Source of the DNA: Alphaproteobacteria bacterium
GTDB lineage: Bacteria; Pseudomonadota; Alphaproteobacteria; SP197
Length of the DNA stretch: 64,000 nucleotides
Reading direction: 5' to 3'
Assembly (NCBI GenBank): GCA_965228895.1
Contig: OZ245842.1
Location: forward strand, 1,760,001 to 1,824,000
In this document: positions 1 through 64,000 of the stretch, piece after piece
Layout: each line of letters starts with the position of its first letter
Numbering within the stretch: the first letter of the stretch is position 1
Program-made: the position numbers and the translations under genes
The notes under the pieces: generated by a model
Databases searched by the model: none
What the model saw: only the letters and a program-made list of their open reading frames with translations
What the model was told of the DNA's origin: nothing

Positions 1-1297
1 AGGGACGCATTTCCAACAGGTCGCCTTTGCGTTTACCGAGTTTCTCGACGACTGGACCTGTAAAGTCATCGTCAACGTCGATAACGGCTTCCTCGATCGG
101 TTCCATCAAGTCGCCGGTTCCCGGATCCTTGCGGTAGAGGACGCGGGGCCGGCCGATAGCGAGTTCGAAACCTTCCCGACGCATGGTCTCGATCAAGACA
201 CCGAGCTGCAGTTCGCCGCGCCCGGCGACCTCGAAGACCGTCTTGTCATCTGTCTGACGTACTTCGAGCGCGACGTTGCCTTCGGCTTCTCGCATCAGAC
301 GATCGTGGATCATGCGGCTGGTGACCTTGTCACCTTCCTTGCCGGCGAGCGGTGAATCGTTGATCGAGAATGTCATCGCGAGCGTCGGCGGGTCGATCGG
401 CTGAGCTTCGAAAGGTGTATCGACACTGGGGTCGCACAGCGTGTCGGCGACGCTGGCCTCGCCGAAACCGGCGAGCGCGACGATGTCGCCGGCTTCCGCC
501 TGATCGACGCCGACCCGCTCCAGACCGCGAAAGGCGAGGATCTTGCTGACCCGGCCTTGCTCGACCACCTTGCCGTCGCGCGACAATGCCTTGATCGAGG
601 CGTTGGCTTTAAGCGATCCCTGGGCGATACGCCCGGTGAGCAAGCGGCCCAGATAGGCGTCGGTCTCCAGGGTTGTCGCCAGCATGCGGAACGGTCCATC
701 CTGTTCGACGTCGGGTGCCGCGACATGTTCGACGATCAGGTCGAACAGGGGCGTCATGTCCTTGCGTTCGTCGCCTAGTTCGGCCACGGCCCAGCCGTGC
801 TTGGCCGAGGCATAAACGGAAGGGAAATCGAGTTGATCGTCGTTGGCGTCGAGGGCGGCAAACAGATCGAAGACCTCGTTCAGCACTTCCTGGGCCCGCT
901 CTTCGGGCTTGTCGACCTTGTTGATGACGACAATGGGTTTGAGACCCAGGCGCAATGCCTTGCCGACCACGAACTTGGTCTGCGGCATCGGGCCCTCGGC
1001 CGCATCGACCAGAACGCAAACGCCATCGACCATGCTGAGAATGCGCTCGACCTCGCCTCCGAAATCGGCATGGCCGGGCGTGTCGACGATGTTGATGCGT
1101 GTCGAGCCCCATTCGACGGACGTGCATTTGGCCAGGATCGTGATGCCGCGCTCACGTTCCAGGTCGTTGCTGTCCATCGCGCGTTCGGCCACCTGTTGGT
1201 TGGCGCGAAACGTGCCGCTTTGCTTCAAAAGCTCGTCCACCAGGGTCGTTTTGCCGTGGTCGACATGAGCGATGATGGCGATGTTCCTGAGGTCCAT
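1..1297 (-). CDS. typA: GTP-binding translational GTPase TypA/BipA (runs off the left edge)
   Basis: Manual translation from ATG at 1297: [21 protein letters not shown]...[11 protein letters not shown]...[14 protein letters not shown]...NKVD, the TypA G1-G4 motifs. Absent from the ORF track because there is no stop in the window. Confidence 0.96.
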
Positions 1298-1520
1298 GCC
1301 GGATAAACCAGTTTAAGGATTGTCGGGGTGCGTCCCTATATCGTGCATGGTGGCCCCAGCACAAGGGGCGCGTAAGGTGTACCCCAATGAAATCCGGGGT
1401 TTGGCAGGGTCGAGCCGGGTGGCCGGTGGCCGGCACGGTCCTATCGCCAGGGTTGCATCGTCGGCCGCCGTCAGTGAGGTTATGGGTGCGGATCGGGCAA
1501 ACAGGCAAGACGAGCACCAC

Positions 1521-2378
1521 ATGACGCGGCTTTCCACGGGGGTCTTGACCGTGCTTGCGGTTGTCTGGCCGCTCATGGCCCACGCGCAGTCGGGCGAGGA
1601 CAACACCGAGGTCACTGTCAACTACGTCTACGCCACGCAGTTGGGCATCGGGGGCTATGAGGTCGGCGGCCTGGATGTTCAGGTCTTTACCCTGCCGCTG
1701 TCCAAGACATTCGAGTTGGATAGGCGAACCGATGTCGGGGATGGCGAGAGGCCATGGAAGCTGAAGGTCAAGGTGCCGGTCAGTTTGGGCCTTTATGAGT
1801 TCTCGGGAACGGACACCGATGATTCGGCGCTATCGGCAAACGTTGAGACCCTTGCCGTCATTCCAGGCGTTGAACTTCAGATCCCCATGACCCAGCAGTG
1901 GACGCTCAAGCCGTTTGTCGATGCCGGGTTGGGTCATGGTCTGTCGTCCGATGGCCGCGCCGCCTACATCTACACTGTTGGCGGTCGGAGCCTTGTCGAG
2001 TGGCCGGTCGGCGACTACACCCTGATGCTAGGCAATGGCCTGATCTACGCGGGCAACGCTGCGTTCGGCGACCGCGTCGAAGACTATACGGTCATAGAGA
2101 CCGGGTTTGGCGCGCGCCGTCCGGTCGGCTTCGAGATATGGGATATCGAGCCTGAAATCGGTGTCTACGGCATTCATTACTATTATCCCGAGCCCCTGGT
2201 CTTCAAACGGTTCCTTCAGGCGCCGCTTGAGGTCCGGAACCAGTTCGAACTTGCCATGACCGTGGGATCGGCGACGCCATTCGAGCTCGGGCCGATCACC
2301 GATCCGCGTATCGGTATCGGCTACATCTTCGGCGACGACCTGGAAGTCCTGCGTATCAGCTTCGGGTTTCCTTTCTAG
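1521..2378 (+). CDS. Exported hypothetical protein, probable outer-membrane beta-barrel
   Basis: ATG at 1521 gives a Sec signal (MTRLSTGVLTVLAVVWPLMAHA/Q). Alternating hydrophobic beta-strand pattern and C-terminal ISFGFPF with terminal Phe. Confidence 0.7.
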   Translation: MTRLSTGVLTVLAVVWPLMAHAQSGEDNTEVTVNYVYATQLGIGGYEVGGLDVQVFTLPLSKTFELDRRTDVGDGERPWKLKVKVPVSLGLYEFSGTDTDDSALSANVETLAVIPGVELQIPMTQQWTLKPFVDAGLGHGLSSDGRAAYIYTVGGRSLVEWPVGDYTLMLGNGLIYAGNAAFGDRVEDYTVIETGFGARRPVGFEIWDIEPEIGVYGIHYYYPEPLVFKRFLQAPLEVRNQFELAMTVGSATPFELGPITDPRIGIGYIFGDDLEVLRISFGFPF

Positions 2379-3007
2379 CTGCTTCGGCCCGCACTTTCGT
2401 GCAGAACCGGCGCGTATCCGGCGGCAAGCACCGCAACGGTTGATGCGGGTGTCAGCACGTCGACCTCCTGGTCCCCGATCGGTGCGGCGTCGGTGTATCC
2501 TTCGGGCGACCACGTCAGCAATCGCTCGCTGTGCACGAGGCCGGCGCCTTGACGCCCGCCGGGTAAGACCACCATCGTCCCATCCGGCAGACCCTTTGAG
2601 TTGGCGCGGTAGGTGACTTTGCTGCGGTCGCGCCTGGTGCGCTCACGGTGCATGACATCGTCCATTTCGACCGCCTTGGGCGGTGAGGCCAGGCCCTGCG
2701 CCAGTGCCCAGGCATGGCGGTAGCGGTTGTAGGGTTCGCGCCGGCACAAGGCACAGGGCCGATGGCCGGCCGCCAATGCGGTCGCCTCGTCCATGAAGAA
2801 GAGCTCGGTCCACACCCCCGGCTGCATGACCGGGCGCCACCATCCCTTGTAGGAAAGCTGGCAGGTTATCCAGGCGCGCAGGCGCCAGCGCCGGGTCGCG
2901 AGCTTGCCGGCCTCATCACAAAGACAGCCGCGGTTGCCCAAAAACATCCCGCGCGCCGGGTGATCAACTATCTCGCCGAATGGCGTCACGCGGTTTTGCA
3001 GCGGCAT
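2375..3007 (-). CDS. Conserved hypothetical protein with an Ada-like metal-binding motif
   Basis: MPLQNRVTPFG...GNRGCL...FFMDEATALAAGHRPCALCR; AGxRPCxxC resembles the Ada Zn-site half. Confidence 0.75.
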   Translation of the reverse strand: MPLQNRVTPFGEIVDHPARGMFLGNRGCLCDEAGKLATRRWRLRAWITCQLSYKGWWRPVMQPGVWTELFFMDEATALAAGHRPCALCRREPYNRYRHAWALAQGLASPPKAVEMDDVMHRERTRRDRSKVTYRANSKGLPDGTMVVLPGGRQGAGLVHSERLLTWSPEGYTDAAPIGDQEVDVLTPASTVAVLAAGYAPVLHESAGRSS

Positions 3008-3049
3008 CGCGGCACCTATGATGGTGTGAATTGGGAGGGATTCGGGGTC

Positions 3050-4837
3050 ATGTCGTTTCTTGTTATCGCCGCCATATTCCTAGCCGCCGCCATTGTTGCC
3101 GTGCCGCTGTCGAAACGGGTGGGTTTCGGCTCGGTGCTCGGATACCTGGCCGCCGGCGTGGTGATCGGCCCCTCTGCCCTCGGTCTGGTCACCAATGTTG
3201 ACGACATCCTGCACTTTGCCGAGTTCGGTGTCGTCCTGCTTCTTTTTGTCATCGGCCTGGAACTGCAGCCCTCGCGCCTGATGACCATGCGCAAGGCCGT
3301 GTTCGGCATGGGTGGCGCCCAGGTTTTGGTGACCGCCATCTTGTTGGCGGCGGTGGCGTTCGCCATGGGCTTGACCGTGGAGAGCGCGATCGTTGTCGGT
3401 CTGGCGCTGTCGCTTTCGTCGACCGCTTTCGCGCTCCAGATCCTCGCGGAGAAAGGACAGTTGGCGAGCGCCCATGGCCGATCGTCGTTCGCCATCCTGC
3501 TGTTCCAGGATCTCGCGGTGATCCCGATCCTGGCGCTCCTGCCACTGCTGGCGCCGGGTACCGGCGTTGACGATGGCGAACCCATCTGGATTACGGTGCC
3601 GCGGGCCATTGCCGTCATTGCGGCGGTCATCATCGGCGGCAAGTATCTTCTGCGCTATGTGTTGAGAACCGTCGCCTGGACAAAGGTGAACGAGGTCTTC
3701 ACGGCGACCGCGCTGCTGACCGTGATCGGTGTTGCCCTGATCATGGACATGATCGGTCTGTCGATGGCGCTGGGCGCTTTCCTGGCCGGTGTCCTGCTCG
3801 CCGAGTCCGAGTTCCGCCACGAACTCGAGGCCGATATCGAACCCTTCAAGGGGTTGTTGCTGGGTTTGTTTTTTATCGCCGTCGGCATGTCGGTCAATCT
3901 GAACCTGGTGGTCGAGCAACCCGGCCTGATCGTGCTGCTCGTTGTCGGGCTGATGGTGATCAAGTCGATCGTGCTGATCGGGGTTGGCCTCACCATGAAA
4001 CGTTCGCTTTCGACCTCGTTGATGCTCGCCGTGACGCTCAGCCAGGGCGGCGAGTTCGCGTTTGTCATCCTGGCGGTCGCGATTGGCGCCAACATCCTCG
4101 ATCCGGCGATCGCCGAACTGCTGATTGTCGTGGTGACGGTTTCCATGGGCGTGACGACGCTGTTGTTTGTCGTCAGCGATCAGATCAAGGCGCGCAAGGG
4201 GGGCGCCAAACCGGACGACTACGACACCGACATGCCGGATGAAAACCAGGTCTTGATCGCCGGCTTCGGGCGTTTCGCGCAGATTGTCGCGCGCACGCTA
4301 ATGGGCAAAAGGATTGGATTCACCGCGCTCGACAACAGCCCGGATCAGGTCAACTTTGTCCGCCGTTTTGGCAACAAGGTCTATTACGGCGACGCGTCAC
4401 GGCTGGAGCTGCTGCGCGCTGCCGGCGCCGAGAACGCGAAGGTCTTCGTGCTCGCCATCGATGACGTCGAAGCGTCGCTCAGGACCGCCGAGGCGGTCAT
4501 TCGCCACTATCCGCATTTGAGAATCCTGGCGCGCGCCCATGATCGCCAGCACGCCTACCGGCTGATGGACCTCGGCATCGAGGATATCGTGCGCGACACC
4601 TTCTATTCCGGTCTGGAGATGGCGAATATGACGCTGCGAGGCCTGGGCCTGTCGAGTTCCGAAGCGCGGCGTGCTGTCGAGACATTCAGGGATCACGACG
4701 TCGAGCGGCTCTATGCCCACCACGACATCTACCGCGACGATGAAAAGATGGCGCAGGCGGCCCAAGATTGGGCCAAGGAGCTGGAAGAACTGTTCGATCA
4801 GGACGAGGCGGACCGCGAACGCCAGGCGGCGGACTAA
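3050..4837 (+). CDS. kefC: CPA2 family K+/H+ antiporter with C-terminal KTN/RCK domain (KefB/KefC-like)
   Basis: AEFGVVLLLFVIGLELQPSRL, ILLFQD, FRHELEADIEPFKGLLLGLFF, QGGEFAFV, GFGRF and YYGDASR motifs; ATG at 3050. Confidence 0.9.
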   Translation: MSFLVIAAIFLAAAIVAVPLSKRVGFGSVLGYLAAGVVIGPSALGLVTNVDDILHFAEFGVVLLLFVIGLELQPSRLMTMRKAVFGMGGAQVLVTAILLAAVAFAMGLTVESAIVVGLALSLSSTAFALQILAEKGQLASAHGRSSFAILLFQDLAVIPILALLPLLAPGTGVDDGEPIWITVPRAIAVIAAVIIGGKYLLRYVLRTVAWTKVNEVFTATALLTVIGVALIMDMIGLSMALGAFLAGVLLAESEFRHELEADIEPFKGLLLGLFFIAVGMSVNLNLVVEQPGLIVLLVVGLMVIKSIVLIGVGLTMKRSLSTSLMLAVTLSQGGEFAFVILAVAIGANILDPAIAELLIVVVTVSMGVTTLLFVVSDQIKARKGGAKPDDYDTDMPDENQVLIAGFGRFAQIVARTLMGKRIGFTALDNSPDQVNFVRRFGNKVYYGDASRLELLRAAGAENAKVFVLAIDDVEASLRTAEAVIRHYPHLRILARAHDRQHAYRLMDLGIEDIVRDTFYSGLEMANMTLRGLGLSSSEARRAVETFRDHDVERLYAHHDIYRDDEKMAQAAQDWAKELEELFDQDEADRERQAAD

Positions 4838-4843
4838 GCCCGG

Positions 4844-5671
4844 CTAACTGTTGCGATTGAGGATTGTGTCGAGAGCGGCGTCGGCATCCACGTCGAGCAG
4901 GCCAAGATTGATCGCGACCTCGCCGCCGCCGTCGACGTTGAGTTCCGTGCCGTTGATCCAGCCGGCGTCTTCCGACAGCAGGAAACAGATCGCCGGTGCG
5001 ATTTCGTCGGGGCGGCCGTCGCGGCCGCCGGCCTGCGCCTTCAATCGATCGAGGATGGCGTTGTCCATGGTGCCGTAGAAGTCATCGAGGATCGGTGTCT
5101 CGACGGCGCCCGGATTGACCGCGTTGACGCGCACGCCGAAGGGCCGCGCCATCATCGACGCGACCTGCGAATAGACGATGACCGCCTCTTTGGAGAAGTT
5201 GTAGGCATCGGGACCCGACATCGGGTGGTCCCGGACCCACGTCAGACCTTCGTCAAAACTCTGCGCCGCCATGAGGTCGCGCAGTGTCTCCAGATTGGCG
5301 CGCCAGCCTGTGCCGGCACACGACGCAACGTTGACGACGCTGCCGCCCGGTTCCAGCCGCGGCACCGTGATCTCTGTCAGGCGACGCAGGCCGAGCAGGT
5401 TGACGCGCATGACGGTCTCGCCGTCGGCCGAGCCCGGCACACCGGCCACGTTGGCAAGGCCGTGAACCGGTCCATCGATCAAATCGGCCGCGCGATCGAT
5501 CGAACCGGAATCGATGAGATCGCAGGCGACGAATGTCATGGCGGATGATTGCGGGTCGCGCCGGTCCATTGCGACGACCTCCGCACCACGTTCGATCAGG
5601 AGGTCTGCGGTCGCACGCCCGATGCCCGACGATGCGCCGGTCACCACAATACGTTTGCCGTTGAGGTTCAT
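4844..5671 (-). CDS. Short-chain dehydrogenase (coniferyl-alcohol/3-alpha-HSD-like)
   Basis: TGASSGIG, NVAGVPG, YNFSK and NPGAVETPIL motifs; 4-nt overlap with the P450 stop. Confidence 0.88.
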   Translation of the reverse strand: MNLNGKRIVVTGASSGIGRATADLLIERGAEVVAMDRRDPQSSAMTFVACDLIDSGSIDRAADLIDGPVHGLANVAGVPGSADGETVMRVNLLGLRRLTEITVPRLEPGGSVVNVASCAGTGWRANLETLRDLMAAQSFDEGLTWVRDHPMSGPDAYNFSKEAVIVYSQVASMMARPFGVRVNAVNPGAVETPILDDFYGTMDNAILDRLKAQAGGRDGRPDEIAPAICFLLSEDAGWINGTELNVDGGGEVAINLGLLDVDADAALDTILNRNS

Positions 5672-6912
5672 GACGCCAGCTTGGTCGGGCTGTAGGTGCA
5701 GGGCAGGGCGCGCACGCCGTTGATGAACATGCCGGTGATCGGACGTTTGCTGTCGAGGTCGACGTTCAGGTCGGGCATGGTCTCGAACAACAGCTTGAAG
5801 AAATGATACATCTCGCGGCGCGCCAGATGCATGCCCAGACAGTGGTGCACGCCACCGCCGCCATAGCCGACGTGATCGTTGGGGTTGCGCCGGATGTCGA
5901 ACCGGTCGGGATCGTCAAACACGTCCTCGTCACGGTTGGCGGCGTTGTACCAGATGACAACCTTTTGGCCGGCTTCGATGGCTTGGCCGCCGATCTCGGT
6001 AGTGACCGCGACGGTACGGCCAAAGTGCACGACCGGGCTGGCGTAGCGCACGATTTCTTCAAGCGCGGAGGCCACCAGACCCTCGTAGTCCTGGCGCCAG
6101 TCGCGCCACTGATCGGGATGAGCGGCCAGAAACGTGATGCCCTGCGCAATCGAGCTTGCGGTTGTCTCGATTCCGGCGGTGATCAGAAGCTGAAAGTAAA
6201 TGCCGATATCGAAGTCGGTCAGTTTCTCACCATCAAGATCGGCGGCGACCAGGACGCTGATCAGGTCGTTACCGGGTGCCTTGCGCCGTGCTCTCGCCAA
6301 CTCTTCGCCATAGGCGTTCAAATCGAGAAATGCCTGATAGGAGTTGCCGAAGTCGCCGATCTCCGGGTCGCCGTGGCCAAGCGCGGTGATCGTCAGGTGT
6401 TGCAGGTGCGCGCGGTCTGCCTCCGGTACGTCCAGCATGTCACAGATCACGCCCATCGGCATTTGGTTGGCGATGTCGGCGGCGAAGTCGCAGGCGCCTT
6501 GTTCCGAGATCGAGCCGATCACCTCGCGTGCCCGCGATGCCATGCTGCCTTCGATCTCCTGCAGCATGCGCGGGGTGAAGATCTTCGCGACGATACGACG
6601 CAGTTTTGTGTGCAACGGGGGATCGCGGTTCAACATGCCGCCGACGATGTAGGCCTCGTCGTCGGACTCCGTAAACATGCCGGTGCCGTGACCGGAAACG
6701 AAACGCTTGGTATCCCGGCTGACGTCACGCACATCCTTGTGCCGTGTCAGCGACCAAAACCCTTCGCCGGTCGGCTTGCCATCGCTGTCGAACGCGGCCT
6801 GCCAGGCGACCGGGCGCTCGCGGCGAAACCGGGTAAACCAGTGGTCGCGATCGTCGCGTTGCCAGAATGCCATGTCGGCGAGATGGATATCGTCGAGAGA
6901 AAGCTGATCCAT
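5668..6912 (-). CDS. Cytochrome P450 (CYP124/125/142-like)
   Basis: DPPLHTKLR, I-helix AGIETT, EEIVR, ANRDE and heme motif GYGGGGVHHCLG; start MDQLSL at 6912. Confidence 0.93.
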   Translation of the reverse strand: MDQLSLDDIHLADMAFWQRDDRDHWFTRFRRERPVAWQAAFDSDGKPTGEGFWSLTRHKDVRDVSRDTKRFVSGHGTGMFTESDDEAYIVGGMLNRDPPLHTKLRRIVAKIFTPRMLQEIEGSMASRAREVIGSISEQGACDFAADIANQMPMGVICDMLDVPEADRAHLQHLTITALGHGDPEIGDFGNSYQAFLDLNAYGEELARARRKAPGNDLISVLVAADLDGEKLTDFDIGIYFQLLITAGIETTASSIAQGITFLAAHPDQWRDWRQDYEGLVASALEEIVRYASPVVHFGRTVAVTTEIGGQAIEAGQKVVIWYNAANRDEDVFDDPDRFDIRRNPNDHVGYGGGGVHHCLGMHLARREMYHFFKLLFETMPDLNVDLDSKRPITGMFINGVRALPCTYSPTKLAS

Positions 6913-6979
6913 AGCGGTTCGCTCCAGAGCCGTGCGACACAGCAAGTTTGGGGTGGTGTTACCGCCGGGTCAACGATTA

Positions 6980-6995
6980 TCTATCGATCGATAGA
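6980..6995. promoter_or_regulatory. Perfect 16-bp palindrome, probable TetR operator
   Basis: TCTATCGATCGATAGA equals its own reverse complement and lies in the AT-rich spacer between the divergent P450 and tetR genes. Confidence 0.75.
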
Positions 6996-7042
6996 AATTT
7001 ACTCTGGTATGGCAGCGGTTGCGGCTGTTAGGGTCGCTGACG

Positions 7043-7729
7043 ATGGATGAACCGAGCGATACCGCCAGCAGACGGACACGCGGCCGGCCGCGCGCCGAGC
7101 CGAAGGCCGGCGACACGCCGACCGAGGAGCAGATCCTGGAAGCGGCCGGTGAAGTCTTTGCCGAGTTCGGTTTCGCCGGCGCCTCTACCCGAGAAATCGC
7201 GCGCCGGGCAGGTCTGCGGCAGCCGTCGCTCTACCACTACTTTCCCAACAAAGCGGCGATGCTGACCGCCCTGATCGAGCAGGCGGGCGAGGGGTCGCTC
7301 GCCATCTTCCGAAAGATCGATGCTCTGCAGGCACCGGCGGCGGTCAAGCTTTACCGTGCGACCTATCTGGAGTCGCGCATGCTGGCTGGATGGCCGGACT
7401 ACCTGAAAGTCGTGTGCCAGCTTCCCGAGCTTAGGCAGCCGCGTCACGTCCACTTCATTGAGATTCGCGACCGCATCATCGCTTGGTACCAGAAGACCAT
7501 CGCTGACGGCGTTGCCGCCAGCGAGTTCCGCACGGTCGATCCGCTGTTTGTCGGCTGGCTGATCAACGGCGCCAACGAGGCGATCTTCGATCAGGCGCCG
7601 ATCACGCCGCGCCTGGAGCCCGACGCCCACGCACGGGCCGTCGCAAGTTTCGTGCTGTGCGCGGTGATCGGCGATCCCCGCCAGTTCGATTCAATCGTGG
7701 TTGCCGCAGACCTGATGGGCGCCGACTAG
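7043..7729 (+). CDS. TetR/AcrR family transcriptional regulator
   Basis: ILEAAGEVFAEFGFAGASTREIARRAGLRQPSLYHYFPNK helix-turn-helix; ATG at 7043. Confidence 0.93.
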   Translation: MDEPSDTASRRTRGRPRAEPKAGDTPTEEQILEAAGEVFAEFGFAGASTREIARRAGLRQPSLYHYFPNKAAMLTALIEQAGEGSLAIFRKIDALQAPAAVKLYRATYLESRMLAGWPDYLKVVCQLPELRQPRHVHFIEIRDRIIAWYQKTIADGVAASEFRTVDPLFVGWLINGANEAIFDQAPITPRLEPDAHARAVASFVLCAVIGDPRQFDSIVVAADLMGAD

Positions 7730-7738
7730 AAGTACCGC

Positions 7739-8071
7739 TCAGTAGCGGTGCTCGTCGCTGTCCTTGGCCATGATTTCGCGCACCTTGCGCTCTTCCCAGT
7801 CTTTCGACGTCCAGGGCAGGAAGCTGAAGGTGCTGGAGGCGTGGAAGGCGATCGCGATGCCCCAGCCCAGCAACACCCAATAGAACCAGACGCCGCCGCC
7901 GCTGAAGATGTCGATGAGAAACAGAATCGCGTTGACGACGAGGTAAACGGTCAGGTGGTGATAGAACCCCTTGATCTCTTCGACGCGTTTGCGCGCCCGT
8001 TTCTCGGCTTTGCGCAGCTGTTCGTCGGCTTCGCTTTCCGTTACGGCCGTTGCTGACGTCTCGTCGCTCAT
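7739..8071 (-). CDS. 2TM domain-containing membrane protein
   Basis: ARKRVEEIKGFYHHLTVYLVVN...WFYWVLLGWGIAIAFH...WEERKVREIM, the 2TM family pattern; GAGGGGA RBS upstream. Confidence 0.85.
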   Translation of the reverse strand: MSDETSATAVTESEADEQLRKAEKRARKRVEEIKGFYHHLTVYLVVNAILFLIDIFSGGGVWFYWVLLGWGIAIAFHASSTFSFLPWTSKDWEERKVREIMAKDSDEHRY

Positions 8072-8224
8072 AGACCTTCCCCTCGCTCTCCAATCTACCT
8101 AGCCGGCCGCCGGATCCTGCGCCGTGCCCGGGTCTGCAGACTCATGTGGTGACGACGGAAGCTCTGCCAAGGCCGGCCATCAATCCACAAAACTGTCGCC
8201 CGTCCTGTCGCCACAACGTTCCGG

Positions 8225-9076
8225 TCAAAGGTTCTTGAACTGCTGGTAGCCCGCAGGCAGGGGGATGCCGCGTTCCCGGGCTTCCTCATCCATTTCGTTG
8301 ACCAGGACGATCAACGCCTCTTCATAGGTGTCGACGATGTCGTCTCTGGCGATAGCGACGCGTTCGACACCCAGGCCACCTTCGACGGGGCCGCCGCCTT
8401 CCGGCGGTATCGAAACCTCGCCCAGTTCCAGATACCCGACGAGCGGGTAGTGGTGTTCCGATTCCAGCGGTGTGCCGGGCAGCGGATAGTGGAACGACAC
8501 CGTCGGCATGCCGGGTGCATGGGGATGCTCCGGCGGACGGAAATAGCCGGAGCCATCGCCTGACGCGACGGCTTCCTCCCATGGCCGGATCACCACCTGA
8601 TGGGGCCCGATGTCGAAGTCGTCGAGGTAGAGGCGCATGGGCTCGAACCGGTCGGTCGAGACCAGCACCAGCCGGTGCGGGTTGAGGCCGGATCCGTTGA
8701 CCAGGAAATCGAGCACCTGATGGAACACCTCGCCGGGATAGGCCGGGCGGGCGTTGTGGTAGCCGAGAATATGGAACCTGGGCAGCACGCCGACCTCGCC
8801 CCGGCGCGGAATGTCCTCAAGCCGTGCACACCCCTGCAGGCGGATGGTCTTGCCGCCGACGGCCGGTGACGGCAACTCGTCATAGCGGATGCCACCGTTG
8901 AAGTCGTAATCGGCGATCAGACCATGGGGCGGCAGCAACTCATAGCCCTTGCCCTCGAAATAGGTCACCGGCTCCGCCGCCGCGAAGATCTCTGCGGCAT
9001 GCGCGCTCTTGGTCAAGAGATACGGCGCGGCGACCGCAGCTGAGGCTTTAAGAAGGTCCCGTCGGCTTTGCGCCAT
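8225..9076 (-). CDS. Tat-signal protein with an alanyl-tRNA synthetase catalytic-domain-like fold
   Basis: MAQSRRDLLK...SAHA signal; colinear AlaRS-like motifs YFEGKGY, QGCAR, RFHILG, YLELGEV, EGGLGVERVA; GGGGA RBS before ATG 9076. Confidence 0.75.
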   Translation of the reverse strand: MAQSRRDLLKASAAVAAPYLLTKSAHAAEIFAAAEPVTYFEGKGYELLPPHGLIADYDFNGGIRYDELPSPAVGGKTIRLQGCARLEDIPRRGEVGVLPRFHILGYHNARPAYPGEVFHQVLDFLVNGSGLNPHRLVLVSTDRFEPMRLYLDDFDIGPHQVVIRPWEEAVASGDGSGYFRPPEHPHAPGMPTVSFHYPLPGTPLESEHHYPLVGYLELGEVSIPPEGGGPVEGGLGVERVAIARDDIVDTYEEALIVLVNEMDEEARERGIPLPAGYQQFKNL

Positions 9077-9368
9077 GGCGTTATCCCCGTCTGTTGCGTG
9101 AGGCCGTGCGTTCATTCGAAGACATAGCGCTCGACCTCACGTTGTCAACGCTGGCCCACGTGCTTCTCCAGCGTCTTTATGTGGCCTTGGAAGACACATG
9201 ATAGTAGCTTATCTTTCTTTTGAGAAAATCACGATAAGTCATTGTAGAAAAACAATAAAGTAGCCTTTCCTAAAGTGGGTTCTTCAGGGGGTCGCCATTG
9301 GGATTCGTCCCGGCGCAGCATGTTTGTTCGGTTGCGCAGGGCGCACCGAGGAAAACGAGGAGAAAGCC

Positions 9369-9710
9369 GTGCCCATTTCCCGCGATCTCGTCCTTTCGAA
9401 AGCAAGGCAGATCTTTCCGACTCACGACGAAACCGCGGTTTTGACGATGCTGCAGGCTTATGGGGCAGAACCCCATGAGGCCGATGATGAGAGGGTCTAC
9501 CTGGCGATCCTCAAGCTCTGCGACGAGGCAGGGGCGTCCGATCCTTCGCCCTATGTGACGCGCGCAAAGCGGGACCCCCGCGATGTGATCGCCTGGGCCG
9601 AGTATCCCAACCAGATGGCCTTTGGACCAACCGACGACCCGGTGAAGGCTGAAGAACTCAGGAAGAGCGACGACGACCAGTACCGTGCATGGCTGGCCAA
9701 GACACGCTGA
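9369..9710 (+). CDS. Conserved hypothetical protein
   Basis: GTG at 9369 after a GAGGAG RBS; ERVYLAILKL...AKRDPRDVIAWAEYP; GC-rich third positions typical of coding sequence. Confidence 0.7.
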   Translation: MPISRDLVLSKARQIFPTHDETAVLTMLQAYGAEPHEADDERVYLAILKLCDEAGASDPSPYVTRAKRDPRDVIAWAEYPNQMAFGPTDDPVKAEELRKSDDDQYRAWLAKTR

Positions 9711-9748
9711 CCCTTGCTGTCCGAGCCAACGACGCTGGCGACAAAGGA

Positions 9749-9823
9749 TGGTGGGCGCGGCTGGGATTGAACCAGCGACCCCCGCCGTGTGAAGGCGATG
9801 CTCTCCCGCTGAGCTACGCGCCC
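9749..9823 (-). tRNA. tRNA-Val (anticodon CAC)
   Basis: GGGCGCGTAGCTCAGCGGGAGAGCATCGCCTTCACACGGCGGGGGTCGCTGGTTCAATCCCAGCCGCGCCCACCA folds as a cloverleaf with T-loop GTTCAATC and encoded CCA. Confidence 0.97.
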
Positions 9824-9842
9824 ATCCAGTGGCCGGAAGCCG

Positions 9843-9872
9843 CATATAGGGACCGGCCGCCGTGCCTGTCAA
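9843..9872 (-). promoter_or_regulatory. Sigma70-type promoter for tRNA-Val
   Basis: TTGACA-N18-TATATG on the minus strand, ending about 20 nt before the tRNA 5' end. Confidence 0.55.
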
Positions 9873-9979
9873 GCCGGGCTCCTGGCGCCGGTGGCGGCGA
9901 ACTCATGCCGGCAGTTTCCTGCCGCTTGTCTCCCCGGCCTGTGATCTAATCGGCCATCATCGCAGGAGGAGGGCTTGGT

Positions 9980-11662
9980 ATGGCGACGATGACCGGTGCG
10001 CGGTTCATGGCCGAGTTCCTGGAAAGGAGCGGCGTGACCCACGTTTTCTGGGTGCCCGCGGTCCTGGGCGGCTTGCTGCGTGAGCTCGAAACCTCCAACC
10101 GCGTCTCGCGCATCCTGGCCCACAGCGAAAAATCCGCCGTCTACATGGCCGACGGCTACGCGCGCGCCAGCGGCCGGCCGGGCGTGTGTTTCGCCCAGAA
10201 GATCGGCGCCGCCAACCTTGCCGCCGGTCTTAAGGATCCCTATCTCGCCTGCACGCCCATCGTGGCGCTCGCCGGCGGCGCGCGCGCGGAATACGAGAAC
10301 CGCCACGTCTATCAGCAGATCGACGACGCCACGGCTTTCCTGCCGGTGACCAAATCACAGGCCCATGTCGCGGTGGTCGAAGCGCTGCCCGAGGTGCTGC
10401 GCCAGGCGTTTCGCTCGGCGACCACGGGCACGCCGGGCCCGTGTCTCGTCGAAATGGCCGGCCACTTCGCCGAGGTCGAGATGGACACGGCGGCGCTGGA
10501 TGTGGTGGTCGAGGAGCGGTTCCAGCAGTTGCCGCCGTTCCGGCCCGTCGCCGAGCAGGGCGCCATGGCCGAGGCAGTCGATCGGCTCATCAAGGCAGAA
10601 CGGCCGGTCATCGTCGCCGGTGGCGGCGTCCGCGCGTCCGGCGCGGGCGTTGCACTGCTTGCCTTGGCCGAGCGGCTCAATATCCCGGTCGCGACGGCGA
10701 TGAACGCGAAGGACCAGATCCCCGGCGATCACCCGCTCAACGTCGGCGTACCCGGCACCTATTCGCGCCGCTCAGCGAACGAAACCTTGCTGGAAGCCGA
10801 TCTCGTGTTTTTTGTCGGCAGCCATACAGGCAGTCAGGTAACCGCCCACTGGCATCTGCCGCCGATGGGAACGCCGGTCATACAGCTCGACATCAACGGC
10901 GAGGAGCTTGGCCGTCACTATCCCAACGCGATCGCGCTGCAGGGTGATGCGCGCGCCAGTCTGGAGGTCATGCTGGATCTGGCGGGCGATGCCGATGGCA
11001 GCCACCATCAGCCCTGGGTCGACCGGGCAGCGGGTTTCGTTGCGGCGTGGCGCGACAGCATCGCCGCGCACATGGCATCCGACGCGACGCCCATCCGACC
11101 CGAGCGCCTGTGTGCCGAGCTCACCGCCTGGCTACCGGAGAACGCCATTCTGGTCTCCGACACCGGCCATTCGGGCATGTGGACCGCCGGCCATATCGAT
11201 CTGAACCACGCCGGCCAGTCCTATCTGCGCGCCGCCGGCTCGCTCGGCTGGAGTTTCCCCGCGGGCATCGGCGCGCAGCTTGCCTGCCCCGACCGTCCGG
11301 TGGTTGTTTTCACCGGCGACGGCGGCTTCTGGTATCACCTGACCGAGCTGGAGACGGCGGTGCGTTGGGACGTGCCGGTGATCACCGTGGTCAACAACAA
11401 CAGCATGCTGAGCCAGGGCGTCGACGAGGAAATGGCCGACCGTGGCGGCAAGCTCGAAGGCCGTTGGGGCGATGCGTGGGAGTTTACGCCGTCCAATTTT
11501 GCCGAGATCGCCAGGTCCATGGGCGCCGAAGGCATCCGGGTCGAGCAGCCCGGTGAAATACGTGCCGCGCTCGACGAGGCGCTCGCCATGCGCCGCCCCG
11601 TTGTCGTTGACGTGGTCGGCGATCCCTGGGCCCAGGCCGCCCACGCCTTTGTCGGTGAGTAA
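9980..11662 (+). CDS. Thiamine pyrophosphate-dependent enzyme (acetolactate-synthase-large-subunit-like)
   Basis: HSEKSAVYMADGYAR, GTPGPCLVE and ThDP motif GDGGFWY...NN. No ilvN/ilvH neighbour, so probably catabolic. Confidence 0.9.
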   Translation: MATMTGARFMAEFLERSGVTHVFWVPAVLGGLLRELETSNRVSRILAHSEKSAVYMADGYARASGRPGVCFAQKIGAANLAAGLKDPYLACTPIVALAGGARAEYENRHVYQQIDDATAFLPVTKSQAHVAVVEALPEVLRQAFRSATTGTPGPCLVEMAGHFAEVEMDTAALDVVVEERFQQLPPFRPVAEQGAMAEAVDRLIKAERPVIVAGGGVRASGAGVALLALAERLNIPVATAMNAKDQIPGDHPLNVGVPGTYSRRSANETLLEADLVFFVGSHTGSQVTAHWHLPPMGTPVIQLDINGEELGRHYPNAIALQGDARASLEVMLDLAGDADGSHHQPWVDRAAGFVAAWRDSIAAHMASDATPIRPERLCAELTAWLPENAILVSDTGHSGMWTAGHIDLNHAGQSYLRAAGSLGWSFPAGIGAQLACPDRPVVVFTGDGGFWYHLTELETAVRWDVPVITVVNNNSMLSQGVDEEMADRGGKLEGRWGDAWEFTPSNFAEIARSMGAEGIRVEQPGEIRAALDEALAMRRPVVVDVVGDPWAQAAHAFVGE

Positions 11663-11682
11663 CCCTGCCAGATGGAGTACCC

Positions 11683-12330
11683 ATGCATTTTGATTGTCGC
11701 GCCATCGAACCGCGAGAGTGTTACAAGCTGTTGATCTCAACGGTCGTGCCGCGGCCGATCGCGTTCGTGACGACGGTGCGTGATGACGGACATGTCAACG
11801 CGGCGCCGTTCAGCTTCTTCAACGCTGTCGGTTTCGACCCGCCGGTTGTGGTCCTCGGCCTCGAGGCGCGTCCCGATGGCCGCTTGAAGGACACCGCGGC
11901 GAACATTCAGGTGAGCGGCGAATTCGTCGTCAACATCGTCGACGAAGCGTTGGCCCATCAGATGAACATCTCCGCCATCGACTTCGAGCCGGATGTCTCA
12001 GAACCGATGCAGGCCGGCCTCGACATGGTCGACAGCATCGGTATCCGTCCGCCGCGCATTGCGACAAGTCCGGTCAGTATGGAATGCGAAAAGCTCGTGA
12101 CCCTCGAGCTCAAGAACGCGCGCCACGTCGTCCTGGGCGAGGTGCTGCACTTCCACATCCGCGATGACATCGTCCTCGATTCCGAGCGGTTCCACATCGA
12201 TATCGACCGCCTGGCCGCGATCGGCCGCATGAACGCCAGCAGCTATACGCGAACCAGTGACCACTTCGACCTGCCACGTATTCATGTCGACCACTGGGAT
12301 ACCGACACGGCCTCGCGGCGCGAGAGATGA
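11683..12330 (+). CDS. Flavin reductase family protein
   Basis: YKLLISTVVPRPIAFVTT, NAAPFSFFN, KDTAANI and GEFVVNIV motifs. Confidence 0.9.
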   Translation: MHFDCRAIEPRECYKLLISTVVPRPIAFVTTVRDDGHVNAAPFSFFNAVGFDPPVVVLGLEARPDGRLKDTAANIQVSGEFVVNIVDEALAHQMNISAIDFEPDVSEPMQAGLDMVDSIGIRPPRIATSPVSMECEKLVTLELKNARHVVLGEVLHFHIRDDIVLDSERFHIDIDRLAAIGRMNASSYTRTSDHFDLPRIHVDHWDTDTASRRER

Positions 12331-12331
12331 T

Positions 12332-14632
12332 TCAGCGCGCGCCTTCCGCCAGCGGCATGTCGTGGGCTTCGACCGGCGGCAGGTTGCCGTCATAGCGCTC
12401 GACCTCGACCAGTGCCGTGTTGCAGGCGGGGCCTTGCGATAGCGACGAACAACCGGCGTCATAGGTCAAGACGTTGGGATTGCCGTGACGTTCCAGAGCG
12501 TCCGGATTGCCGGGATCGTCGGCGTCGAACCAGGAACCCGTCGACATGACGACGACGCCCGGCATGACATTCTCGGTCAATTGCGCGCCGCCCAGGCAAC
12601 GTCCCCGCCCGTTGAAGACGTGCACGATGTCGCCATCGCTGATGCCTCTGAGCGCGGCGTCGTCGGGATGTATCAGCAGGGGTTCGCGGTCACGGATCTT
12701 GTGGCTGGCGCTGTGTTCGCCGCTGTCGAGTTGGCTGTGCAGTTTGTCGCGCGGCTGATCGGACAGCAGATGAAGAGGATGGCTGAGCGCTGCCTCGCCG
12801 CCGAGCCACTCACGGGGTTCGTACCATGTGGGATGACGTCCGCAATCGGGGTAACCGAAGCTGCCGATTGTCTCGCTGACCAGTTCGACCATGCCCGATG
12901 GGGTCGTCAGCGGGTTGGCGGCGGGGTCTTCGCGTAGGTCGGCGAGCGCATGATTACCCGTCGTCAGCGGTCCGACGCGCATCCAGCCACCAGCCCAGAA
13001 GCTGTCGAAGTCGGGTATCGCGACGCCGGCCTTCGTCGCGCTCTCGCGGGAGAGGTCGTAGAGATGGCGCACCCAGGCCATCTCGTCGCGGCCCTCGGTG
13101 AAAGCGTCGCCAAAGCCCATGCGCTCGGAGAGGTCGCGGAAAATCTCATGGTCCGAACGCGCTTCGCCAAAGGGCTCGCTCGCCTTGTGCATGGGTGCGG
13201 CAAAGCCGCCGTGCGCGCTGCCGGAAAAGTCGTTGCGCTCCAGTGTCGTCGTTGCCGGCAGCACGATATCGGCAAAGCGCGCCGTCGGCTGAAACCATGC
13301 ATCCTGGACGATGACCGTCTTGGGTTGACGGAACGCATGGGCAAGGCGGTGCAGGTCCTGATGGTGGTGGAATGGGTTGCCGCCGGCCCAATAGACAAGG
13401 CCGATCTCCGGGAACGTGATGTTCATACCGTTATAGGGGATCGTCGCGCCGGGATTGAGTAGCATGTCGGCGATCCGCGCGACCGGGATGAACCGGTCGA
13501 CGGGATTGCGGCCCTGCGGAAAGGCCGCCCAGCGGAACGGCAGGCGACCGGCGCCATGGTCGTTGAACGTGCCCAGGCCAAAGGCGATGCCGCCGCCGGG
13601 CAGGCCGAGTTGGCCCAGAAGCGCGGCAAGCGCGATCGCCATCCAGAACGGCTGCTCGCCATGGTCGGCCCGTTGCATTGCCCAAGTGATGGAGATCAGC
13701 GTGCGCCGGCCTTCCATTTCGCGCGCCAGCGCGATGATGGCGCTGGCCGAAACGCCGGTGATCGTGGCGGCCCAATCAGGATCCTTAGGCTGGCCGTCGC
13801 TCTCGCCCAGGACGTAGGCGATGAGCTCGTCGCCGCCGACACAGCATCGGTCGAGATAGGCTTTGTCATGCTTGTCGTCGGTGATCAGCACGTAGGCGAG
13901 CGCCAGCATCAACGCGACATCGGTGTTGGGACGGGGCGCCAACCAATGGGCGCCGAACGTCTCCTCGTCGTGGGACAACACCGGGCCGATCGAGATCGCC
14001 TGCATGCCGCCTTCGATGCAAGCGGCAAGCCCGGCCTTGTCGACGTGGGGGCCGGTGCCGCCGGGATCGACCATGGCGTTCTTGAACGGCAGACCGCCAA
14101 AGGCGACCAGCAGCTCCGTATGCTCTTTCATGGTCGGCCAGTCATAGCCGGTCGGCAGCATGCCGCCGCCCAGAACATGCGATACGATGACCTCGGCCGC
14201 CGCCGAGCTATAGGTGTTGACGTGGCGCACGAACCCGCCGGCGAGGTTCATGAACCGCTTGAGCTGGCTTTGCGCATGGTTGAAGCGCCCGGCGCTCGCC
14301 CAACCATAGGAACCGGCAAAGATGCCTTCGTTGCCCAGTTCGGCCTTGGTGCGGTTGATCGCGTCGACGACAAGACCGAGCGCGCGATCCCAACTGACGG
14401 GAACATAGGCGTCGCGGCCACGTCCCGAACCGTCGCACGCGCCCTCACTCTCCAGATAGCTGCTGCGCACCAGGGGCGTCGCGATCCGCGCGCGCTCGCC
14501 CAACATGTCTTTGAGCGTGTCGCCGATCAGCGGCGGGTCCGGATCGTCGGCGAGCGGCCGGATGACCGGCCCGTCCTCGCCGCTCTCGTGCTCGTAGTAA
14601 CCCCAGTGGGTCGCCGTGGTGCGTGTTGTCAT
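12332..14632 (-). CDS. Cytoplasmic S-/N-oxide reductase molybdoenzyme (BisC/TorZ-like)
   Basis: THWG, GSYGWASAGRFNHA, NTYSSAA (Ser Mo ligand), QRADHGEQ, GGNPFHHHQD and LHSQ; no Tat signal. Confidence 0.9.
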   Translation of the reverse strand: MTTRTTATHWGYYEHESGEDGPVIRPLADDPDPPLIGDTLKDMLGERARIATPLVRSSYLESEGACDGSGRGRDAYVPVSWDRALGLVVDAINRTKAELGNEGIFAGSYGWASAGRFNHAQSQLKRFMNLAGGFVRHVNTYSSAAAEVIVSHVLGGGMLPTGYDWPTMKEHTELLVAFGGLPFKNAMVDPGGTGPHVDKAGLAACIEGGMQAISIGPVLSHDEETFGAHWLAPRPNTDVALMLALAYVLITDDKHDKAYLDRCCVGGDELIAYVLGESDGQPKDPDWAATITGVSASAIIALAREMEGRRTLISITWAMQRADHGEQPFWMAIALAALLGQLGLPGGGIAFGLGTFNDHGAGRLPFRWAAFPQGRNPVDRFIPVARIADMLLNPGATIPYNGMNITFPEIGLVYWAGGNPFHHHQDLHRLAHAFRQPKTVIVQDAWFQPTARFADIVLPATTTLERNDFSGSAHGGFAAPMHKASEPFGEARSDHEIFRDLSERMGFGDAFTEGRDEMAWVRHLYDLSRESATKAGVAIPDFDSFWAGGWMRVGPLTTGNHALADLREDPAANPLTTPSGMVELVSETIGSFGYPDCGRHPTWYEPREWLGGEAALSHPLHLLSDQPRDKLHSQLDSGEHSASHKIRDREPLLIHPDDAALRGISDGDIVHVFNGRGRCLGGAQLTENVMPGVVVMSTGSWFDADDPGNPDALERHGNPNVLTYDAGCSSLSQGPACNTALVEVERYDGNLPPVEAHDMPLAEGAR

Positions 14633-14695
14633 AGCGGCGCGATCATGCCGAAGCCGCCCGGCCGGTACCAGGAAAAGCGAAAGGTGCGGGGAATA

Positions 14696-16747
14696 CTAGG
14701 CCACCTTCTCGATACGCACTTCCGTCGCGTGCACGCTGGTGCTTTCGCCCATGTCGGTTTTTTGCGGGATATGCAGCAGGTTCACGTTGGCGCCGCTGCC
14801 ATCATCGCCGCCGCCACGCACCTTGGGCCAGCGGCTCTTGTGGGTCAGGAGCGTGCCGGGCGGGATGTCGTCGGCGATCCGCGCGGTGAATATCAGGCTG
14901 CCCGCATCGTTGCTCAGCGACACCTCGGTACCGTCGGCGATGGCCAGCGCACCGGCGTCATCCGGGTGAATGGTCACCTGTGGTTTACCCATCAATTCGT
15001 CGACGCGTGGGTCGTTGCCGTAGCTGGAGTTCATCAGCCACTTGTCGGCCGGTGACAGCAGACGGAAACGGCCGTCGGCCGGTCGTGCATCGACGGTCGG
15101 CTGGGGAACGCGCGGATGGCCGTCGGCTTCCGCTTGCGCGCTTGCTATCTCAATCTTGCCGGACGGTGTCGGGAACGTGCCTTCGGACCACAGCACCATC
15201 GGCTCATCACCCAGGCTGACCCAGCCCTTTTCTTTCAGCGTCTCCCAATCGACGCCAAGGTCGGCGTACTTCAGTGTCTTGTCGATGACCGACTGGTCGT
15301 CTTCGTAGAGATGGTTTTCCTCAAAACCCATGGCGCGCGACAAGCGGCGGAAGATTTCCTGGTTGGGCAGGCTCTCGCCCATCGGCTCCTGGCACTTCAC
15401 CAGGGCGCCATAAGTAAAGTGGAAGTAAGACGATGCGAGATCGTCGAATTCCAGAAAGCTCGCCGCCGGCAGAACGATATCTGCATAGTCGGCGGTATCG
15501 GTCTGGAAACAGTCGATGACGACGGTGAACAGATCGTCCCGCTCAAGCCCGCGCCGCATCTTCGCCTGCTCCGGATTGGAGGCGACGGGGTTGCAGTTCC
15601 AGACCATGTAGGCGCGGAACGTGTCGGGCGACTGCAGGAGGTCCGGCACGTCCATCTGGCTGATCGACGGCGGCCCGTCGTCGTCCGGTGACGGCGCTTC
15701 ATAGGCGGGTGCGCCGCCCTTGCGGCTGGCGATGCCGAAGCTGTCGTTCAGGTAATAGAAGCCGGCGCCGGGCTTGCCGATGTTGCCGGTGAAAGCCGGC
15801 AGCATGGCGAGCGCGCGAAAGATGTTGCCGCCTTCGGGCTGGCGCTGGAGGCCCTGGCCGAGCCACAGCAGCGACGGGCCGGTGCCATAGACTTTGGCTG
15901 CCCGTTCGATGTCGGCGGCGGGCACGCCGGTCTGTTGTTCGCCCCATTCAGGCGTGCAATCGTCCAGGAGCGGCGCGACTTCGTCGTGACCCACGACGTG
16001 TTGGGCAATGTAGTCGTCATCGAACAGGCCGCCGCGGCCCATGACATGAAGCATAGCGAACGCGAGCGCGGCATCGGTGCCGGGCAGAGGTTGCAGGAAG
16101 AGGTCGGCTGCATCGGCGGTTTCGTGGCGCACCGGATCGACGACGATCACCTCGGCCGAATTTTCTTTAAGCCAGTGCTTATGAGCGTGCGGCGCGCTGT
16201 GGGAGGGGTTGGCGCCCCAGACCAGGATGCATTCGGAATCGCGCGCCGTACGCGGATCGAAACCGACATGGCTGTCGCCGAACACATACCCCCAGGCGAC
16301 ATGGCCGGCGTTGTTGCAGATGGTGTCCGGCTCGACCTCGGTCGCGCCCAGGCGTTTGAAGAAGCGCGACGGGAAACCATAGGCGAGTGCCGAACAGGTG
16401 CCGGTGTAGTGGGTATGAACGATCTTGTCAGCGCCGTGCTGGTCGGCGATGGCATGGAGTTTGTCGGCGATCGTCGAGAGCGCGTCGTCCCACGTGATTG
16501 CCTCGAACTGGCCCGAGCCCTTGGGGCCGGTGCGCCGCAACGGGTTCAAAAGGCGGGCGTTTTCGTCAAGCCAGACGCCGTTATAGGCGACGGCGCATTT
16601 GCCGCACAGCGCGCCGCGCGAGGTCGGGTGATCGGGGTCGCCCAGCACGCGCCTGATCTTGCCGTCGCGCTTGATGACGGCGATGCCGCAGCCGTCATAG
16701 CAGTCGCGCGGACAGGTGGATTTGATGATTTCCTTGGTGCCGGGCAT
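14696..16747 (-). CDS. Molybdopterin-dependent oxidoreductase with N-terminal [4Fe-4S] motif
   Basis: Real start MPGTKEII at 16747; CPRDCYDGC...LCGK, TICNNAG, WGANP and TDTADYADIVLPA. Confidence 0.9.
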   Translation of the reverse strand: MPGTKEIIKSTCPRDCYDGCGIAVIKRDGKIRRVLGDPDHPTSRGALCGKCAVAYNGVWLDENARLLNPLRRTGPKGSGQFEAITWDDALSTIADKLHAIADQHGADKIVHTHYTGTCSALAYGFPSRFFKRLGATEVEPDTICNNAGHVAWGYVFGDSHVGFDPRTARDSECILVWGANPSHSAPHAHKHWLKENSAEVIVVDPVRHETADAADLFLQPLPGTDAALAFAMLHVMGRGGLFDDDYIAQHVVGHDEVAPLLDDCTPEWGEQQTGVPAADIERAAKVYGTGPSLLWLGQGLQRQPEGGNIFRALAMLPAFTGNIGKPGAGFYYLNDSFGIASRKGGAPAYEAPSPDDDGPPSISQMDVPDLLQSPDTFRAYMVWNCNPVASNPEQAKMRRGLERDDLFTVVIDCFQTDTADYADIVLPAASFLEFDDLASSYFHFTYGALVKCQEPMGESLPNQEIFRRLSRAMGFEENHLYEDDQSVIDKTLKYADLGVDWETLKEKGWVSLGDEPMVLWSEGTFPTPSGKIEIASAQAEADGHPRVPQPTVDARPADGRFRLLSPADKWLMNSSYGNDPRVDELMGKPQVTIHPDDAGALAIADGTEVSLSNDAGSLIFTARIADDIPPGTLLTHKSRWPKVRGGGDDGSGANVNLLHIPQKTDMGESTSVHATEVRIEKVA

Positions 16748-16876
16748 GGCCGTATCGCTCCCTGGTTGCGGCGCTACCTTAGCCGAAGCCCCTAGGGCGA
16801 TACCAGATGCCCGGTTTCGCTTGACGGCAAGCCGTTCCGGCAGGCCAAGATGGCGCCCGAACGGCGAGGTAGGGTG

Positions 16877-18517
16877 ATGGTTCAGCCAGGCGACTACGAC
16901 TACATCATTGTCGGCGGCGGGTCGGCCGGCAGCGTTCTGGCAAGCCGCCTGTCGGAAGACCCGGACGTCAGCGTGCTCGTTTTGGAAGCGGGCACGAACA
17001 ACAAGGACTTCCGTGTCTACATGCCGGCCGCCAACGCCTTGGCATTCGGCCATCCGAAGTTCGACTGGCGCTACTATACCGAGCCCCAGCCCAACGTGGC
17101 GGGGCGACGCATCAACTGGCCGCGTGGGCGCGGTCTCGGCGGGTCGAGCGCCATAAACGGCATGATCTATATTCGCGGCAACGCCCGCGACTACGACGGT
17201 TGGCGCCAACTGGGCCTGGACGGCTGGGCCTATGCCGATGTGCTGCCCTACTTCAAGAGGTCGGAGAGCCGGTCGGTTGGTGGCGATGTCTATCGCGGCG
17301 ATTCCGGACCGCTGTTGACCGGCCCGGCCGGTAACCCGCAGCCGATCGACCATGCGTTTGTCGCCGCGTGTCTTCAGTCTGGTTTGCCGGAGAATGCGGA
17401 TTTCAACGGCGCCGGTCAGGTCGGCGCCGGCTTGCTCGATTTCACCGTGCATGGCGGCAAACGCTCCAGCGTCGCGCGCTGCTTCCTGGCTGCCGCCGCC
17501 GATCGCGCCAATCTGACAGTCGAGACCGGTTCCTTCGTCAGCTCTCTCGTGTGGGACGGCAATCGAGCGGCGGGCGTGACCTATACGCGTGACGGTCAAT
17601 CACAGACGGCGCGCGCCACACGTGAGATTATCGTGTCGCAAGGCGCCATCGGCTCGCCTCAGCTTCTCATGCTGTCGGGTATTGGCCCTGCTGATGATTT
17701 GCGCGCCCTCGGCATTGACGTTGTCGCAGATCTTCCCGGTGTCGGCGAAAACCTGCAGGACCATCTGAACATTCCCGTGCAGTTCAAGTGTACTGACCGC
17801 AACGCGACCTACGACCGGTGGCAACGACCGCATCGCGCGCTGTGGCTTGGCGCGGCCTATTTCCTCTCCGGCGGCAAGCTGGGGCCTGGCGGCAACGCGT
17901 TCTGGTCGGCCGGCGCCTTTTCGAGTGGTGGTGCCGATCCGGATGTGCCGACCTTTCAGGTCTTCTTCACGCCCATGGTGATCGAAGAAGACTTGCGGAC
18001 GAACACAAAAAAGGCGGTTTCGGGCTTTCAGCTCGACGTCAACCAGATGCATCCGGAAGCACGCGGCTGGATCAAGCTTCGGTCGACCGACCCGGCCGAT
18101 CACCCGATCATCGAACCGAACTACCTGACCGAGGAGCGCGATCGGCGGGAGCTTATCGATGCGGTCAAATGGGCGCGCGAGATTGTCAGCCAACCGGCGT
18201 TTGACCGTTATCGGGGCGACGAGATCGCGCCGGGCGCGGATCTGACGACGGATGAGGAAATCCTGGAGGGTGTCGCCAGTGGCGTCCAATCCGGCTACCA
18301 CCCGGTCGGCACCTGCAAGATGGGCATCGATAGCGATCCGATGGCCGTGGTCGACCCCGAGCTCCGTGTTCGTGGCGTTGAGGGCCTGCGCGTCGTCGAT
18401 GCCTCGGTCATGCCGATCCTGGTCACCGGCAACACCAACGCGCCGACGGTGATGATCGCCGAAAAGACATCCGACATGATCCGCGGCAAGGCACCGCTGC
18501 CGCGCGCGGAGATTTGA
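16877..18517 (+). CDS. GMC oxidoreductase (choline-dehydrogenase-like)
   Basis: YDYIIVGGGSAG, RGRGLGGSSAINGM, GENLQDH, YHPVGTCKMG and GNTNAPTVMIAEK. Confidence 0.93.
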   Translation: MVQPGDYDYIIVGGGSAGSVLASRLSEDPDVSVLVLEAGTNNKDFRVYMPAANALAFGHPKFDWRYYTEPQPNVAGRRINWPRGRGLGGSSAINGMIYIRGNARDYDGWRQLGLDGWAYADVLPYFKRSESRSVGGDVYRGDSGPLLTGPAGNPQPIDHAFVAACLQSGLPENADFNGAGQVGAGLLDFTVHGGKRSSVARCFLAAAADRANLTVETGSFVSSLVWDGNRAAGVTYTRDGQSQTARATREIIVSQGAIGSPQLLMLSGIGPADDLRALGIDVVADLPGVGENLQDHLNIPVQFKCTDRNATYDRWQRPHRALWLGAAYFLSGGKLGPGGNAFWSAGAFSSGGADPDVPTFQVFFTPMVIEEDLRTNTKKAVSGFQLDVNQMHPEARGWIKLRSTDPADHPIIEPNYLTEERDRRELIDAVKWAREIVSQPAFDRYRGDEIAPGADLTTDEEILEGVASGVQSGYHPVGTCKMGIDSDPMAVVDPELRVRGVEGLRVVDASVMPILVTGNTNAPTVMIAEKTSDMIRGKAPLPRAEI

Positions 18518-18518
18518 C

Positions 18519-19271
18519 GTGACGAAGAGCGAAATGCCGACAGCCATCGTCACGGCGGCCAGCAAGGGCATCGGCGCTGCCTGCGTGCGCGAGCTGGCGC
18601 GGCGCGGTTACGGCCTTGCGATCATGGCCCGGTCGGACGCCATTCATGACGTCGCAAGCGAGGTCGGGGCCGAGGCCTTTCAGGGTGACGTGACGAACGC
18701 CCAGGATCTCGCGCGGTTCATCGCCGGCGCCCACGAACACCTCGGCCGGATTGACGCCGTGGTTGCCAACACGGGCATGTCGCGGGACGTCGGCGGCTAT
18801 GACGGGTCGTTCTTCGACATCAACCGAGACGCCAGCATTATCGACTACGACGACTCCTATTGGTCAGACATGTTCGACTTGCAGTTCATGTATGTCGTTC
18901 GTTTGAGCCGGCTGCTGACGCCGATCATGAAAGCGCAGGGTAAGGGTGCGATCGTCAATATCTCGGCGATGATTTCGAAAGAGCCGCATCAGGCCTTTCC
19001 CAGTTCGTCGACCATGCGCCGCGCGCTCGACGGCTACGTCAAACTTTTCGCCGATCGCCACGCACGCGACGGTGTCCGCATGAACACCGTCTCCCCGGGA
19101 CTGGTCAGCAATATCGACTGGGACCAGACCCAGCTCGATGCCGTCCCCATGCAACGCCCGGTCGATCCGGAAGAGCTGGCCCGACTTGTGGCATTCCTGC
19201 TGTCCGAAGACGCGGCCTATGTCACGGGCCAGAACATTCTGGCCGATGGCGGTTTCAATCGCAGCGTTTGA
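18519..19271 (+). CDS. Atypical SDR oxidoreductase
   Basis: TAASKGIG and VTGQNILADGG; catalytic YxxxK replaced by SxxxR (SSTMR). Confidence 0.85.
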   Translation: MTKSEMPTAIVTAASKGIGAACVRELARRGYGLAIMARSDAIHDVASEVGAEAFQGDVTNAQDLARFIAGAHEHLGRIDAVVANTGMSRDVGGYDGSFFDINRDASIIDYDDSYWSDMFDLQFMYVVRLSRLLTPIMKAQGKGAIVNISAMISKEPHQAFPSSSTMRRALDGYVKLFADRHARDGVRMNTVSPGLVSNIDWDQTQLDAVPMQRPVDPEELARLVAFLLSEDAAYVTGQNILADGGFNRSV

Positions 19272-19308
19272 TCGCGAAGCGATCTCAATAAAACGGGATC
19301 GGCTCTAG
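19271..19308. repeat. Partial copy of the TAGAGC...GCTCTA palindromic repeat
   Basis: ATCGCGAAGCGATCTCAATAAAACGGGATCGGCTCTAG matches the right end of the 20408-20545 element (ATCGCGAAGCGATCTCATCAAAGCAGGATCTGCTCTA). Confidence 0.75.
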
Positions 19309-19682
19309 ACCGGCTTCCTGCGGCTGGCGTCGACGATCTGGACGCGCCAGCCGTCGGGATCGCGCAGGTTGATGTTGGTGCGTCCGGTCGAGGCGACGTC
19401 GTGGGGCGGCTCCTCGATTTTGATATCGGTCTTGGCCAGGTTGTCATAAGCGGCGTTCACGTCATCGGTGCGAAACGCGATGTGGTTGATACCGATGACC
19501 TCCTCGCCGCCGACTTCATGCAGTTCGAAGATCGGCTGGTTGTCGCCCGGCAGCTTCAGTTCGGCCGACTGGCCGTGGTGGCTGGTGCGGGTGATGACCT
19601 CGAACCCAAGCTTCTCCAGATAGGCGACATAAGCGTCGAGGTCGCGGACGATAATCTCGATATGGTCGATGGCGTTCAGCAT
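19305..19682 (-). CDS. VOC/glyoxalase family protein
   Basis: IDHIEIIV, GINHIAF and DPDGWRVQI; GGAGG RBS. Confidence 0.88.
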   Translation of the reverse strand: MLNAIDHIEIIVRDLDAYVAYLEKLGFEVITRTSHHGQSAELKLPGDNQPIFELHEVGGEEVIGINHIAFRTDDVNAAYDNLAKTDIKIEEPPHDVASTGRTNINLRDPDGWRVQIVDASRRKPV

Positions 19683-19701
19683 GGGCGTGCCTCCGATTTG
19701 C

Positions 19702-20376
19702 TTAGAGGTTGGGCATCAGGCCCGGCAGTTCGTCGAGACGGTCGATCAGCGCGTCGCCATCGAGTTCCTCAACGGGGATCGCCGTGTAGCCGTAGCGCAC
19801 GAGGACGGCGGGCATGTCGAAGGCGCGCGCCGCCGCGACATCGGCTTTGCTGTCGCCGACCATCAGCGCGTGGGTGCCGTCGACACCGAGCTCATCGAGA
19901 ACCGCGCCAAGGTGGCGGGGGTCCGGTTTCATGGCGCCGGTGGTGTCGCCGCCGACGACGGAGTCCATGTAGCGGGTCAGGCCGAAGTTTTCGGCGACCA
20001 CGTCGGTCGCCTCCTGGCGCTTGTTGGTGCAGATGCCGAGCTTCAGACCCTGCCCATGCAGCAGTTGGATCGTCTCCATGGCGCTCGGGTAGAGGCTGGA
20101 GAGTCGGGTGCTGCGCGGAACATAACAGGCGCGGAACCGCTCGACCGCCCAGTCGATGCCCTGTTCGGGATCGCCGCCGGTCATCTCCATGATCCTTTCC
20201 AGGAGGCCGGCCCAGCCCGACCCCACCATCTGGCGGATCGTTGCTTCGCTGACCGCGACCCGGCCCAGATCGGCCAGCACCATGTTGATGGCATCGGCAA
20301 TATCGGGCGCGCTGTCGATCAAGGTGCCGTCCAGATCAAAAACGACGGCGCGGAAGCGGTGGGGCGATGGCGGCAT
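19702..20376 (-). CDS. gph: Phosphoglycolate phosphatase (HAD superfamily)
   Basis: FDLDGTLIDS, CTNK, KPDP and MVGDSKAD; divergent from glmU, as is usual in alphaproteobacteria. Confidence 0.88.
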   Translation of the reverse strand: MPPSPHRFRAVVFDLDGTLIDSAPDIADAINMVLADLGRVAVSEATIRQMVGSGWAGLLERIMEMTGGDPEQGIDWAVERFRACYVPRSTRLSSLYPSAMETIQLLHGQGLKLGICTNKRQEATDVVAENFGLTRYMDSVVGGDTTGAMKPDPRHLGAVLDELGVDGTHALMVGDSKADVAAARAFDMPAVLVRYGYTAIPVEELDGDALIDRLDELPGLMPNL

Positions 20377-20407
20377 GAAAACTCTCAAGCAGGACGATGG
20401 GGCAACC

Positions 20408-20545
20408 TAGAGCGGATCGTGCTTGGGTGGAACCGGTTGACGGTTCCACCCAAGCACGTGAATCCGCTCCCTATCTATGCGTAGAGCCGATTCACCTGCC
20501 TTGATGTCATCGCGAAGCGATCTCATCAAAGCAGGATCTGCTCTA
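20408..20545. repeat. Two-hairpin intergenic palindromic repeat (CIR/Bru-RS-like)
   Basis: Begins TAGAGC and ends GCTCTA. Hairpin 1 is CGTGCTTGGGTGGAACCG/CGGTTCCACCCAAGCACG; a second hairpin is centred on ATCGCgaaGCGAT; two GANTC sites flank the centre. Confidence 0.8.
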
Positions 20546-20694
20546 TGGGGCCTCGGCGGTGTGTGCAACGACAGGTGTGGTGTGGCTGGAGACCCTGTAA
20601 AGGATTGAAAGACAACGTGACTTGGACCCTGGAAAAGCCCTGTGGCAGGGTCCGGGCCGTTCTAGAGTGCAGATGTGGGTTCCCCTGTTACGCC

Positions 20695-22083
20695 ATGACT
20701 GAGGATTTGGTTCTTCCAGCCGTTGCCGCCGTCGTCTTGGGCGCCGGCCTGGGCACGCGCATGAAATCGGACCTGCCCAAGGTCATGCACCCGATCGCCG
20801 GGCGCCCCATGGTCAACTATGTCCTGGAGGCCGTGGGCGCGCTTGATCCCGAACGCACCATCGTCGTCGTCGGCCCGGACATGGACCAGCTTGCCGCCGC
20901 GGTGGCGCCGGCCCTCACCGCGGTCCAGGACGAACCTCTGGGTACCGGTCACGCGGTGATGGCGGCGCGTGGCGCGCTTGAGGGGTTCCCGTCAGGCGAG
21001 GGGCCGGCGGACGTCCTGATCCTGTTCGGCGATGCCGCCATGATTGAGCCTGACACCATCCATGGCCTGATCGCCGCCAGGCGCGAGGCCGGGGCGGCGG
21101 TGGCCGTGCTGGGTGTCAGCGTGACCACGGACAACCGCTATGGCCGCCTGGACCTGGCTGACGACGGCAGTCTGGCGCGCATCGTCGAGTTCCGGGACGC
21201 CTCCGAGGCACTGCGTCAGTCCAAGCTCTGCAACTCCGGCATGATGTCGGTCGATGCCGCACTGCTGCCGGGCCTGCTCGACCGCATCGGCAACGACAAC
21301 GCCAAGGGCGAATACTATCTGACCGACATTGTGGGTCTGGCACGCGCCGACGGTCACCGCTGCGTCGTCCTGGAGACGAATGATCCTGAAGATCTGATCG
21401 GCGCTGATGACCGGGCGGACCTCGCCCGTTTCGAAGCAGCGATGCAAAAACGGCTGCGGGGGCGAGCCATGGTGAACGGTGTTCACCTGATTGCACCTGA
21501 GACAGTTTTTCTTAGTTACGACACAATTTTAGATCATGATGTGAAGGTGGAACCTCATGTCGTGTTTGGCCCTGCGGTTAAGGTGGGCGCGGGCGTCGTC
21601 ATCAAGAGTTTCTGTCACCTGGAAGGCGCGGTCGTCGCACCCGGCGCGCGGGTCGGGCCATACGCACGGCTGAGGCCCGGCGCCGAGATCGGCGAGGGCG
21701 CCCATATCGGCAACTTCGTCGAGATCAAGAACACTGTCTTCGAGGAGGGCGCCAAAGCCAATCATTTGGCCTATGTCGGAGACGCGCATGTGGGCGCGGG
21801 CGCCAATGTCGGGGCCGGCACGATCACCTGCAACTACGACGGCTACCTGAAACATCTGACCGAGATCGGCGCCGGCGCCTTCATCGGCTCCAACTCTGCG
21901 TTGGTCGCGCCGGTCAAGGTCGGCGAGGGCGCGATTGTCGGCGCGGGCAGCACGATCACCCGCGACGTCGCCGACGACGCGCTCTCCATCACCCGGCCCG
22001 AGCAGGTGACCCGCGAAGGCTTTGCCTCGCTCTATCGCGAACACAAGGCCGCCGAAAAGGCGCGCCGCAAGAAGAAGGGATAA
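20695..22083 (+). CDS. glmU: Bifunctional UDP-GlcNAc pyrophosphorylase/GlcN-1-P acetyltransferase
   Basis: LGAGLGTRMKSDLPKVMH, LGTGHAV, GEYYLTD, GPYARLRPG, GNFVEIK and GAGTITCNYDG. Confidence 0.97.
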   Translation: MTEDLVLPAVAAVVLGAGLGTRMKSDLPKVMHPIAGRPMVNYVLEAVGALDPERTIVVVGPDMDQLAAAVAPALTAVQDEPLGTGHAVMAARGALEGFPSGEGPADVLILFGDAAMIEPDTIHGLIAARREAGAAVAVLGVSVTTDNRYGRLDLADDGSLARIVEFRDASEALRQSKLCNSGMMSVDAALLPGLLDRIGNDNAKGEYYLTDIVGLARADGHRCVVLETNDPEDLIGADDRADLARFEAAMQKRLRGRAMVNGVHLIAPETVFLSYDTILDHDVKVEPHVVFGPAVKVGAGVVIKSFCHLEGAVVAPGARVGPYARLRPGAEIGEGAHIGNFVEIKNTVFEEGAKANHLAYVGDAHVGAGANVGAGTITCNYDGYLKHLTEIGAGAFIGSNSALVAPVKVGEGAIVGAGSTITRDVADDALSITRPEQVTREGFASLYREHKAAEKARRKKKG

Positions 22084-22089
22084 CCGGCT

Positions 22090-23913
22090 ATGTGCGGCAT
22101 TATCGGTATCATCGGCACACGCGAAGCAGCGCCCATTCTGGTCGACGGCCTGAAGCGGCTGGAATACCGGGGCTACGACTCCGCCGGCATCGCGACCCTG
22201 GTGAACAGCCATATCGAGGGTTGCCGCGCGCCCGGCAAACTCGCCAACCTCGAAGCCAAACTGCTGGTCGATCCGTTGCCCGGCACCGTCGGCATCGGCC
22301 ACACCCGCTGGGCAACCCACGGCGAACCGACGGAAACCAACGCGCATCCGCATAGGACCGAGCAGGTCGCGGTCGTCCATAACGGCATCATCGAGAACTT
22401 CCGCGAACTGCGCGATGAGTTGATCGCCGCCGGCCGGAACTTCCAAAGCGACACGGATACGGAAGTCGTGCCCCAGCTCATCACCCATCTGATGCAGCAG
22501 GGCCACACGGTGCGTGAAGCGGTCGCCGAGGCCCTGCCACGCTTGCGTGGCGCCTTTGCGCTTGGCATCCTGGTCGCCGGCGAGGATCAGATCATGATTG
22601 GCGCGCGACGCGGCAGCCCGCTCGCGGTGGGCTGGGGCGACGGCGAGATGTTCCTGGCGTCCGACGCCCTGGCGCTCGCGCCCTATACCCAGCGCGTCTC
22701 GTACCTGGAGGATGATGACTGGGTTGAGGTGACCAGGGATGGCGCCACCGTCTTTGACGCCAGTGACAACGAGGTCGAGCGGCCGGTGATCGTGACGCAG
22801 TTGTCGGGTGCTGCGATCGGCAAGGGCAACTACCGCCATTTCATGGCCAAGGAGATCCACGAGCAGCCGGAGGTCGTTGGCCAGACACTGCACGCCTATT
22901 ACGACGCGCTGAACGACCGCGCGGAGTTCCCTGGCTTGGATATCGACCTGTTCGACGTGCCGAAGATCACCCTGGTCGCCTGCGGCACCGCTTCGCTTGC
23001 GGCGCTGACGGCAAAGTACTGGCTCGAAGGCCTGGCCCGCGTGCCCGTCGAGGTCGATGTCGCCTCGGAGTTCCGCTACCGCCAGGCGCCGATGCCCAAG
23101 GGCGGTATGGCGCTTTTTGTGTCGCAGTCCGGCGAGACCGCCGACACACTGGCCGCGCTACGTTATGCGCGCGAGCAGAACCAGTACATCGTGACGCTGA
23201 CCAACACACCGACCAGCACCATGGCGCGCGAGTCCGACCATGTTCTGTTGACCCGCGCCGGACCGGAAATCGGCGTTGCCGCGACCAAGACCTTCACCTG
23301 TCAGCTCGTTGTCCTCGCAACGCTCGCCGTCGCCGCCGCCGAGGCGCGCGGCACGATCGACCGGGGTGAGGCGGCCAAGAAGCTCGCTGCGCTCGGCGAC
23401 CTTCCGTCGGCCATGAGCGAGGTGTTGCGTCATGAAGACGCCATCAAGGATGTCGCTCGGGCTCTCAACGAGGCGCGCGACGTGCTCTATCTGGGTCGCG
23501 GTCCAAGCTACCCGATTGCGCTTGAAGGTGCGCTGAAGCTCAAGGAGATCTCGTACATCCACGCCGAAGGCTATGCGTCGGGCGAGATGAAGCATGGACC
23601 GATCGCCCTGATTGACGAGCATGTGCCGGTGATCGTCATCGCGCCCTCCGACGAACTCTTCGACAAGAGCGTCTCGAACCTTGAGGAGGTGGCGGCACGC
23701 AAGGGACGGATCATCCTGATCACCGACGAGGCCGGCGCGAAGGCGGCCGGCGGTTCCGCCGAACATGTGATCACCGTGCCCCAGGTCGACCCTCTGGCAT
23801 CACCGCTGGTGACCTGCTTGCCCGTGCAGTTGCTGTCCTATCACGCGGCCGTTCTGCGCGGCACCGATGTCGATCAGCCGCGTAACCTCGCCAAGAGCGT
23901 CACGGTCGAATAG
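22090..23913 (+). CDS. glmS: Glutamine--fructose-6-phosphate aminotransferase
   Basis: MCGIIG, LEYRGYDSAG, GHTRWATHG, SQSGETADT and PRNLAKSVTVE. Confidence 0.98.
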   Translation: MCGIIGIIGTREAAPILVDGLKRLEYRGYDSAGIATLVNSHIEGCRAPGKLANLEAKLLVDPLPGTVGIGHTRWATHGEPTETNAHPHRTEQVAVVHNGIIENFRELRDELIAAGRNFQSDTDTEVVPQLITHLMQQGHTVREAVAEALPRLRGAFALGILVAGEDQIMIGARRGSPLAVGWGDGEMFLASDALALAPYTQRVSYLEDDDWVEVTRDGATVFDASDNEVERPVIVTQLSGAAIGKGNYRHFMAKEIHEQPEVVGQTLHAYYDALNDRAEFPGLDIDLFDVPKITLVACGTASLAALTAKYWLEGLARVPVEVDVASEFRYRQAPMPKGGMALFVSQSGETADTLAALRYAREQNQYIVTLTNTPTSTMARESDHVLLTRAGPEIGVAATKTFTCQLVVLATLAVAAAEARGTIDRGEAAKKLAALGDLPSAMSEVLRHEDAIKDVARALNEARDVLYLGRGPSYPIALEGALKLKEISYIHAEGYASGEMKHGPIALIDEHVPVIVIAPSDELFDKSVSNLEEVAARKGRIILITDEAGAKAAGGSAEHVITVPQVDPLASPLVTCLPVQLLSYHAAVLRGTDVDQPRNLAKSVTVE

Positions 23914-23922
23914 GGCCCTAAG

Positions 23923-24435
23923 CTAGCAGCCCGATTGGTCGCGGCTGCCATCCGGCATCACCGTCTGACAGAGAATGGCGCCGGCCAACGCGCCGGCGTC
24001 AAGCGTTGCGCCCTTCAGTTCGGCGAAGCTCAGGTCGGCGCCTTCCAGGTTGACGCCGCTCAGATTGGCGTCGTTCAGGATTGTCCCTTCCATGCCCGCG
24101 AAGGTCATATCGGCACCGGTAAGATTGGCGCCGGTCATGTCGGCGCCACCGACGTTGGCGTTCGCGAGATCGGCGTTGGAGAGGTCGGCGCCCACCAGGT
24201 TGGTGTAGATCAGATCGGCGCCGGTGAAGTCGGTCGCCCGCAAGTTGGCCTGGGCCAGGTCGGCGCCAGGCAGGTAGGCGCCGGTCAGGTTCTCGCCGCT
24301 CAGGTCGACGCCAGTCAGGTCACATTTCTTGCACTTACCCTCGCTCAACAGCAGGCGCTCGTCACCAATATCGTAACCAAACGCCGGTGCGGCCGCAAAG
24401 CCGATCACCACCCAAACCGCCAGAAGAAGTCGCAT
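23923..24435 (-). CDS. Exported pentapeptide-repeat protein
   Basis: Signal peptide, CKKCDL, tandem A(D/N)LxG pentapeptides and C-terminal LCQTVMPDG. Confidence 0.88.
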   Translation of the reverse strand: MRLLLAVWVVIGFAAAPAFGYDIGDERLLLSEGKCKKCDLTGVDLSGENLTGAYLPGADLAQANLRATDFTGADLIYTNLVGADLSNADLANANVGGADMTGANLTGADMTFAGMEGTILNDANLSGVNLEGADLSFAELKGATLDAGALAGAILCQTVMPDGSRDQSGC

Positions 24436-24762
24436 TGGTACCCTCGGAGATGGTTGTTGCCGGTAAACCGGCAGCGTTGGCCTTCACGTGCTACGCCAAG
24501 CGCCGGTGTCCTCCCCATGGGCGCAAGGCTAAACGACCCCTCACGATTTCGCCACAGTTGGCAATGATTCAGAAATCAACGTGATTTCAACTGGTTACGC
24601 GAATGGGGATGACACGGTTATCTGATTGAGGTTGCGCCGTGACCTCGCTCGGGCGCAAAGCCATCTCATCAATTCACAAGGCCGGGCAACCTTGCCTATA
24701 GTGCCGCCGACCGCCACATCACTACGGAAGCGGCCGTTCGTGCCGCGCCAAGGAGGATTTCC

Positions 24763-26220
24763 ATGCAACTCAGCGACCCCACCCTGTTCCGCCAGCAGTG
24801 CTATATCGACGGCGCGTGGTGTGACGCCGATTCGGGCGAGACCATCGATGTGCGCAACCCGGCCAATGGCGAGACGCTGGGCACGATCCCGCGCATGGGC
24901 GCGGCCGAAACGCGCCGCGCGATCGAGGCGGCCGAGAAGGCCATGGTCGACTGGCGCGCCAAGACGGCCAAGGAACGCGCGGGCATCCTGCGCAAGTGGT
25001 TCGACCTGATGATGGAAAATCAGGAAGATCTGGCCGTCATGATGACCATGGAGCAGGGCAAGCCGCTTGCCGAGGCGCGCGGCGAGATCGCTTATGCCGC
25101 CTCGTTCATCGAGTGGTTCGCCGAGGAAGGCAAGCGCATCTATGGCGAAACCATCCCGACCCACATGTCCGACCGGCGGATCGTGGTTCTCAAAGAGCCG
25201 ATCGGTGTTGTCGGCGCGATTACGCCGTGGAACTTCCCGTCGGCCATGATCACCCGCAAGGCCGGCCCGGCGCTTGCCGCGGGCTGCACATTTGTCGGAA
25301 AGCCCGCGACCGAGACACCGTATTCGGCCTTTGCGCTGTGCGAGCTGGCCGAGCGTGCCGGTATTCCCAAGGGTGTGATCAACATTCTGTCCGGCAAGTC
25401 GAGCGAGATCGGCGAGGAGCTGACCAAGAACCCGATCGTTCGCAAGATCACCTTCACCGGCTCGACCTCGATCGGCAAGAAACTGATGGAGCAGGCCTCG
25501 TCGACCGTCAAAAAGGTCACCATGGAACTCGGCGGCAACGCGCCGTTCATTGTTTTCGAAGATGCCGACATGGAGGCTGCGGTCGAGAATGCGATCGCGT
25601 GCAAGTTCCGCAACATGGGCCAGACCTGCGTTTGCGCCAACCGCATCTATGTGCAGTCGGGCGTCTACGACGAGTTTGCCGAGAAGTTCGCCGATAAGGT
25701 CAAGACCATGAAGGTCGGCAACGGCCTGGACGATGGGGTCGTGCAGGGCCCGTTGATCAATTCGGCGGCGATCGACAAGGTCGAGGAGCATCTGGACGAC
25801 GCCACCGGAAAGGGCGCGCGCGTCTTGACCGGCGGCAAACGGCACGAACTCGGCGGCACGTTCTATGAGCCGACCGTGGTCGCTGACGTCGACACGCAGA
25901 TGATGGTGGCGCGCGACGAAACCTTCGGGCCCCTGGCGCCGCTGTTCCGCTTCGAGACGGAAGACGAGGCGATCCAGCTCGCCAACGACACAGAGTTTGG
26001 CCTGGCGTCTTACTTCTTCAGCCGCGACATGGGCCGTATCTGGCGGGTCTCCGAAGGCCTTGAGTACGGCATCGTCGGCGTCAACACCGGCATCATTTCG
26101 ACCGAGGTCGCACCGTTCGGCGGCGTCAAGGAATCGGGCATCGGACGCGAAGGCAGCCATATTGGGATCGAGGAGTATGTCGAGACCAAGTATGTTTGCA
26201 TGGCGGGCGTGAACGGCTGA
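24763..26220 (+). CDS. gabD: NAD(P)-dependent succinate-semialdehyde dehydrogenase
   Basis: ITPWNFPSAMITRK, FTGST, MELGGNAP, GQTCVCAN, ETFGP and PFGGVKESG; AGGAGG RBS. Confidence 0.95.
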   Translation: MQLSDPTLFRQQCYIDGAWCDADSGETIDVRNPANGETLGTIPRMGAAETRRAIEAAEKAMVDWRAKTAKERAGILRKWFDLMMENQEDLAVMMTMEQGKPLAEARGEIAYAASFIEWFAEEGKRIYGETIPTHMSDRRIVVLKEPIGVVGAITPWNFPSAMITRKAGPALAAGCTFVGKPATETPYSAFALCELAERAGIPKGVINILSGKSSEIGEELTKNPIVRKITFTGSTSIGKKLMEQASSTVKKVTMELGGNAPFIVFEDADMEAAVENAIACKFRNMGQTCVCANRIYVQSGVYDEFAEKFADKVKTMKVGNGLDDGVVQGPLINSAAIDKVEEHLDDATGKGARVLTGGKRHELGGTFYEPTVVADVDTQMMVARDETFGPLAPLFRFETEDEAIQLANDTEFGLASYFFSRDMGRIWRVSEGLEYGIVGVNTGIISTEVAPFGGVKESGIGREGSHIGIEEYVETKYVCMAGVNG

Positions 26221-26246
26221 CCGATACGACAACCCATAACCCGACG

Positions 26247-27215
26247 GTGTCGGCGGCTGAGAGCGCCGGCGCCGTCGCGGTCGCCGACCCAGATGTCGTC
26301 GGGGTCGAGGACCTGGTTTTCGATTACCCGACCCAGCGCGCGCTCTACGGCGTCTCGTTTGAGGTGACCAAAGGCAGCGTGACGGCGCTGGTCGGGCCCA
26401 ATGGCGCTGGCAAGACGACGCTGATGCGGTGTATGGCCGCACTCGAGACGCCGTTCACGGGGCGCGTCACGATTGGCGGCGAGGACGTCCATGAGGATCC
26501 CCGCGCCAGCCACCGGCATATCGGTTATCTCTCCGACTTTTTCGGCCTCTATGACGATCTGACCGTCAGCCAGTGTCTTCGTCACGCCGCTGCCATGCAC
26601 GGCTTGAGCCGGGCCGAGGAACGTGCGGCGGTCGACCGGGCCGTTGATCTGCTGGACCTCAAGGATCTCGCCGCAAAAAAGGCCGGCGAAATGTCGCGCG
26701 GCCAGCGCCAGCGCCTGGGTATCGCGCAGGCGATCATTCATGATCCGCCGATGGTGCTGTTGGACGAGCCGGCCTCGGGCCTCGATCCGCTTGCGCGCCA
26801 GTCCTTGTCGGCGCTGTTGTTGCGACTGCGCGAGCGCGGCATGACACTGATCGTCTCGTCGCACATCCTGGCCGAGCTCGAAGACTATTCGAGCCACGCC
26901 TTGGTCCTTGACCAAGGTCGCCTGGTCGACCACCGGGCGCTGACCGGCGAAACCAGCCATGTGCGCCTTCGCCTGGATGTCGTCGAAAGCAACAATGCGC
27001 TCGTGGCCTTTCTGAAGGCGCGCAGCGGTATTGACGAGCTGGTTCTGGATGACGGCGGCGCGACGTTTCGCGCCTTGCGTGACGTCGGATTCCGCCGTGA
27101 TCTGCTGCGCGACCTCATCGGCGTCGGCGTGCCGGTCATTGGCCTTAGGGAAGAGGCGCTCGGCCTGCGTGAGCTCTATCGCGAGGTCGCATCGGGCAAG
27201 GAAGCGGGCTCATGA
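26247..27215 (+). CDS. ABC transporter ATP-binding protein (ABC-2/export type)
   Basis: GPNGAGKTT, MSRGQRQR, LLDEPASGLDP and SSH; start uncertain (GTG 26247 chosen). Confidence 0.9.
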   Translation: MSAAESAGAVAVADPDVVGVEDLVFDYPTQRALYGVSFEVTKGSVTALVGPNGAGKTTLMRCMAALETPFTGRVTIGGEDVHEDPRASHRHIGYLSDFFGLYDDLTVSQCLRHAAAMHGLSRAEERAAVDRAVDLLDLKDLAAKKAGEMSRGQRQRLGIAQAIIHDPPMVLLDEPASGLDPLARQSLSALLLRLRERGMTLIVSSHILAELEDYSSHALVLDQGRLVDHRALTGETSHVRLRLDVVESNNALVAFLKARSGIDELVLDDGGATFRALRDVGFRRDLLRDLIGVGVPVIGLREEALGLRELYREVASGKEAGS

Positions 27216-28690
27216 GGCTCAATCCGGAGTTTCGCCGCTATATGTGGATGGAGCTGTCGCCATTCCGCGTCATCGGCATGCCGGTGGTACTGGGCGGCAT
27301 CTTCCTGTTGGCCGGTATCGCGACGCACGAAAGCGGTGAGCCCGCCGGCGGAACCGACATGTACGAAACCCTTGTCGGCACCGCCATTGTCGCGGCCATC
27401 TTGATCACGCTCTTTTGGAGCACACGCCTTGCGGCCAGCGCCCTGGTCCAGGAGGTCGCCGACAAGACATGGGACGCGCAGCGCCTGTCGTCACTCGGTC
27501 CCTGGGGCATGACCTGGGGCAAGCTGCTCGGCAGTACCGTCTATGCCTGGTACGGGACTGCCCTCGCACTTGCCGTCATGGCCGTCTCGTTCGCCATGTG
27601 GGACAGCATCAACGGTGGCGTCGCGCGCGCCTTCGGCACCGATGTCGGTGTTGTCATCGTGCAGTCGATCATCGGTGTGGTCGCCTTTGGCGTCATGGTG
27701 CAGGCGACCGCGCTCGTCGCCGCCTTAACCGCCATGCATCAGCGTGAGACGACGCGTCGTTTTGACGTCAGTCTCGCCCAATTCGCCGCGCTGGTCGTCG
27801 CGATCGTCGTGTCGTCCATGTTGGACCGCTATATCGACGGACCCGCAGTCTGGTACGGCCAGGCCGTCGATGGCCGCTGGTTTGCCGTGGTCAGCGTCGT
27901 CGTGTTCGCGCTGTGGGCTGTGATCGGCGTGTGGCGGCGTATGCAGATTGAACTTCAGGTCCGCACCTTGCCCTGGGTGTGGCCGGTCTTTGTGATTTTC
28001 GTCGCCGCATGGATGACCGGCCTTGCATGGCCGGAGCGTATCACCGGCACCTATCGCTATGTCTTCCCGATTGTCTTCGGCGCCGTCATCATCATCTTTG
28101 CGAGTTATGTGCCCGCACTCTTCGAACGGCTTGATCCCGTCCGCATCCGTCACCTGCTGGCGTCGATGCGAGCCGGCCGGTTTGCCAGCGTGCTGGCCGA
28201 TGCGCCGTTGTGGTTGATCAACCATGGGGTCGCGCTGATCGCCGTCGCCGCGACGACGGTCTACATCGTGACGCTGCCGAACGAGGATGCCGCGGCCACG
28301 GAATTCCAGATGTGGGTCAGCGACGGCACGACCATGGCGACGGTGGCCGGCACACTCATCGCGCTCTTCCTGTTCGTGACACGCGATCTACTGCTCTTGA
28401 CCTATGCCTATTTGGGACAGACGACACGGCGCGCGGTCGCGGGCTGGCTAATTTGGCTTGCGGTGCTTTACTTGCTGATTCCGGCCATTCTGTCGGGGCT
28501 CGGCATGTTCTCGCTGTTGCCGGTCTTCGTGCCGATCTGGGATGTGCCGTTCGTCGATTTCGCCGTGCCGCCGGTCGTCTGGCCGTTGATCCACATCGCG
28601 GTCGTCGCCGTCCTGCTCACCTTGCGCTGGCGGCGTTTCAGCAGCGACCGTATTACCGCACAACCAGGGACAGCAGGTCAGGCGTCGTAA
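27212..28690 (+). CDS. Multi-pass membrane protein, probable ABC permease
   Basis: ATGA overlap with the ATPase; NPEFRR N-terminus, EVADKTWD...GKLLG and about 12 hydrophobic segments. Confidence 0.78.
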   Translation: MRLNPEFRRYMWMELSPFRVIGMPVVLGGIFLLAGIATHESGEPAGGTDMYETLVGTAIVAAILITLFWSTRLAASALVQEVADKTWDAQRLSSLGPWGMTWGKLLGSTVYAWYGTALALAVMAVSFAMWDSINGGVARAFGTDVGVVIVQSIIGVVAFGVMVQATALVAALTAMHQRETTRRFDVSLAQFAALVVAIVVSSMLDRYIDGPAVWYGQAVDGRWFAVVSVVVFALWAVIGVWRRMQIELQVRTLPWVWPVFVIFVAAWMTGLAWPERITGTYRYVFPIVFGAVIIIFASYVPALFERLDPVRIRHLLASMRAGRFASVLADAPLWLINHGVALIAVAATTVYIVTLPNEDAAATEFQMWVSDGTTMATVAGTLIALFLFVTRDLLLLTYAYLGQTTRRAVAGWLIWLAVLYLLIPAILSGLGMFSLLPVFVPIWDVPFVDFAVPPVVWPLIHIAVVAVLLTLRWRRFSSDRITAQPGTAGQAS

Positions 28691-29625
28691 TCGACCGGTG
28701 TCGTGTGCCAGCCTTCGTCGTGTTTGGCCCAATAGGTTTCGTGAAGCCGCATGGTGACGGGTCCCGGTTTGCCGTTGGACAAAATGCGATCGTCGATCTG
28801 GCTGATCGGCATGATGCCGCCGGCGGTCGACGCCATGAAGATTTCGTCGGCGTCGAGCAACTGATCTTTGGTAATGTGATCGTTGCGGTTGGCAATGCCG
28901 AGCAGGTCGCAGAGTTCGTGGACGGACTGGCGGGTCACGCCTTCCAGCGCACCGTGCACGGGGCTGACCACGCAGCCGTCGATGACGGCGAAGACATTGG
29001 CGCCCGGACACTCCGCCACATAACCATCGGGGCCGATCAGGACGGCATAATCGGCGCCGCTGTCCTCGACCTCGAACAGGGCATTGGTGAAATCGCCCCA
29101 GTGATAGTTCTTGATGGTCGGGTCGACGGAATGACGTGCGATGCGCGGCACTTCCGAGACAATCATACGTCCGCCGGTTTCCTGCATCTCCGGCTTCATG
29201 ATCCAGACGAACGGGATGGCATAGCAAACCAATTGGTTGTTGCCCTTGAAGTTGCTGGGCAGGCGCTTGGGCCATGACGGGTCGGGCACGCCACGCGTCA
29301 TGACCATGGCGACATAGGCGTCCTTGAGGCCGGAGCGCTGCACGCAGCCCATAAGGATGTCGCGCAAGCCATCGCGGTCGACCGGCATCTCCATACGCAG
29401 ACCCTTCACCGAGTTCTCGAAGCGGGTGAGGTGGTCTTCCATGCGGAAGAAGGCGCCATGCCAGACATGGACGACGTCGTAGGTGACGTCCGAGCGCACA
29501 AATCCCCAGTCGAAGACGGAGACCTTGGCGTCAGCCGCCGGCACGAACGCGCCGTCGACCCATGCTGCCCCCTTCGACCAGTCAACGGTGGGCTCGCTCG
29601 TATGTGGTTTCTCGACCGCTGCCAT
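28678..29625 (-). CDS. Fold-type IV PLP aminotransferase, (R)-amine-transaminase-like
   Basis: DWGFVRSDVTYDV, AYVAMVMTRG, VDPTIKNYHWGDF, ECPGANVF, LEGVTR and STAGG. Confidence 0.9.
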   Translation of the reverse strand: MAAVEKPHTSEPTVDWSKGAAWVDGAFVPAADAKVSVFDWGFVRSDVTYDVVHVWHGAFFRMEDHLTRFENSVKGLRMEMPVDRDGLRDILMGCVQRSGLKDAYVAMVMTRGVPDPSWPKRLPSNFKGNNQLVCYAIPFVWIMKPEMQETGGRMIVSEVPRIARHSVDPTIKNYHWGDFTNALFEVEDSGADYAVLIGPDGYVAECPGANVFAVIDGCVVSPVHGALEGVTRQSVHELCDLLGIANRNDHITKDQLLDADEIFMASTAGGIMPISQIDDRILSNGKPGPVTMRLHETYWAKHDEGWHTTPVDYDA

Positions 29626-29736
29626 CAAATCCTCCGACTCCAGATTGCGCCGGTATTCTAAGGCCGGACTGGTCGTGATGTCAGGTCCACGGACAACTGG
29701 CCGGTTTCCTGATCAATCGTTACTGTCATCTTTGTC

Positions 29737-30690
29737 ATGGACGCGCACAGTTCAAAAAAGGTCATCTATGCCGCGCTCGCCGGCAACTCGTTGATCGCGA
29801 TCACCAAGTTCTCGGCGGCGATGTGGACCGGCAGCTCGGCCATGTTGAGCGAGTCCGTTCATTCGCTGGTCGATACCGGCAACCAGGGCCTCTTGCTCCA
29901 CGGCATGAAAAGGGCGGACCGTCCGGCCGACAACACCCATCCGTTCGGTTACGGCATGGAGCTCTATTTCTGGGCTTTTGTCGTCGCGATCCTGATCTTT
30001 GTCGGTGGTGCGGCGATCTCTATCTATGAGGGCATCCACAAGATCCAGTACCCCGAGGTGTTGAAGGATGCCTACATCAACTACATCGTCCTGGGCGTCG
30101 CCATGGTGTTCGAGGCGGGCGCGTGGTGGGTCGCCTATCGCGAATTCGACCGCCAGCGCGGCAAGATGTCGTTATGGCGTGCGGTCCGGCGCAGCAAAGA
30201 CCCGACGGTCTTCACCGTTCTGTTCGAAGACACCGCCGCCATGCTCGGCTTGATTGTTGCCATGATCGGTATCGCGCTTGCGGACATTCTAGGGATGCCG
30301 GTGCTGGACGGTGTCGCGTCGATCGGTATCGGCATCATTCTGGCGGCGACCGCCGTCCTGCTCGCCTATGAGTGCAAGGGCCTTCTGGTCGGCGAGGCGG
30401 CCAGCCCGGAGACGCAGGAGAACATCCGCAGATTGATTGCGCGCCAGCGCGGCATCTACCGGGTCAACGAAGTGCTGACCATGCATATGGGCCCGGGCGA
30501 TATCCTGGTGAACATCAGCGTCGACTTCGACGACAGCCTGGACTCCGCCGATGTCGAGGAGGTGATCACCAACATGGAAACGAGCTTGATGCAGCATAAC
30601 CCGGAGATCACGCGGGTCTTCATCGAGGCCCAGAACTGGGCCGCCCATCGCCGGCGCTGGCGCCGTTCCGGCGATCACCGCGACGACTAG
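29737..30690 (+). CDS. Cation diffusion facilitator family transporter
   Basis: TGSSAMLSESVHSLVDTGNQ, HPFGYG and VLFEDTAA, plus a C-terminal dimerisation domain. Confidence 0.9.
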   Translation: MDAHSSKKVIYAALAGNSLIAITKFSAAMWTGSSAMLSESVHSLVDTGNQGLLLHGMKRADRPADNTHPFGYGMELYFWAFVVAILIFVGGAAISIYEGIHKIQYPEVLKDAYINYIVLGVAMVFEAGAWWVAYREFDRQRGKMSLWRAVRRSKDPTVFTVLFEDTAAMLGLIVAMIGIALADILGMPVLDGVASIGIGIILAATAVLLAYECKGLLVGEAASPETQENIRRLIARQRGIYRVNEVLTMHMGPGDILVNISVDFDDSLDSADVEEVITNMETSLMQHNPEITRVFIEAQNWAAHRRRWRRSGDHRDD

Positions 30691-32186
30691 TCGATCCTCA
30701 ACCTCGCGTCAGCCTCGCGCGCGGTTTGCCGCAGTAGGGCTATCATGTGATCGATGCCGTCCTGGGTCAGCCTGTGGTTGACAAAGCACGGCCTGAAGCA
30801 GCGCCGGCCGTTGAGGTCGGTGCCTGTGATCAAGCCGTCGCCGGCCCGCTGGATGATCCGCTCGGTTTCTTCGTTCAGGCGATCAAGGTAGCCGTTGTCC
30901 GGCGTGCTTCTTCTGAGGTCCGGCGGCACGTAGCGAAAGCAGCAGACGCTGAGCGACGGTCTGACCATCAGCTCCAGATCATCGGATGCCTGGATCATGC
31001 TTGCCAGGCGCTGGGTCATCGCCAGGTGCTCGTCGACCATGGTGCGCAAACCTGCGAAACCGATCTGTTTGATGGCAACCCAGACCTTCAGCGCGCGGTC
31101 ACCGCGCGTCAGCTCCCAGCCGTGGTGCCAGTGGTCGTGGACATCGTGGCCGTCGGCCATGCGCAGATATTCCGGCACCAACGTGAAGGCGCGTGACAGA
31201 ACGTCCCATGATCGCACGAGCACACAGCCGGCCTCGTAGGGCACGTTGAGCCATTTGTGTGGATCGACCGCCATGGAGTCAGCGCGTTCCAGACCTTTGA
31301 AGAGCGGACGTGTGGCCGGACTGAGCGCGGCAACTGCCCCATAGGCGCCGTCGATGTGAAACCAGAGGTCACGGCGTGCGGCGAGGTCGGCGAGGGCGCC
31401 AAGGTCGTCGACCGCGCCGGTGTTGGTCGTGCCGGCGTTGGCGATGATGCAGAACGGCTTGTGACCGGTTTTTTCGTCCTCAGTGATCGCGTCTTCCATA
31501 AGGTCAACGCGAACTCTGAAGTCCTCATCAACATCGATACGCCGCAGTCCGCTCGAACCCATGCCCATCAAACGGGCGGCTTGATCGAGACAGGCATGGG
31601 TCTGCGTCGAGCCGTAGGCGGTGAGTGGGGCGTGGTTGGCGATGCCGTCCTCGCGCACATCCCAATCGGCTTTTGCGACGCGCGCGGCAGCCAGCGCCAT
31701 GAGATTGGCGCCGGTGCCGCCGGTCGCCATGTAGCCGGCCGCGTTGTCGCCGAAACCCAGCATCTCACCCAGCCAGCGCACGACCGTCACTTCGACCTCT
31801 GTCGATCCCGGCGTCAGCGTCCAGGTGTAGGGATAAAGCCTGAGCGAGGCGACCAAGCCCTCGACCAGACCGGGCAGGGCGAGCGCCGAGGACGAGACAT
31901 AGGACATCAGCCGGGGATGGCAGTAGTTGGCGGAAGCCGGCAGCAACTCGTCGCGGATCAGATTCAGGATTGCGTCGGCGTCCATGCCGTCTTCCGGCGG
32001 TGGTCCGCCGAACTGCTGGGCCATGCGCTCCGGCGATTGCGGCGGTGGGTAAACGCCGCGCCGCGCGGGGTCGGCCAGTTCGTCGGCGATGATGTCGACA
32101 ACCCGGTAGCCCAGGCGCCGGATCTCGTCGGCGCTGATCTCGAGCGGGGCACGGCGATCTTGGTGCGTGGTCTTGATGTCGTTCAT
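30687..32186 (-). CDS. Group II PLP-dependent (aromatic) amino acid decarboxylase
   Basis: HPRLMSY, TGGTGAN, AGTTNTGAVDDL, WFHIDGAYG and DPHKWL. Confidence 0.92.
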   Translation of the reverse strand: MNDIKTTHQDRRAPLEISADEIRRLGYRVVDIIADELADPARRGVYPPPQSPERMAQQFGGPPPEDGMDADAILNLIRDELLPASANYCHPRLMSYVSSSALALPGLVEGLVASLRLYPYTWTLTPGSTEVEVTVVRWLGEMLGFGDNAAGYMATGGTGANLMALAAARVAKADWDVREDGIANHAPLTAYGSTQTHACLDQAARLMGMGSSGLRRIDVDEDFRVRVDLMEDAITEDEKTGHKPFCIIANAGTTNTGAVDDLGALADLAARRDLWFHIDGAYGAVAALSPATRPLFKGLERADSMAVDPHKWLNVPYEAGCVLVRSWDVLSRAFTLVPEYLRMADGHDVHDHWHHGWELTRGDRALKVWVAIKQIGFAGLRTMVDEHLAMTQRLASMIQASDDLELMVRPSLSVCCFRYVPPDLRRSTPDNGYLDRLNEETERIIQRAGDGLITGTDLNGRRCFRPCFVNHRLTQDGIDHMIALLRQTAREADARLRID

Positions 32187-32346
32187 GGCATCTCCGTTCC
32201 CGGCGGATGCCGGGCGATGCTTTCGGATGATCGTGAGAAGCTTGCGGGAGGCGACGCCCAGAACGCAACCGTACGATGGTTACGAGTTCCAAACAGTCTT
32301 GTCTTTGTTGGGGGCGCCGGTCGCGTCCGGCAACGCTCAAAAAGGA

Positions 32347-32670
32347 TCAGCCGCGGGCGGACCGCGCGGTAACACGATCGTCGGCACATACGCGGATCGA
32401 TGACAAGCTCACGACGCGGCCGTTGCTGTGGCCGTTGGCTGCTGCCGCCGTCTTCGATCTGTTCTGCCGTTCGCTCAAGGCGTCGTACTCGTAAAGGCAC
32501 GCATAGGCTTCGCGGATGGCCGCACGGTTGCCGTTGACCTCAAGGTCGTTGAGCGCTCGCAACAGTTCAAAGTGGACCAGCGTTGCGAGGGGCGTACGCG
32601 ACACGAAACGCTGGTCCGCCGTCGCCTGGCGGATTTCGTCAACCATTGCCTCGAATGTCGGCACACGCAT
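32347..32670 (-). CDS. Small hypothetical protein
   Basis: 107-aa ORF filling a 730-bp gap, with GGGG upstream of the ATG and an amphipathic helical N-terminal half; no recognised family. Confidence 0.5.
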   Translation of the reverse strand: MRVPTFEAMVDEIRQATADQRFVSRTPLATLVHFELLRALNDLEVNGNRAAIREAYACLYEYDALSERQNRSKTAAAANGHSNGRVVSLSSIRVCADDRVTARSARG

Positions 32671-32920
32671 GCTCGACCCCTTGCCACTGAGCCCACGCAG
32701 AATAGGGCATGGAGCCAGGTTTGCCCGCGTTCATTGGGTGTAACCCTATGGTACGTGCGGCCATTATCCCGATGGCTGAGGGCATTCGGCGGCCGGACTC
32801 TCACCCAGAAAAGGACCTCGGCTGCTCTAGTAGGCGCGTCGGCAGCCTGTTTTGCGCGGGCCATGGCCTATGCAGCCCGAAGCGGTCTAAGGTGCCTTGA
32901 GATGTCAAGGGGAGGTGCCC

Positions 32921-33313
32921 ATGGCGCGCATAACTGGCATTGGCGGTGTTTTTTTCAAGGCGCGGGATCCCGCCGCTTTGTCCGCGTGGTACCGCGACGT
33001 GCTTGGCTTGGAGACGGAGGAGGGCGGTGCGGTGACCTTCTCCTGGGCCGACGATCCGCAGCCTGGCGGCTCCGGCCACACGGTCTGGGGTCCTTTCCGC
33101 CAGGACACCACCTATTTTCAACCCAGTGAGAAACCCTACATGTTTAACTTCCGCGTCGATGACCTCGATGGCTTTCTCGCCCGGCTCCGCAAGGCCGGCG
33201 TGACCGTCGACGATAAGACCGAGACTTTCGACTACGGCCGCTTCGGCTGGGCGATGGATCCCGAGGGCAACCGTATCGAGCTCTGGGAACCGACGGCGGT
33301 GACACCACATTAG
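32921..33313 (+). CDS. VOC/glyoxalase family protein
   Basis: MARITGIGGVFFKARDP, MFNFRVDDLD and YGRFGWAMDPEGNRIELWEP; GGAGG RBS. Confidence 0.9.
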   Translation: MARITGIGGVFFKARDPAALSAWYRDVLGLETEEGGAVTFSWADDPQPGGSGHTVWGPFRQDTTYFQPSEKPYMFNFRVDDLDGFLARLRKAGVTVDDKTETFDYGRFGWAMDPEGNRIELWEPTAVTPH

Positions 33314-33352
33314 CCATGGCGATCGGGCAAGCCTGAACTGAGGAGAAGACAA

Positions 33353-34726
33353 GTGGCCGAGTACGATTATGACCTGTTTGTCATCGGTGGCGGGTCCGGA
33401 GGCGTGCGTTGTGCACGGTTTTCCGCCGGATATGGCGCCCGCGTCGCGATTGCCGAAGAACGCTACTGGGGCGGCACCTGCGTCAACGTTGGCTGTATCC
33501 CCAAGAAGCTCTTCGTCTACGGCTCGCAAGTTGCCGAAGAACTGAAGGACGTCACGGGTTACGGCTGGCAGGTTGGTGACGTCAGCTTCGATTGGCAAAA
33601 ACTGGTTGCCAACAAGAACGAGGAGATCGGACGCCTTAACGGCATCTACGACCGCATGCTGCGCGCCGCCGGTTGCGATGTTATCGACGGACGCGCGGTC
33701 GTCGTCGACGCCCATACGGTCAAAATCGGCGACAAGACCTACACGTCCCGCTACATCCTGGTCGCGACGGGCGGCTGGCCGTTCGTGCCGGAGTTTCCGG
33801 GCAGCGAGCACGCGGTGACATCCAACGAGCTGTTCTTCCTGGACAAGCTGCCAGAGAAGATCGTCATTGTCGGCGGCGGATACATCTCCGTGGAGTTCGC
33901 CGGTATTTTCAACGGTCTCGGTGTTGATGTGACCCAGCTTTACCGGCGTAATCTTTTCCTGCGCGGTTTCGACCGCGACATCCGCGAGTTCCTGGCCGAA
34001 GAGATGCGCAAGAAGGGCATTGACCTGCACTTCAACTGCGACATCACGATGATCGAGAAGAAGGGCGACCGCTTCGTCGCGACGCTGGATCGCGGCCAGA
34101 CGATCGAGGCCGATTTGATCTTCTATGCGACCGGACGCCGGCCGCTGACTGCAGGCCTCGGTCTGGAAAAAGCTGGCGTCAAGCTGGCCGACAACGGCGC
34201 GGTTGAAGTCGACGAGTTCTTCCAGACCTCGGTGCCGTCGATCTATGCCTTGGGCGACGTGGTCGGGCGTATGGAGCTGACGCCGGTGGCGCTGGCCGAA
34301 GGCATGGCCGTCGCGAAATGCCTGTTCGGTGGCGAAAGCCAGACCGTGCACTACGACCTCGTGCCGACCGGCGTCTTCAGCCAGCCGGAGATCGCGACTG
34401 TCGGCCTGACCGAGGAGGCGGCGCGCGAGCGCCATGTCGATATCGATATCTACACGTCGGAGTTCCGCGCGCTCAAACACACGATGACCGACAACCAGGA
34501 GCGCACGTTGATGAAGCTGGTTGTCGATAAGACGACCGACCGTGTCGTTGGCGCGCACATGGTTGGCGCCCATGCGGGCGATCTGATCCAGGGCATTGCG
34601 ATCGCGCTGAACGCGGGCGCAACGAAGGCCGTGTTCGACAAGACCATCGGCGTGCATCCGACCAGCGCCGAGGAATGGGTCACCATGCGCGAACCCGTGC
34701 GCGGTCAGGAGGAAGCCGCAGAGTAG
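33353..34726 (+). CDS. gor: Glutathione-disulfide reductase
   Basis: [37 protein letters not shown] and HPTSAEE. Confidence 0.95.
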
Positions 34727-34748
34727 GCGCGCTCGCTCGCTGGGTTGG

Positions 34749-35657
34749 TCAGAGACCTTTGTCCCAGTACGGCTTGTCGCCGAAGCGCTCGGCAAGGAAG
34801 TCAATGAAGACACGAACCTTGGCTGACAGGAAACGGTGGGGCGGATAGATCACCGATATGTCGGCAGGCCGCCGTTCCCAGTCGCTCAGCAACCGGACCA
34901 GCTTGCCGGATCGCAAGTCCGGGCCGGTAATGAAGGTGGGCAAAAGCACGATGCCGCGTCCGCGCACGGCGGCGTCACGCAGGACATCGCCGTTGTTCAC
35001 ACACAGATGACCGGGGACCGTGACCGTCACCTCGCCGGACGTATTGTGAAAACTCCAACGCACGTCGGTCGCCAGATGGCCATAGGTCAGGCACGTGTGG
35101 TCGACGAGGTCGTCGGGGTGTTGCGGTTCGCCATGCGCGGCCACGTAGTCGGGCGAGGCGACAAGCGACTGATGAGACACGGCAATGCGCCGCGCGATCA
35201 TGCTTGAATCGGCAAGCGCGCCAATCCGCACGCCGATATCGAACCCGCCGTCGATCATGTCGACCTGGCGGTCGTTCAAGATCAACTGCACCTTAACGTC
35301 GGGATAGCGCGCCATGAAGTCGGTCAGCGGACCGGTCAGATGCAGCATCGCAAACGACATCGGTGCGTTGATGCGAAGGCGCCCACGCGGTTCGTCGTGC
35401 AGGCTGGAGACCGCCAGCTCGGCCTCTTCGACATCGGCCAGGATGGCAAGGCAGCGTTCGTTGTAGGCAAGCCCGACCTCGGTCGGACTGACCCGGCGTG
35501 TGGTCCGGTTCAAGAGCCTGGCGCCCAACTGCTTTTCCAACTGCATCACGCTCTTGCTGACGCCGGCGCGGGTCAGACCGAGCTTGTCAGCCGCCGCGGT
35601 GAAACTCTTGCTCTCCACCACCTGGGTAAAGATTTTCATGTTTGTCAGGCGGTCCAC
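34749..35657 (-). CDS. LysR family transcriptional regulator (CrgA-like)
   Basis: GTG at 35657 after GGAGAA; SFTAAADKLG...LEKQLGARLLNRTTR, PRGRLRINAP and KVRVFIDFL. Confidence 0.93.
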   Translation of the reverse strand: MDRLTNMKIFTQVVESKSFTAAADKLGLTRAGVSKSVMQLEKQLGARLLNRTTRRVSPTEVGLAYNERCLAILADVEEAELAVSSLHDEPRGRLRINAPMSFAMLHLTGPLTDFMARYPDVKVQLILNDRQVDMIDGGFDIGVRIGALADSSMIARRIAVSHQSLVASPDYVAAHGEPQHPDDLVDHTCLTYGHLATDVRWSFHNTSGEVTVTVPGHLCVNNGDVLRDAAVRGRGIVLLPTFITGPDLRSGKLVRLLSDWERRPADISVIYPPHRFLSAKVRVFIDFLAERFGDKPYWDKGL

Positions 35658-35790
35658 GGCTTCTCCATTGTCAACTACGGGTTTCCATATTCGTTCATTT
35701 CGATCGGATTGTCTCCTGTTTTGCCAGAGCCATCTGCAAGCCTGTGTGATCCGTAACCCATGTATGCCGCGATGAAGAGGAGATGACGCC

Positions 35791-36495
35791 ATGATGACCA
35801 TGCGACGCGCCGACGATAGGGGACACGCCCGTTTTGACTGGTTGGACAGCCGCCACACGTTCTCGTTCGGCAGCTACCATGACTCCAGGCATATGGGTTT
35901 CGGGCCGCTGCGCGTGATCAACGACGACCGGGTGATTCCGGGCGCCGGCTTCGAGACCCATGGCCACCGCGATATGGAGATTGTGACCTATGTCCTGGAA
36001 GGCGCGCTGGCCCACAAGGATAGCCTCGGCAACGGGTCGGTCATTCTGCCGGGCGAGATCCAGCGCATGAGTGCGGGCGCCGGCATCACCCACAGTGAGT
36101 TCAACGACTCAACGACCGATCCCGTGCATTTTCTCCAGATCTGGATCGAGCCAAGCCAGATTGGTTTGACGCCCGGATATGAGCAAAAGCCCATACCGCC
36201 TGAAGCCAGGCGCGACCGGTTCGGCCTTCTGGCGTCGCCTGACGGTCGTGACGGGTCGGTCACCGTGCATCAGGATGCCATGCTCTGGGGTGCTTTGCTG
36301 TCACCCGGCACGTCGGTCGAGCATGATCTCGCGGCCAACCGTCTTGCCTGGTTGCACGTGGCTGACGGCGTGGCCGAGGTGAACGGGGAGTATTTGGAGA
36401 CCGGCGACGGACTCGCTGTGCGCGACGAAACCAAACTGGCGGTCCAGGCTATCGACAACACCGACATCCTCCTGTTCGACTTGGCCGACCAGTAA
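35791..36495 (+). CDS. Pirin family protein (YhhW-like)
   Basis: WLDSRHTFSF, LRVINDD, THGHRDMEI, MSAGAGITHSE and FLQIWI; divergent from the LysR gene. Confidence 0.93.
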   Translation: MMTMRRADDRGHARFDWLDSRHTFSFGSYHDSRHMGFGPLRVINDDRVIPGAGFETHGHRDMEIVTYVLEGALAHKDSLGNGSVILPGEIQRMSAGAGITHSEFNDSTTDPVHFLQIWIEPSQIGLTPGYEQKPIPPEARRDRFGLLASPDGRDGSVTVHQDAMLWGALLSPGTSVEHDLAANRLAWLHVADGVAEVNGEYLETGDGLAVRDETKLAVQAIDNTDILLFDLADQ

Positions 36496-36655
36496 GTCGC
36501 CCAACATGTGAGCGCCGACATGGATTCAAGCGCGGATTTGCGCTTGAATTCCGGCGACTTAACCCAAGGTTTCCCTGGAGTCTTGGCGAATCGAGGCGTA
36601 TATCGCCCAATTCCGGAAGAAAACGATCAAAACCACGAAAAAAAGAGAGACACCC

Positions 36656-38035
36656 ATGACATCTACCTGGAGCCCGTCAAGCTGGCGGGAAAAACCCATC
36701 CTCCAGGTTCCGGAGTATCCGGATCCCGACGCGCTGGCCGGCGTTGAGCGCCAGCTTGGGGGCTACCCGCCGCTGGTGTTCGCTGGTGAAGCCCGCAACC
36801 TGAAGCGTGTTCTGGCCCAGGTCGCCGAGGGCAAGGCGTTCTTGCTCCAGGGCGGCGACTGTGCCGAGAGTTTCTCGGAGTTTCATCCCGATGCCATCCG
36901 CGACACCTTCAAGGTGCTGTTGCAGATGGCGGTCGTCCTGGCCTTTGGCGCGTCCTGTCCGGTGGTCAAGGTGTCGCGTATGGCCGGTCAGTTCGCCAAG
37001 CCGCGCTCGTCCAATACCGAGGTGCAGGGCGATGTCGAACTGCCGAGCTACCGTGGCGATATCATCAACGGCATCGACTTCGACGAAGCCTCGCGGGTGC
37101 CCGATCCCGAACGCATGCGCTCGGCCTATCATCAGGCGGCGTCGACCCTGAACCTCTTGCGTGCGTTCGCCCAGGGCGGTTTTGCCGATCTGCATCGCGT
37201 GCAGGGCTGGAACAACGACTTTGTCGCCGACAGCGCCCAGGGCCATCGTTACGAAGCCATGGCGCAGCGCATCCAGGAGGCGTTGAGTTTCATGGAAGCG
37301 TGCGGTCTGACGTCGGAGAACGTCCCGCAACTGCGCGAGACCGAGCTCTACACGTCGCACGAGGCGCTGTTGCTGCCCTATGAAGAGGCGATGACCCGCG
37401 TCGATTCGACGACCGGCGACTGGTACGACACCTCCGCGCACATGGTCTGGATCGGCGATCGGACGCGTCAGCCCGACCACGCCCATGTCGAGTTCATGCG
37501 CGGCATCAACAATCCGATTGCCATGAAATGTGGGCCGTCGCTCGATCCCGATGAGCTGCTGCGGTTGATTGATGTTCTGAACCCGGAAAATGAGCCCGGC
37601 CGTCTGACACTGATCGTGCGCATGGGCGCCGACAAGGTGGAGGAGGGCATGCTGCCCTTGATCCGCGCTGTCGAACGCGAGGGCCGTCATGTCGTGTGGT
37701 CGTGCGATCCCATGCACGGCAACACGATCAAGGCGCCGAGCGGCTACAAGACGCGCCCGTTCGACCGCATCCTGGCCGAGGTGCGCGGCTTCTTTGCGGT
37801 TCACCGCGCCGAGGGCACCCATGCCGGCGGTGTGCATTTCGAGATGACCGGCAAGGACGTGACCGAGTGTTTGGGCGGCGCCCAGGAGATCACCGACGCC
37901 GATCTGCAGGACCGCTACCACACCCATTGCGATCCCAGGCTTAACGCCAGTCAGGCCTTGGAGTTGGCGTTCCTGATCGCTGAGCAGTTAAAGGCCGAGC
38001 GCGACGAAGCCGCGCGGCTAGCCGCCGCGCAGTAA
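36656..38035 (+). CDS. Class II DAHP synthase (3-deoxy-7-phosphoheptulonate synthase)
   Basis: [36 protein letters not shown] and CDPRLN. Confidence 0.96.
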
Positions 38036-38072
38036 GGCAGGTCGCGCCAGCGCTCCTTAGGGGGAAGTAGCG

Positions 38073-39236
38073 ATGGCGGAAGACAATCCGGACCTAACAA
38101 AGCCCAAGAGCGGTTCCTTGTGGCCGCGCGAGGAGGATGTCGGCCGTTGGACCGACGTCTACTTCAAACGAACCAAGAAGACGGTTGAAACGTTCGGCGA
38201 TACCCGCGTCACCTATGCGGTCTTCATGCGCCGCCCGGTCGTTTGCGCGCCGCGGCTCGCTGTTGACTGGCTGCACGGTATCGCTGCGGTACGTGGCGTG
38301 ACATTCGACATTGAGCTGACCCATAGCGAAGGCCGCTGGGTCGGCGCTGGCGAGCCGATGATGTACATCTCCGGGCCGCTCGCTTCGCTGGTCGATTTGG
38401 AGACGTTGTTTCTGCAAAAACTTGGGCCGGCATGCGTCGCCGCCTACAACGCCTACACCATGTGCGTCGATATGCCCAAGGCGGGTTTCCTCGCCATGGA
38501 TGCGCGCCACTGCGCGGGTACCGAGATGGCCGAGATGATGGCCTATGCGGCCTCGGTCGGTTCGGCGCGCGCCCAACGCAAAGCCGGTGCTGTCGGCTTT
38601 ATCGGCAACGCCACCGACGCGACCGCGCATTACTTTGGTAACGACAAGGGTTTCGGCACCATGCCCCATGCCCTGATCGGTTATGCCGGCAGCACGGTCC
38701 GCGCCGCCGAGATGTTCCGCGACGCCAACCCCGACGCGCCGATGACCGTTCTGGTCGATTTCTTCGGCCTGGAGATCACCGATGCGCTCGCGGTGTGCCG
38801 GCGTTATCCCGACCTCGCCGCGACGGGTGAGCTTTCCGTCCGGCTCGACACCGGTGGCGGGCGCTTCGTGGAAGGTCTCGATCCTCAGACGAGTTATGCT
38901 GTTTTGGAACGCAATGTGCCCGAGGCGATCCGCGGTTACCGCTCCGAAGTCGAGCTGCGCTATCTGATCGGCACCGGTGTCTCGGCCGCCGGCATCTGGT
39001 ACATGCGCGAGCAGTTGGACGTCGCCGGTTTCGACAAGGTGAAGATCGTCGCCAGTTCCGGCTTCGGCGCTGCCAAATGTAAGACCATGGCCGTCGCCAA
39101 CGCGCCGATCGATGTCATCGGCACCGGCAGCTACCTGCCGGAAGTGTGGACCGAGACCTATGCCACCGCCGACATCGTCGCCTATGACGACGAGCCGCGC
39201 GTCAAGGTCGGCCGCGAGTTCCTGTTGCGTAACTGA
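38073..39236 (+). CDS. Nicotinate phosphoribosyltransferase family protein
   Basis: TDVYF, MDARH, GTMPHALI, VRLDT, IVASSGF and IGTGS; two genes upstream of nadE. Confidence 0.85.
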   Translation: MAEDNPDLTKPKSGSLWPREEDVGRWTDVYFKRTKKTVETFGDTRVTYAVFMRRPVVCAPRLAVDWLHGIAAVRGVTFDIELTHSEGRWVGAGEPMMYISGPLASLVDLETLFLQKLGPACVAAYNAYTMCVDMPKAGFLAMDARHCAGTEMAEMMAYAASVGSARAQRKAGAVGFIGNATDATAHYFGNDKGFGTMPHALIGYAGSTVRAAEMFRDANPDAPMTVLVDFFGLEITDALAVCRRYPDLAATGELSVRLDTGGGRFVEGLDPQTSYAVLERNVPEAIRGYRSEVELRYLIGTGVSAAGIWYMREQLDVAGFDKVKIVASSGFGAAKCKTMAVANAPIDVIGTGSYLPEVWTETYATADIVAYDDEPRVKVGREFLLRN

Positions 39237-39317
39237 CGCTCTGCTCCCCGGTCCGTGGCGTCATGAATCCTCCCGCTCTGTTCGTCGGACAACATAGGCA
39301 GTCCAGAAGGTTCTCTC

Positions 39318-40955
39318 ATGGAGTTTGACGACCTCCACCATCAGGCAGATCGGCCGTTCAGTCAGGATCAAATCGATTACCTGTTGCCGCTGGGCCGCAC
39401 GATACATGTCGCGGCAGGCGATTACCTGTGGCGCACGGGCGATGTCACGGGCGACTTCCATGTCTTGCTGAAAGGCGTGCTCGATATTCTGGCCGATGCG
39501 GGATCGGAAGAAGAGCTCGTGTTTCGGGCGACGCCCGGTCAGTTCATGGGCGAGTTCAATTTCTTTACCGGCGAGCGACAGCCGCTTTCATGCCAGGCCC
39601 ATGAAGCATCCGACGTGCTGATCGTGCCGCGAGAGAAGATGCTTGGTGTGCTCTCGAATGTGCCTGAGATCAGCGACCTCGTCGTCACCGCTTTTGCCGC
39701 CAGGCGCCAGGTTGCCATGCAGCTCCAGGCCAGCGGTATGGTTGTTGTCGGATCGGAGGACGATCCGGTCGCAGGCCGATTGCGCGAGTTCGCGAGCCGC
39801 AATCAGATCCCGTGCGGCTGGGCAGAGTTGGGGTCACCGGCGGCCAAAACGTTAACCGAGCGCTTCGGCCTTGAAGGCAGCAAGACCGTTGCCATCGTGC
39901 ACGGTAAGACCGTGCTGCGCGAGCCGTCGAACCTTGAGATCGCCAAGGCGCTCGGATTGGACCGGGCCATTCGTGACGGTCGCAGGGCGGAGCTGATCGT
40001 TGTCGGCGCCGGGCCTGCCGGTCTGGCCGCATCTGTCTATGGCGCCTCGGAAGGCTTGGAGACGCTGGCGATCGAGGATACGGCAATCGGCGGTCAAGCT
40101 GGCTCGTCATCGCGCATTGAGAACTATCTGGGTTTTCCGACCGGCTTGTCTGGCATTGAGCTCGCCTATCGCGGCGAAGTTCAGGCCGTAAAGTTTGGCG
40201 CGCAACTGTCGGTGCCGAGCCACGCGACAAAGTTCTACCCCTGCGATGACGGCTTCTGCATCGAATTGGAAGACGGTGTGAAGCTGTTTGGCGCCAGCGT
40301 CGTCGTCGCATCCGGCGCACGGTACCGCAAACTCAGTGTCGACAACCTGGAAGCATACGAAGGCAAGGGGATCTTCTATGCGGCCACCGACTTCGAAGCG
40401 CAGTTTTGCCGCAAGACCGACGCCATCGTGGTCGGCGGCGGCAACTCGGCCGGCCAGGCGGCGATGTTCCTGTCGCGCCACGCCCACCATGTGCATGTGC
40501 TCGTGCGCAGCGCGAGCCTGGCGGCGAGCATGTCGCACTACCTGTTGTCGCGCTTGGAGAATGATCCGCGCATCACCATCCACTATCAGACCGAGATTGT
40601 CGCCTTGCATGGCGACCAACACCTGGAGCGGGTGACGCTGCGGCATCGCGACAGCACGAACGAACGTGACGTCGTGACGCGGGCTGTTTTCGTGATGATT
40701 GGCGCGGCGCCCAACGCGGGATGGCTCGGCGATACGGTAATGTTGGACAGTCACGGCTTTGTCCTGACGGGCACGGAGGCCGGCGCCACGACACCGTTCG
40801 AAACCAGCCTGCCGGGCGTGTTCGCGGTCGGCGACGTGCGTTCCGGCTCGGTCAAACGGGTCGCGTCGGCGGTCGGCGAGGGCTCCGTCGTCATCTCCTA
40901 TGTCCACCGCTATCTGATGAGCCGGCGCGAAGAGCTCGCGTCGCCCTCAGGCTAG
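39318..40955 (+). CDS. Cyclic-nucleotide-binding domain fused to a thioredoxin-reductase-like flavoprotein
   Basis: N-terminal cNMP fold (GQFMGE), GAGPAGL, SSRIENYLGFP, GGGNSAGQAA and GDVRSGSVKRVASAVGEG. Confidence 0.9.
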   Translation: MEFDDLHHQADRPFSQDQIDYLLPLGRTIHVAAGDYLWRTGDVTGDFHVLLKGVLDILADAGSEEELVFRATPGQFMGEFNFFTGERQPLSCQAHEASDVLIVPREKMLGVLSNVPEISDLVVTAFAARRQVAMQLQASGMVVVGSEDDPVAGRLREFASRNQIPCGWAELGSPAAKTLTERFGLEGSKTVAIVHGKTVLREPSNLEIAKALGLDRAIRDGRRAELIVVGAGPAGLAASVYGASEGLETLAIEDTAIGGQAGSSSRIENYLGFPTGLSGIELAYRGEVQAVKFGAQLSVPSHATKFYPCDDGFCIELEDGVKLFGASVVVASGARYRKLSVDNLEAYEGKGIFYAATDFEAQFCRKTDAIVVGGGNSAGQAAMFLSRHAHHVHVLVRSASLAASMSHYLLSRLENDPRITIHYQTEIVALHGDQHLERVTLRHRDSTNERDVVTRAVFVMIGAAPNAGWLGDTVMLDSHGFVLTGTEAGATTPFETSLPGVFAVGDVRSGSVKRVASAVGEGSVVISYVHRYLMSRREELASPSG

Positions 40956-40980
40956 GTGACGGGGTTTAACCGGGCTGCAA

Positions 40981-41009
40981 TTGACACCACGTTCTGGTCA
41001 CCCTAAGCA
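40981..41009 (+). promoter_or_regulatory. Putative sigma70 promoter for nadE-gltX
   Basis: TTGACA-N17-TAAGCA ending 27 nt upstream of the nadE ATG. Confidence 0.45.
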
Positions 41010-41036
41010 CCCCCTTCCAATCGGGACCGCTCCGTC

Positions 41037-42692
41037 ATGACCGACCACCTGAAGATCGCGCTTGCCCAACTCAACCCGACCGTGGGCGCCGTCGAGGCTA
41101 ATGCCGACAAGGTGCTGGCCGCGCGTGCGACGGCGGCCGGTGAAGGCGCCGATCTTCTGGTCACGTCCGAACTGGTCATCAACGGTTACCCGCCCGACGA
41201 TCTGGTGCTGCGTCCGGCATTCCAGGAACAGGTCGAGGCAGCGGTCGCACGCATTGCCGCGGCGACTGGCGATGGCGGACCGGCGGTCATTCTGGGTGCT
41301 AGTTACCGGCAGGACGGCGCGCTCTATAACGCCGCCTATCTGCTCGACGAGGGCGCGATCAAACATGTGCGTTTGAAGTATGACCTCCCGAACTACGGCG
41401 TGTTCGACGAAAAACGCGTTTTCAGCGGCGGCCCGTTGCCAGGTCCCGTGCCGTTCCGTGACGTCCGGCTGGGCGTTATGGTGTGCGAGGACATGTGGAC
41501 CGGCGAGGTCACCGAATGCCATGCAGAGAATGGCGCGGAGATCCTGATCGTTCCCAACGGCTCGCCCTTCGATGCGACCAAGACCGATGAGCGCCTGGCG
41601 CATGCCGTAGCCCGGGTCACGGAGTCCGGTCTGCCATTGGTCTACGTCAATCAGGTCGGCGGCCAGGACGAGTTGGTGTTCGACGGCGCATCCTTTGTCA
41701 TCGGTGCCGACCGCTCGCTGTGCACCCAACTGCCTTCGTGGGAGGAGGCGGTCGTCGTCACATCATGGCGGCGTGGCGATGATGGCTGGGTATGCGAGCC
41801 CGGCACGGTCGTTGCCGAAGCGGGCCGCCTGGAGAACATCTATCGTGCCATGGTCATGGGGCTCGCCGACTATGTCGGCAAGAATGGTTTCCCGGGCGTC
41901 TTGATCGGCCTTTCCGGCGGCATCGATTCCGCGTTGTCGGCGGCGGTCGCCGCTGACGCGCTGGGACCGGACAAGGTCCACTGCGTGATGATGCCATCCG
42001 AGTTCACCAGTGAGGAATCCCTGGACGACGCTGCGGGTTGCGCCGAGATGCTGGGCGTGCGCTTGGACAGCGTCTCGATCGCGCCGGCGGTCGACGCGTT
42101 CGACACCATGCTGCATGACCTCTTCGCCGGTACCGAACCCAACGAGGCCGAGGAGAACATACAGGCGCGAGCGCGCGGCATGACGTTAATGGCGCTCTCC
42201 AACAAGTTTGGTTCGATGGTGCTGTCGACCGGTAACAAGTCGGAGATGTCGGTCGGCTACGCAACGCTCTATGGCGACATGTGCGGCGGTTATTCCGTCC
42301 TGAAGGATGTCTACAAGACGGCGGTCTACGAACTCTCCGCCTGGCGTAACCAGCATATGCCAACCGGCGTGCTGGGCCCGGCGGGCCGGGTCATTCCGGA
42401 GAACATCATCACCAAGGCGCCGACGGCGGAGTTGAAGCCGGACCAGACCGACCAGGACAGCCTGCCGCCTTATGACGTGCTTGACGACATTCTGACGGGC
42501 CTGATCGAGGGCGAGGAGACGTTCGAGCAGGTCCAGGCACGCGGCCATGATCGCGCGCTCGTCAAACGTATTTGGAACATGCTGCTGCGCGCCGAATACA
42601 AACGCCGTCAGGCGCCGCCCGGCGTCAAGATCACGACGCGCGCCTTTGGGCGCGAGCGGCGCTACCCGATCACCAACCGTTTCCGTTCATGA
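41037..42692 (+). CDS. nadE: Glutamine-dependent NAD+ synthetase
   Basis: Nitrilase-like domain (SEL, LPNYGVFDEKR, CEDMW) plus GLSGGIDS, ENIQAR, TGNKSE and YKRRQAPPG. Confidence 0.96.
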   Translation: MTDHLKIALAQLNPTVGAVEANADKVLAARATAAGEGADLLVTSELVINGYPPDDLVLRPAFQEQVEAAVARIAAATGDGGPAVILGASYRQDGALYNAAYLLDEGAIKHVRLKYDLPNYGVFDEKRVFSGGPLPGPVPFRDVRLGVMVCEDMWTGEVTECHAENGAEILIVPNGSPFDATKTDERLAHAVARVTESGLPLVYVNQVGGQDELVFDGASFVIGADRSLCTQLPSWEEAVVVTSWRRGDDGWVCEPGTVVAEAGRLENIYRAMVMGLADYVGKNGFPGVLIGLSGGIDSALSAAVAADALGPDKVHCVMMPSEFTSEESLDDAAGCAEMLGVRLDSVSIAPAVDAFDTMLHDLFAGTEPNEAEENIQARARGMTLMALSNKFGSMVLSTGNKSEMSVGYATLYGDMCGGYSVLKDVYKTAVYELSAWRNQHMPTGVLGPAGRVIPENIITKAPTAELKPDQTDQDSLPPYDVLDDILTGLIEGEETFEQVQARGHDRALVKRIWNMLLRAEYKRRQAPPGVKITTRAFGRERRYPITNRFRS

Positions 42693-44035
42693 GTGTCGTC
42701 ACGCGTTTTGCGCCCAGCCCGACCGGCCGGCTTCATGTCGGCAACATCCGCACGGCGCTGATGAACTGGCTGATCGCGCGCCAGGCTGGTGGCACGTTTA
42801 TCCTGCGCCTGGACGATACCGACGCCGAACGGTCGACCGACGCCTATGCCGAGGGCATCCGCGACGACATGACCTGGCTCGGCCTGACGTGGGACTCCGA
42901 GGCCCGGCAGTCCGAGCGCATGGCACGCTACGAAGCCGCACGCGCCAAACTCGCCGACATGGGCCGCCTTTACCCCTGCTACGAGACGCCGGAGGAGTTG
43001 GAGACCCAGCGCAAGCTGCTGCGCGCCCGCGGACTGCCTCCGGTCTATGACCGCGGTGCACTTGCGCTGAGTGATGAGGACAAGGCGCGTCTCGAAACCG
43101 AAGGGCGGCAACCACACTGGCGTTTCCTTCTCGACGACAAGCCCATGGAGTTTGAGGATCTGATACGCGGCCCCGTCAGTTTCGAACCGGGCCATGTCAG
43201 CGATCCCGTGCTGATGCGCGAGAACGGCGTGCCCACTTACACGCTGGCCTCGGCCGTCGATGATATCGACATGGGCGTGACCCATGTGGTGCGTGGTGAG
43301 GATCACGTTGCCAACACCGCTGTCCAGATTGATCTGATTGCCGCGCTTGGCGGCGCGCCCATTCAGTTCGGTCACCATCCCCTTTTGACCGAGGCGTCCG
43401 GCGAAGGGCTCAGCAAACGCAAGGGCGGTGCGTCAATTGCCGAGCTGCGCGATGAGGGTCTGGAGCCGCTCGTGGTCCTGAGTTTCCTGGGCCGCCTCGG
43501 CACGTCCGACCCGATCGAGCCGTTGCATGCGATGCAGGCGTTGATCGATGGCTTTGCGTTCTCGAAGATCTCACGCAATCCGCCGCGCTACGACCCCGAG
43601 GAACTGCGCGCGCTGAATGCCAAGTGGCTGCACGAAGCTTCGTTTGATGATGTCGCCGAGCAGCTTAAGGCGCTTGGCCTGAACACGGTTGATGCGGCGT
43701 TCTGGCAGGCGGTGCAGGGCAATCTTCAGCGCCTGACGGATCTGGGCGCCTGGTGGGAGATCTGCAGGGAGCCGATCGACCCGGGCGTGTATCCCGAAGA
43801 CGCCGCGTTTGTGCGGAATGCTGCCGACCTGCTGCCGGCCGAACCCTGGGATGAGACGACATGGGGTGTTTGGACCGGTGCGCTTAAGGAGAAAACCGGA
43901 CGCAAGGGACGGTCTTTGTTCATGCCGCTCCGTCTTGCGTTAACCGGCTTGGAGCACGGTCCGGAGCTGAAATCTCTGCTGCCTTTTATCGGCCGCGAGC
44001 GGGCGCGTGAGCGGTTGACGGGTCATGTGGCGTAG
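42689..44035 (+). CDS. gltX: Glutamate--tRNA ligase
   Basis: ATGA overlap with nadE; TRFAPSPTG-HVGN, RGEDH, LSKR and LFMPLRLALTG. Confidence 0.95.
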   Translation: MSVVTRFAPSPTGRLHVGNIRTALMNWLIARQAGGTFILRLDDTDAERSTDAYAEGIRDDMTWLGLTWDSEARQSERMARYEAARAKLADMGRLYPCYETPEELETQRKLLRARGLPPVYDRGALALSDEDKARLETEGRQPHWRFLLDDKPMEFEDLIRGPVSFEPGHVSDPVLMRENGVPTYTLASAVDDIDMGVTHVVRGEDHVANTAVQIDLIAALGGAPIQFGHHPLLTEASGEGLSKRKGGASIAELRDEGLEPLVVLSFLGRLGTSDPIEPLHAMQALIDGFAFSKISRNPPRYDPEELRALNAKWLHEASFDDVAEQLKALGLNTVDAAFWQAVQGNLQRLTDLGAWWEICREPIDPGVYPEDAAFVRNAADLLPAEPWDETTWGVWTGALKEKTGRKGRSLFMPLRLALTGLEHGPELKSLLPFIGRERARERLTGHVA

Positions 44036-44216
44036 GGGACGCATGACCCCATTACGTTGCCTCCGAGGCCCAACGGGTCTATATAGCCCGCGTTATGGAA
44101 CGGATGTCCCAGCGATGTTGCAAAGCAGTCGGGCGAATTATCGCCTGACAGTCCTTGAAGGCCCGCGCTTGACGTGCGGCCCGACGCTTTGCCATTTCTG
44201 ATCGGGAACCGACCCC

Positions 44217-45587
44217 ATGACCGTCACGACACAGCTCAAACTCCACAATACGCTTGCTCGCGAAAAGCAGGTCTTCGAGCCGCTCGATGCCGACAATGTG
44301 CGGTTCTATGTCTGCGGCCCGACGGTCTACAGCCTGATCCACCTGGGCAACGCGCGGCCGCTGGTGGTCTTCGACGTGATGTTCCGGCTGTTGCGCCACG
44401 TCTATGGCCCCGACCACGTCACCTATGTCCGCAACATCACGGACGTCGAGGACAAGATCAACACAGCGGCTAAAGAGAACAACGAGCCGATTGACGCGCT
44501 GACCGCGCGCACCATCGTGCAGCTCCACAAGGATACGCAGGCGCTGAACTGCCTGGAGCCGAGCGCGGAGCCGCGCGCAACGCAGCATATCGACGGCATG
44601 ATTGCGATGATCGAAAATCTGATCGCGAAGGGTCACGCGTATGAAGCCGAAGGTCACGTGCTGTTCGACGTGCAGTCGTGGCCGGATTACGGCCAGCTCT
44701 CGGGCAACAGCCGCGACGAGATCGTCGCGGGCGCGCGTGTCGAGGTTGCGCCTTACAAACGCGATGCCGCGGACTTCGTGCTGTGGAAACCGTCGAGCGA
44801 CGATCTGCCCGGCTGGGATAGTCCGTGGGGTCGCGGCCGGCCGGGCTGGCACATCGAATGCTCGGCGATGAGCCTGGCCCATCTGGGCGCGACGTTCGAC
44901 ATCCACGGCGGCGGGCGTGACCTGATCTTTCCACACCATGAAAACGAGATCGCACAGACGCTATGCGGTGTCGAGAACGCGGGTTTCGCGCGCTACTGGA
45001 TGCATAATGGGTTTCTCGTGGTGAACGGCGAGAAGATGGCGAAGTCGCTCGGCAATTTCTTCACCGTCCGCGAGCTACTCGAAGATTGGCCGGGTGAGGT
45101 GCTGCGTTATGCGTTGCTCAGCACCCACTACCGCCAGCCGCTGGATTTCACTATGGACGGCCTTGGCCAGGCGCGTTTGTCGCTCAACCGGTTCTATAAC
45201 GCCATGCGTCACGCTGGCGAGCCCGGGACTGGCGAGGTGCCGGCGAAGGTGCGCGACGCCCTGGCCGATGACCTCAACACGCCCTTGGCGTTGAGCCATC
45301 TGCACGAACTGGCCGATCGTGTCTTCAAGGGCGACAACGAGGCGGCGATGGCGTTGAGAGCGGGCGGCAACATGCTCGGTCTGTTGCGGGAAACCGCAGC
45401 GGACTGGTTTGTCGGCGGCGCGGACGAAGATGTCGTCGCGTCGATCGAGGCGCGCCTTGCGGCGCGTGTCGCGGCGCGCAAAGCGAAAGACTTTGCCGAA
45501 GCCGACCGCATTCGCGACGAACTCCAGGCCGAAGGCATCGAGCTGGAAGACGGGCCCGACGGCACCACGTGGCGGCGAGTCCGATGA
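44217..45587 (+). CDS. cysS: Cysteine--tRNA ligase
   Basis: [33 protein letters not shown] and KMAKS. Confidence 0.97.
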
Positions 45588-47176
45588 GCGGCGAGCGCGT
45601 CTATCTGTTCGACACGACCCTGCGCGACGGGGCGCAGACCCGCGGTGTCGACTTCTCGGTCTCAGAGAAGGTGCAGATTGCCGCGGCGTTGGACGAACTC
45701 GGCATCGACTATGTCGAAGGTGGATGGCCCGGCGCCAACCCGACCGATGATGCCTTCTTCGCCGCACCGCCCCAACTTAAGGCCGCAACGCTGACCGCCT
45801 TTGGCATGACGCGGCGGCCCGGCCGCAGCGTCGACAATGATCCGGGCGTGCAGGCAGTGATGCAGGCCAAGACGCCGGCGATCTGTCTGGTCGGCAAGTC
45901 CTGGGACTTCCATGTCGATGTCGCCCTGGAGATCACCAAGGACGAGAACGTCGCCATGATCGCCGACTCAATGGCGCATGCCGTCGCGGATGGGCGCGAG
46001 GCGATGTTCGACGCCGAGCATTTTTTTGATGGTTACAAGTCCGACCCTGGTTTCGTCCTGTCGTGTCTGCAGGCGGCCCTCGACGCCGGCGCCCGCTGGG
46101 TCGTGCTGTGCGACACCAACGGTGGCACGTTGCCCAGCGAAGTCGGACGTATCGTTACCGACGTCACGGCCAAGCTGCCGCACGACAAGATCGGGATCCA
46201 CGCCCACAACGACACCGGCAATGCCGTTGCCAACACGCTGGTGGCCGTCGAGGCAGGCGCGCGCCAAGTGCAGGGCACGCTGAACGGCCTGGGTGAGCGA
46301 TGCGGAAATGCTGACCTGATCACGGTGCTGCCGACCTTGGCGCTGAAATCGGACTACGAGCTGGGCGTCACCGACACGCAGCTGGCCCATGTCACGCGCA
46401 TCTCGCGCATGTTGGACGAACTGCTGAACCGTGCGCCCGACCGCCATGCGCCTTATGTCGGCGCGTCAGCCTTTGCCCACAAAGGCGGGCTGCACGTTTC
46501 TGCCGTCCTCAAGGACCCGCGGACCTACGAGCATATCGAGCCGGAGCGGGTCGGCAACGCGCGTCATATCGTCGTCTCCGACCAGTCCGGCCGGGCCAAT
46601 GTGCTGGCGCGCCTCGCTGAGGCTGGCATGGTGGTCGACCCCGATCACAACAAGCTGCCGCGCCTGATCGAAGAGGTGAAGGCGCGCGAGTTCGAGGGCT
46701 ATACCTATGACGGCGCCGAGGCGAGCTTTGAGCTGTTGGCCCGGCGTACCCTTGAAAGCGTGCCGGATTACTTTGAGGTCGACAGTTTCCGCGTCCTGGT
46801 CGAGCGCCGCTTCAACGCGCTCGGCAAACTGGTCACCCTGTCGGAAGCGACGGTCAAGATCGTCATCGACGATCAACGGCTCTTGTCCGTCGCCGAAGGC
46901 AACGGTCCGGTCGACGCCCTCAACGTGGCGCTCAGGAAGGACCTCGGCAAGTATTCGGAATACCTGCACGACTGCCGCCTGGTCGACTACAAGGTCAGGA
47001 TTTTGAGCCCGCAGGCCGGTACCGCCGCGGTCACGCGCGTCATGATCGAAAGCGCCGACGAGGCGGGTACGCGCTGGTCGACGGTCGGTTTGTCGACCAA
47101 CATCATCGATGCGTCGTTCCAGGCGCTGACCGACAGCATCCGTTACAAGCTGATGCGCGACAACGCGCCGGCCTGA
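45584..47176 (+). CDS. cimA: (R)-citramalate synthase
   Basis: DTTLRDGAQ, GKSWDFHV, FDAEHFFDG, LCDTNGG, HAHND, AFAHKGGLH and GNGPVDAL; ATGA overlap with cysS. Confidence 0.93.
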   Translation: MSGERVYLFDTTLRDGAQTRGVDFSVSEKVQIAAALDELGIDYVEGGWPGANPTDDAFFAAPPQLKAATLTAFGMTRRPGRSVDNDPGVQAVMQAKTPAICLVGKSWDFHVDVALEITKDENVAMIADSMAHAVADGREAMFDAEHFFDGYKSDPGFVLSCLQAALDAGARWVVLCDTNGGTLPSEVGRIVTDVTAKLPHDKIGIHAHNDTGNAVANTLVAVEAGARQVQGTLNGLGERCGNADLITVLPTLALKSDYELGVTDTQLAHVTRISRMLDELLNRAPDRHAPYVGASAFAHKGGLHVSAVLKDPRTYEHIEPERVGNARHIVVSDQSGRANVLARLAEAGMVVDPDHNKLPRLIEEVKAREFEGYTYDGAEASFELLARRTLESVPDYFEVDSFRVLVERRFNALGKLVTLSEATVKIVIDDQRLLSVAEGNGPVDALNVALRKDLGKYSEYLHDCRLVDYKVRILSPQAGTAAVTRVMIESADEAGTRWSTVGLSTNIIDASFQALTDSIRYKLMRDNAPA

Positions 47177-47182
47177 CACCCG

Positions 47183-47944
47183 ATGCCGTCATCGCCGCCC
47201 GCGATCATTCTGGTCCGCCCGCAAATGGGCGAGAACATCGGTGCGGCGGCCCGCGCCATGATGAACTTCGGCCTGACCGATATGCGGATCGTCGCGCCGC
47301 GCGACGGCTGGCCCAACCCGGCCGCCGAAGCCATGGCGGCCAGTGCCGTGTCGATCCTGGCCGATGCCCGGCTGTTCGACACCGCCGCCGAGGCGGTGGC
47401 CGATCTCGCCCACCTCTGGGCGACGACAGCACGCCAGCGCTACATGCTGAAACCCAGCCACACGCCGCGCCACGCCGCCGGTCTGATGCACATGGGCGCC
47501 CGCCACCAGGAAGCCAGCGGTATCCTGTTCGGACCCGAGCGCACCGGCCTCGATAACGACGAGGTGGCGTTGGCCCACGCGGTTCTGAATATCCCGGCGA
47601 ACCCTCAGATGAACTCGCTCAATCTTGCGCAGGCCGTTCTGCTGGCGGGCTACGAGTGGTTCCAGGCGGCCGACGAAACGCCCGGCGAGACGCTGCGCGA
47701 AGGCAAGACTAGGCCGGCGAACGCCGAGGAGCTTGAGGGTTTCTTCGATCACCTGATCGGCGAACTCGATACCTGCGGTTTCCTGCGCAACCAGCAGCAT
47801 CGCCCGATCATGGTGCGCAACATCCGCAACATGTTCCTGCGCGCCGGTCTGTTCGAACAGGAAGTCCGGACCCTGCGTGGCATCGTGAGCTGTCTGGTGA
47901 ACGGCCGCCGTCCCCTGCCGCACGATGACGGGGAAGGGGCATGA
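47183..47944 (+). CDS. trmJ: tRNA/rRNA methyltransferase (SPOUT, TrmJ/LasT)
   Basis: PQMGENIGAAARAMMNFG, FGPERTGL and SLNLAQAV. Confidence 0.9.
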   Translation: MPSSPPAIILVRPQMGENIGAAARAMMNFGLTDMRIVAPRDGWPNPAAEAMAASAVSILADARLFDTAAEAVADLAHLWATTARQRYMLKPSHTPRHAAGLMHMGARHQEASGILFGPERTGLDNDEVALAHAVLNIPANPQMNSLNLAQAVLLAGYEWFQAADETPGETLREGKTRPANAEELEGFFDHLIGELDTCGFLRNQQHRPIMVRNIRNMFLRAGLFEQEVRTLRGIVSCLVNGRRPLPHDDGEGA

Positions 47945-48717
47945 AATCCCGGTGTTTGCTTCCGCTCGTCGTTCTGCTGGCGCTCGGCTCCTGCGCGGCG
48001 TCGTGGATGCAGTTCAAATCGGTGCCGCCCGATGGTGGCCAACCGGAGACGGTGACCGGCCTGTTGCGCGTGCCGGACGGCGGTGGCCGCCATCCCGCTG
48101 TTGTGCTGCTGCCCGACTGTGATGGCGTCGGCCCGCACGAGCGCCGGTGGGGTCGTGATCTGGCTGAGGCCGGCTACGTCAGCTACGTCATCGACCACCA
48201 TTTCACGCGCGGAGGCGGCGAGCGATGTGCCGATCCGCTGGACCCGGCTGTGCTGCTGGGCGACGCCCAGGGAGCTCTGGAGAAGCTGGCCGGCGAAGAC
48301 TATGTCGACGCCGAGCGTTTGGCGGTGATCGGCTGGGCCAACGGCGGTGACATCGCCCTAGACCTGGTCGCCGCTTCCGAACTGCTGCCCGGCACCGAGG
48401 GCGTGCGGATGGTGGCGGCTTTCTATCCGACCTGTGAAGGGGCGGGTTACCTCCGCGAGGAAGCCCTGATCATCCTGCCCGATCAGTATCCCGCAGCCGT
48501 GGCATGCCGCGCCTATGCCGAATCGCAGGCTGGCGGCGGCGAAGCGCCGGTCCGGCTGGTTCCGGTTCCGGGCGCCGAAGCGGGTTTCGATTGCCGGATA
48601 TGTCCGGATGGCTACAGGGGCCAGGACGATGTCTATGACCCCGCCCAGACCGAGCGGATCCGCCAGGTTCTGTTGGATGAGCTGGATCGCCTGATCGGCC
48701 CCGATTCGGCCCCTTAG
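47941..48717 (+). CDS. Lipoprotein with dienelactone-hydrolase-like fold, catalytic residues degenerate
   Basis: Lipobox LGSC; [24 protein letters not shown] and PGAEAGFD; ATGA overlap with trmJ. Confidence 0.8.
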
Positions 48718-48746
48718 ATGGCAACCGAAACACTCCGGAAAGCTGT

Positions 48747-48775
48747 TTGACATTGGCGGGCCAGGGGACTACAAC
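48747..48775 (+). promoter_or_regulatory. Sigma70 promoter of rpsD
   Basis: TTGACA-N17-TACAAC followed by a GC-rich discriminator, about 60 nt upstream of rpsD. Confidence 0.7.
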
Positions 48776-48835
48776 CCGCCAGCGCTCCGCAGGACGGGGC
48801 GTTATCCGTTTTTATGGCTTAGAACCAAGGCGTCC

Positions 48836-49456
48836 ATGACGAAACGTCTGTCATCGAAGTACAAGATTTGCCGCCGCCACGGCGTCAATCTCTGGGGCCG
48901 GCCCAAGAGCCCGACCAACAAGCGCGACTACGGCCCCGGCCAGCATGGCCAGGGACGCCGCCGCAAGCCGACTGACTATGGCGTGCAGCTTGCCGCCAAG
49001 CAGAAGCTGAAGGGCTACTACGGCAATATCACCGAGCGCCAGTTCCGGCGCACGTTCGAAGAGGCCTATAAGCGCCGGGGCGATACGATCGAGAACCTGA
49101 TCGGCCTGCTTGAGCGCCGCCTGGACATCGTGATCTACCGCATGAAGTTCGTGCCGACCGTGTTTGCCGCGCGCCAGTTCGTCAATCACGGCCACATCCA
49201 CGTCAACGGCAAGAGGGTCACGATCCCCAGCTACCGCGTGGCGCCGGGTGATGTCATCGAAGTTAAGCAGAAATCCCAGGAACTGCCCCTGGTTCTGGAA
49301 GCCGTCGCGTCGAGCGAGCGCGATGTGCCCGAATACATGGCCGTCGATTTCGACAAAATGAACGGCACCTATGTGCGGGTCCCGACCTTTGTGGAGGTAC
49401 CGTACCCCGTACAGATGGAGCCGAACCTGGTGGTCGAGTTTTATTCGAGCGGTTGA
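48836..49456 (+). CDS. rpsD: 30S ribosomal protein S4
   Basis: [39 protein letters not shown] and VVEFYS. Confidence 0.98.
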
Positions 49457-49477
49457 TCGCTCAAGAGATTCAAGACC

Positions 49478-49512
49478 AGGGCCGCGGCTCCCGATGGGAC
49501 CGCGGCCCTTTT
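49478..49512 (+). terminator. Rho-independent terminator after rpsD
   Basis: GGGCCGCGG-CTCCC-gat-GGGA-CCGCGGCCC stem followed by TTTT. Confidence 0.75.
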
Positions 49513-49532
49513 CGTTGGGGGAGGGATCAACG

Positions 49533-49889
49533 GTGGCAGACGATAGTGGGCTTCAGGGCGCGGCCCTGCTTTACATGGTGCGCTCCTGGGTCGATCCGGA
49601 GTTGGGCCAGCCTTATCTGGACTGGCTTGAGGCCAAACACATGGCCGAGGTGTGCGCGGAGCCGGGTTTCCTGTGGGCGCGCAAGGTCGAACTCGACCAG
49701 ACCGATTGTTCGGGCTGGAAGGGCTATCTGCTCGTCTACGGCCTCGCCGACCGCGCATCGCTTGACGCCTATATGAAGAGTCCCGCGCGCGACGGTTTCT
49801 GGAAGGAATTGGAGGCGTTCGAGGAGATCCATTATTCCGAACGTTTCTTCGGGGCCATGGACTTCGCCACGGCAGCGGCCGGCTCCTAA
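49533..49889 (+). CDS. Small dimeric alpha-beta barrel protein (DUF4286/EthD-like)
   Basis: GTG at 49533 after GGGGAGG; YLDWLEAKHMAEVCAEPGFLWAR...YLLVY...SLDAYM. Confidence 0.7.
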   Translation: MADDSGLQGAALLYMVRSWVDPELGQPYLDWLEAKHMAEVCAEPGFLWARKVELDQTDCSGWKGYLLVYGLADRASLDAYMKSPARDGFWKELEAFEEIHYSERFFGAMDFATAAAGS

Positions 49890-49893
49890 ACGA

Positions 49894-49928
49894 AGAGAAC
49901 CCCGCCACGGGGGGTGGCGAGGTCCTCT
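49894..49928. terminator. Hairpin between convergent genes
   Basis: AGAGAACCCCGCCAC-gggg-GTGGCGAGGTCCTCT imperfect stem. Confidence 0.55.
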
Positions 49929-49951
49929 AGTTGGTTCGACTGAAAGAGTCT

Positions 49952-51064
49952 TTAGAAACCGGCGGTGACTTCCGCCCAGTCCCGTTCGATGGCTTCGTTC
50001 TGTGCGGGGTCGACCATCAGCACGAAGACGCCGCGGTCGAGCATGCCCATCACATCACGCGATAGACCACGCGCTGCCAGCTCTTCGTCGCTGAACAGTT
50101 CATAGGTCTTGACGTTCGAATGGCCATAGCCGTATTCGCCGGTGATGAATTCGCCGGCGCTGGGATCGAGCATGGCGTCGATCAGGTCGTGCGCCTTGTC
50201 GTAGTGCGGCGCGCCTTCGGCCAGAACCAGACCACAGACCCATGTCAACGCGCCTTCCTTCACATCGGCGAACCTGACCGGGATCTCCTGGGCGGACAGC
50301 TCCCACGGCGTACCGTTCCAGGTCATCGCGGCAACCACCTCGCCGGAAGCCAGCATTTGCTGCACGCTGGTCATGTCGCTGGTGTAGTTGCGCAAGAGCG
50401 GACGCTGCTGGCGTAGCAGCTCCATGACCTTGGCGCGGCCTTCGTCGGTTATGTTGTCCATGTCGATACCGGCATAAATGGCGGCACAAAACCAAGCATC
50501 CTCGGCCGCGTCCAGCATGGTCAGCTTGCCGGCATATTGCTCATCCCAAAGGATGCCCCAGCTTTCCTCTTCGACCTCGACCAGGTCGGTCCGGTAGGTG
50601 ATGGATGTCTGACCCCATTCGCACGGTGCGAAATAGTTGTCACCGTCGACGATGCTGCCCTCCAAGTTGGTCAGGGCAGGCACCATATCGGGCCAGTTCG
50701 ACAGGCGGGACGTGTCGATCGGCTGCAACAGGCCGGCGTCACGCCAGCGTACGATCGTGCTGCCCGCGCAGGGGTGGGTGACGTCGACCTGGAAACCCGA
50801 CCGCATCTTGGCGAAGGTCTCGGCATTGTCGCCGAACAGCGGTGTTTCCGGTTCTGCGCCATGCATTTCAACGTATTTCGGCCAGATCTCGGGAATGTCG
50901 TAGCCGGCCCAGGTGAAGTAGATGACCTCGCCATCCGCATCGGCCTTAGCGCCGGTTACGGGTGCGGCGACGGTCAGGATACCGGCGGCTGCCATGGCCT
51001 TGTTGAGGTCGCGCCGGTTTATGGCGCGGTCGCGAACCCGCGCAATAACATCATCAATGTGCAT
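49952..51064 (-). CDS. Polyamine (PotD/PotF-like) ABC substrate-binding protein with Tat-like signal
   Basis: NRRDLNK twin-Arg, FTWAGY, LLQPIDTSRLSNW, WGQTSITY, GEVVAAMTWNG and KEGALTW. Confidence 0.88.
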   Translation of the reverse strand: MHIDDVIARVRDRAINRRDLNKAMAAAGILTVAAPVTGAKADADGEVIYFTWAGYDIPEIWPKYVEMHGAEPETPLFGDNAETFAKMRSGFQVDVTHPCAGSTIVRWRDAGLLQPIDTSRLSNWPDMVPALTNLEGSIVDGDNYFAPCEWGQTSITYRTDLVEVEEESWGILWDEQYAGKLTMLDAAEDAWFCAAIYAGIDMDNITDEGRAKVMELLRQQRPLLRNYTSDMTSVQQMLASGEVVAAMTWNGTPWELSAQEIPVRFADVKEGALTWVCGLVLAEGAPHYDKAHDLIDAMLDPSAGEFITGEYGYGHSNVKTYELFSDEELAARGLSRDVMGMLDRGVFVLMVDPAQNEAIERDWAEVTAGF

Positions 51065-51214
51065 GAAGGGTCTCCCAGATTTCTACGCTGTAGATTTAGG
51101 GAGACTAACATGGTCGTCGCGAATTGCACCAATCACTTCGATTTGGCCCGAATTTGCCTAGTTTGCGCCCGATTGGGGCCAATCTTGTGCTGATTTGGGT
51201 GAGATCGGGTGCGT

Positions 51215-52642
51215 TTACACCGTCACCCCATCGCCAAATCGGACGATCCGTTCGATCGTCCCGGCCAGATCGTCGTCCGTCGTGCGCGGGTTGATGGTGC
51301 AAAAGCGCAGGCAGGTGCGCCCGCCCAGCTCCGTTGACGTCACAAAGGCGTAGCCGTCCTCCAGCAGGGCATCGACGATGCGCCGGTGCACCCGGTCGAG
51401 CGTGGTGTCGTCCAGGCCATCGCGCAGGAAACGGAACGTCACGACGCCGATGGTGGCGGGCGTCACGATCTCGAAGCGGCCGCTTTCTTCCAGCATGGCC
51501 TGGGCGCGTTCGGCGATCTCGATGCCGCGTTCGACGGCGGCGCGGAAGGCTTCGGCGCCGAAGACCTTGAGCGACAGCCACAGCTTAAAGGCGCGCAGGC
51601 CGCGTGATAGTTGGACACTCCGTTCGGAGAAGTTCACCTCCTGCTCACCTGCGGCAACGTCCTGCAGGTATTCCGGGCTGCTTGCAAAGGTGCGGTCCAG
51701 AAGGCCTGGATGCCTGACGAACACGACACCCGCTTCGTATGGCTGGAACAGCCATTTGTGTGGGTCGATGACGACGCTGTCGGCGCGTTCCATGCCGGCG
51801 AGCAGGGCGCGTCCTTGGGGAACCAGGCTCGCCGCACCGCCATAGGCACCGTCGACATGCAGCCACATGTCATGCTGTGCCGCTAGATCAGCCAATTCAT
51901 TCAGCGGGTCGACGGCGCCGGTGTTGGTCGTGCCCGCGTTGCCGACCATGCAGAATGGACGGCGTCCGGCCGCCAGGTCGTCGTCAATTGCCGCCTTGAG
52001 CGCGGCCATGTCGATGCGGAAGTCGCCGTCGATGGCGATCGGGCGAAGCTGATCGCGGCGAAAACCCAGAATACGAAACCCGCGGGCGACCGAGCTGTGG
52101 GTCTGGCTGGCGCAATAGGCGACAGCGTTGTCCATGGCTTCGCCCAGTTTGGCCTCGCGTGCCGCGGCGATGCCGGTCAGATTGGCGACAGAACCGCCGC
52201 TGACGAAGATGCCTTCACAGTCGTCCGCCAGGCCGCACAGCTCCTTCAGCCACTCCAGCGTGGTCAACTCCAGCTCTGCCGGTCCCGGCGTCTCGCGCCA
52301 CAGGCTGGCGGCCGTGTTGTAGCCGGAGGTCATGATGTCGGCCATGGCGCCGACGAAATTCGACGGACCGGGCACGAAGGCGAGGAACCGGGGATGGGCA
52401 ATCTGGCCCATCGTCTCGAACACGTTGTCACGCGCGAAATCCAGAGCGTCTTGCCAATCGCCGGCGGCTTCCGGAAGGGGCTCGCGCAAGGTGGGACGCA
52501 GGTCCTCCAGCTCGACATGCACGGCGGCCGGTTTCTGCGGCAAATTGGTCCAGTGTTCGACCACCATGTCGACGGCGCGGTAGCCGAGCGCGCGCATCTC
52601 TTCCGGCGTCAGCTCCAGCCGTGCGGGATCGTTGGCCGTCAT
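51215..52642 (-). CDS. Group II PLP-dependent (aromatic) amino acid decarboxylase
   Basis: Start MTANDP at 52642 (ATGA overlap); HPRFLAFVPG, SGGSVAN, AGTTNTGAVDPL, WLHVDGAYG and DPHKWLFQP. Confidence 0.92.
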   Translation of the reverse strand: MTANDPARLELTPEEMRALGYRAVDMVVEHWTNLPQKPAAVHVELEDLRPTLREPLPEAAGDWQDALDFARDNVFETMGQIAHPRFLAFVPGPSNFVGAMADIMTSGYNTAASLWRETPGPAELELTTLEWLKELCGLADDCEGIFVSGGSVANLTGIAAAREAKLGEAMDNAVAYCASQTHSSVARGFRILGFRRDQLRPIAIDGDFRIDMAALKAAIDDDLAAGRRPFCMVGNAGTTNTGAVDPLNELADLAAQHDMWLHVDGAYGGAASLVPQGRALLAGMERADSVVIDPHKWLFQPYEAGVVFVRHPGLLDRTFASSPEYLQDVAAGEQEVNFSERSVQLSRGLRAFKLWLSLKVFGAEAFRAAVERGIEIAERAQAMLEESGRFEIVTPATIGVVTFRFLRDGLDDTTLDRVHRRIVDALLEDGYAFVTSTELGGRTCLRFCTINPRTTDDDLAGTIERIVRFGDGVTV

Positions 52643-53877
52643 GGCATGATCGCGTCGAGCGCCTTCACCAGACGGTCGACTTCGTCGACGGTGTTGTAAT
52701 GGACCATCGAACAACGCACGACGCCGTCGGCCGGATCGATGCCGATCGCTTGCAGGACACGCGGCGCGTAGAAGTCGCCGGCGCCGCAGGCGATGCCATG
52801 GGCGTCGAGCCGTTTGGCGACTTCCTGTGACGACAGACCGTCGACGGTGAATGAGAAGGTCGGCGCACGACGCGCATGGTCGGCGGTCGCACGGCCAATC
52901 ACGTCCAGCTTGGGATGGGCGAGCGCGTAGTCCAGGAAACGGTTGGCGAGCGCTTCTTCCTGTTTCGCGAAGAGGCCATAGACCTGGCGCATGCGGCCAT
53001 GGAAGTCGTTGGCCGGTTCGTCGATGTGGTGCGCGGCCACCGCTTCGATGTAATCGGCGATGCCGACGGACCCGGCGGTCAGCTCATGGTTCGGCGCGCC
53101 CGGATTGAGCTTGAGCGGAATGTCGTCTTCGCCGTGAAAGAAGAAGTACTGGCCCTTGGCGTTCAGGAAATGCTCGCGCTTGCCGTACATGACGCCGAGA
53201 TGGGGACCGTAAAGCTTGTAGAGGCTCAAGAGATAGAAATCGACATCCAGCGCTTTGACGTCGATGCTGGCGTGTGCGGCATAGGCAACGCCGTCGACAC
53301 ACACCATGCCGCCGACACCGTGCACGAGGTCGGCGATTTGTCGCACTGGATTGACGCCGCCGGCGATGTTCGAACAGTGAGAGAAACAGACCAGCCGCGT
53401 CTTCTCGCTCAACATCGCCTCGAGGCTCTCGACTTCAAGTTCGGCCGTCGTTGGGTTGACCTGCCACTCGCGGATGGTGACCCCGAACTCCTCCAGACGC
53501 CGCCAATGACCGTTGTTGGCTTCATGATCCAGGTTGGTGACGATCAACTCATCGCCCGGCTTGAACCAGCCACGGATGGCCGCCGCCAACGTGATCACGT
53601 TGCGGGTTGTTGACGGCCCGATGACCACCTCATCCAGTTCGGCGTTGATCATGCCGCAGACGGCTTTGTGGCCGGCTTCCATGCGTTCGGTCGCATCCTG
53701 TGACGCGCGGTAACCGGCCGCCGGCTGGACCTGGCATTCGGTCATGTAGCTGTGCACGCGATCGATCACGGTGCGTGGCACCAGGCTGCCACCGGCGTTC
53801 TCCATGAACGCCCAGCTATCGTTCAGCGCGGGAAAGAAGGAGCGGACGAAATCGAGGTCAAGCGGCCGGTCGGCCAT
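52639..53877 (-). CDS. Class V aminotransferase/cysteine-desulfurase-like protein
   Basis: FMENAGGS, DHEAN, SNIAG, VDGVAYA, SLYKLYGPHLG and SMVHYNT; lacks the desulfurase GxxC persulfide motif (GDFYA instead). Confidence 0.88.
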   Translation of the reverse strand: MADRPLDLDFVRSFFPALNDSWAFMENAGGSLVPRTVIDRVHSYMTECQVQPAAGYRASQDATERMEAGHKAVCGMINAELDEVVIGPSTTRNVITLAAAIRGWFKPGDELIVTNLDHEANNGHWRRLEEFGVTIREWQVNPTTAELEVESLEAMLSEKTRLVCFSHCSNIAGGVNPVRQIADLVHGVGGMVCVDGVAYAAHASIDVKALDVDFYLLSLYKLYGPHLGVMYGKREHFLNAKGQYFFFHGEDDIPLKLNPGAPNHELTAGSVGIADYIEAVAAHHIDEPANDFHGRMRQVYGLFAKQEEALANRFLDYALAHPKLDVIGRATADHARRAPTFSFTVDGLSSQEVAKRLDAHGIACGAGDFYAPRVLQAIGIDPADGVVRCSMVHYNTVDEVDRLVKALDAIMP

Positions 53878-53992
53878 GGCGATCCCCTGTCGAAGATGTC
53901 GAGGTGAGACCGCCGTTGTAGAGGGTTAAAACGCCCCGTCAATTGGGGATATGCAATCTATGCTTTGGCGATTTTGAGGGTGCGTGGGCGGG

Positions 53993-54025
53993 GTGATGGC
54001 CGTGGCACGACGCCACGGCCATCAC
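53993..54025. terminator. Strong hairpin downstream of the VOC gene
   Basis: GTGATGGCCGTGGC-acgac-GCCACGGCCATCAC, a 14-bp perfect stem. Confidence 0.6.
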
Positions 54026-54041
54026 GCAGAAAGGGGTCTTT

Positions 54042-54509
54042 CTATTGACCGCTGCTGAACGCTGCCTTGGCGGCTGCGCCGACCTCTTCGGGTGTCAGAT
54101 CCTTGACGTGGGTCGCCACGGCCCAGACATGCCCGAACGGGTCTTCCAGGCGGCCGTAGCGATCGCCCCAGAACATTTCGCTCACAGGCATGGTGACGGT
54201 GGCACCCGCACCTTCAGCTCGTTTTGCCCAGGCATCGGCGTCGTCGACATAGAGGTGGATAGCGACGGATGTTCCGCCACGTGCCTTCGGACCTTCCGAT
54301 CCCATCTCGGGCATGGCGTCGGCGACGAAGACCTCCGAATCGCCGATGGTGAGCGCTGCATGCATGACCTTGCTGCCGTCCGGTGAAGGCATGCGGAACA
54401 GTTCGTTGGCACCGAACGCTTTCTTGTAGAAGTCGATGGCGTCACTCGCGCCTTCGATGACCAGATGCGGGGTGACCGTGCGCGCGCCCGGCGGAATGGG
54501 GTTGACCAT
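54042..54509 (-). CDS. VOC family (PhnB-like) protein
   Basis: VTPHL, AIDFYKKAFGA, VMHAALTIG and MFWGDRYGRLEDPFGHVW; GGAGGAGG RBS. Confidence 0.9.
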   Translation of the reverse strand: MVNPIPPGARTVTPHLVIEGASDAIDFYKKAFGANELFRMPSPDGSKVMHAALTIGDSEVFVADAMPEMGSEGPKARGGTSVAIHLYVDDADAWAKRAEGAGATVTMPVSEMFWGDRYGRLEDPFGHVWAVATHVKDLTPEEVGAAAKAAFSSGQ

Positions 54510-54718
54510 GATGTTTTCCTCCTCCGATTGGGGATGAGAACATTAAAGGAACATCGAGGAAGGACAACCGTCTGTCCGCTGCCTGGTCATCACATGTGTG
54601 TGAGAGACGTCGCGTCGCCCGGCAGGTGGGCTGGCCGATAGGCTGCTTGATTTTTCTGGTCGGAGGCGCCCAATCTTCCAAGCATCAGCCACAAGCCGTT
54701 CGGGGGACGCGCGGCGAC

Positions 54719-56392
54719 ATGCCTAGTGAGGTCACCGAAGTCGACGTCGCCGTCGTCGGATCCGGTGCCGCCGGTCTTTGCGCGGCACTGTCGGCCGCCG
54801 TGCGCGGCGCCGATGTGGTGATCCTCGAAAAGAGCGAGGTCTTGGGCGGGACCAGCGCCATGTCCGGAGCCGGCACGTGGATACCTTGCAATCGGCTCGC
54901 TCGGGAGGCGGGCATCGACGACAGTCCCGACGACGCCATGCGGTATCTGCGCGCGGCGTCGCCGGAAGGCTGGGCCGTGACAGATGAGCCGCTGTGGCAG
55001 AGTTTTGTCGACCACGCGGCCACCATGATCGACTTTCTCGAAGCCCATTCGAAACTTCGGTTCCAACTCGTCGATGAGCCCGACCCCATGGCCGAGCTCG
55101 ACGGCGGAAAGACTGGCGGCCGCCAGTTGACACCAAGCCTGCTCAACCGCCGCATCGCCGGTCGCCACGCACGCCTGATCCGCCGTTCGACCCTGCCGCA
55201 GTGCCTGACCTATAACGAAGCCAAGAAGTATCGGGTTTATGAACAGCCCATTCGGGCCGCCCTGACCATTGGCCCGCGATGGCTCTACCGCACGGCCATC
55301 GGGCGGGTTGGGTGCGGCCAGGCGCTGGTCGCCGGACTGATCGATGCTTGCCACGCGCACGGCTGCCGGATCGTGGCTGGCGCGCGCGTCGAGGCACTGT
55401 TGCAAGATCCCGATACCGGCCGTGTCGAGGGCCTGCGTTTCGGATCACCCGGCGGCAGCACGACCGTGCGCGTTCGCCAGGGCGTGGTGCTGGCAACCGG
55501 TGGTTTCGAATGGGACAGCGCTATGCTGGCGCGCCACTTTGCCGGACCCGTCGACCGGTTGGGCAGCCCCAGCACCAACACGGGCGACGGCCAGAAGTTG
55601 GCGGCCGACGCCGGCGCGTCGATGGAGCGCATGGATCAGGCCAACATTTATGCGACGCTTCCAACCAGGTATGAAGGCCTGGCTTACGGCATGCCCGCGA
55701 TGTTCCATGCTTCGCCGCACTGCATCGCCGTTGATCGCAACGGCCAACGGTTTGTCAGTGAGTACGATTACAACATTGGCGAGGCACTGGACCGCCGCGA
55801 TCCAGCGACGGGCGAGCCGCTTCATCTGCCGGTTTGGTTGATCGGTGACCGGCGCTTTCTGAACCATTCACTTCTGTTTCGCTACAAGGCGCGCCAGGAG
55901 GAGGGGTTTCTGGTCCGCGCGCCCTCGCTGGCGGAACTGGCGGCGTCGATCGATGTACCGGCAGATACGCTCGCCAAGAGCGTTGACCGTTACAACGGGT
56001 TCGCCGCTGCCGGCTGCGATGCCGACTTCCGGCGTGGTGAGAGCGTGTGGGAGCGCTACATGGCCGGTCACGGCGAAGGGTCCGGCAACCCGTCGCTCGG
56101 CGCCATCGACAGACCGCCATTCGTCGCCTGCCGTTTCAACCGTTCGATCCTGGGCACCAAGGGTGGCGCGCGTACCAACGCGGCGGGCCAGGTGGTACGT
56201 CCGGACGGCGGCGTCATCGGCGGTCTCTATTGCGCCGGCAACGCCATGGCCAACCCGTTCGGCACGCGCGCGGTCGGCAGCGGCACGACAATCGGCCCAT
56301 GCCTGACCTGGGGCTACATCTGCGGCCTCAACATCATGCGCGAGAACACCAGAACGGTCGGCGCCGAAGGTGCCAGCGCAGCGCTTTCATAG
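54719..56392 (+). CDS. FAD-dependent oxidoreductase (KstD/flavocytochrome c FAD_binding_2 family)
   Basis: DVAVVGSGAAG, GGTSAMSG, GVVLATGGFE, NTGDG, GTKGG and GLYCAGN; ATG at 54719. Confidence 0.88.
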   Translation: MPSEVTEVDVAVVGSGAAGLCAALSAAVRGADVVILEKSEVLGGTSAMSGAGTWIPCNRLAREAGIDDSPDDAMRYLRAASPEGWAVTDEPLWQSFVDHAATMIDFLEAHSKLRFQLVDEPDPMAELDGGKTGGRQLTPSLLNRRIAGRHARLIRRSTLPQCLTYNEAKKYRVYEQPIRAALTIGPRWLYRTAIGRVGCGQALVAGLIDACHAHGCRIVAGARVEALLQDPDTGRVEGLRFGSPGGSTTVRVRQGVVLATGGFEWDSAMLARHFAGPVDRLGSPSTNTGDGQKLAADAGASMERMDQANIYATLPTRYEGLAYGMPAMFHASPHCIAVDRNGQRFVSEYDYNIGEALDRRDPATGEPLHLPVWLIGDRRFLNHSLLFRYKARQEEGFLVRAPSLAELAASIDVPADTLAKSVDRYNGFAAAGCDADFRRGESVWERYMAGHGEGSGNPSLGAIDRPPFVACRFNRSILGTKGGARTNAAGQVVRPDGGVIGGLYCAGNAMANPFGTRAVGSGTTIGPCLTWGYICGLNIMRENTRTVGAEGASAALS

Positions 56393-56460
56393 CGCACCGG
56401 AAGCTCGTAGGCTTGGGCCATGGGTCAACCGCTGAAGGCGTGATGATGGTGGGCGAGGGC

Positions 56461-57378
56461 ATGGATATCAGGCGGCTCGATGCACCCTTCGGGGCTGCCG
56501 TCCACGGCCTTGATCTGAATCGTACGCCGGACGATCCCGACATCATCGACGCGCTGGTCGACGCCCTCCACGAAAATCGCATGCTGGTGATCAAGGGGCA
56601 GCATCTCGACGTCGAGAACTATGTGACGTTCGGCCGTCAAATGGGCGAGCCGATCATCCACGTGGTCAAGGCCATTCGCATGGAGTCCTGTCCCGAAGTC
56701 GCCGTCGTCGGCAATGTCGGGGAGCGCTCGAAGAGCGATCCCCTGCGCCTGGCGGCGTCCTTCTGGCATACGGATCAGGCGTATGAGGACGAGCCGGCCT
56801 CGGCAACCATGCTCTATTGTGTGGAGGCACCGAAGCAAGGCGGCCAAACCATGCTGACCGACACGATCGCCGCCTATGACGCGCTGGACGATCAGGTGAA
56901 GGAGCGCCTTGAGGGGCTCGTCGTGCGCCATTCCTACGGCGCGGCGAGTGGCCGCGACGGCGAATACGATGCGCGCGGCTCACTGACCGAAGAGCAGCGC
57001 AACAATGTCGTCCCGGTTTGTCATCCGTTGGTGTTGCGGCACCCGGCCACCGGGCGGCGGTCGCTCTACGCGGTCGCCGGTACGCCCGAAGGGATCGAGG
57101 GATTGCCGGATGATGAAGGTCAGGCGCTGCTCCGAGAGCTCAAGCAACATGTTCTGAAGCCCGACTTCCGGTATGACCACACCTACGAGGTCGGCGACCT
57201 CGCGATCTGGGATACCTTTGCGACGATGCATTCGGCCGTGCCCATCGCACATGCCAGCGCCGATCCGGCCAACACGCGCCTTCTATGGCGCATTTCGTGC
57301 CGCGGAGAGTCAGCGACAATGAAACGAAGAGCAGCTTCGCAATCCTGGCGACCTGATGTCGTGACCGCGAGCTCTTGA
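56461..57378 (+). CDS. TauD/TfdA family Fe(II)/2-oxoglutarate dioxygenase
   Basis: FGAAVHGLDL, WHTD, GGQT, HPLV-RHP-TGR and GDLAIWD...H...R facial-triad pattern. Confidence 0.9.
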   Translation: MDIRRLDAPFGAAVHGLDLNRTPDDPDIIDALVDALHENRMLVIKGQHLDVENYVTFGRQMGEPIIHVVKAIRMESCPEVAVVGNVGERSKSDPLRLAASFWHTDQAYEDEPASATMLYCVEAPKQGGQTMLTDTIAAYDALDDQVKERLEGLVVRHSYGAASGRDGEYDARGSLTEEQRNNVVPVCHPLVLRHPATGRRSLYAVAGTPEGIEGLPDDEGQALLRELKQHVLKPDFRYDHTYEVGDLAIWDTFATMHSAVPIAHASADPANTRLLWRISCRGESATMKRRAASQSWRPDVVTASS

Positions 57379-57403
57379 TTTCTAGCGCGCCGATCGCGCG
57401 CAA

Positions 57404-57536
57404 CCCCTCACCCCACCCCTCTCCCTCAAGGGGAGAGGGAGTCCCATCGCACATGATCGCAATCCCTCGCCCCTTGAGGGAGAGGGATGTGTAGGCTTAG
57501 GCGCGTTAGCGCCTTAGCCGAAGCTGGGTGAGGGGG
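57404..57536. repeat. REP-like palindromic doublet (CCCTCACCCC/CCCTCTCCC...GGGAGAGGG family)
   Basis: Unit CCCCTCACCCCACCCCTCTCCCTCAAGGGGAGAGGG plus an inverted unit ending GCCGAAGCTGGGTGAGGGGG; the same units occur at 60757-60921. Confidence 0.85.
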
Positions 57537-57544
57537 ATTTGGCG

Positions 57545-57889
57545 TCAGTCGAACGCATCGAGGTCGAGGCCCAGGTTCTCATTGAGCCACAGCGCGTTGT
57601 CGCGGTGGTCCTCGAGTTCGTTGCCGGTCTCCGGGTGAATAAAGATCGACAGGCCATGATGGTTCACCATCAGCCAGGGTACGACCTTGTCGAATTCGGC
57701 CGGTTCGAAAGCGACCTGGAACATCGGTTTGAGGTGCGGGCCGACAGGTTTATCCCAGACGCGTCCGAGCACGACGTCGAAACGTTTGCCCATCTCTTCG
57801 CGCATGGCGACGGCGACGTCGCGTGTCTCGGGATCGAAGTTGATGTGGGCGTGATAGCCGTGGATCACGCCGGCATCGACAGCATCCAT
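57545..57889 (-). CDS. DOPA 4,5-dioxygenase family protein
   Basis: GYHAHINF, PVGPH, MFQVAF, VVPWLMVNH and IHPETG...DH. Confidence 0.88.
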   Translation of the reverse strand: MDAVDAGVIHGYHAHINFDPETRDVAVAMREEMGKRFDVVLGRVWDKPVGPHLKPMFQVAFEPAEFDKVVPWLMVNHHGLSIFIHPETGNELEDHRDNALWLNENLGLDLDAFD

Positions 57890-57893
57890 TGGA

Positions 57894-58238
57894 TCAGGCT
57901 GCCGGGTCGACTTCGATGCCGCGGCTGTTCATCAACTCCATCAGCTCGCCGGACTCGAACATCTCGCGCATGATGTCGCTACCGCCGACAAACTCGCCCT
58001 TGATGTAGAGCTGCGGAATGGTCGGCCAGTCGCTGAACTCTTTGATGCCTTCGCGCACCGCCGGGTCTTCCAGGACGTTGACGCCTTTGAAGCGCACACC
58101 GAGGTGGCTCAGCATCTGAACCGACGCGGCGGAAAAACCGCACATCGGGAAAACGGGCGATCCCTTCATGAAGAGCACGACGGGATTGTTGGTGACTTCG
58201 GTGGTGATCCGTTGCCGGGTCATATCGTCAAGAGGCAT
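57894..58238 (-). CDS. grxD: Monothiol glutaredoxin Grx4
   Basis: LFMKG, CGFS and WPTIPQLYIKGEFVGGSDI; GGAGAAGAG RBS before ATG 58238. Confidence 0.96.
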   Translation of the reverse strand: MPLDDMTRQRITTEVTNNPVVLFMKGSPVFPMCGFSAASVQMLSHLGVRFKGVNVLEDPAVREGIKEFSDWPTIPQLYIKGEFVGGSDIMREMFESGELMELMNSRGIEVDPAA

Positions 58239-58272
58239 GATCTCTTCTCCGTTAAGCGTGGTGGCCGGGCGG

Positions 58273-58512
58273 TCAGCCGTCAGCCGGCGCTGCGGTTTGG
58301 AGCGCGAGCGCATGGAGCTCGTTGCCCATCTTACCCTTCAGCGCCTTGTAAACGAGTTGGTGCTGCTGGACGCGCGTCTTGCCGACAAAGGCGCCGGACA
58401 CGATCTTGGCCGCGTAGTGATCGCCGTCGCCTCGCAGATCGTCGATCTCGATCGAGGCATCGGGAAACGCCTCCTGGATCATCTGCTCGATTTCGGCGGC
58501 GCTCATGGCCAT
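58273..58512 (-). CDS. bolA: BolA family protein
   Basis: DLRGDGDHY, F-GKTRVQQHQLVY and LHALALQT; adjacent to grxD. Confidence 0.93.
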   Translation of the reverse strand: MAMSAAEIEQMIQEAFPDASIEIDDLRGDGDHYAAKIVSGAFVGKTRVQQHQLVYKALKGKMGNELHALALQTAAPADG

Positions 58513-58533
58513 CGCAATCTCCTCTGACTTGGT

Positions 58534-60741
<2,208 letters not shown>

Positions 60742-60756
60742 GACAACACCAGACTT

Positions 60757-60921
60757 CCCTCTCTCCTTGAGGGAGAGGGTTGCGCAGCCTTGGTCCGGAC
60801 GGTGTCCGCGCCTAGGCGAAGCTGGGTGAGGGGGCGTGGTGCCGTTGGCATGATCGCCCGTTCTTCGGCGCGCTTACACGCGCGACCCCTCACCCCGGCC
60901 CTCTCCCTCAAGGGGAGAGGG
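60757..60921. repeat. REP-like palindromic doublet inserted at the purQ/purL junction
   Basis: Same two units as 57404-57536 in reverse order; flanked by a 12-bp direct repeat GCTCATGACAAC (60736-60747 and 60939-60950). Confidence 0.85.
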
Positions 60922-60940
60922 AGGCTTGTGCGCTGACCGC

Positions 60941-61627
60941 TCATGACAACGCCCTGACCATGCCGGCGAACAGGTTGACGCCGTCCTGGGTCTTGTGGCG
61001 TGCGCAGGTCGCGTCTTCGGGATGCGGCATCATGCCCAGCACGTTGCCGGCTTCGTTGGTGATGCCGGCGATGTCACGGATCGAGCCGTTGGGGTTGGCG
61101 CGCTCCTTGGGTTCGTCGGGACTGGGAACGTAGCGAAAGGCGACCCGGCCTTCGCCTTCAAGCCGATCCAAGGTTTCGTCGTCGGCGAAGTAGTTGCCGT
61201 CGCCGTGCGCCACCGGCACACGGATGACATCGCCGGAGTCGTAGCCGTCGGTGAATGGCGCTGCCGCATTCTCGATCTTCAGCGAGACATCGCGGCAGAC
61301 GAAACTGACGCTGGCGTTCTTCAGGAGGCCGCCGGGAAGCAGGCCGGTTTCGATCAGCGTCTGGAAACCGTTGCAGACACCGAAGGTGGGCGTGCCGGCC
61401 TTCGCGCTCTTCACCACGTCCTTCATGATCGGCGAGTGAGCCGCCATGGCGCCGCATCGGAGATAATCGCCATAGGAGAAGCCGCCGGGCAGGACGATCA
61501 GGTCCGTCGTCGGCAAAGCGGCGTCGCCGTGCCAGACCATGGTGACCTCGGCGCCGGCACGGGTCAGCGCGTCGGACATGTCGAGTTCGCGGTTGGTGCC
61601 GGGGAAGACGACGAGGGCGGCTTTCAT
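60941..61627 (-). CDS. purQ: Phosphoribosylformylglycinamidine synthase glutaminase subunit PurQ
   Basis: [29 protein letters not shown] and GMMPHPE. Confidence 0.97.
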
Positions 61628-61718
61628 GACGGTCTACCGGGCGCGGTCAGCGTATGGGCTGAACACAGTCGAAGGGTGGGGTGGAAGAGGGACCATGGCA
61701 GACATACTGCCTGGCCTG

Positions 61719-61961
61719 TCACGTCTCAAGCTCCACCGCGTAGTTTTCGATCACCGTGTTGGCGAGCAGCTTACGGCACATCTCTTCGATCTCCACGCGC
61801 GCCTTCTCGGCGTCGGTCTCGGCCAACTCTATCTCGATCACCTTGCCCTGGCGGACGTCTTCGACACCCTGGAACCCCAGCGTGCCCAGCGCGTGATGGA
61901 TGGCCTTGCCTTGTGGGTCGAGAACACCCTTTTTCAGGGTGACGTGGACTCTAGCCCGCAT
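61719..61961 (-). CDS. purS: Phosphoribosylformylglycinamidine synthase subunit PurS
   Basis: VTLKKGVLDPQG, VRQGK and LLANTVIENY. Confidence 0.97.
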   Translation of the reverse strand: MRARVHVTLKKGVLDPQGKAIHHALGTLGFQGVEDVRQGKVIEIELAETDAEKARVEIEEMCRKLLANTVIENYAVELET

Positions 61962-62220
61962 TTCCCAAACTCCCGACGCTCTGCGTCGCGTTGTGGTGAG
62001 TCAGATGCGAGCGAAAGCTGCGAAAAGCGTATCGGGGAATACGGTTGAGCTGCTTTCGCCCGCAGATGGCCGCCACGGCGCGACCCTTCGGGCCGGGTGA
62101 ACGAACCGACGGCGGGCGTCGAATGGCTTGGCCGATGTCCCACATCGCCCTTCGCCCTTCTCCTACTCCGTCGGATCGTTGACCCGGCGCAGAGCATCGC
62201 GAGTTTGGGAAGTGCGGGCT
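61953..62220. mobile_element. 268-bp MITE-like element with 36-bp terminal inverted repeats, inserted into the 5' end of purS
   Basis: 61953-61988 matches the reverse complement of 62185-62220 at 32/36 positions. CT dinucleotide at both junctions; precise removal restores an intact purC/purS overlap. Confidence 0.75.
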
Positions 62221-62225
62221 GACCT

Positions 62226-62987
62226 TCACGGCGCGACCTTCGGCAGATCGGTGACGTTAGCTGCCTCCGGCAGGATGCCGAGGCGTCGTGCGACTTCCTG
62301 ATAGCCCTCGGCAACCTTGCCGAGATCCCTGGCAAACCGATCCTTGTCCATCGGCTCGTTGGTCGAGAGATCCCACAGGCGCGCGCTATCGGGCGTGATC
62401 TCATCGGCGATGACCAGGCGGACATCGTCCTCGAAATAGAGCCGGCCGAACTGCAGCGTGAAGTCGACCAGGCGAATACCGGCGCCCAGGAACAGGCCCG
62501 ACAGGAAGTCGTTCACCCTCAACGACAGGTGGATCATGTCGTCGATATCCTGGGTCGCCGCCCAGCCGAAGGCGGTGATGTGCTCTTCGCTGACCAGCGG
62601 ATAGTCGAGCTCTTCGGAGCGCAGGTAGAACTCGATGATCGAGCGGGGCAGCGGCGTGCCTTCCTTGATGTCGAACCGCTCGGCGAACTCGCCGGCGGCG
62701 ACATTTCGGACCGCGACATCGATTGGCAGCACCTCGACCTCGCGGACAAGCTGCTCGCGCATGTTGAGGCGGCGCACGAAGTGGGTGGGAACACCCATCT
62801 CGTTCAACCGGCTCATGATGAACTCCGAAATCCGGTTGTTGATCACGCCCTTGCCGTCGATCACACCGGATTTCTCCGGGCGCCTGGCGTGGGCCTCGTC
62901 CTTGAAATGCTGAACTAACAGGCCTGGCTCTGGTCCTTCGTAGAAGACCTTGGCCTTGCCTTCGTAAACGCGCCTTCGGCGTGCCAT
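62226..62987 (-). CDS. purC: SAICAR synthetase (PurC) homolog with degenerate active-site motifs
   Basis: [38 protein letters not shown] and position upstream of purS; DFKLEFG reads DFTLQFG. Confidence 0.9.
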
Positions 62988-63078
62988 GGCATAAGTCCCG
63001 AGGGTGAGTTGCCCGAGGGTTTTCGGCGGATATCGGCGGGGCCGCTGCCGAATGCGCGGACCCTAATGGAAACGCCGC

Positions 63079-63846
63079 CTAAACACAATCGGTGGTGTGT
63101 GTGACAATGTGGTCAAACGACACCTTGTCTGGTTGACCCCCTGCAAACAGCCAAATGGGGGCGGTTTTCTGATCCTTCAAGGCCATCAAAGAGCTGGAGA
63201 CGGTGCCGAAGCCGGTGTCGCCGCCGATCGTCATGGCGCCGTTCTCTCCGCTGCCCGATTCGCGGCCCCGATCCGCCATCCGTTCGATCCAGGCCGACCA
63301 GTCGCCGGCTTCCGGATCCGGCGCGGCGGCATCGCGAAACAACGGCAGGTGGCGTCGGATTCGGGCGCTCGCGGCATCGTCGAGGTCATAGGCCGTCAGC
63401 ATATGGAGGCCATCCGGGATTGCATGCGCGGTCGGGTGACCGTCCGGCTCATCGCCGGCAAATCGCACCCAGACAGCGCCGTCGGGCGCGGCTATCACCA
63501 TGTTGAAACTCCTGTAATCACGGCCGTTTATGGAGACTATACGACCTACTGCTGTCGCCAGATCATCGGCCTCCAAGGCCATCAAGGGCAGTTCGCCTCG
63601 GCTTTTCTTGCCCGCCGCGGGCCCCAGCGAATCCGGTCGGTTCAGCATGGCCGCCACCAGTCCCGATTGGTTGGCGGCAAGCCAGGTGCCACCGGCCAGC
63701 TCGTCCAGACCGCCGATGATCCCCGGACGGCTTGGCCAGTGAAATCCGGGTGCCTGCCAGGCGCGGCCGTTCATCTCGTCGCGATTGGCGGCAATCAGCA
63801 CGGGAAATCGATGTCCGGGACGTGACAGAAGGATGACGGTGCACAT
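63079..63846 (-). CDS. NRDE/TANGO2 family protein
   Basis: MC start, AANRDE, GGTWL, SRGEL and FGTVSSS. Confidence 0.9.
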   Translation of the reverse strand: MCTVILLSRPGHRFPVLIAANRDEMNGRAWQAPGFHWPSRPGIIGGLDELAGGTWLAANQSGLVAAMLNRPDSLGPAAGKKSRGELPLMALEADDLATAVGRIVSINGRDYRSFNMVIAAPDGAVWVRFAGDEPDGHPTAHAIPDGLHMLTAYDLDDAASARIRRHLPLFRDAAAPDPEAGDWSAWIERMADRGRESGSGENGAMTIGGDTGFGTVSSSLMALKDQKTAPIWLFAGGQPDKVSFDHIVTHTTDCV

Positions 63847-63973
63847 GATAGCGGTCGATTTCCCGCAGCTGTGGTCTTGGAGCGGCGCAATCTTACGCTA
63901 TATGTTGCGGTGCAGGGCGCGCCAAATCGGTCGAGCGCCTTCATCGCTTCGATCAGAAAATGGGCAGCACGAC

Positions 63974-64000
63974 ATGGCATTGTTCGACGACCGCAAAAAG
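63974..64000 (+). CDS. Start of probable F1Fo ATPase inhibitor zeta subunit (DUF1476), truncated by the window edge
   Basis: MALFDDRKK resembles the zeta N-terminus (FDDRE); DUF1476 is commonly divergent from purC in alphaproteobacteria. Only 9 codons are visible. Confidence 0.55.

Follow-up and report, generated by a model that had tools for sequence, protein, structure and literature searches.

What role could an adenylate-forming fold have in a place where ATP is not supplied? This question is posed by a gene in the window, a 64,000-nucleotide stretch of contig OZ245842.1 from an Alphaproteobacteria bacterium, whose product joins a predicted twin-arginine (Tat) signal to a domain resembling the catalytic core of alanyl-tRNA synthetase (AlaRS). 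New chemistry is known to arise from paralogs of aminoacyl-tRNA synthetases (aaRS), as in AsnA, EpmA, the amino acid:carrier-protein ligases, AcmF and AlaRS-dependent lactylation, and to our knowledge every described case is cytoplasmic. Here, a complete ATP/adenylate site is strongly conserved in a family in which nearly all members carry a Tat signal. Any answer would be new, be it a pre-loaded exported enzyme, the use of extracytoplasmic ATP or a binder of nucleotides or antibiotic mimics, and either of the first two, if true, would bear on energy-requiring ligations in the bacterial envelope.

An AlaRS-type catalytic core without the other AlaRS domains

The coding sequence spans positions 8225-9076 of the minus strand and comprises 283 codons followed by a TGA stop codon (8225-8227). 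The longest open frame reaches 9115, and the start was set at the ATG at 9076-9074, the MA(Q/R/H/S)SRR position at which seven out of seven close homologs begin. This ATG is preceded at a distance of 7 nt by a Shine-Dalgarno-like GGGGA run (9084-9088). A candidate sigma-70-like promoter, recognized by its match to the consensus (TTCTCA-17-TATCAT, 9198-9226, minus strand), lies in an AT-rich upstream spacer, with one such match found against 0.4 expected from shuffled sequences. The GC content around the gene shows no anomaly except for the AT-richer spacer at 9200-9599.

The original prediction read this frame as a Tat-type signal on a stand-alone AlaRS-type catalytic domain, and the sequence itself, an AlphaFold (AF2) model, profile alignment with hhalign and structural comparison with VIA-align all confirm that reading. 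The mature domain (residues 29-283; 8228-8992, minus strand) was modeled from an alignment of 66 family sequences (A2) with a pLDDT of 92.7 and a pTM of 0.86, and it forms a single domain in the model and in the VIA-align comparison. Among 48,161 PDB representatives, the best VIA-align match is bacterial AlaRS (9jc7_A; Z 18.5, 240 aligned residues, rmsd 3.5, model residues 30-283), followed by archaeal AlaRS with Z scores of 13.8 and 13.4, whereas the non-AlaRS class II chains, which include HisZ, GlyRS, HisRS, LysRS, GenX and AsnA, do not exceed 12.8. The closest class II synthetase fold is thus that of AlaRS. As the original prediction had anticipated for a fold search, Foldseek likewise ranks AlaRS first, with AlaRS fragments in places 1-17 (E 1.6e-11 to 5e-9, TMq 0.54-0.60), and an earlier model of lower quality gave the same ranking order. 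Moreover, hhalign aligned A2 with an alignment of 13 AlaRS N-termini (A4) over 230 columns with a probability of 97.6% and an E-value of 4.3e-12. Every colinear block proposed from the sequence by eye reappears in this profile alignment, namely YFEGKGYELLPPHGLI with FFHSKGHQIVASSSLV, FNGG with TNAG, QGCAR with QRCVR, RFHILG with FFEMLG, PTVSFHY with PCTEIFY, YLELGEV with YIEIWNV, EGGLGVER with DTGMGLER and DTYE with SNYD. The alignment of the model is confined to AlaRS residues 2-305, which bears out the claim that the protein ends short of the domains for tRNA recognition and editing and of C-Ala; all three are absent from the 283 residues. A search for fused or longer relatives gave none, though this is weak evidence, and by its pI the mature domain is not separable from AlaRS N-termini.

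The match to AlaRS would have stayed hidden to plain sequence searches alone. The Pfam model of the AlaRS catalytic domain (PF01411, tRNA-synt_2c) does not match the protein even at E<=10 and matches 0 of the 66 family members at E<=0.01, a phmmer search of the PDB with the single protein gave nothing relevant and only a match at E 1.3, and a family HMM placed AlaRS on top of the PDB matches only at E-values of 0.039-0.077. The missing Pfam match, together with an identity to AlaRS of only 13-18%, could be taken to mean that the resemblance is due to chance or that the gene is a fragment left by a decaying second copy of alaS. Against this stand the very confident fold and the hhalign, Foldseek and VIA-align scores, which place the resemblance well beyond chance, as well as the intact frames and conserved motifs across the 108 clusters (50% identity) that make up the family. 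We regard this explanation as refuted by the AF2 model and by the hhalign and VIA-align results, and give it next to no weight. The gene is no remnant of alaS, since a full-length AlaRS is encoded elsewhere in the same genome and since the family is of the size given above. Its product is a stand-alone class II aaRS catalytic core of about 255 residues in its mature form, descended from or sister to the bacterial AlaRS aminoacylation domain.

The predicted export signal, the family and its gene neighborhood

The N-terminus of the protein, MAQSRRDLLKASAAVAAPYLLTKSAHA, begins with MAQSRRDLLK and is followed, after the predicted cleavage point, by AEIF. Read directly, these 28 residues (8993-9076, minus strand) show the S/T-R-R-x-F-L-K type of Tat motif (SRRDLLK), followed by a mildly to moderately hydrophobic h-region (ASAAVAAPYLL) and an AxA cleavage site (AHA-A); the twin arginines R5 and R6 are encoded by CGA CGG at 9059-9064 (minus strand). 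Scores obtained with the single sequence fall just below the cut-offs, with 21.7 bits against 22.7 for Pfam TAT_signal (PF10518; E 1.8e-4) and 14.4 against 16.7 bits for TIGR01409, and are suggestive only. The assignment of a Tat signal therefore rests on conservation across homologs rather than on these scores. R5 is found in 64 and R6 in 62 of the 66 sequences in A2, and of the 73 family proteins in which the FNGG motif is preceded by 45 or more residues, 69 carry the arginine pair, at a median position of 5. At E<=0.01, 16/66 members match PF10518, which is the only Pfam family with a match in any of the 66. Several members combine the arginine pair with a lipobox (for example LPAC, LAAC, LSAC or LSGC), and TatC is encoded in the genome from which the window was taken (239.9 bits). 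The homologs thus keep the RR signal together with motifs 2 and 3, as expected, and neither of the outcomes that had been named as contrary to the original prediction, a missing class II fold match or homologs that lack the RR pair or start downstream of it, was encountered. Export of the protein is a prediction, and we consider the combined assignment of identity, fold and export signal to be highly probable.

The protein might instead stay in the cytoplasm, with the RR segment non-functional or lying 5' of the true start, and act without tRNA as an ordinary aaRS-like ligase, comparable to AsnA, EpmA or the amino acid:carrier-protein ligases. The sub-threshold Tat scores would fit this explanation, as would the existence of family members without a signal, which form the clusters P0066 (seven members) and P0107 (four members) and share the active site unchanged, as do two members with a Sec-like signal. 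However, the signal sequences diverge across the family while the RR pair, the h-region and the AxA site or lipobox are kept, the next methionine is M147, so that there is no alternative downstream start, and in a quick tree the non-Tat members are nested inside the family and not basal to it. A cytoplasmic location is accordingly very improbable to us, and we continue to regard the protein as a predicted Tat substrate. Since the signal-less and Sec-like members keep the active site, the chemistry is nevertheless not tied to the periplasm.

Members of the family are rare and had not been annotated before; the Tat signal is near-universal among them and in some includes a lipobox cysteine. The gene was found in 2 of 301 genomes sampled within the class, the conserved motifs are shared by sequences that are only 25-45% identical, and database entries name its members "hypothetical" or "Tat signal domain-containing"; beyond signal-peptide models, Pfam and NCBIfam hold no model for it. 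The family is definable from the 66-sequence alignment built here. Searches with the protein against plasmids and a PADLOC comparison gave no match.

Related loci were retrieved with an 8-sequence alignment, the ORFs of 32 genome loci and of the window were clustered, Pfam matches were tallied over 124 neighboring ORFs and 30 neighbors were scanned singly. Across 42 loci, neither an operon partner nor an acceptor or carrier proved to be conserved, and the recurrent neighbors are clade-specific. A PF00135 carboxylesterase lies directly downstream in five loci, among which the target proteins share 82-100% identity, and a protein with Cys-rich repeats lies directly upstream in about four loci. 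The 2TM-domain gene downstream of the window gene is shared only with one 84%-identical locus (L004).

One clade only offers a lead to zinc. In eight loci (L024-L028, L030, L032 and L033) the gene is oriented divergently to neighbors that receive ZnuC, ZnuB and Zur as their best NCBIfam names, and thus sits in the classical znuA position. A palindromic GTTAY-N3-RTAAC box lies in the intervening spacer, in an architecture that matches the box ahead of znuA in the window genome; it occurs in 8 of 31 upstream regions against 0.6 expected from shuffles, and all eight are znuCB-zur-linked. The protein could accordingly be a Zur-regulated periplasmic part of the response to zinc starvation, for instance a replacement enzyme that spares zinc, or a factor that helps ZnuBC. 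However, these eight loci represent one evolutionary event, because they share flanking synteny (thiolase, CoA-transferase), and with about 30-45 bp to the start of znuC, as against about 140 bp or more to the family gene, the box may act on znuC alone. It is missing from the remaining 23 upstream regions, among them that of the window gene, and near the window gene neither a genome-wide scan allowing up to two mismatches to the genome's own znuA box nor a 13-mer scan detected a Zur box. Nor does the family show a conserved Cys/His constellation, C83 being kept in 42/66 and H184 in 45/66. A role in zinc limitation is very improbable, about as much so as retention in the cytoplasm. We also considered and rejected replacement of ZnuA as the binding protein: all four genomes checked have a ZnuA-family gene elsewhere, with no adjoining match to an ABC-3 permease, so the family protein need not replace ZnuA.

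Active site and proposed function

The residues that handle Mg-ATP and the adenylate are near-invariant in the family, while the alanine pocket is replaced. In motif 2 (Q81 to G105; 8762-8836, minus strand), R85 and F101 correspond to AlaRS R69 and F90, and the motif-2 loop is 7 residues shorter and holds an invariant D88. In motif 3 (G233 to A243; 8348-8380, minus strand), G236, E238 and R239 correspond to AlaRS G239, E241 and R242, and a strand encoded at 8417-8428 (minus strand) carries E217, which corresponds to AlaRS E209, together with E220. The counts in A2 are 65/66 for R85, F101 and E217, 66/66 for G236 and R239, and 60/66 for E238, so that both class II motifs with their catalytic arginine, stacking phenylalanine and second arginine are kept in 60-66 of the 66 sequences; Q81 and N60 are each conserved in 65/66. 

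The alanine pocket of AlaRS consists of M43, R69, W170, N212, D235 and G237, according to the available part of a published account (PMC12467997). In the family R69 is kept, M43 is replaced by I, L or V, and G237 appears as G, A or S; W170 gives way to a variable position (R or A), N212 to glutamate (E220, 64/66), and D235 to a variable residue. The original prediction had noted that the NFW region differs, which holds, but its proposed counterpart G-Y-F was off by one, as hhalign pairs N168-F169-W170 with Y178-F179-R180. Its change from aspartate to glutamate at D235 is present in the window protein and does not extend to the family, where the column contains 15 G, 11 E, 11 A and 8 S among the 66 sequences. 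Residues invariant in the family and new to it include Asp66, Asp88, Arg164 and a loop, GDGSG (G173 to G177; 8546-8560, minus strand; G175 63/66, S176 62/66, G177 66/66), at the place of the AlaRS loop leading into W170.

The periplasm contains no tRNA and has no known steady supply of ATP. Because neither is to be expected outside the cytoplasm, the AlaRS-like core, if exported as predicted, probably does something new. Our best reading overall, which we put at about an even chance, is that of a tRNA-independent enzyme that is exported by Tat and binds adenylates, or forms them, on some envelope substrate. It would fold in the cytoplasm and cross to the periplasm in the folded state via Tat, ending at a lipid anchor in some relatives, and would there act without tRNA, binding and most likely forming an adenylate on a non-alanine substrate, which may then be passed on to an envelope acceptor. 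Adenylate formation as the actual mechanism is a tentative proposal.

A competing reading, less probable than our best one, is that the protein is an exported pseudo-enzyme whose class II pocket only binds a ligand in the periplasm, such as ATP, AMP, Ap4A or an antibiotic that mimics an aminoacyl-adenylate, so that it would act without catalysis, as a sensor, as a protein for scavenging or binding, or as a decoy. The lack of tRNA and of a steady ATP pool in the periplasm speaks for this, as do the loss of W170, N212 and D235, the absence of linkage to acceptor or carrier genes and the existence of regulatory, non-catalytic class II paralogs, one of which, HisZ, is the best structural match outside AlaRS (Z 12.8). 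However, the near-invariance of both catalytic arginines, the stacking phenylalanine and the acidic residues at the low identity within the family exceeds what binding alone usually needs, and the invariants D66, D88, R164, GDGSG and E220 resemble a rebuilt substrate site and not decay. A decoy for mimics of Ala-AMP in particular fits poorly with the lost equivalents of D235 and W170.

For an exported enzyme that forms adenylates, the supply of ATP would be a difficulty. The solution that we prefer, though it is speculative, is that ATP or an acyl-adenylate would be loaded before Tat export; alternatively, extracytoplasmic ATP might be used. In its full form this proposal, which we rate as rather unlikely, describes periplasmic and sometimes lipid-anchored, tRNA-independent AlaRS-core ligases that are charged with ATP or acyl-adenylate in the cytoplasm and carried by Tat folded and loaded. 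If true, pre-loaded ligases would be an unrecognized route by which chemical energy at the adenylate level enters the envelope, where it could, for example, serve the acylation of a molecule or protein. A pre-loaded enzyme would, however, turn over once only. Moreover, Tat also carries proteins without cofactors, and Tat targeting alone is therefore no argument for pre-loading. Both export and chemistry are predictions.

Comparison with known systems

The closest relative is the N-terminal aminoacylation domain of bacterial AlaRS (PF01411; PDB 9jc7, 3hxu and 1riq), with which the family shares the fold (AlaRS leads the structural matches by about 5 Z units) and the colinear motif-2 QxCxR...F, the strand bearing E209 and the motif-3 GxGxER. 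Unlike AlaRS, the family protein has no Pfam match, a shortened motif-2 loop and replacements at W170, N212 and D235, it lacks the domains for tRNA recognition and editing and the C-Ala domain, and it has a Tat signal. The α subunit of GlyRS (GlyQ) is likewise related to AlaRS and consists of a short catalytic core of about the same size; however, it is a far weaker match (7qcf_A, Z 10.3) and acts together with GlyS and tRNA in the cytoplasm.

Among proteins outside translation, AsnA, EpmA/GenX, HisZ and the amino acid:carrier-protein ligases (Bll0957) are likewise stand-alone class II cores that have no anticodon-binding function and work, or regulate, independently of tRNA. They stem from synthetases of the Asp/Asn, Lys, His and Ser types and not from AlaRS; their structural matches (Z 10.0-12.8) all lie below AlaRS, and no Pfam or NCBIfam match links the window protein to them. 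We know of no tRNA-independent class II paralog described as other than cytoplasmic. The claim that no exported aaRS-like protein has been described agrees with the literature searched, in which we found none, and in the reviews of aaRS paralogs included in that search the terms "signal peptide", "periplasm" and "secreted" never occur.

AcmF, an aminoacyl transferase of ascamycin biosynthesis, is similarly a truncated AlaRS-like protein outside translation. As reported in the available part of a review, it carries substitutions at the equivalents of N212 and D235 (N219Q and D232E), the latter giving the same glutamate as in the window protein; it retains the domain for tRNA recognition, works with Ala-tRNA, is without most of the ATP-binding residues and resides in the cytoplasm (PMC12945691). 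The family, in contrast, has no tRNA domain, retains the ATP-site residues and bears an export signal.

Finally, the Lig E ATP-dependent DNA ligases offer a functional analogy only. In the available portions of the reports on them, they are minimal adenylate-forming enzymes with an N-terminal leader to the periplasm (PMC4220977; bioRxiv 10.64898/2026.03.22.713542). Their fold, that of a nucleotidyltransferase, is unrelated, their substrate is DNA and their leader is, in those same portions, a general periplasmic one and not Tat; yet they provide a precedent for an adenylate former that is targeted to the periplasm despite the ATP problem.

Structural relationship to AlaRS

The original prediction placed a reading frame at 8225-9076, and this frame is present on the minus strand. 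The longest open frame spans 8225-9115 (-) and encodes 296 aa, and the start at 9076, which yields the 283-aa product, agrees with that of seven out of seven close homologues, MA(Q/R/H/S)SRR, with a GGGGA upstream at 9084-9088. The N-terminus, MAQSRRDLLKASAAVAAPYLLTKSAHA/AEIF, contains all three parts of a Tat signal. The proposed Tat-type signal can be read in the sequence, although the single-sequence HMM scores lie slightly below the curated cut-offs (PF10518, TAT_signal, 21.7 bits against 22.7; TIGR01409, 14.4 bits against 16.7). Beyond these signal models, no Pfam or NCBIfam model matched the window protein, and tRNA-synt_2c was absent even at E<=10.

An AlphaFold model built on eight sequences was mediocre (pLDDT 65.7), and its top Foldseek match was already to AlaRS catalytic fragments (E 4.9e-10). 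Built on A2, our alignment of 66 full-length family members with 25-85% identity to the window protein, the model was confident (pLDDT 92.7, pTM 0.86), with low confidence confined to the signal peptide. Searched against the PDB with Foldseek, the A2 model returned catalytic fragments of bacterial and human AlaRS at ranks 1-17 (E 1.6e-11 to 5e-9, TMq 0.54-0.60), and the remaining class II synthetases ranked below AlaRS at E of at least 1e-6. A second structure search of the A2 model against all representatives, independent of Foldseek, gave bacterial AlaRS 9jc7_A as the best match (Z 18.5, 240 residues aligned, rmsd 3.5; model 30-283 superposed on chain 2-305), with archaeal AlaRS at Z 13.8 and 13.4. 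After AlaRS came a class II plateau comprising HisZ (Z 12.8), plastid GlyRS (12.4), then HisRS and LysRS and, lower down, GenX (Z 11.5), AsnA (11.3), GlyQ (10.3) and the aa:CP-ligase Bll0957 (10.0). Consistent with this, when A2 was compared by hhalign with the N-termini of 13 AlaRS proteins, taken from the window's genome and from elsewhere in its phylum, 230 columns aligned without rearrangement at 97.6% probability (E 4.3e-12). In the ESM Atlas, the two leading clusters (0.97 and 0.96) are named 'hypothetical protein', one of them with TAT_signal on 12%; a tRNA-synt_2c cluster ranks third at 0.80 and is a lead only. Foldseek and the independent search both put AlaRS foremost, as expected from the fold first proposed, and this structural interpretation was borne out in every computational test suggested for it.

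A full-length AlaRS gene of normal type lies elsewhere in the window's genome, as does an AlaX-like gene. The window protein is therefore an extra, diverged paralogue, and its identity as the housekeeping AlaRS is ruled out. Locus L003 (G000:C1:2473752-2473994, in the same genome) holds a short stand-alone AlaX-like gene with an open frame of 251 aa, whose match to the tRNA-synt_2c model is confined to the model's C-terminal part (positions 475-552).

Active-site anatomy

Residues were mapped by hhalign of A2 against the AlaRS N-termini, using E. coli-type numbering from the first AlaRS row. Retained pairs (window protein/AlaRS) are N60/N40, G62/G42, Y65/F46, Q81/Q65, C83/C67 (in 42/66 of A2), the motif-2 arginine R85/R69, the adenine-stacking F101/F90, F179/F169, Y197/Y186, E217/E209 and, in motif 3, G236/G239, E238/E241 and R239/R242. 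We take R69, F90, E209 and R242 of AlaRS to have ATP-binding roles, as in class II synthetases. The near-invariant or invariant positions of A2 are N60 (65/66), G62 (64/66), D66 (62/66), Q81 (65/66), R85 (65/66), D88 (66/66), L98 (66/66), F101 (65/66), R164 (62/66), G175 (63/66), S176 (62/66), G177 (66/66), E217 (65/66), E220 (64/66), G236 (66/66), E238 (60/66), R239 (66/66) and P274 (63/66). The motif-2 arginine, stacking phenylalanine and motif-3 GxER that had been read by eye as kept thus align as R85, F101 and G236-E238-R239, each in 60-66 of the 66 sequences.

The substrate side differs. For E. coli AlaRS, a review (PMC12467997) names M43, R69, W170, N212, D235 and G237 as alanine/lactate-binding residues, and three of this set are lost in the window-protein family. 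W170 is replaced by R180 in a variable column (A23, R18... of 66), N212 by E220 (64/66) and D235 by E232, in line with the altered amino-acid pocket that had been anticipated, while G237 becomes G, A or S in the family. The D-to-E change at D235 holds for the window protein but not for the family, in which the column is variable (G15, E11, A11, S8, V6...). In addition, K47 is replaced by D66, and the motif-2 loop is seven residues shorter than in AlaRS, with the GGKHND segment absent and the invariant D88 in its place; R164 and a G-D-G-S-G loop are invariants new to the family. As also predicted, the protein ends before the tRNA-recognition, editing and C-Ala modules, all of which are absent. 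Judged from the sequences, this pattern appears to be an intact nucleotide/adenylate half-site joined to a rebuilt substrate half-site.

Family distribution, export signal and genomic context

The family is rare and patchily distributed. A word-indexed search found just seven relatives, 43-84% identical, which carry the names 'hypothetical' or 'twin-arginine translocation signal domain-containing'. When 1.84 billion cluster representatives were searched exhaustively, 108 proteins came up at E<=1e-3 (84 at <=1e-10, 30 at <=1e-30), almost all of 260-300 aa. When eight candidates per genome were scored, the gene was found in 2 of 301 genomes sampled evenly across the same class, the window's genome counted, and in 0 of 2 genomes of the same family. 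Species-representative genomes contributed 32 loci, mostly from alphaproteobacterial MAGs (hosts include Hoeflea, Rhizobiaceae, Hyphomicrobiales, Bauldia, Roseibium and Sneathiella), with further hosts in Haliea, Shewanella and a Desulfobacteraceae MAG; metagenomes yielded ten loci with a homologue and a plasmid search none. In two MAG loci, L034 (about 5970-6870) and L035 (about 5875-6740), the homologue is split across two overlapping frames; a frameshift, pseudogene formation or misassembly could explain this.

A script located the FNGG motif in 81 of 115 family proteins, eight of which have <45 residues before it and are fragments or signal-less forms. Among the 73 proteins with at least 45 residues, 69 carry RR, at a median position of 5. 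A hydrophobic stretch comes next, with a Kyte-Doolittle score of 1.6 for its best 12 residues (median). The other four comprise one RS, one Sec-like and two with possibly mis-called starts. A regular expression found a lipobox-like cysteine in 10 proteins, about seven of them genuine by eye (LPAC, LGAC, AGAC, LAAC, LSAC, LSGC, APAC). Pfam at E<=0.01 matched TAT_signal in 16/66 A2 members and no other family in any, and TatC is found in the window's genome. The suggestion that RR is co-conserved with motifs 2 and 3 is supported (R5 64/66, R6 62/66), with two exceptions: protein clusters P0066 (253 aa, seven members) and P0107 (249 aa, four members) are consistently signal-less and retain identical active-site residues. 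In a quick AlaRS-rooted ML tree with many weak forks, the four rows without a Tat signal fall as two pairs inside Tat-bearing clades, which suggests that the Tat signal may be ancestral and was later lost or replaced in these members.

No neighbour is conserved family-wide across 33 loci. A 110-aa 2TM-domain protein (7739-8071, -; PF13239, 97 bits) lies 153 bp downstream of the window gene, and beyond it a cytochrome P450 (5668-6945, -) adjoins a short-chain dehydrogenase (4844-5671, -), with a TetR regulator (7019-7729, +) divergent from the P450; this set (4844-7729) resembles a small gene cluster for catabolism or oxidation and seems to have no relation to the AlaRS-like gene. The gene order is common only to L004 (84% identical), where TetR-P450 is also syntenic, and because the 2TM pairing is limited to these two loci, the 2TM gene is no family-wide partner. 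Upstream lie a divergent 128-aa ORF (9324-9710, +) without a Pfam or PADLOC match, matched by divergent position in L004 (126-518, -), and tRNA-Val(CAC) (9749-9823, -), about 670 bp from the window gene. The spacer between window gene and tRNA is AT-richer (GC 0.555 at 9200-9599) and has a promoter-like match at 9226-9198. Further on are a TPP-dependent enzyme (9980-11662, +), a flavin reductase-like protein (11683-12330, +) and a 766-aa molybdopterin oxidoreductase (12332-14632, -), at whose N-terminus an RR signal is absent.

In five loci of near-identical organisms, one clade, a PF00135 type-B carboxylesterase (570-590 aa, signal-like N-terminus) lies ~31 bp downstream of the homologue (L009, 6778-8490; equivalents in L023, L060, L061 and L062), and L014 has a PF03583 secretory lipase in its place. 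A Cys-rich-repeat protein stands immediately upstream in about four loci, and other adjoining genes encode a secretory lipase, DoxX, an AOC-like barrel, DUF4440, DUF2541 and DUF4136. The envelope or secreted family names among several neighbours are consistent with an envelope role but do not prove it.

In eight syntenic Hoeflea/Rhizobiaceae-type loci (L024-L028, L030, L032, L033), the homologue is divergent from a znuC-znuB-zur-like operon (about 3600-5900 in each), named by best NCBIfam match with all scores below equivalog thresholds (ZnuC 279.7 bits against 306, ZnuB 274.7 against 284, Zur 91.2 against 167) and with no znuA adjoining. The homologue/znuC spacer of these loci holds a GTTAY-N3-RTAAC palindrome, which adjoins the znuC start. 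The box before znuA of the window's genome is TGTTATGATATAACA, and a genome-wide scan at <=2 mismatches gave 24 matches there, none near the window gene. Two further near-perfect Zur-box-like palindromes, with one mismatch each, occur at G000:C1:2860512 and 3024201 of this genome. When the scan was loosened to a 13-mer, 8 of the 31 upstream regions had a box, against a mean of 0.6 and a maximum of 3 in shuffles; these eight are precisely the regions linked to znuCB-zur. In four genomes checked, a ZnuA-family gene lies elsewhere, with no ABC-3 permease match beside it. Since the eight loci are a single event, the box sits beside znuC, the family has no conserved Cys/His site and a ZnuA-family gene lies elsewhere, we regard the zinc link as a lead for this clade and do not assign it to the whole family as a function.

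Proposed activity and comparison with known systems

Our analyses show a class II core of AlaRS type in which the nucleotide site is conserved, the pocket rebuilt and the tRNA modules absent, and with which a Tat-type signal is co-conserved. We propose that the protein would cross the inner membrane folded, to reside in the periplasm or on the outer face of that membrane, that the exported protein would bind an adenine nucleotide, and that it most likely retains a tRNA-independent adenylate chemistry on a non-alanine substrate. Both catalytic arginines and the acidic residues are near-invariant among proteins that share only between a quarter and a half of their residues, which favours catalysis over mere binding as the probable activity. 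Tat carries folded proteins, ligand-bound ones included, and for this reason our preferred, speculative solution to the ATP supply is that ATP or an acyl-adenylate would be charged before export. Periplasm-targeted adenylate-forming enzymes do exist, as Lig E ligases show. Because the signal-less relatives have an identical site, the predicted chemistry may also be workable in the cytoplasm; these relatives would fit an ATP-dependent ancestor and equally a ligand-binding role.

The nearest relative of the family is the AlaRS catalytic domain, and the family falls outside AlaRS proper by the curated HMM, by its alanine pocket and by its domain architecture. A term search of two aaRS-paralogue reviews (PMC5388404, PMC9437257) gave no mention of signal peptides, the periplasm or secretion. 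Within the main texts of the non-subscription literature searched, no exported or Tat-linked aaRS-like protein was found, in agreement with the original statement that no described exported AlaRS-like protein was known. The family would thus be a new, predicted-exported branch of the known aaRS-like paralogue class. The sole described stand-alone AlaRS-like enzyme found in our literature search is AcmF. According to a review (PMC12945691), AcmF has kept its tRNA-recognition domain and works with Ala-tRNA, most of its ATP-binding residues are missing, and it is a cytoplasmic protein. Similar to the homologues next to a carboxylesterase, AcmF has a partner among the ascamycin genes that is an alpha/beta-hydrolase, AcmE (PMC12945691). 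Set against this account of AcmF, the window-protein family is the opposite, as it has no tRNA domain and keeps the ATP-site residues, and it is predicted to be tRNA-independent and exported.

Follow-up and report, generated by a model that had tools for sequence, protein, structure and literature searches.

In-gene transposon insertions are normally knock-outs. IS630 elements prefer CTAG or TA targets. Under termination-reinitiation coupling, an upstream frame stops a few nucleotides from a downstream start bearing a Shine-Dalgarno (SD) sequence, and upstream translation opens the structure of that start. MITEAba12 of Acinetobacter baumannii is described as a 113-bp element related to a known insertion sequence, ISAba12, that duplicates 9 bp, is predicted to fold weakly, meets two or more stops in each of the six frames and has start codons close to either end; in three copies the neighbouring protein begins with four residues (MQQS) encoded by the outward end, and start donation is anecdotal (PMC6382973). 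Correia/NEMIS of Neisseria, ERIC and RUP are presented in the Delihas review as small elements with a target duplication and terminal inverted repeats ending in 5'-TA-3', which are co-transcribed with their neighbours, yield long-stem transcripts and in some cases have frames fused to host genes; RUP is associated with IS630-Spn1 (PMC2229807). According to the same review, MITEs of the Correia/NEMIS type measure 100-200 bp, form simple stem-loops and act on mRNA processing or stability, as promoters or through in-frame fusions, and Rickettsia palindromic elements (RPE) are palindromic, mobile, tolerated inside coding genes and translated in frame into the host protein (PMC2229807).

We analysed a window of 64,000 nt from the source genome, labelled G000, in which purC, the open reading frame (ORF) that bridges purC and purS, purS itself and purQ all lie on the minus strand. 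The ORF list placed purC, encoding SAICAR synthetase, at 62226-62987 (Pfam SAICAR_synt, E 4e-63) and purQ at 60941-61627 (Pfam GATase_5), with an intact purS of 80 aa starting from ATG between them at 61719-61961 (Pfam PurS, E 6e-35). Two inverted-repeat arms separate purC from purS, one next to purC (62182-62220, the 5' arm in the mRNA) and one next to purS (61953-61991), with 190 nt between them (61992-62181). The repeat proposed by the initial annotation is real, but instead of 36 nt with 32 matches it measured 39 nt with 87% complementarity. Excising 61953-62220, a net insertion of 268 bp, joined GTGAAGGTC to AGAGTCCAC, a junction that reads M-K-V-R-V-H and restores GTGA, in which the former purS GTG (62227-62229) overlaps the purC stop TGA (62226-62228).

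We compared this junction with 29 loci from relatives; one locus, L006, was without purS. An order-level search for genomes gave the same set of 33 as a family-level search. The results showed that all 28 loci holding purS encode an N-terminus of the form (M/V/L)-(K/R)-(A/V)-R, and that none of the 28 contains the element. The purC and purS flanks lie 0-5 nt apart in seven genomes (G002, G003, G005, G007, G010, G012 and G014), and the GTGA or ATGA junction is common to G002 and other relatives, as expected of the coupled ancestral start and insert-free junction that the annotation had postulated. G002 belongs to the same genus as G000, and its empty site, GTGAAGGCCCGC, has the junction gcaacGTGAAGGCCCGCGTCCAC, reading M-K-A-R-V-H. 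Since G000 and G002 differ at 4 of 5 bases here and G002 carries no TA at this position, the ancestral target in the G000 lineage is a reconstruction. The PurS query used gave no match in G001, a 95%-complete genome in 500 contigs. One contig, from run X5 and about 92% identical, likewise had the purC-purS site filled.

The inserted sequence belongs to a family of about 270 bp (mode 270 bp) that duplicates TA at YTAR sites and was found at 113 of 119 scanned loci, mostly in Alphaproteobacteria. Our counts refer to 90 unique full-length copies, and alignment and covariation to 69 copies; the first copy set was located through a conserved end motif and carries that ascertainment bias, and a BLAST census gave a similar share of start donors. 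Copies occupy unrelated sites in G001, G002 and G025, and the census recovered 7, 14, 12, 6 and 5 full-length copies in G049 to G053, respectively. The expected repeat family thus exists elsewhere, but within its own genome the element is single-copy, with no second copy in G000 by BLAST or word-7 blastn. TA duplication was clean in two pairs, the empty G053 site tttcgtTAGagctc against the filled G049 copy, and gacgtTAaggtc. The target logo showed a pyrimidine at -1 in 81/90 copies and a purine at +3 in 84/90, with nothing beyond YTAR. Terminal inverted repeats were conserved across the 69 aligned copies. Because family copies terminate as TA followed by GCCCGCA at one end and as TGCGGGC followed by TA at the other, the element with its duplicated TA spans 61952-62221 in the copy alignment, the TA on the purC side having decayed to CA; the net size of 268 bp given by the initial annotation stands, and its boundaries (61953-62220) shift by one base on each side.

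The family thus has the features of a MITE, namely terminal inverted repeats, a TA target duplication, dispersed copies and small size without a transposase gene, and, as in IS630/Tc1-mariner elements, it duplicates TA at a CTAG-like TA target. Five genomes scanned with the 17-nt terminus, allowing up to 2 mismatches, yielded no autonomous element or transposase between family ends; the hits were pairs no more than about 290 bp apart, solo ends, and mini-derivatives of 41 bp and 74 bp. PLSDB plasmids gave no match to the element, and in G000 no gene other than purS starts with ATGCGGGCTA as a scar might without the element. Clustered mismatches beside the site in purS, argF, ddl and a Pyr_redox gene raised the idea that the element alters target bases on insertion; with two clean pairs, and with codons 2-4 variable in length and sequence among empty alleles, ordinary divergence is the simpler explanation. 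A literature search consisting mostly of abstracts, with subscription journals outside its scope, turned up neither an account of this family nor a report of any MITE supplying SD and start codon systematically; on that basis the family of about 270 bp appears previously undescribed.

These results confirm a mobile, MITE-like insertion between purC and purS, as the initial annotation had proposed, on the strength of the empty sites in relatives, the dispersed family copies and the TA duplication in the two clean pairs. The opposite reading, that purS inherited the 268 bp vertically as a regulatory leader resembling a riboswitch, could appeal to the strongly conserved, covarying fold described below. 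The empty sites, one in the same genus and six in other genomes, refute this reading, and the TA duplication and the copies lying before, behind and between unrelated genes also oppose it, as does the Rfam search, in which no family matched at E<=1 on either strand of 61500-62600; we give this reading practically no credence.

At purS, the outward end of the element provides a Shine-Dalgarno-like GGGAG (61970-61974) 8 nt upstream of a new ATG (61959-61961), within the purS-proximal arm. The reading ATG CGG GCT A-GA, the hyphen marking the element boundary, gives M-R-A-R. Since this ATG is in frame with the rest of the gene, PurS would now begin with M-R-A-R where it formerly began with M-K-(A/V)-R. 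The initial annotation's claim that the element end supplies the ribosome-binding site, the ATG and the codons for M-R-A is borne out by this sequence and by the relatives' empty sites. A scan of 61600-62600 for promoters and terminators found none. One might suppose that the insertion crippled purS and that the gene is decaying or dispensable, since its start is predicted to lie buried in a stem. We regard this as very improbable: the gene is intact, the Pfam match is full-length (residues 3-78 on profile positions 2-77 of 77), the protein is 92% identical to PurS of G002, a relative about 8% diverged still carries the filled allele, and purQ and purL downstream are intact.

The same kind of start donation recurs across the family. 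Both element ends offer a TAG when read inward and SD-N8-ATG when read outward, so a copy that lands on a stop codon or among the opening codons of a gene can survive. Of the 90 copies, 33 donate a start codon to a Pfam-supported gene, 30 by the right (purS-type) end and 3 by the left, and in a further 32/90 the element end forms the neighbour's stop codon; the BLAST census of five genomes counted 17 start donors among 44 copies. The 30:3 orientation arose despite similar SD and ATG rates at the two ends: the SD core was present at the right end in 53/90 copies and at the other in 43/90, and an ATG stood at the new-start position in 80/90 and 73/90, respectively. In 13/69 copies an ATG preceded the left TA by exactly 5 nt, compared with 0-3 at other offsets. 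Right-end donors include genes matching GIDA (residues 6-300 on profile 1-295) and OTCace_N (6-146 on 1-148), and also cobW, TruB, Ddl, PurH and DAO. The orthologous empty argF site retains the old start codon in all five other Inquilinus genomes, and old starts were likewise found at orthologous empty sites of ddl, a PfkB kinase gene, the Pyr_redox gene and a DAO gene. Among donors, the old start lies 5 to 29 nt from the insertion, and in 26 of the 30 right-end donors an old start remains in frame no more than 29 nt away.

We then considered how the new start might be exposed. The element region had a predicted minimum free energy (MFE) of -187.6 kcal/mol against -132 +/- 5 in 100 shuffles (z -11.1), with the SD and AUG inside the predicted stem. 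The family consensus is a three-way-junction fold, with 95.9% of cells paired across the 69 copies versus 78% in shuffles and compensatory changes at 69 of 94 pairs; the terminal inverted repeats form helix 1, which covaries, and the internal core (61992-62181) contributes two hairpin arms and a small hairpin. The initial suggestion that a stem sequesters the purS SD and AUG is thus borne out as a folding prediction whose pairs covary. As for the strand, G.U cells numbered 200 and A.C cells 87, and MFE was equal on both strands, the forward strand being better in 29/69. Because the stem is nearly all Watson-Crick and folds equally on either strand, transposition could require it at the level of the DNA, and it would then not be a feature of the mRNA.

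The old GTG now opens a stop-free frame of 92 codons (61951-62229) that spans the whole element and ends at a TAG (61951-61953) formed by the terminal TA of the element and a flanking G. This ORF was present as annotated; its TAG begins 8 nt past the A of the new purS ATG, so that the upstream frame terminates no more than about 10 nt from an SD-bearing start, as in a coupled pair. A real protein, such as a small nuclease, was considered and ruled out: a Pfam search of the frame from 8 copies (E<=1) matched no family, entropy by codon position across copies was 0.86/0.85/0.80 with no third-position excess, and variable columns in a young subfamily fell 17/24/27 by codon position. With neither a Pfam family nor codon periodicity, the bridging frame is not a conserved protein.

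The position of the frame end differs between start donors and other copies. In 31/33 donors the bridging frame ends at the new ATG or within 30 nt of it, versus 29/60 other copies. Among right-end donors the frame ends at the terminal stop in 20/30, which is the purS-type geometry with the TA-based TAG just past the ATG, and up to 30 nt upstream in 7/30; the corresponding counts in the other 60 copies were 15 and 14 (Fisher p 2e-5, a value that, like the binomial tests, is overstated because the copies are related by descent). As the frame is open in about half of the non-donors, it is partly an inherited property of the element. The enrichment holds in the orientation used, with 28/30 right-end and 3/3 left-end donors, and the reverse frame, closed early in 51/90 copies, is open in all three left-end donors. 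In two start donors, L109 and L116, early stops cut the frame short and there is no old start nearby.

We infer from these sequences that the ATG at 61961 is used and that purC and purS are coupled through the bridging frame. Reinitiation after a bridging ORF, as the initial annotation envisaged it, has thereby gained support that is comparative rather than experimental, from the 31/33 versus 29/60 contrast and from the 30:3 bias, which favours the orientation with this frame open. The same insertion and start donation might instead operate without coupling, the SD-ATG being used directly through breathing of the stem, a helicase, or initiation during transcription while the 3' arm is still unpaired; since that arm is the last to be transcribed, a window for direct initiation is conceivable. 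We judge direct use of this kind unlikely, and equally so the accompanying view that the 92-codon frame arose incidentally from an element rich in GC and poor in stops. Stops are indeed generally scarce in the forward frames of the element, 29/60 non-donors are also open to near the end, and two donors do without an open frame. These observations are outweighed, in our reading, by the donor enrichment in the orientation used, the retention of an in-frame old start by 26/30 donors, the 30:3 orientation although both ends carry SD and ATG, and the very stable predicted stem, although the orientation bias could also come from the insertion mechanism.

Taken as a whole, we consider the following model of insertion, start donation, stem and coupling probable. 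A non-autonomous transposon of the family of about 270 bp would have entered a TA at the boundary of purS codons 3 and 4, 8 nt past the first base of the GTG, severing purS from its translationally coupled start. Its outward end would have restored GGGAG, an 8-nt spacer and ATG CGG GCT, keeping the purS reading frame. Pairing of the inverted repeats in the mRNA is predicted to give a stem of about 40 bp that buries the SD and AUG. Ribosomes leaving purC would restart at the old GTG and read the 92-codon frame, melting the stem; termination at the TAG 8 nt past the new AUG would then allow purS to be initiated by coupling or reinitiation.

The excess of copies on gene starts can be read as survival of harmless insertions or as active targeting by the mobilising enzyme, and we think the latter somewhat doubtful. 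A rough census of G000 counted only 95 in-frame YTAR sites 5-14 nt past starts; stop codons with YTAR numbered 1486, and outside called genes YTAR occurred about 5400 times. Yet 33/90 copies are start donors; this background is rough, as the crude gene caller assigned only 79% as coding. Targeting would also fit the young copies of G049 and G053, which are 90-97% alike and already on starts in 5/12, and the donor share, which showed no trend with copy number among the matches listed (9/21, 5/21 and 19/48). The idea that donor copies are long-lived survivors, locked in by the gene they start, was dropped on the same figures. On the other hand, the logo shows YTAR only, the distance to the old start varies from 5 to 29 nt, and with other in-gene insertions lethal and intergenic ones perhaps quickly deleted, both filters act even on young copies. 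Tentatively, and with no greater confidence than we give to targeting, the family might be 'translation-aware', that is, shaped for gene boundaries, passing ribosomes on from old start to new and actively preferring translation-start regions. The fold could then serve mobilisation by a non-classical enzyme that is not end-bounded, or protection of operons from polarity. If the preference for start regions is true, the family rewires start codons and puts genes under translation-dependent control across Alphaproteobacteria.

Replacement translation signals make insertions survivable in first codons and on stop codons, and the N-termini of housekeeping genes, including purS, purH, argF, ddl, mnmG and truB, have been rewritten in several orders of Alphaproteobacteria. 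For annotation, start codons inside such a repeat are easily miscalled. For translation control, the copies are natural constructs that combine a long stem predicted to hide a start with an upstream frame that would open it, and they can be tested with reporters. For mobile-element biology, the family offers a 270-nt fold with strong covariation and an excess on gene starts that we roughly estimate at more than ten-fold.

Compared with known systems, the purS element resembles IS630/Tc1-mariner transposons and their MITEs in its terminal inverted repeats, TA duplication and palindromic YTAR target, which includes CTAG, and differs in that scanning of the five genomes turned up neither a transposase gene nor a longer element between family ends. 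Set against the published description, it is like MITEAba12 in being non-autonomous, in having terminal inverted repeats and in an outward end that starts the neighbouring gene; unlike MITEAba12 as described there, it measures about 270 bp, duplicates TA, has a conserved three-way junction and a stop-free bridging frame, places an SD ahead of the ATG, and donates starts in about a third of copies. With Correia/NEMIS, ERIC and RUP, again by description, it shares terminal inverted repeats, TA ends and target duplication, whereas the systematic supply of an SD and start or rebuilding of a stop, seen in the purS element family, is not mentioned for Correia/NEMIS-type MITEs in the parts of the review drawn on here (PMC2229807). 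Unlike RPE as summarised there, ribosomes would traverse the purS element in a different frame, and the host protein would restart at the element end. In comparison with textbook coupling, the upstream frame at purS is a stretch of 92 codons made by a transposon, without signs of coding, that replaces the direct overlap of purC and purS.

The purine operon lies on the minus strand, with purC (62226-62987; Pfam SAICAR_synt), purS (61719-61961; Pfam PurS, with residues 3-78 aligned to positions 2-77 of the 77-position profile) and purQ (60941-61627; Pfam GATase_5) as ORF calls, and purL at 58534-60741. An extra 268 nt separate the purC stop from the purS body, which the initial annotation attributed to a MITE-like insertion carrying a new purS start. 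Comparison with relatives verified the insertion: the purC and purS flanks are 273 nt apart in the source genome (G000) vs 0-5 nt in seven relatives (G002, from the same genus, and G003, G005, G007, G010, G012 and G014). The G002 junction, gcaacGTGAAGGCCCGCGTCCAC, showed a GTGA overlap followed by M-K-A-R-V-H, the same coupled overlap that had been proposed as ancestral. Of 29 relatives' loci examined, one was without purS; the other 28 all lacked the element at purC-purS, and all had a purS N-terminus of the form (M/V/L)-(K/R)-(A/V)-R.

In G000, the minus strand passes from ccGTGAAGGTC into AGCCCGCACTTCCC at one junction and from GGGAGTTTGGGAAATGCGGGCT into AGAGTCCACGTC at the other, and the element has terminal inverted repeats at 61953-61991 and 62182-62220 (39 nt, 87% complementary). 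The old purS GTG (62229-62227) overlaps the purC TGA, and the new ATG (61961-61959) lies in frame within the element end, with a Shine-Dalgarno (SD)-like GGGAG 8 nt upstream. PurS is intact despite the insertion, and the proposed replacement start was supported. The 92-codon GTG frame bridging the two genes (61951-62229, minus) was likewise present in the ORF listing, and ends at a TAG (61953-61951). No sigma-70-like promoter or intrinsic terminator was seen in 61600-62600. The filled purC-side junction was found in contigs of public sequencing runs from two further samples. One contig, with about 92% identity (over 1001 nt, 83 differences and 4 gaps), covers the entire filled site, indicating that the filled allele persisted through appreciable divergence. 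Separately, a contig from another organism in run X3 (record 15; window 61934-62274) has 97 unrelated letters between purS and purC, which points to a third kind of spacer in a relative.

We then asked how the element is distributed. BLAST of the element against G000 found a single copy; the repeat-family relatives expected elsewhere were present at unrelated places in genomes G001 and G002 (78-86% identical) and in G025, from another family (69-71%). A pattern built from the right (purS-proximal) end of six copies and run over a species-representative genome collection gave at least 119 loci. Among the matches listed, nhmmer found a family member in 113 of 119, and the remaining 6 look like chance matches; record titles place most family loci in Alphaproteobacteria (Inquilinus, Hoeflea, Pelagibacterium, Roseibium, Ensifer, Mesorhizobium, Pelagibius and many MAGs). 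An even sample of Alphaproteobacteria gave BLAST matches in 7 of 401 species (E<=1e-8; two candidates scored per genome), and within G000's family and order the element is confined to its genus (3/33 genomes). Family members also occurred on contigs labelled Caldilineaceae, Anaerolineae, Chthoniobacterales, Planctomycetota, Akkermansia, Verrucomicrobia and 'Mycobacterium sp.' (loci L055, L069, L075, L079, L081, L100, L121, L160), which could reflect horizontal transfer of the element or errors in contig binning or labelling.

Copies begin with TA followed by GCCCGCATTTCTCAC and end with GTGAGAAATGCGGGC followed by TA, with a modal length of 270 including both TAs. Two orthologous pairs proved that the duplicated target is TA: empty tttcgtTAGagctc in G053 vs filled tttcgcTA(element)TAgagctc in G049, and empty gacgtTAaggtc in G053/G054 (G054: gacgtTAacgtc) vs filled gacgtTG(element)TAaggtc in G049. 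The target logo was YTAR, with no further preference. A search of five genomes for longer elements bounded by these termini revealed no such element as a candidate partner for the family; apart from the usual copies, it returned just internal-deletion derivatives, a 41-bp hairpin of the two termini alone (L208:2540-2580) and two of about 74 bp with termini and a few internal bases (L209:2518-2591, L210:2516-2589). The element had no match in Rfam or among PLSDB plasmids. One truncated copy (L036:3001-3191, in G002:C71), comprising the right half only and adjoining an inverted 40-nt terminus, suggests rearrangement or nesting.

To describe the gene boundaries, we combined the motif-based set (matches listed) and the copies that BLAST found in a census of five genomes into 90 unique full-length copies. 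Both element ends carry an inward TAG (or TAA) and an outward SD-N8-ATG-CGG-GCT-A, with the ATG at 80/90 right and 73/90 left ends and the SD core at 53/90 and 43/90. In 33/90 copies an element end supplies the ATG of a gene with Pfam support; the right end does so in 30, purS among them, and the left end in 3 (a histidine kinase, a DUF1223 protein and a prephenate dehydrogenase). In these donors the Pfam match often starts at profile position 1-2 and does so no later than the tenth residue, as in MnmG/GIDA, OTCase, CobW, TruB, Ddl, PurH, DAO, PfkB, GST, CcmE and OYE. The BLAST census alone, which is independent of the conserved end, gave 17/44 start donors. Among motif-set copies (matches listed), 13/69 had an ATG at a distance of exactly 5 nt ahead of the left TA, vs 0-3 at other offsets. 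A further 32/90 copies donate no start, and their terminal TA plus G/A forms the stop of a long, high-GC3 neighbouring ORF entering the element; stop-forming ends numbered 24 left and 23 right in all, and 25/90 copies belonged to neither group. At L163:1501-1770 and L214 (about 1900), the empty site TTAG serves as the common stop of two long ORFs that converge on it, one reading TAG and the opposite strand TAA, and after insertion each gene retains a stop built from the element end.

Displaced starts could be read at orthologous empty sites. The argF site was empty in all five other Inquilinus genomes, the same species included (ATGGCTGACGTCCGG, M-A-D-V-R-H-F), and the filled strain starts M-R-A-S-V-R-H-F. 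Of the ddl sites, 4 were empty and 1 was filled, empty sites were found for the PfkB kinase and a Pyr_redox gene, and in a DAO-type oxidoreductase, whose old ATG lies 26 nt upstream, M-R-V stands in place of nine residues. In Inquilinus L235 (G440:C12, ~121025) the PfkB-kinase gene opens with ATGCGAGCCAGG (M-R-A-R) although its site is empty, closely resembling the element-derived ATG CGG GCT ARG, where other empty alleles have M-A-S-P-K or M-T-P-P-K; the likeness may be coincidental or may be a scar left by an element since lost. No similar scars at gene starts were found in G000. Codons 2-4 of Inquilinus ddl and PfkB (L225-L228, L234-L238) also differ in sequence and length among close strains, e.g. 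ATGAAGTCC vs ATGACGAAGTCC, with flanks 90-97% identical, and their extreme N-terminus seems unusually free to change.

A rough background for G000 came from a crude home-made gene caller, which called 4500 genes (79% coding). Of 10,591 YTAR sites, ~5,400 lay outside called genes and 1,486 in stop codons; in-frame sites after start codons numbered 27, 27, 20 and 21 at 5, 8, 11 and 14 nt. By these counts, stop-codon copies match their expected frequency to within about two-fold, and start-donating copies are, on this rough estimate, more than ten-fold over-represented. The excess may come from targeting of starts or from survival of insertions; two Hoeflea genomes hold young copies, 90-97% alike, and these were already on starts in 5/12 cases, and the start-donor share showed no trend with copy number among the matches listed.

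An alignment of 69 unique full-length copies (mean column identity 61%) was folded with RNAalifold, which predicted a three-way junction whose outer stem is the terminal repeats, enclosing two long hairpins and one small one. Paired cells were 95.9% of 6463, vs 78.0% in shuffles and 34-44% with partners slid; 69/94 pairs of the consensus fold changed on both sides, and the covariation score was 0.477 vs 0.150 shuffled and 0.05-0.08 slid. The fold is almost entirely Watson-Crick. G.U cells are more numerous than A.C cells (200 vs 87), but both strands fold equally well; the selected form may be either RNA or single-stranded or cruciform DNA. For the purS mRNA, the predicted fold was -187.6 kcal/mol (z -11.1), with SD and AUG within a ~40-bp outer stem. 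The bridging frame was also considered as a protein gene and rejected, as its variation lacks codon periodicity and it matches no Pfam family.

Judged from sequence, the best-supported mechanism at purS is coupling through the bridging frame. Ribosomes ending purC would restart at the overlapping old GTG, and translate through the element while opening the predicted stem; they would stop 8 nt beyond the new AUG, and purS could be initiated there. Of the 30 right-end donors, 20 have this frame ending at the terminal stop, 7 at most 30 nt upstream of the ATG and 1 at 3 nt beyond, and in the other 2 it ends early; among the other 60 copies, 15 ended at the terminal stop, 14 within 30 nt upstream and 17 early, and 14 read through (Fisher p 2e-5, overstated because copies are related). 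An in-frame start at most 29 nt from the left TA was kept in 26/30 right-end donors. Donor orientation was 30:3 although either end could donate; the reverse-direction frame was closed early in 51/90 copies and open in 3/3 left-end donors.

The empty sites and family copies together confirm the observation first made at purC-purS and support its interpretation, and the behaviour of the family at gene boundaries is the main result beyond it. By its defining features (inverted repeats, TA duplication, small size, no coding capacity, dispersed copies and empty sites) the element is a bacterial MITE, and it belongs to a new family of patchy distribution that is unusually compatible with gene starts and stops and apparently adapted to them. 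The literature searched by full text contained no description of this family, and no MITE was found there that combines SD and ATG at both ends, rebuilt stops, a stop-free bridging frame and a covarying three-way junction. MITEs with TA ends, co-transcription and stem-forming transcripts are well known (reviewed in PMC2229807). The closest precedent for start donation is a remark on MITEAba12, three copies of which are reported to supply a neighbouring gene with its first four residues (PMC6382973).
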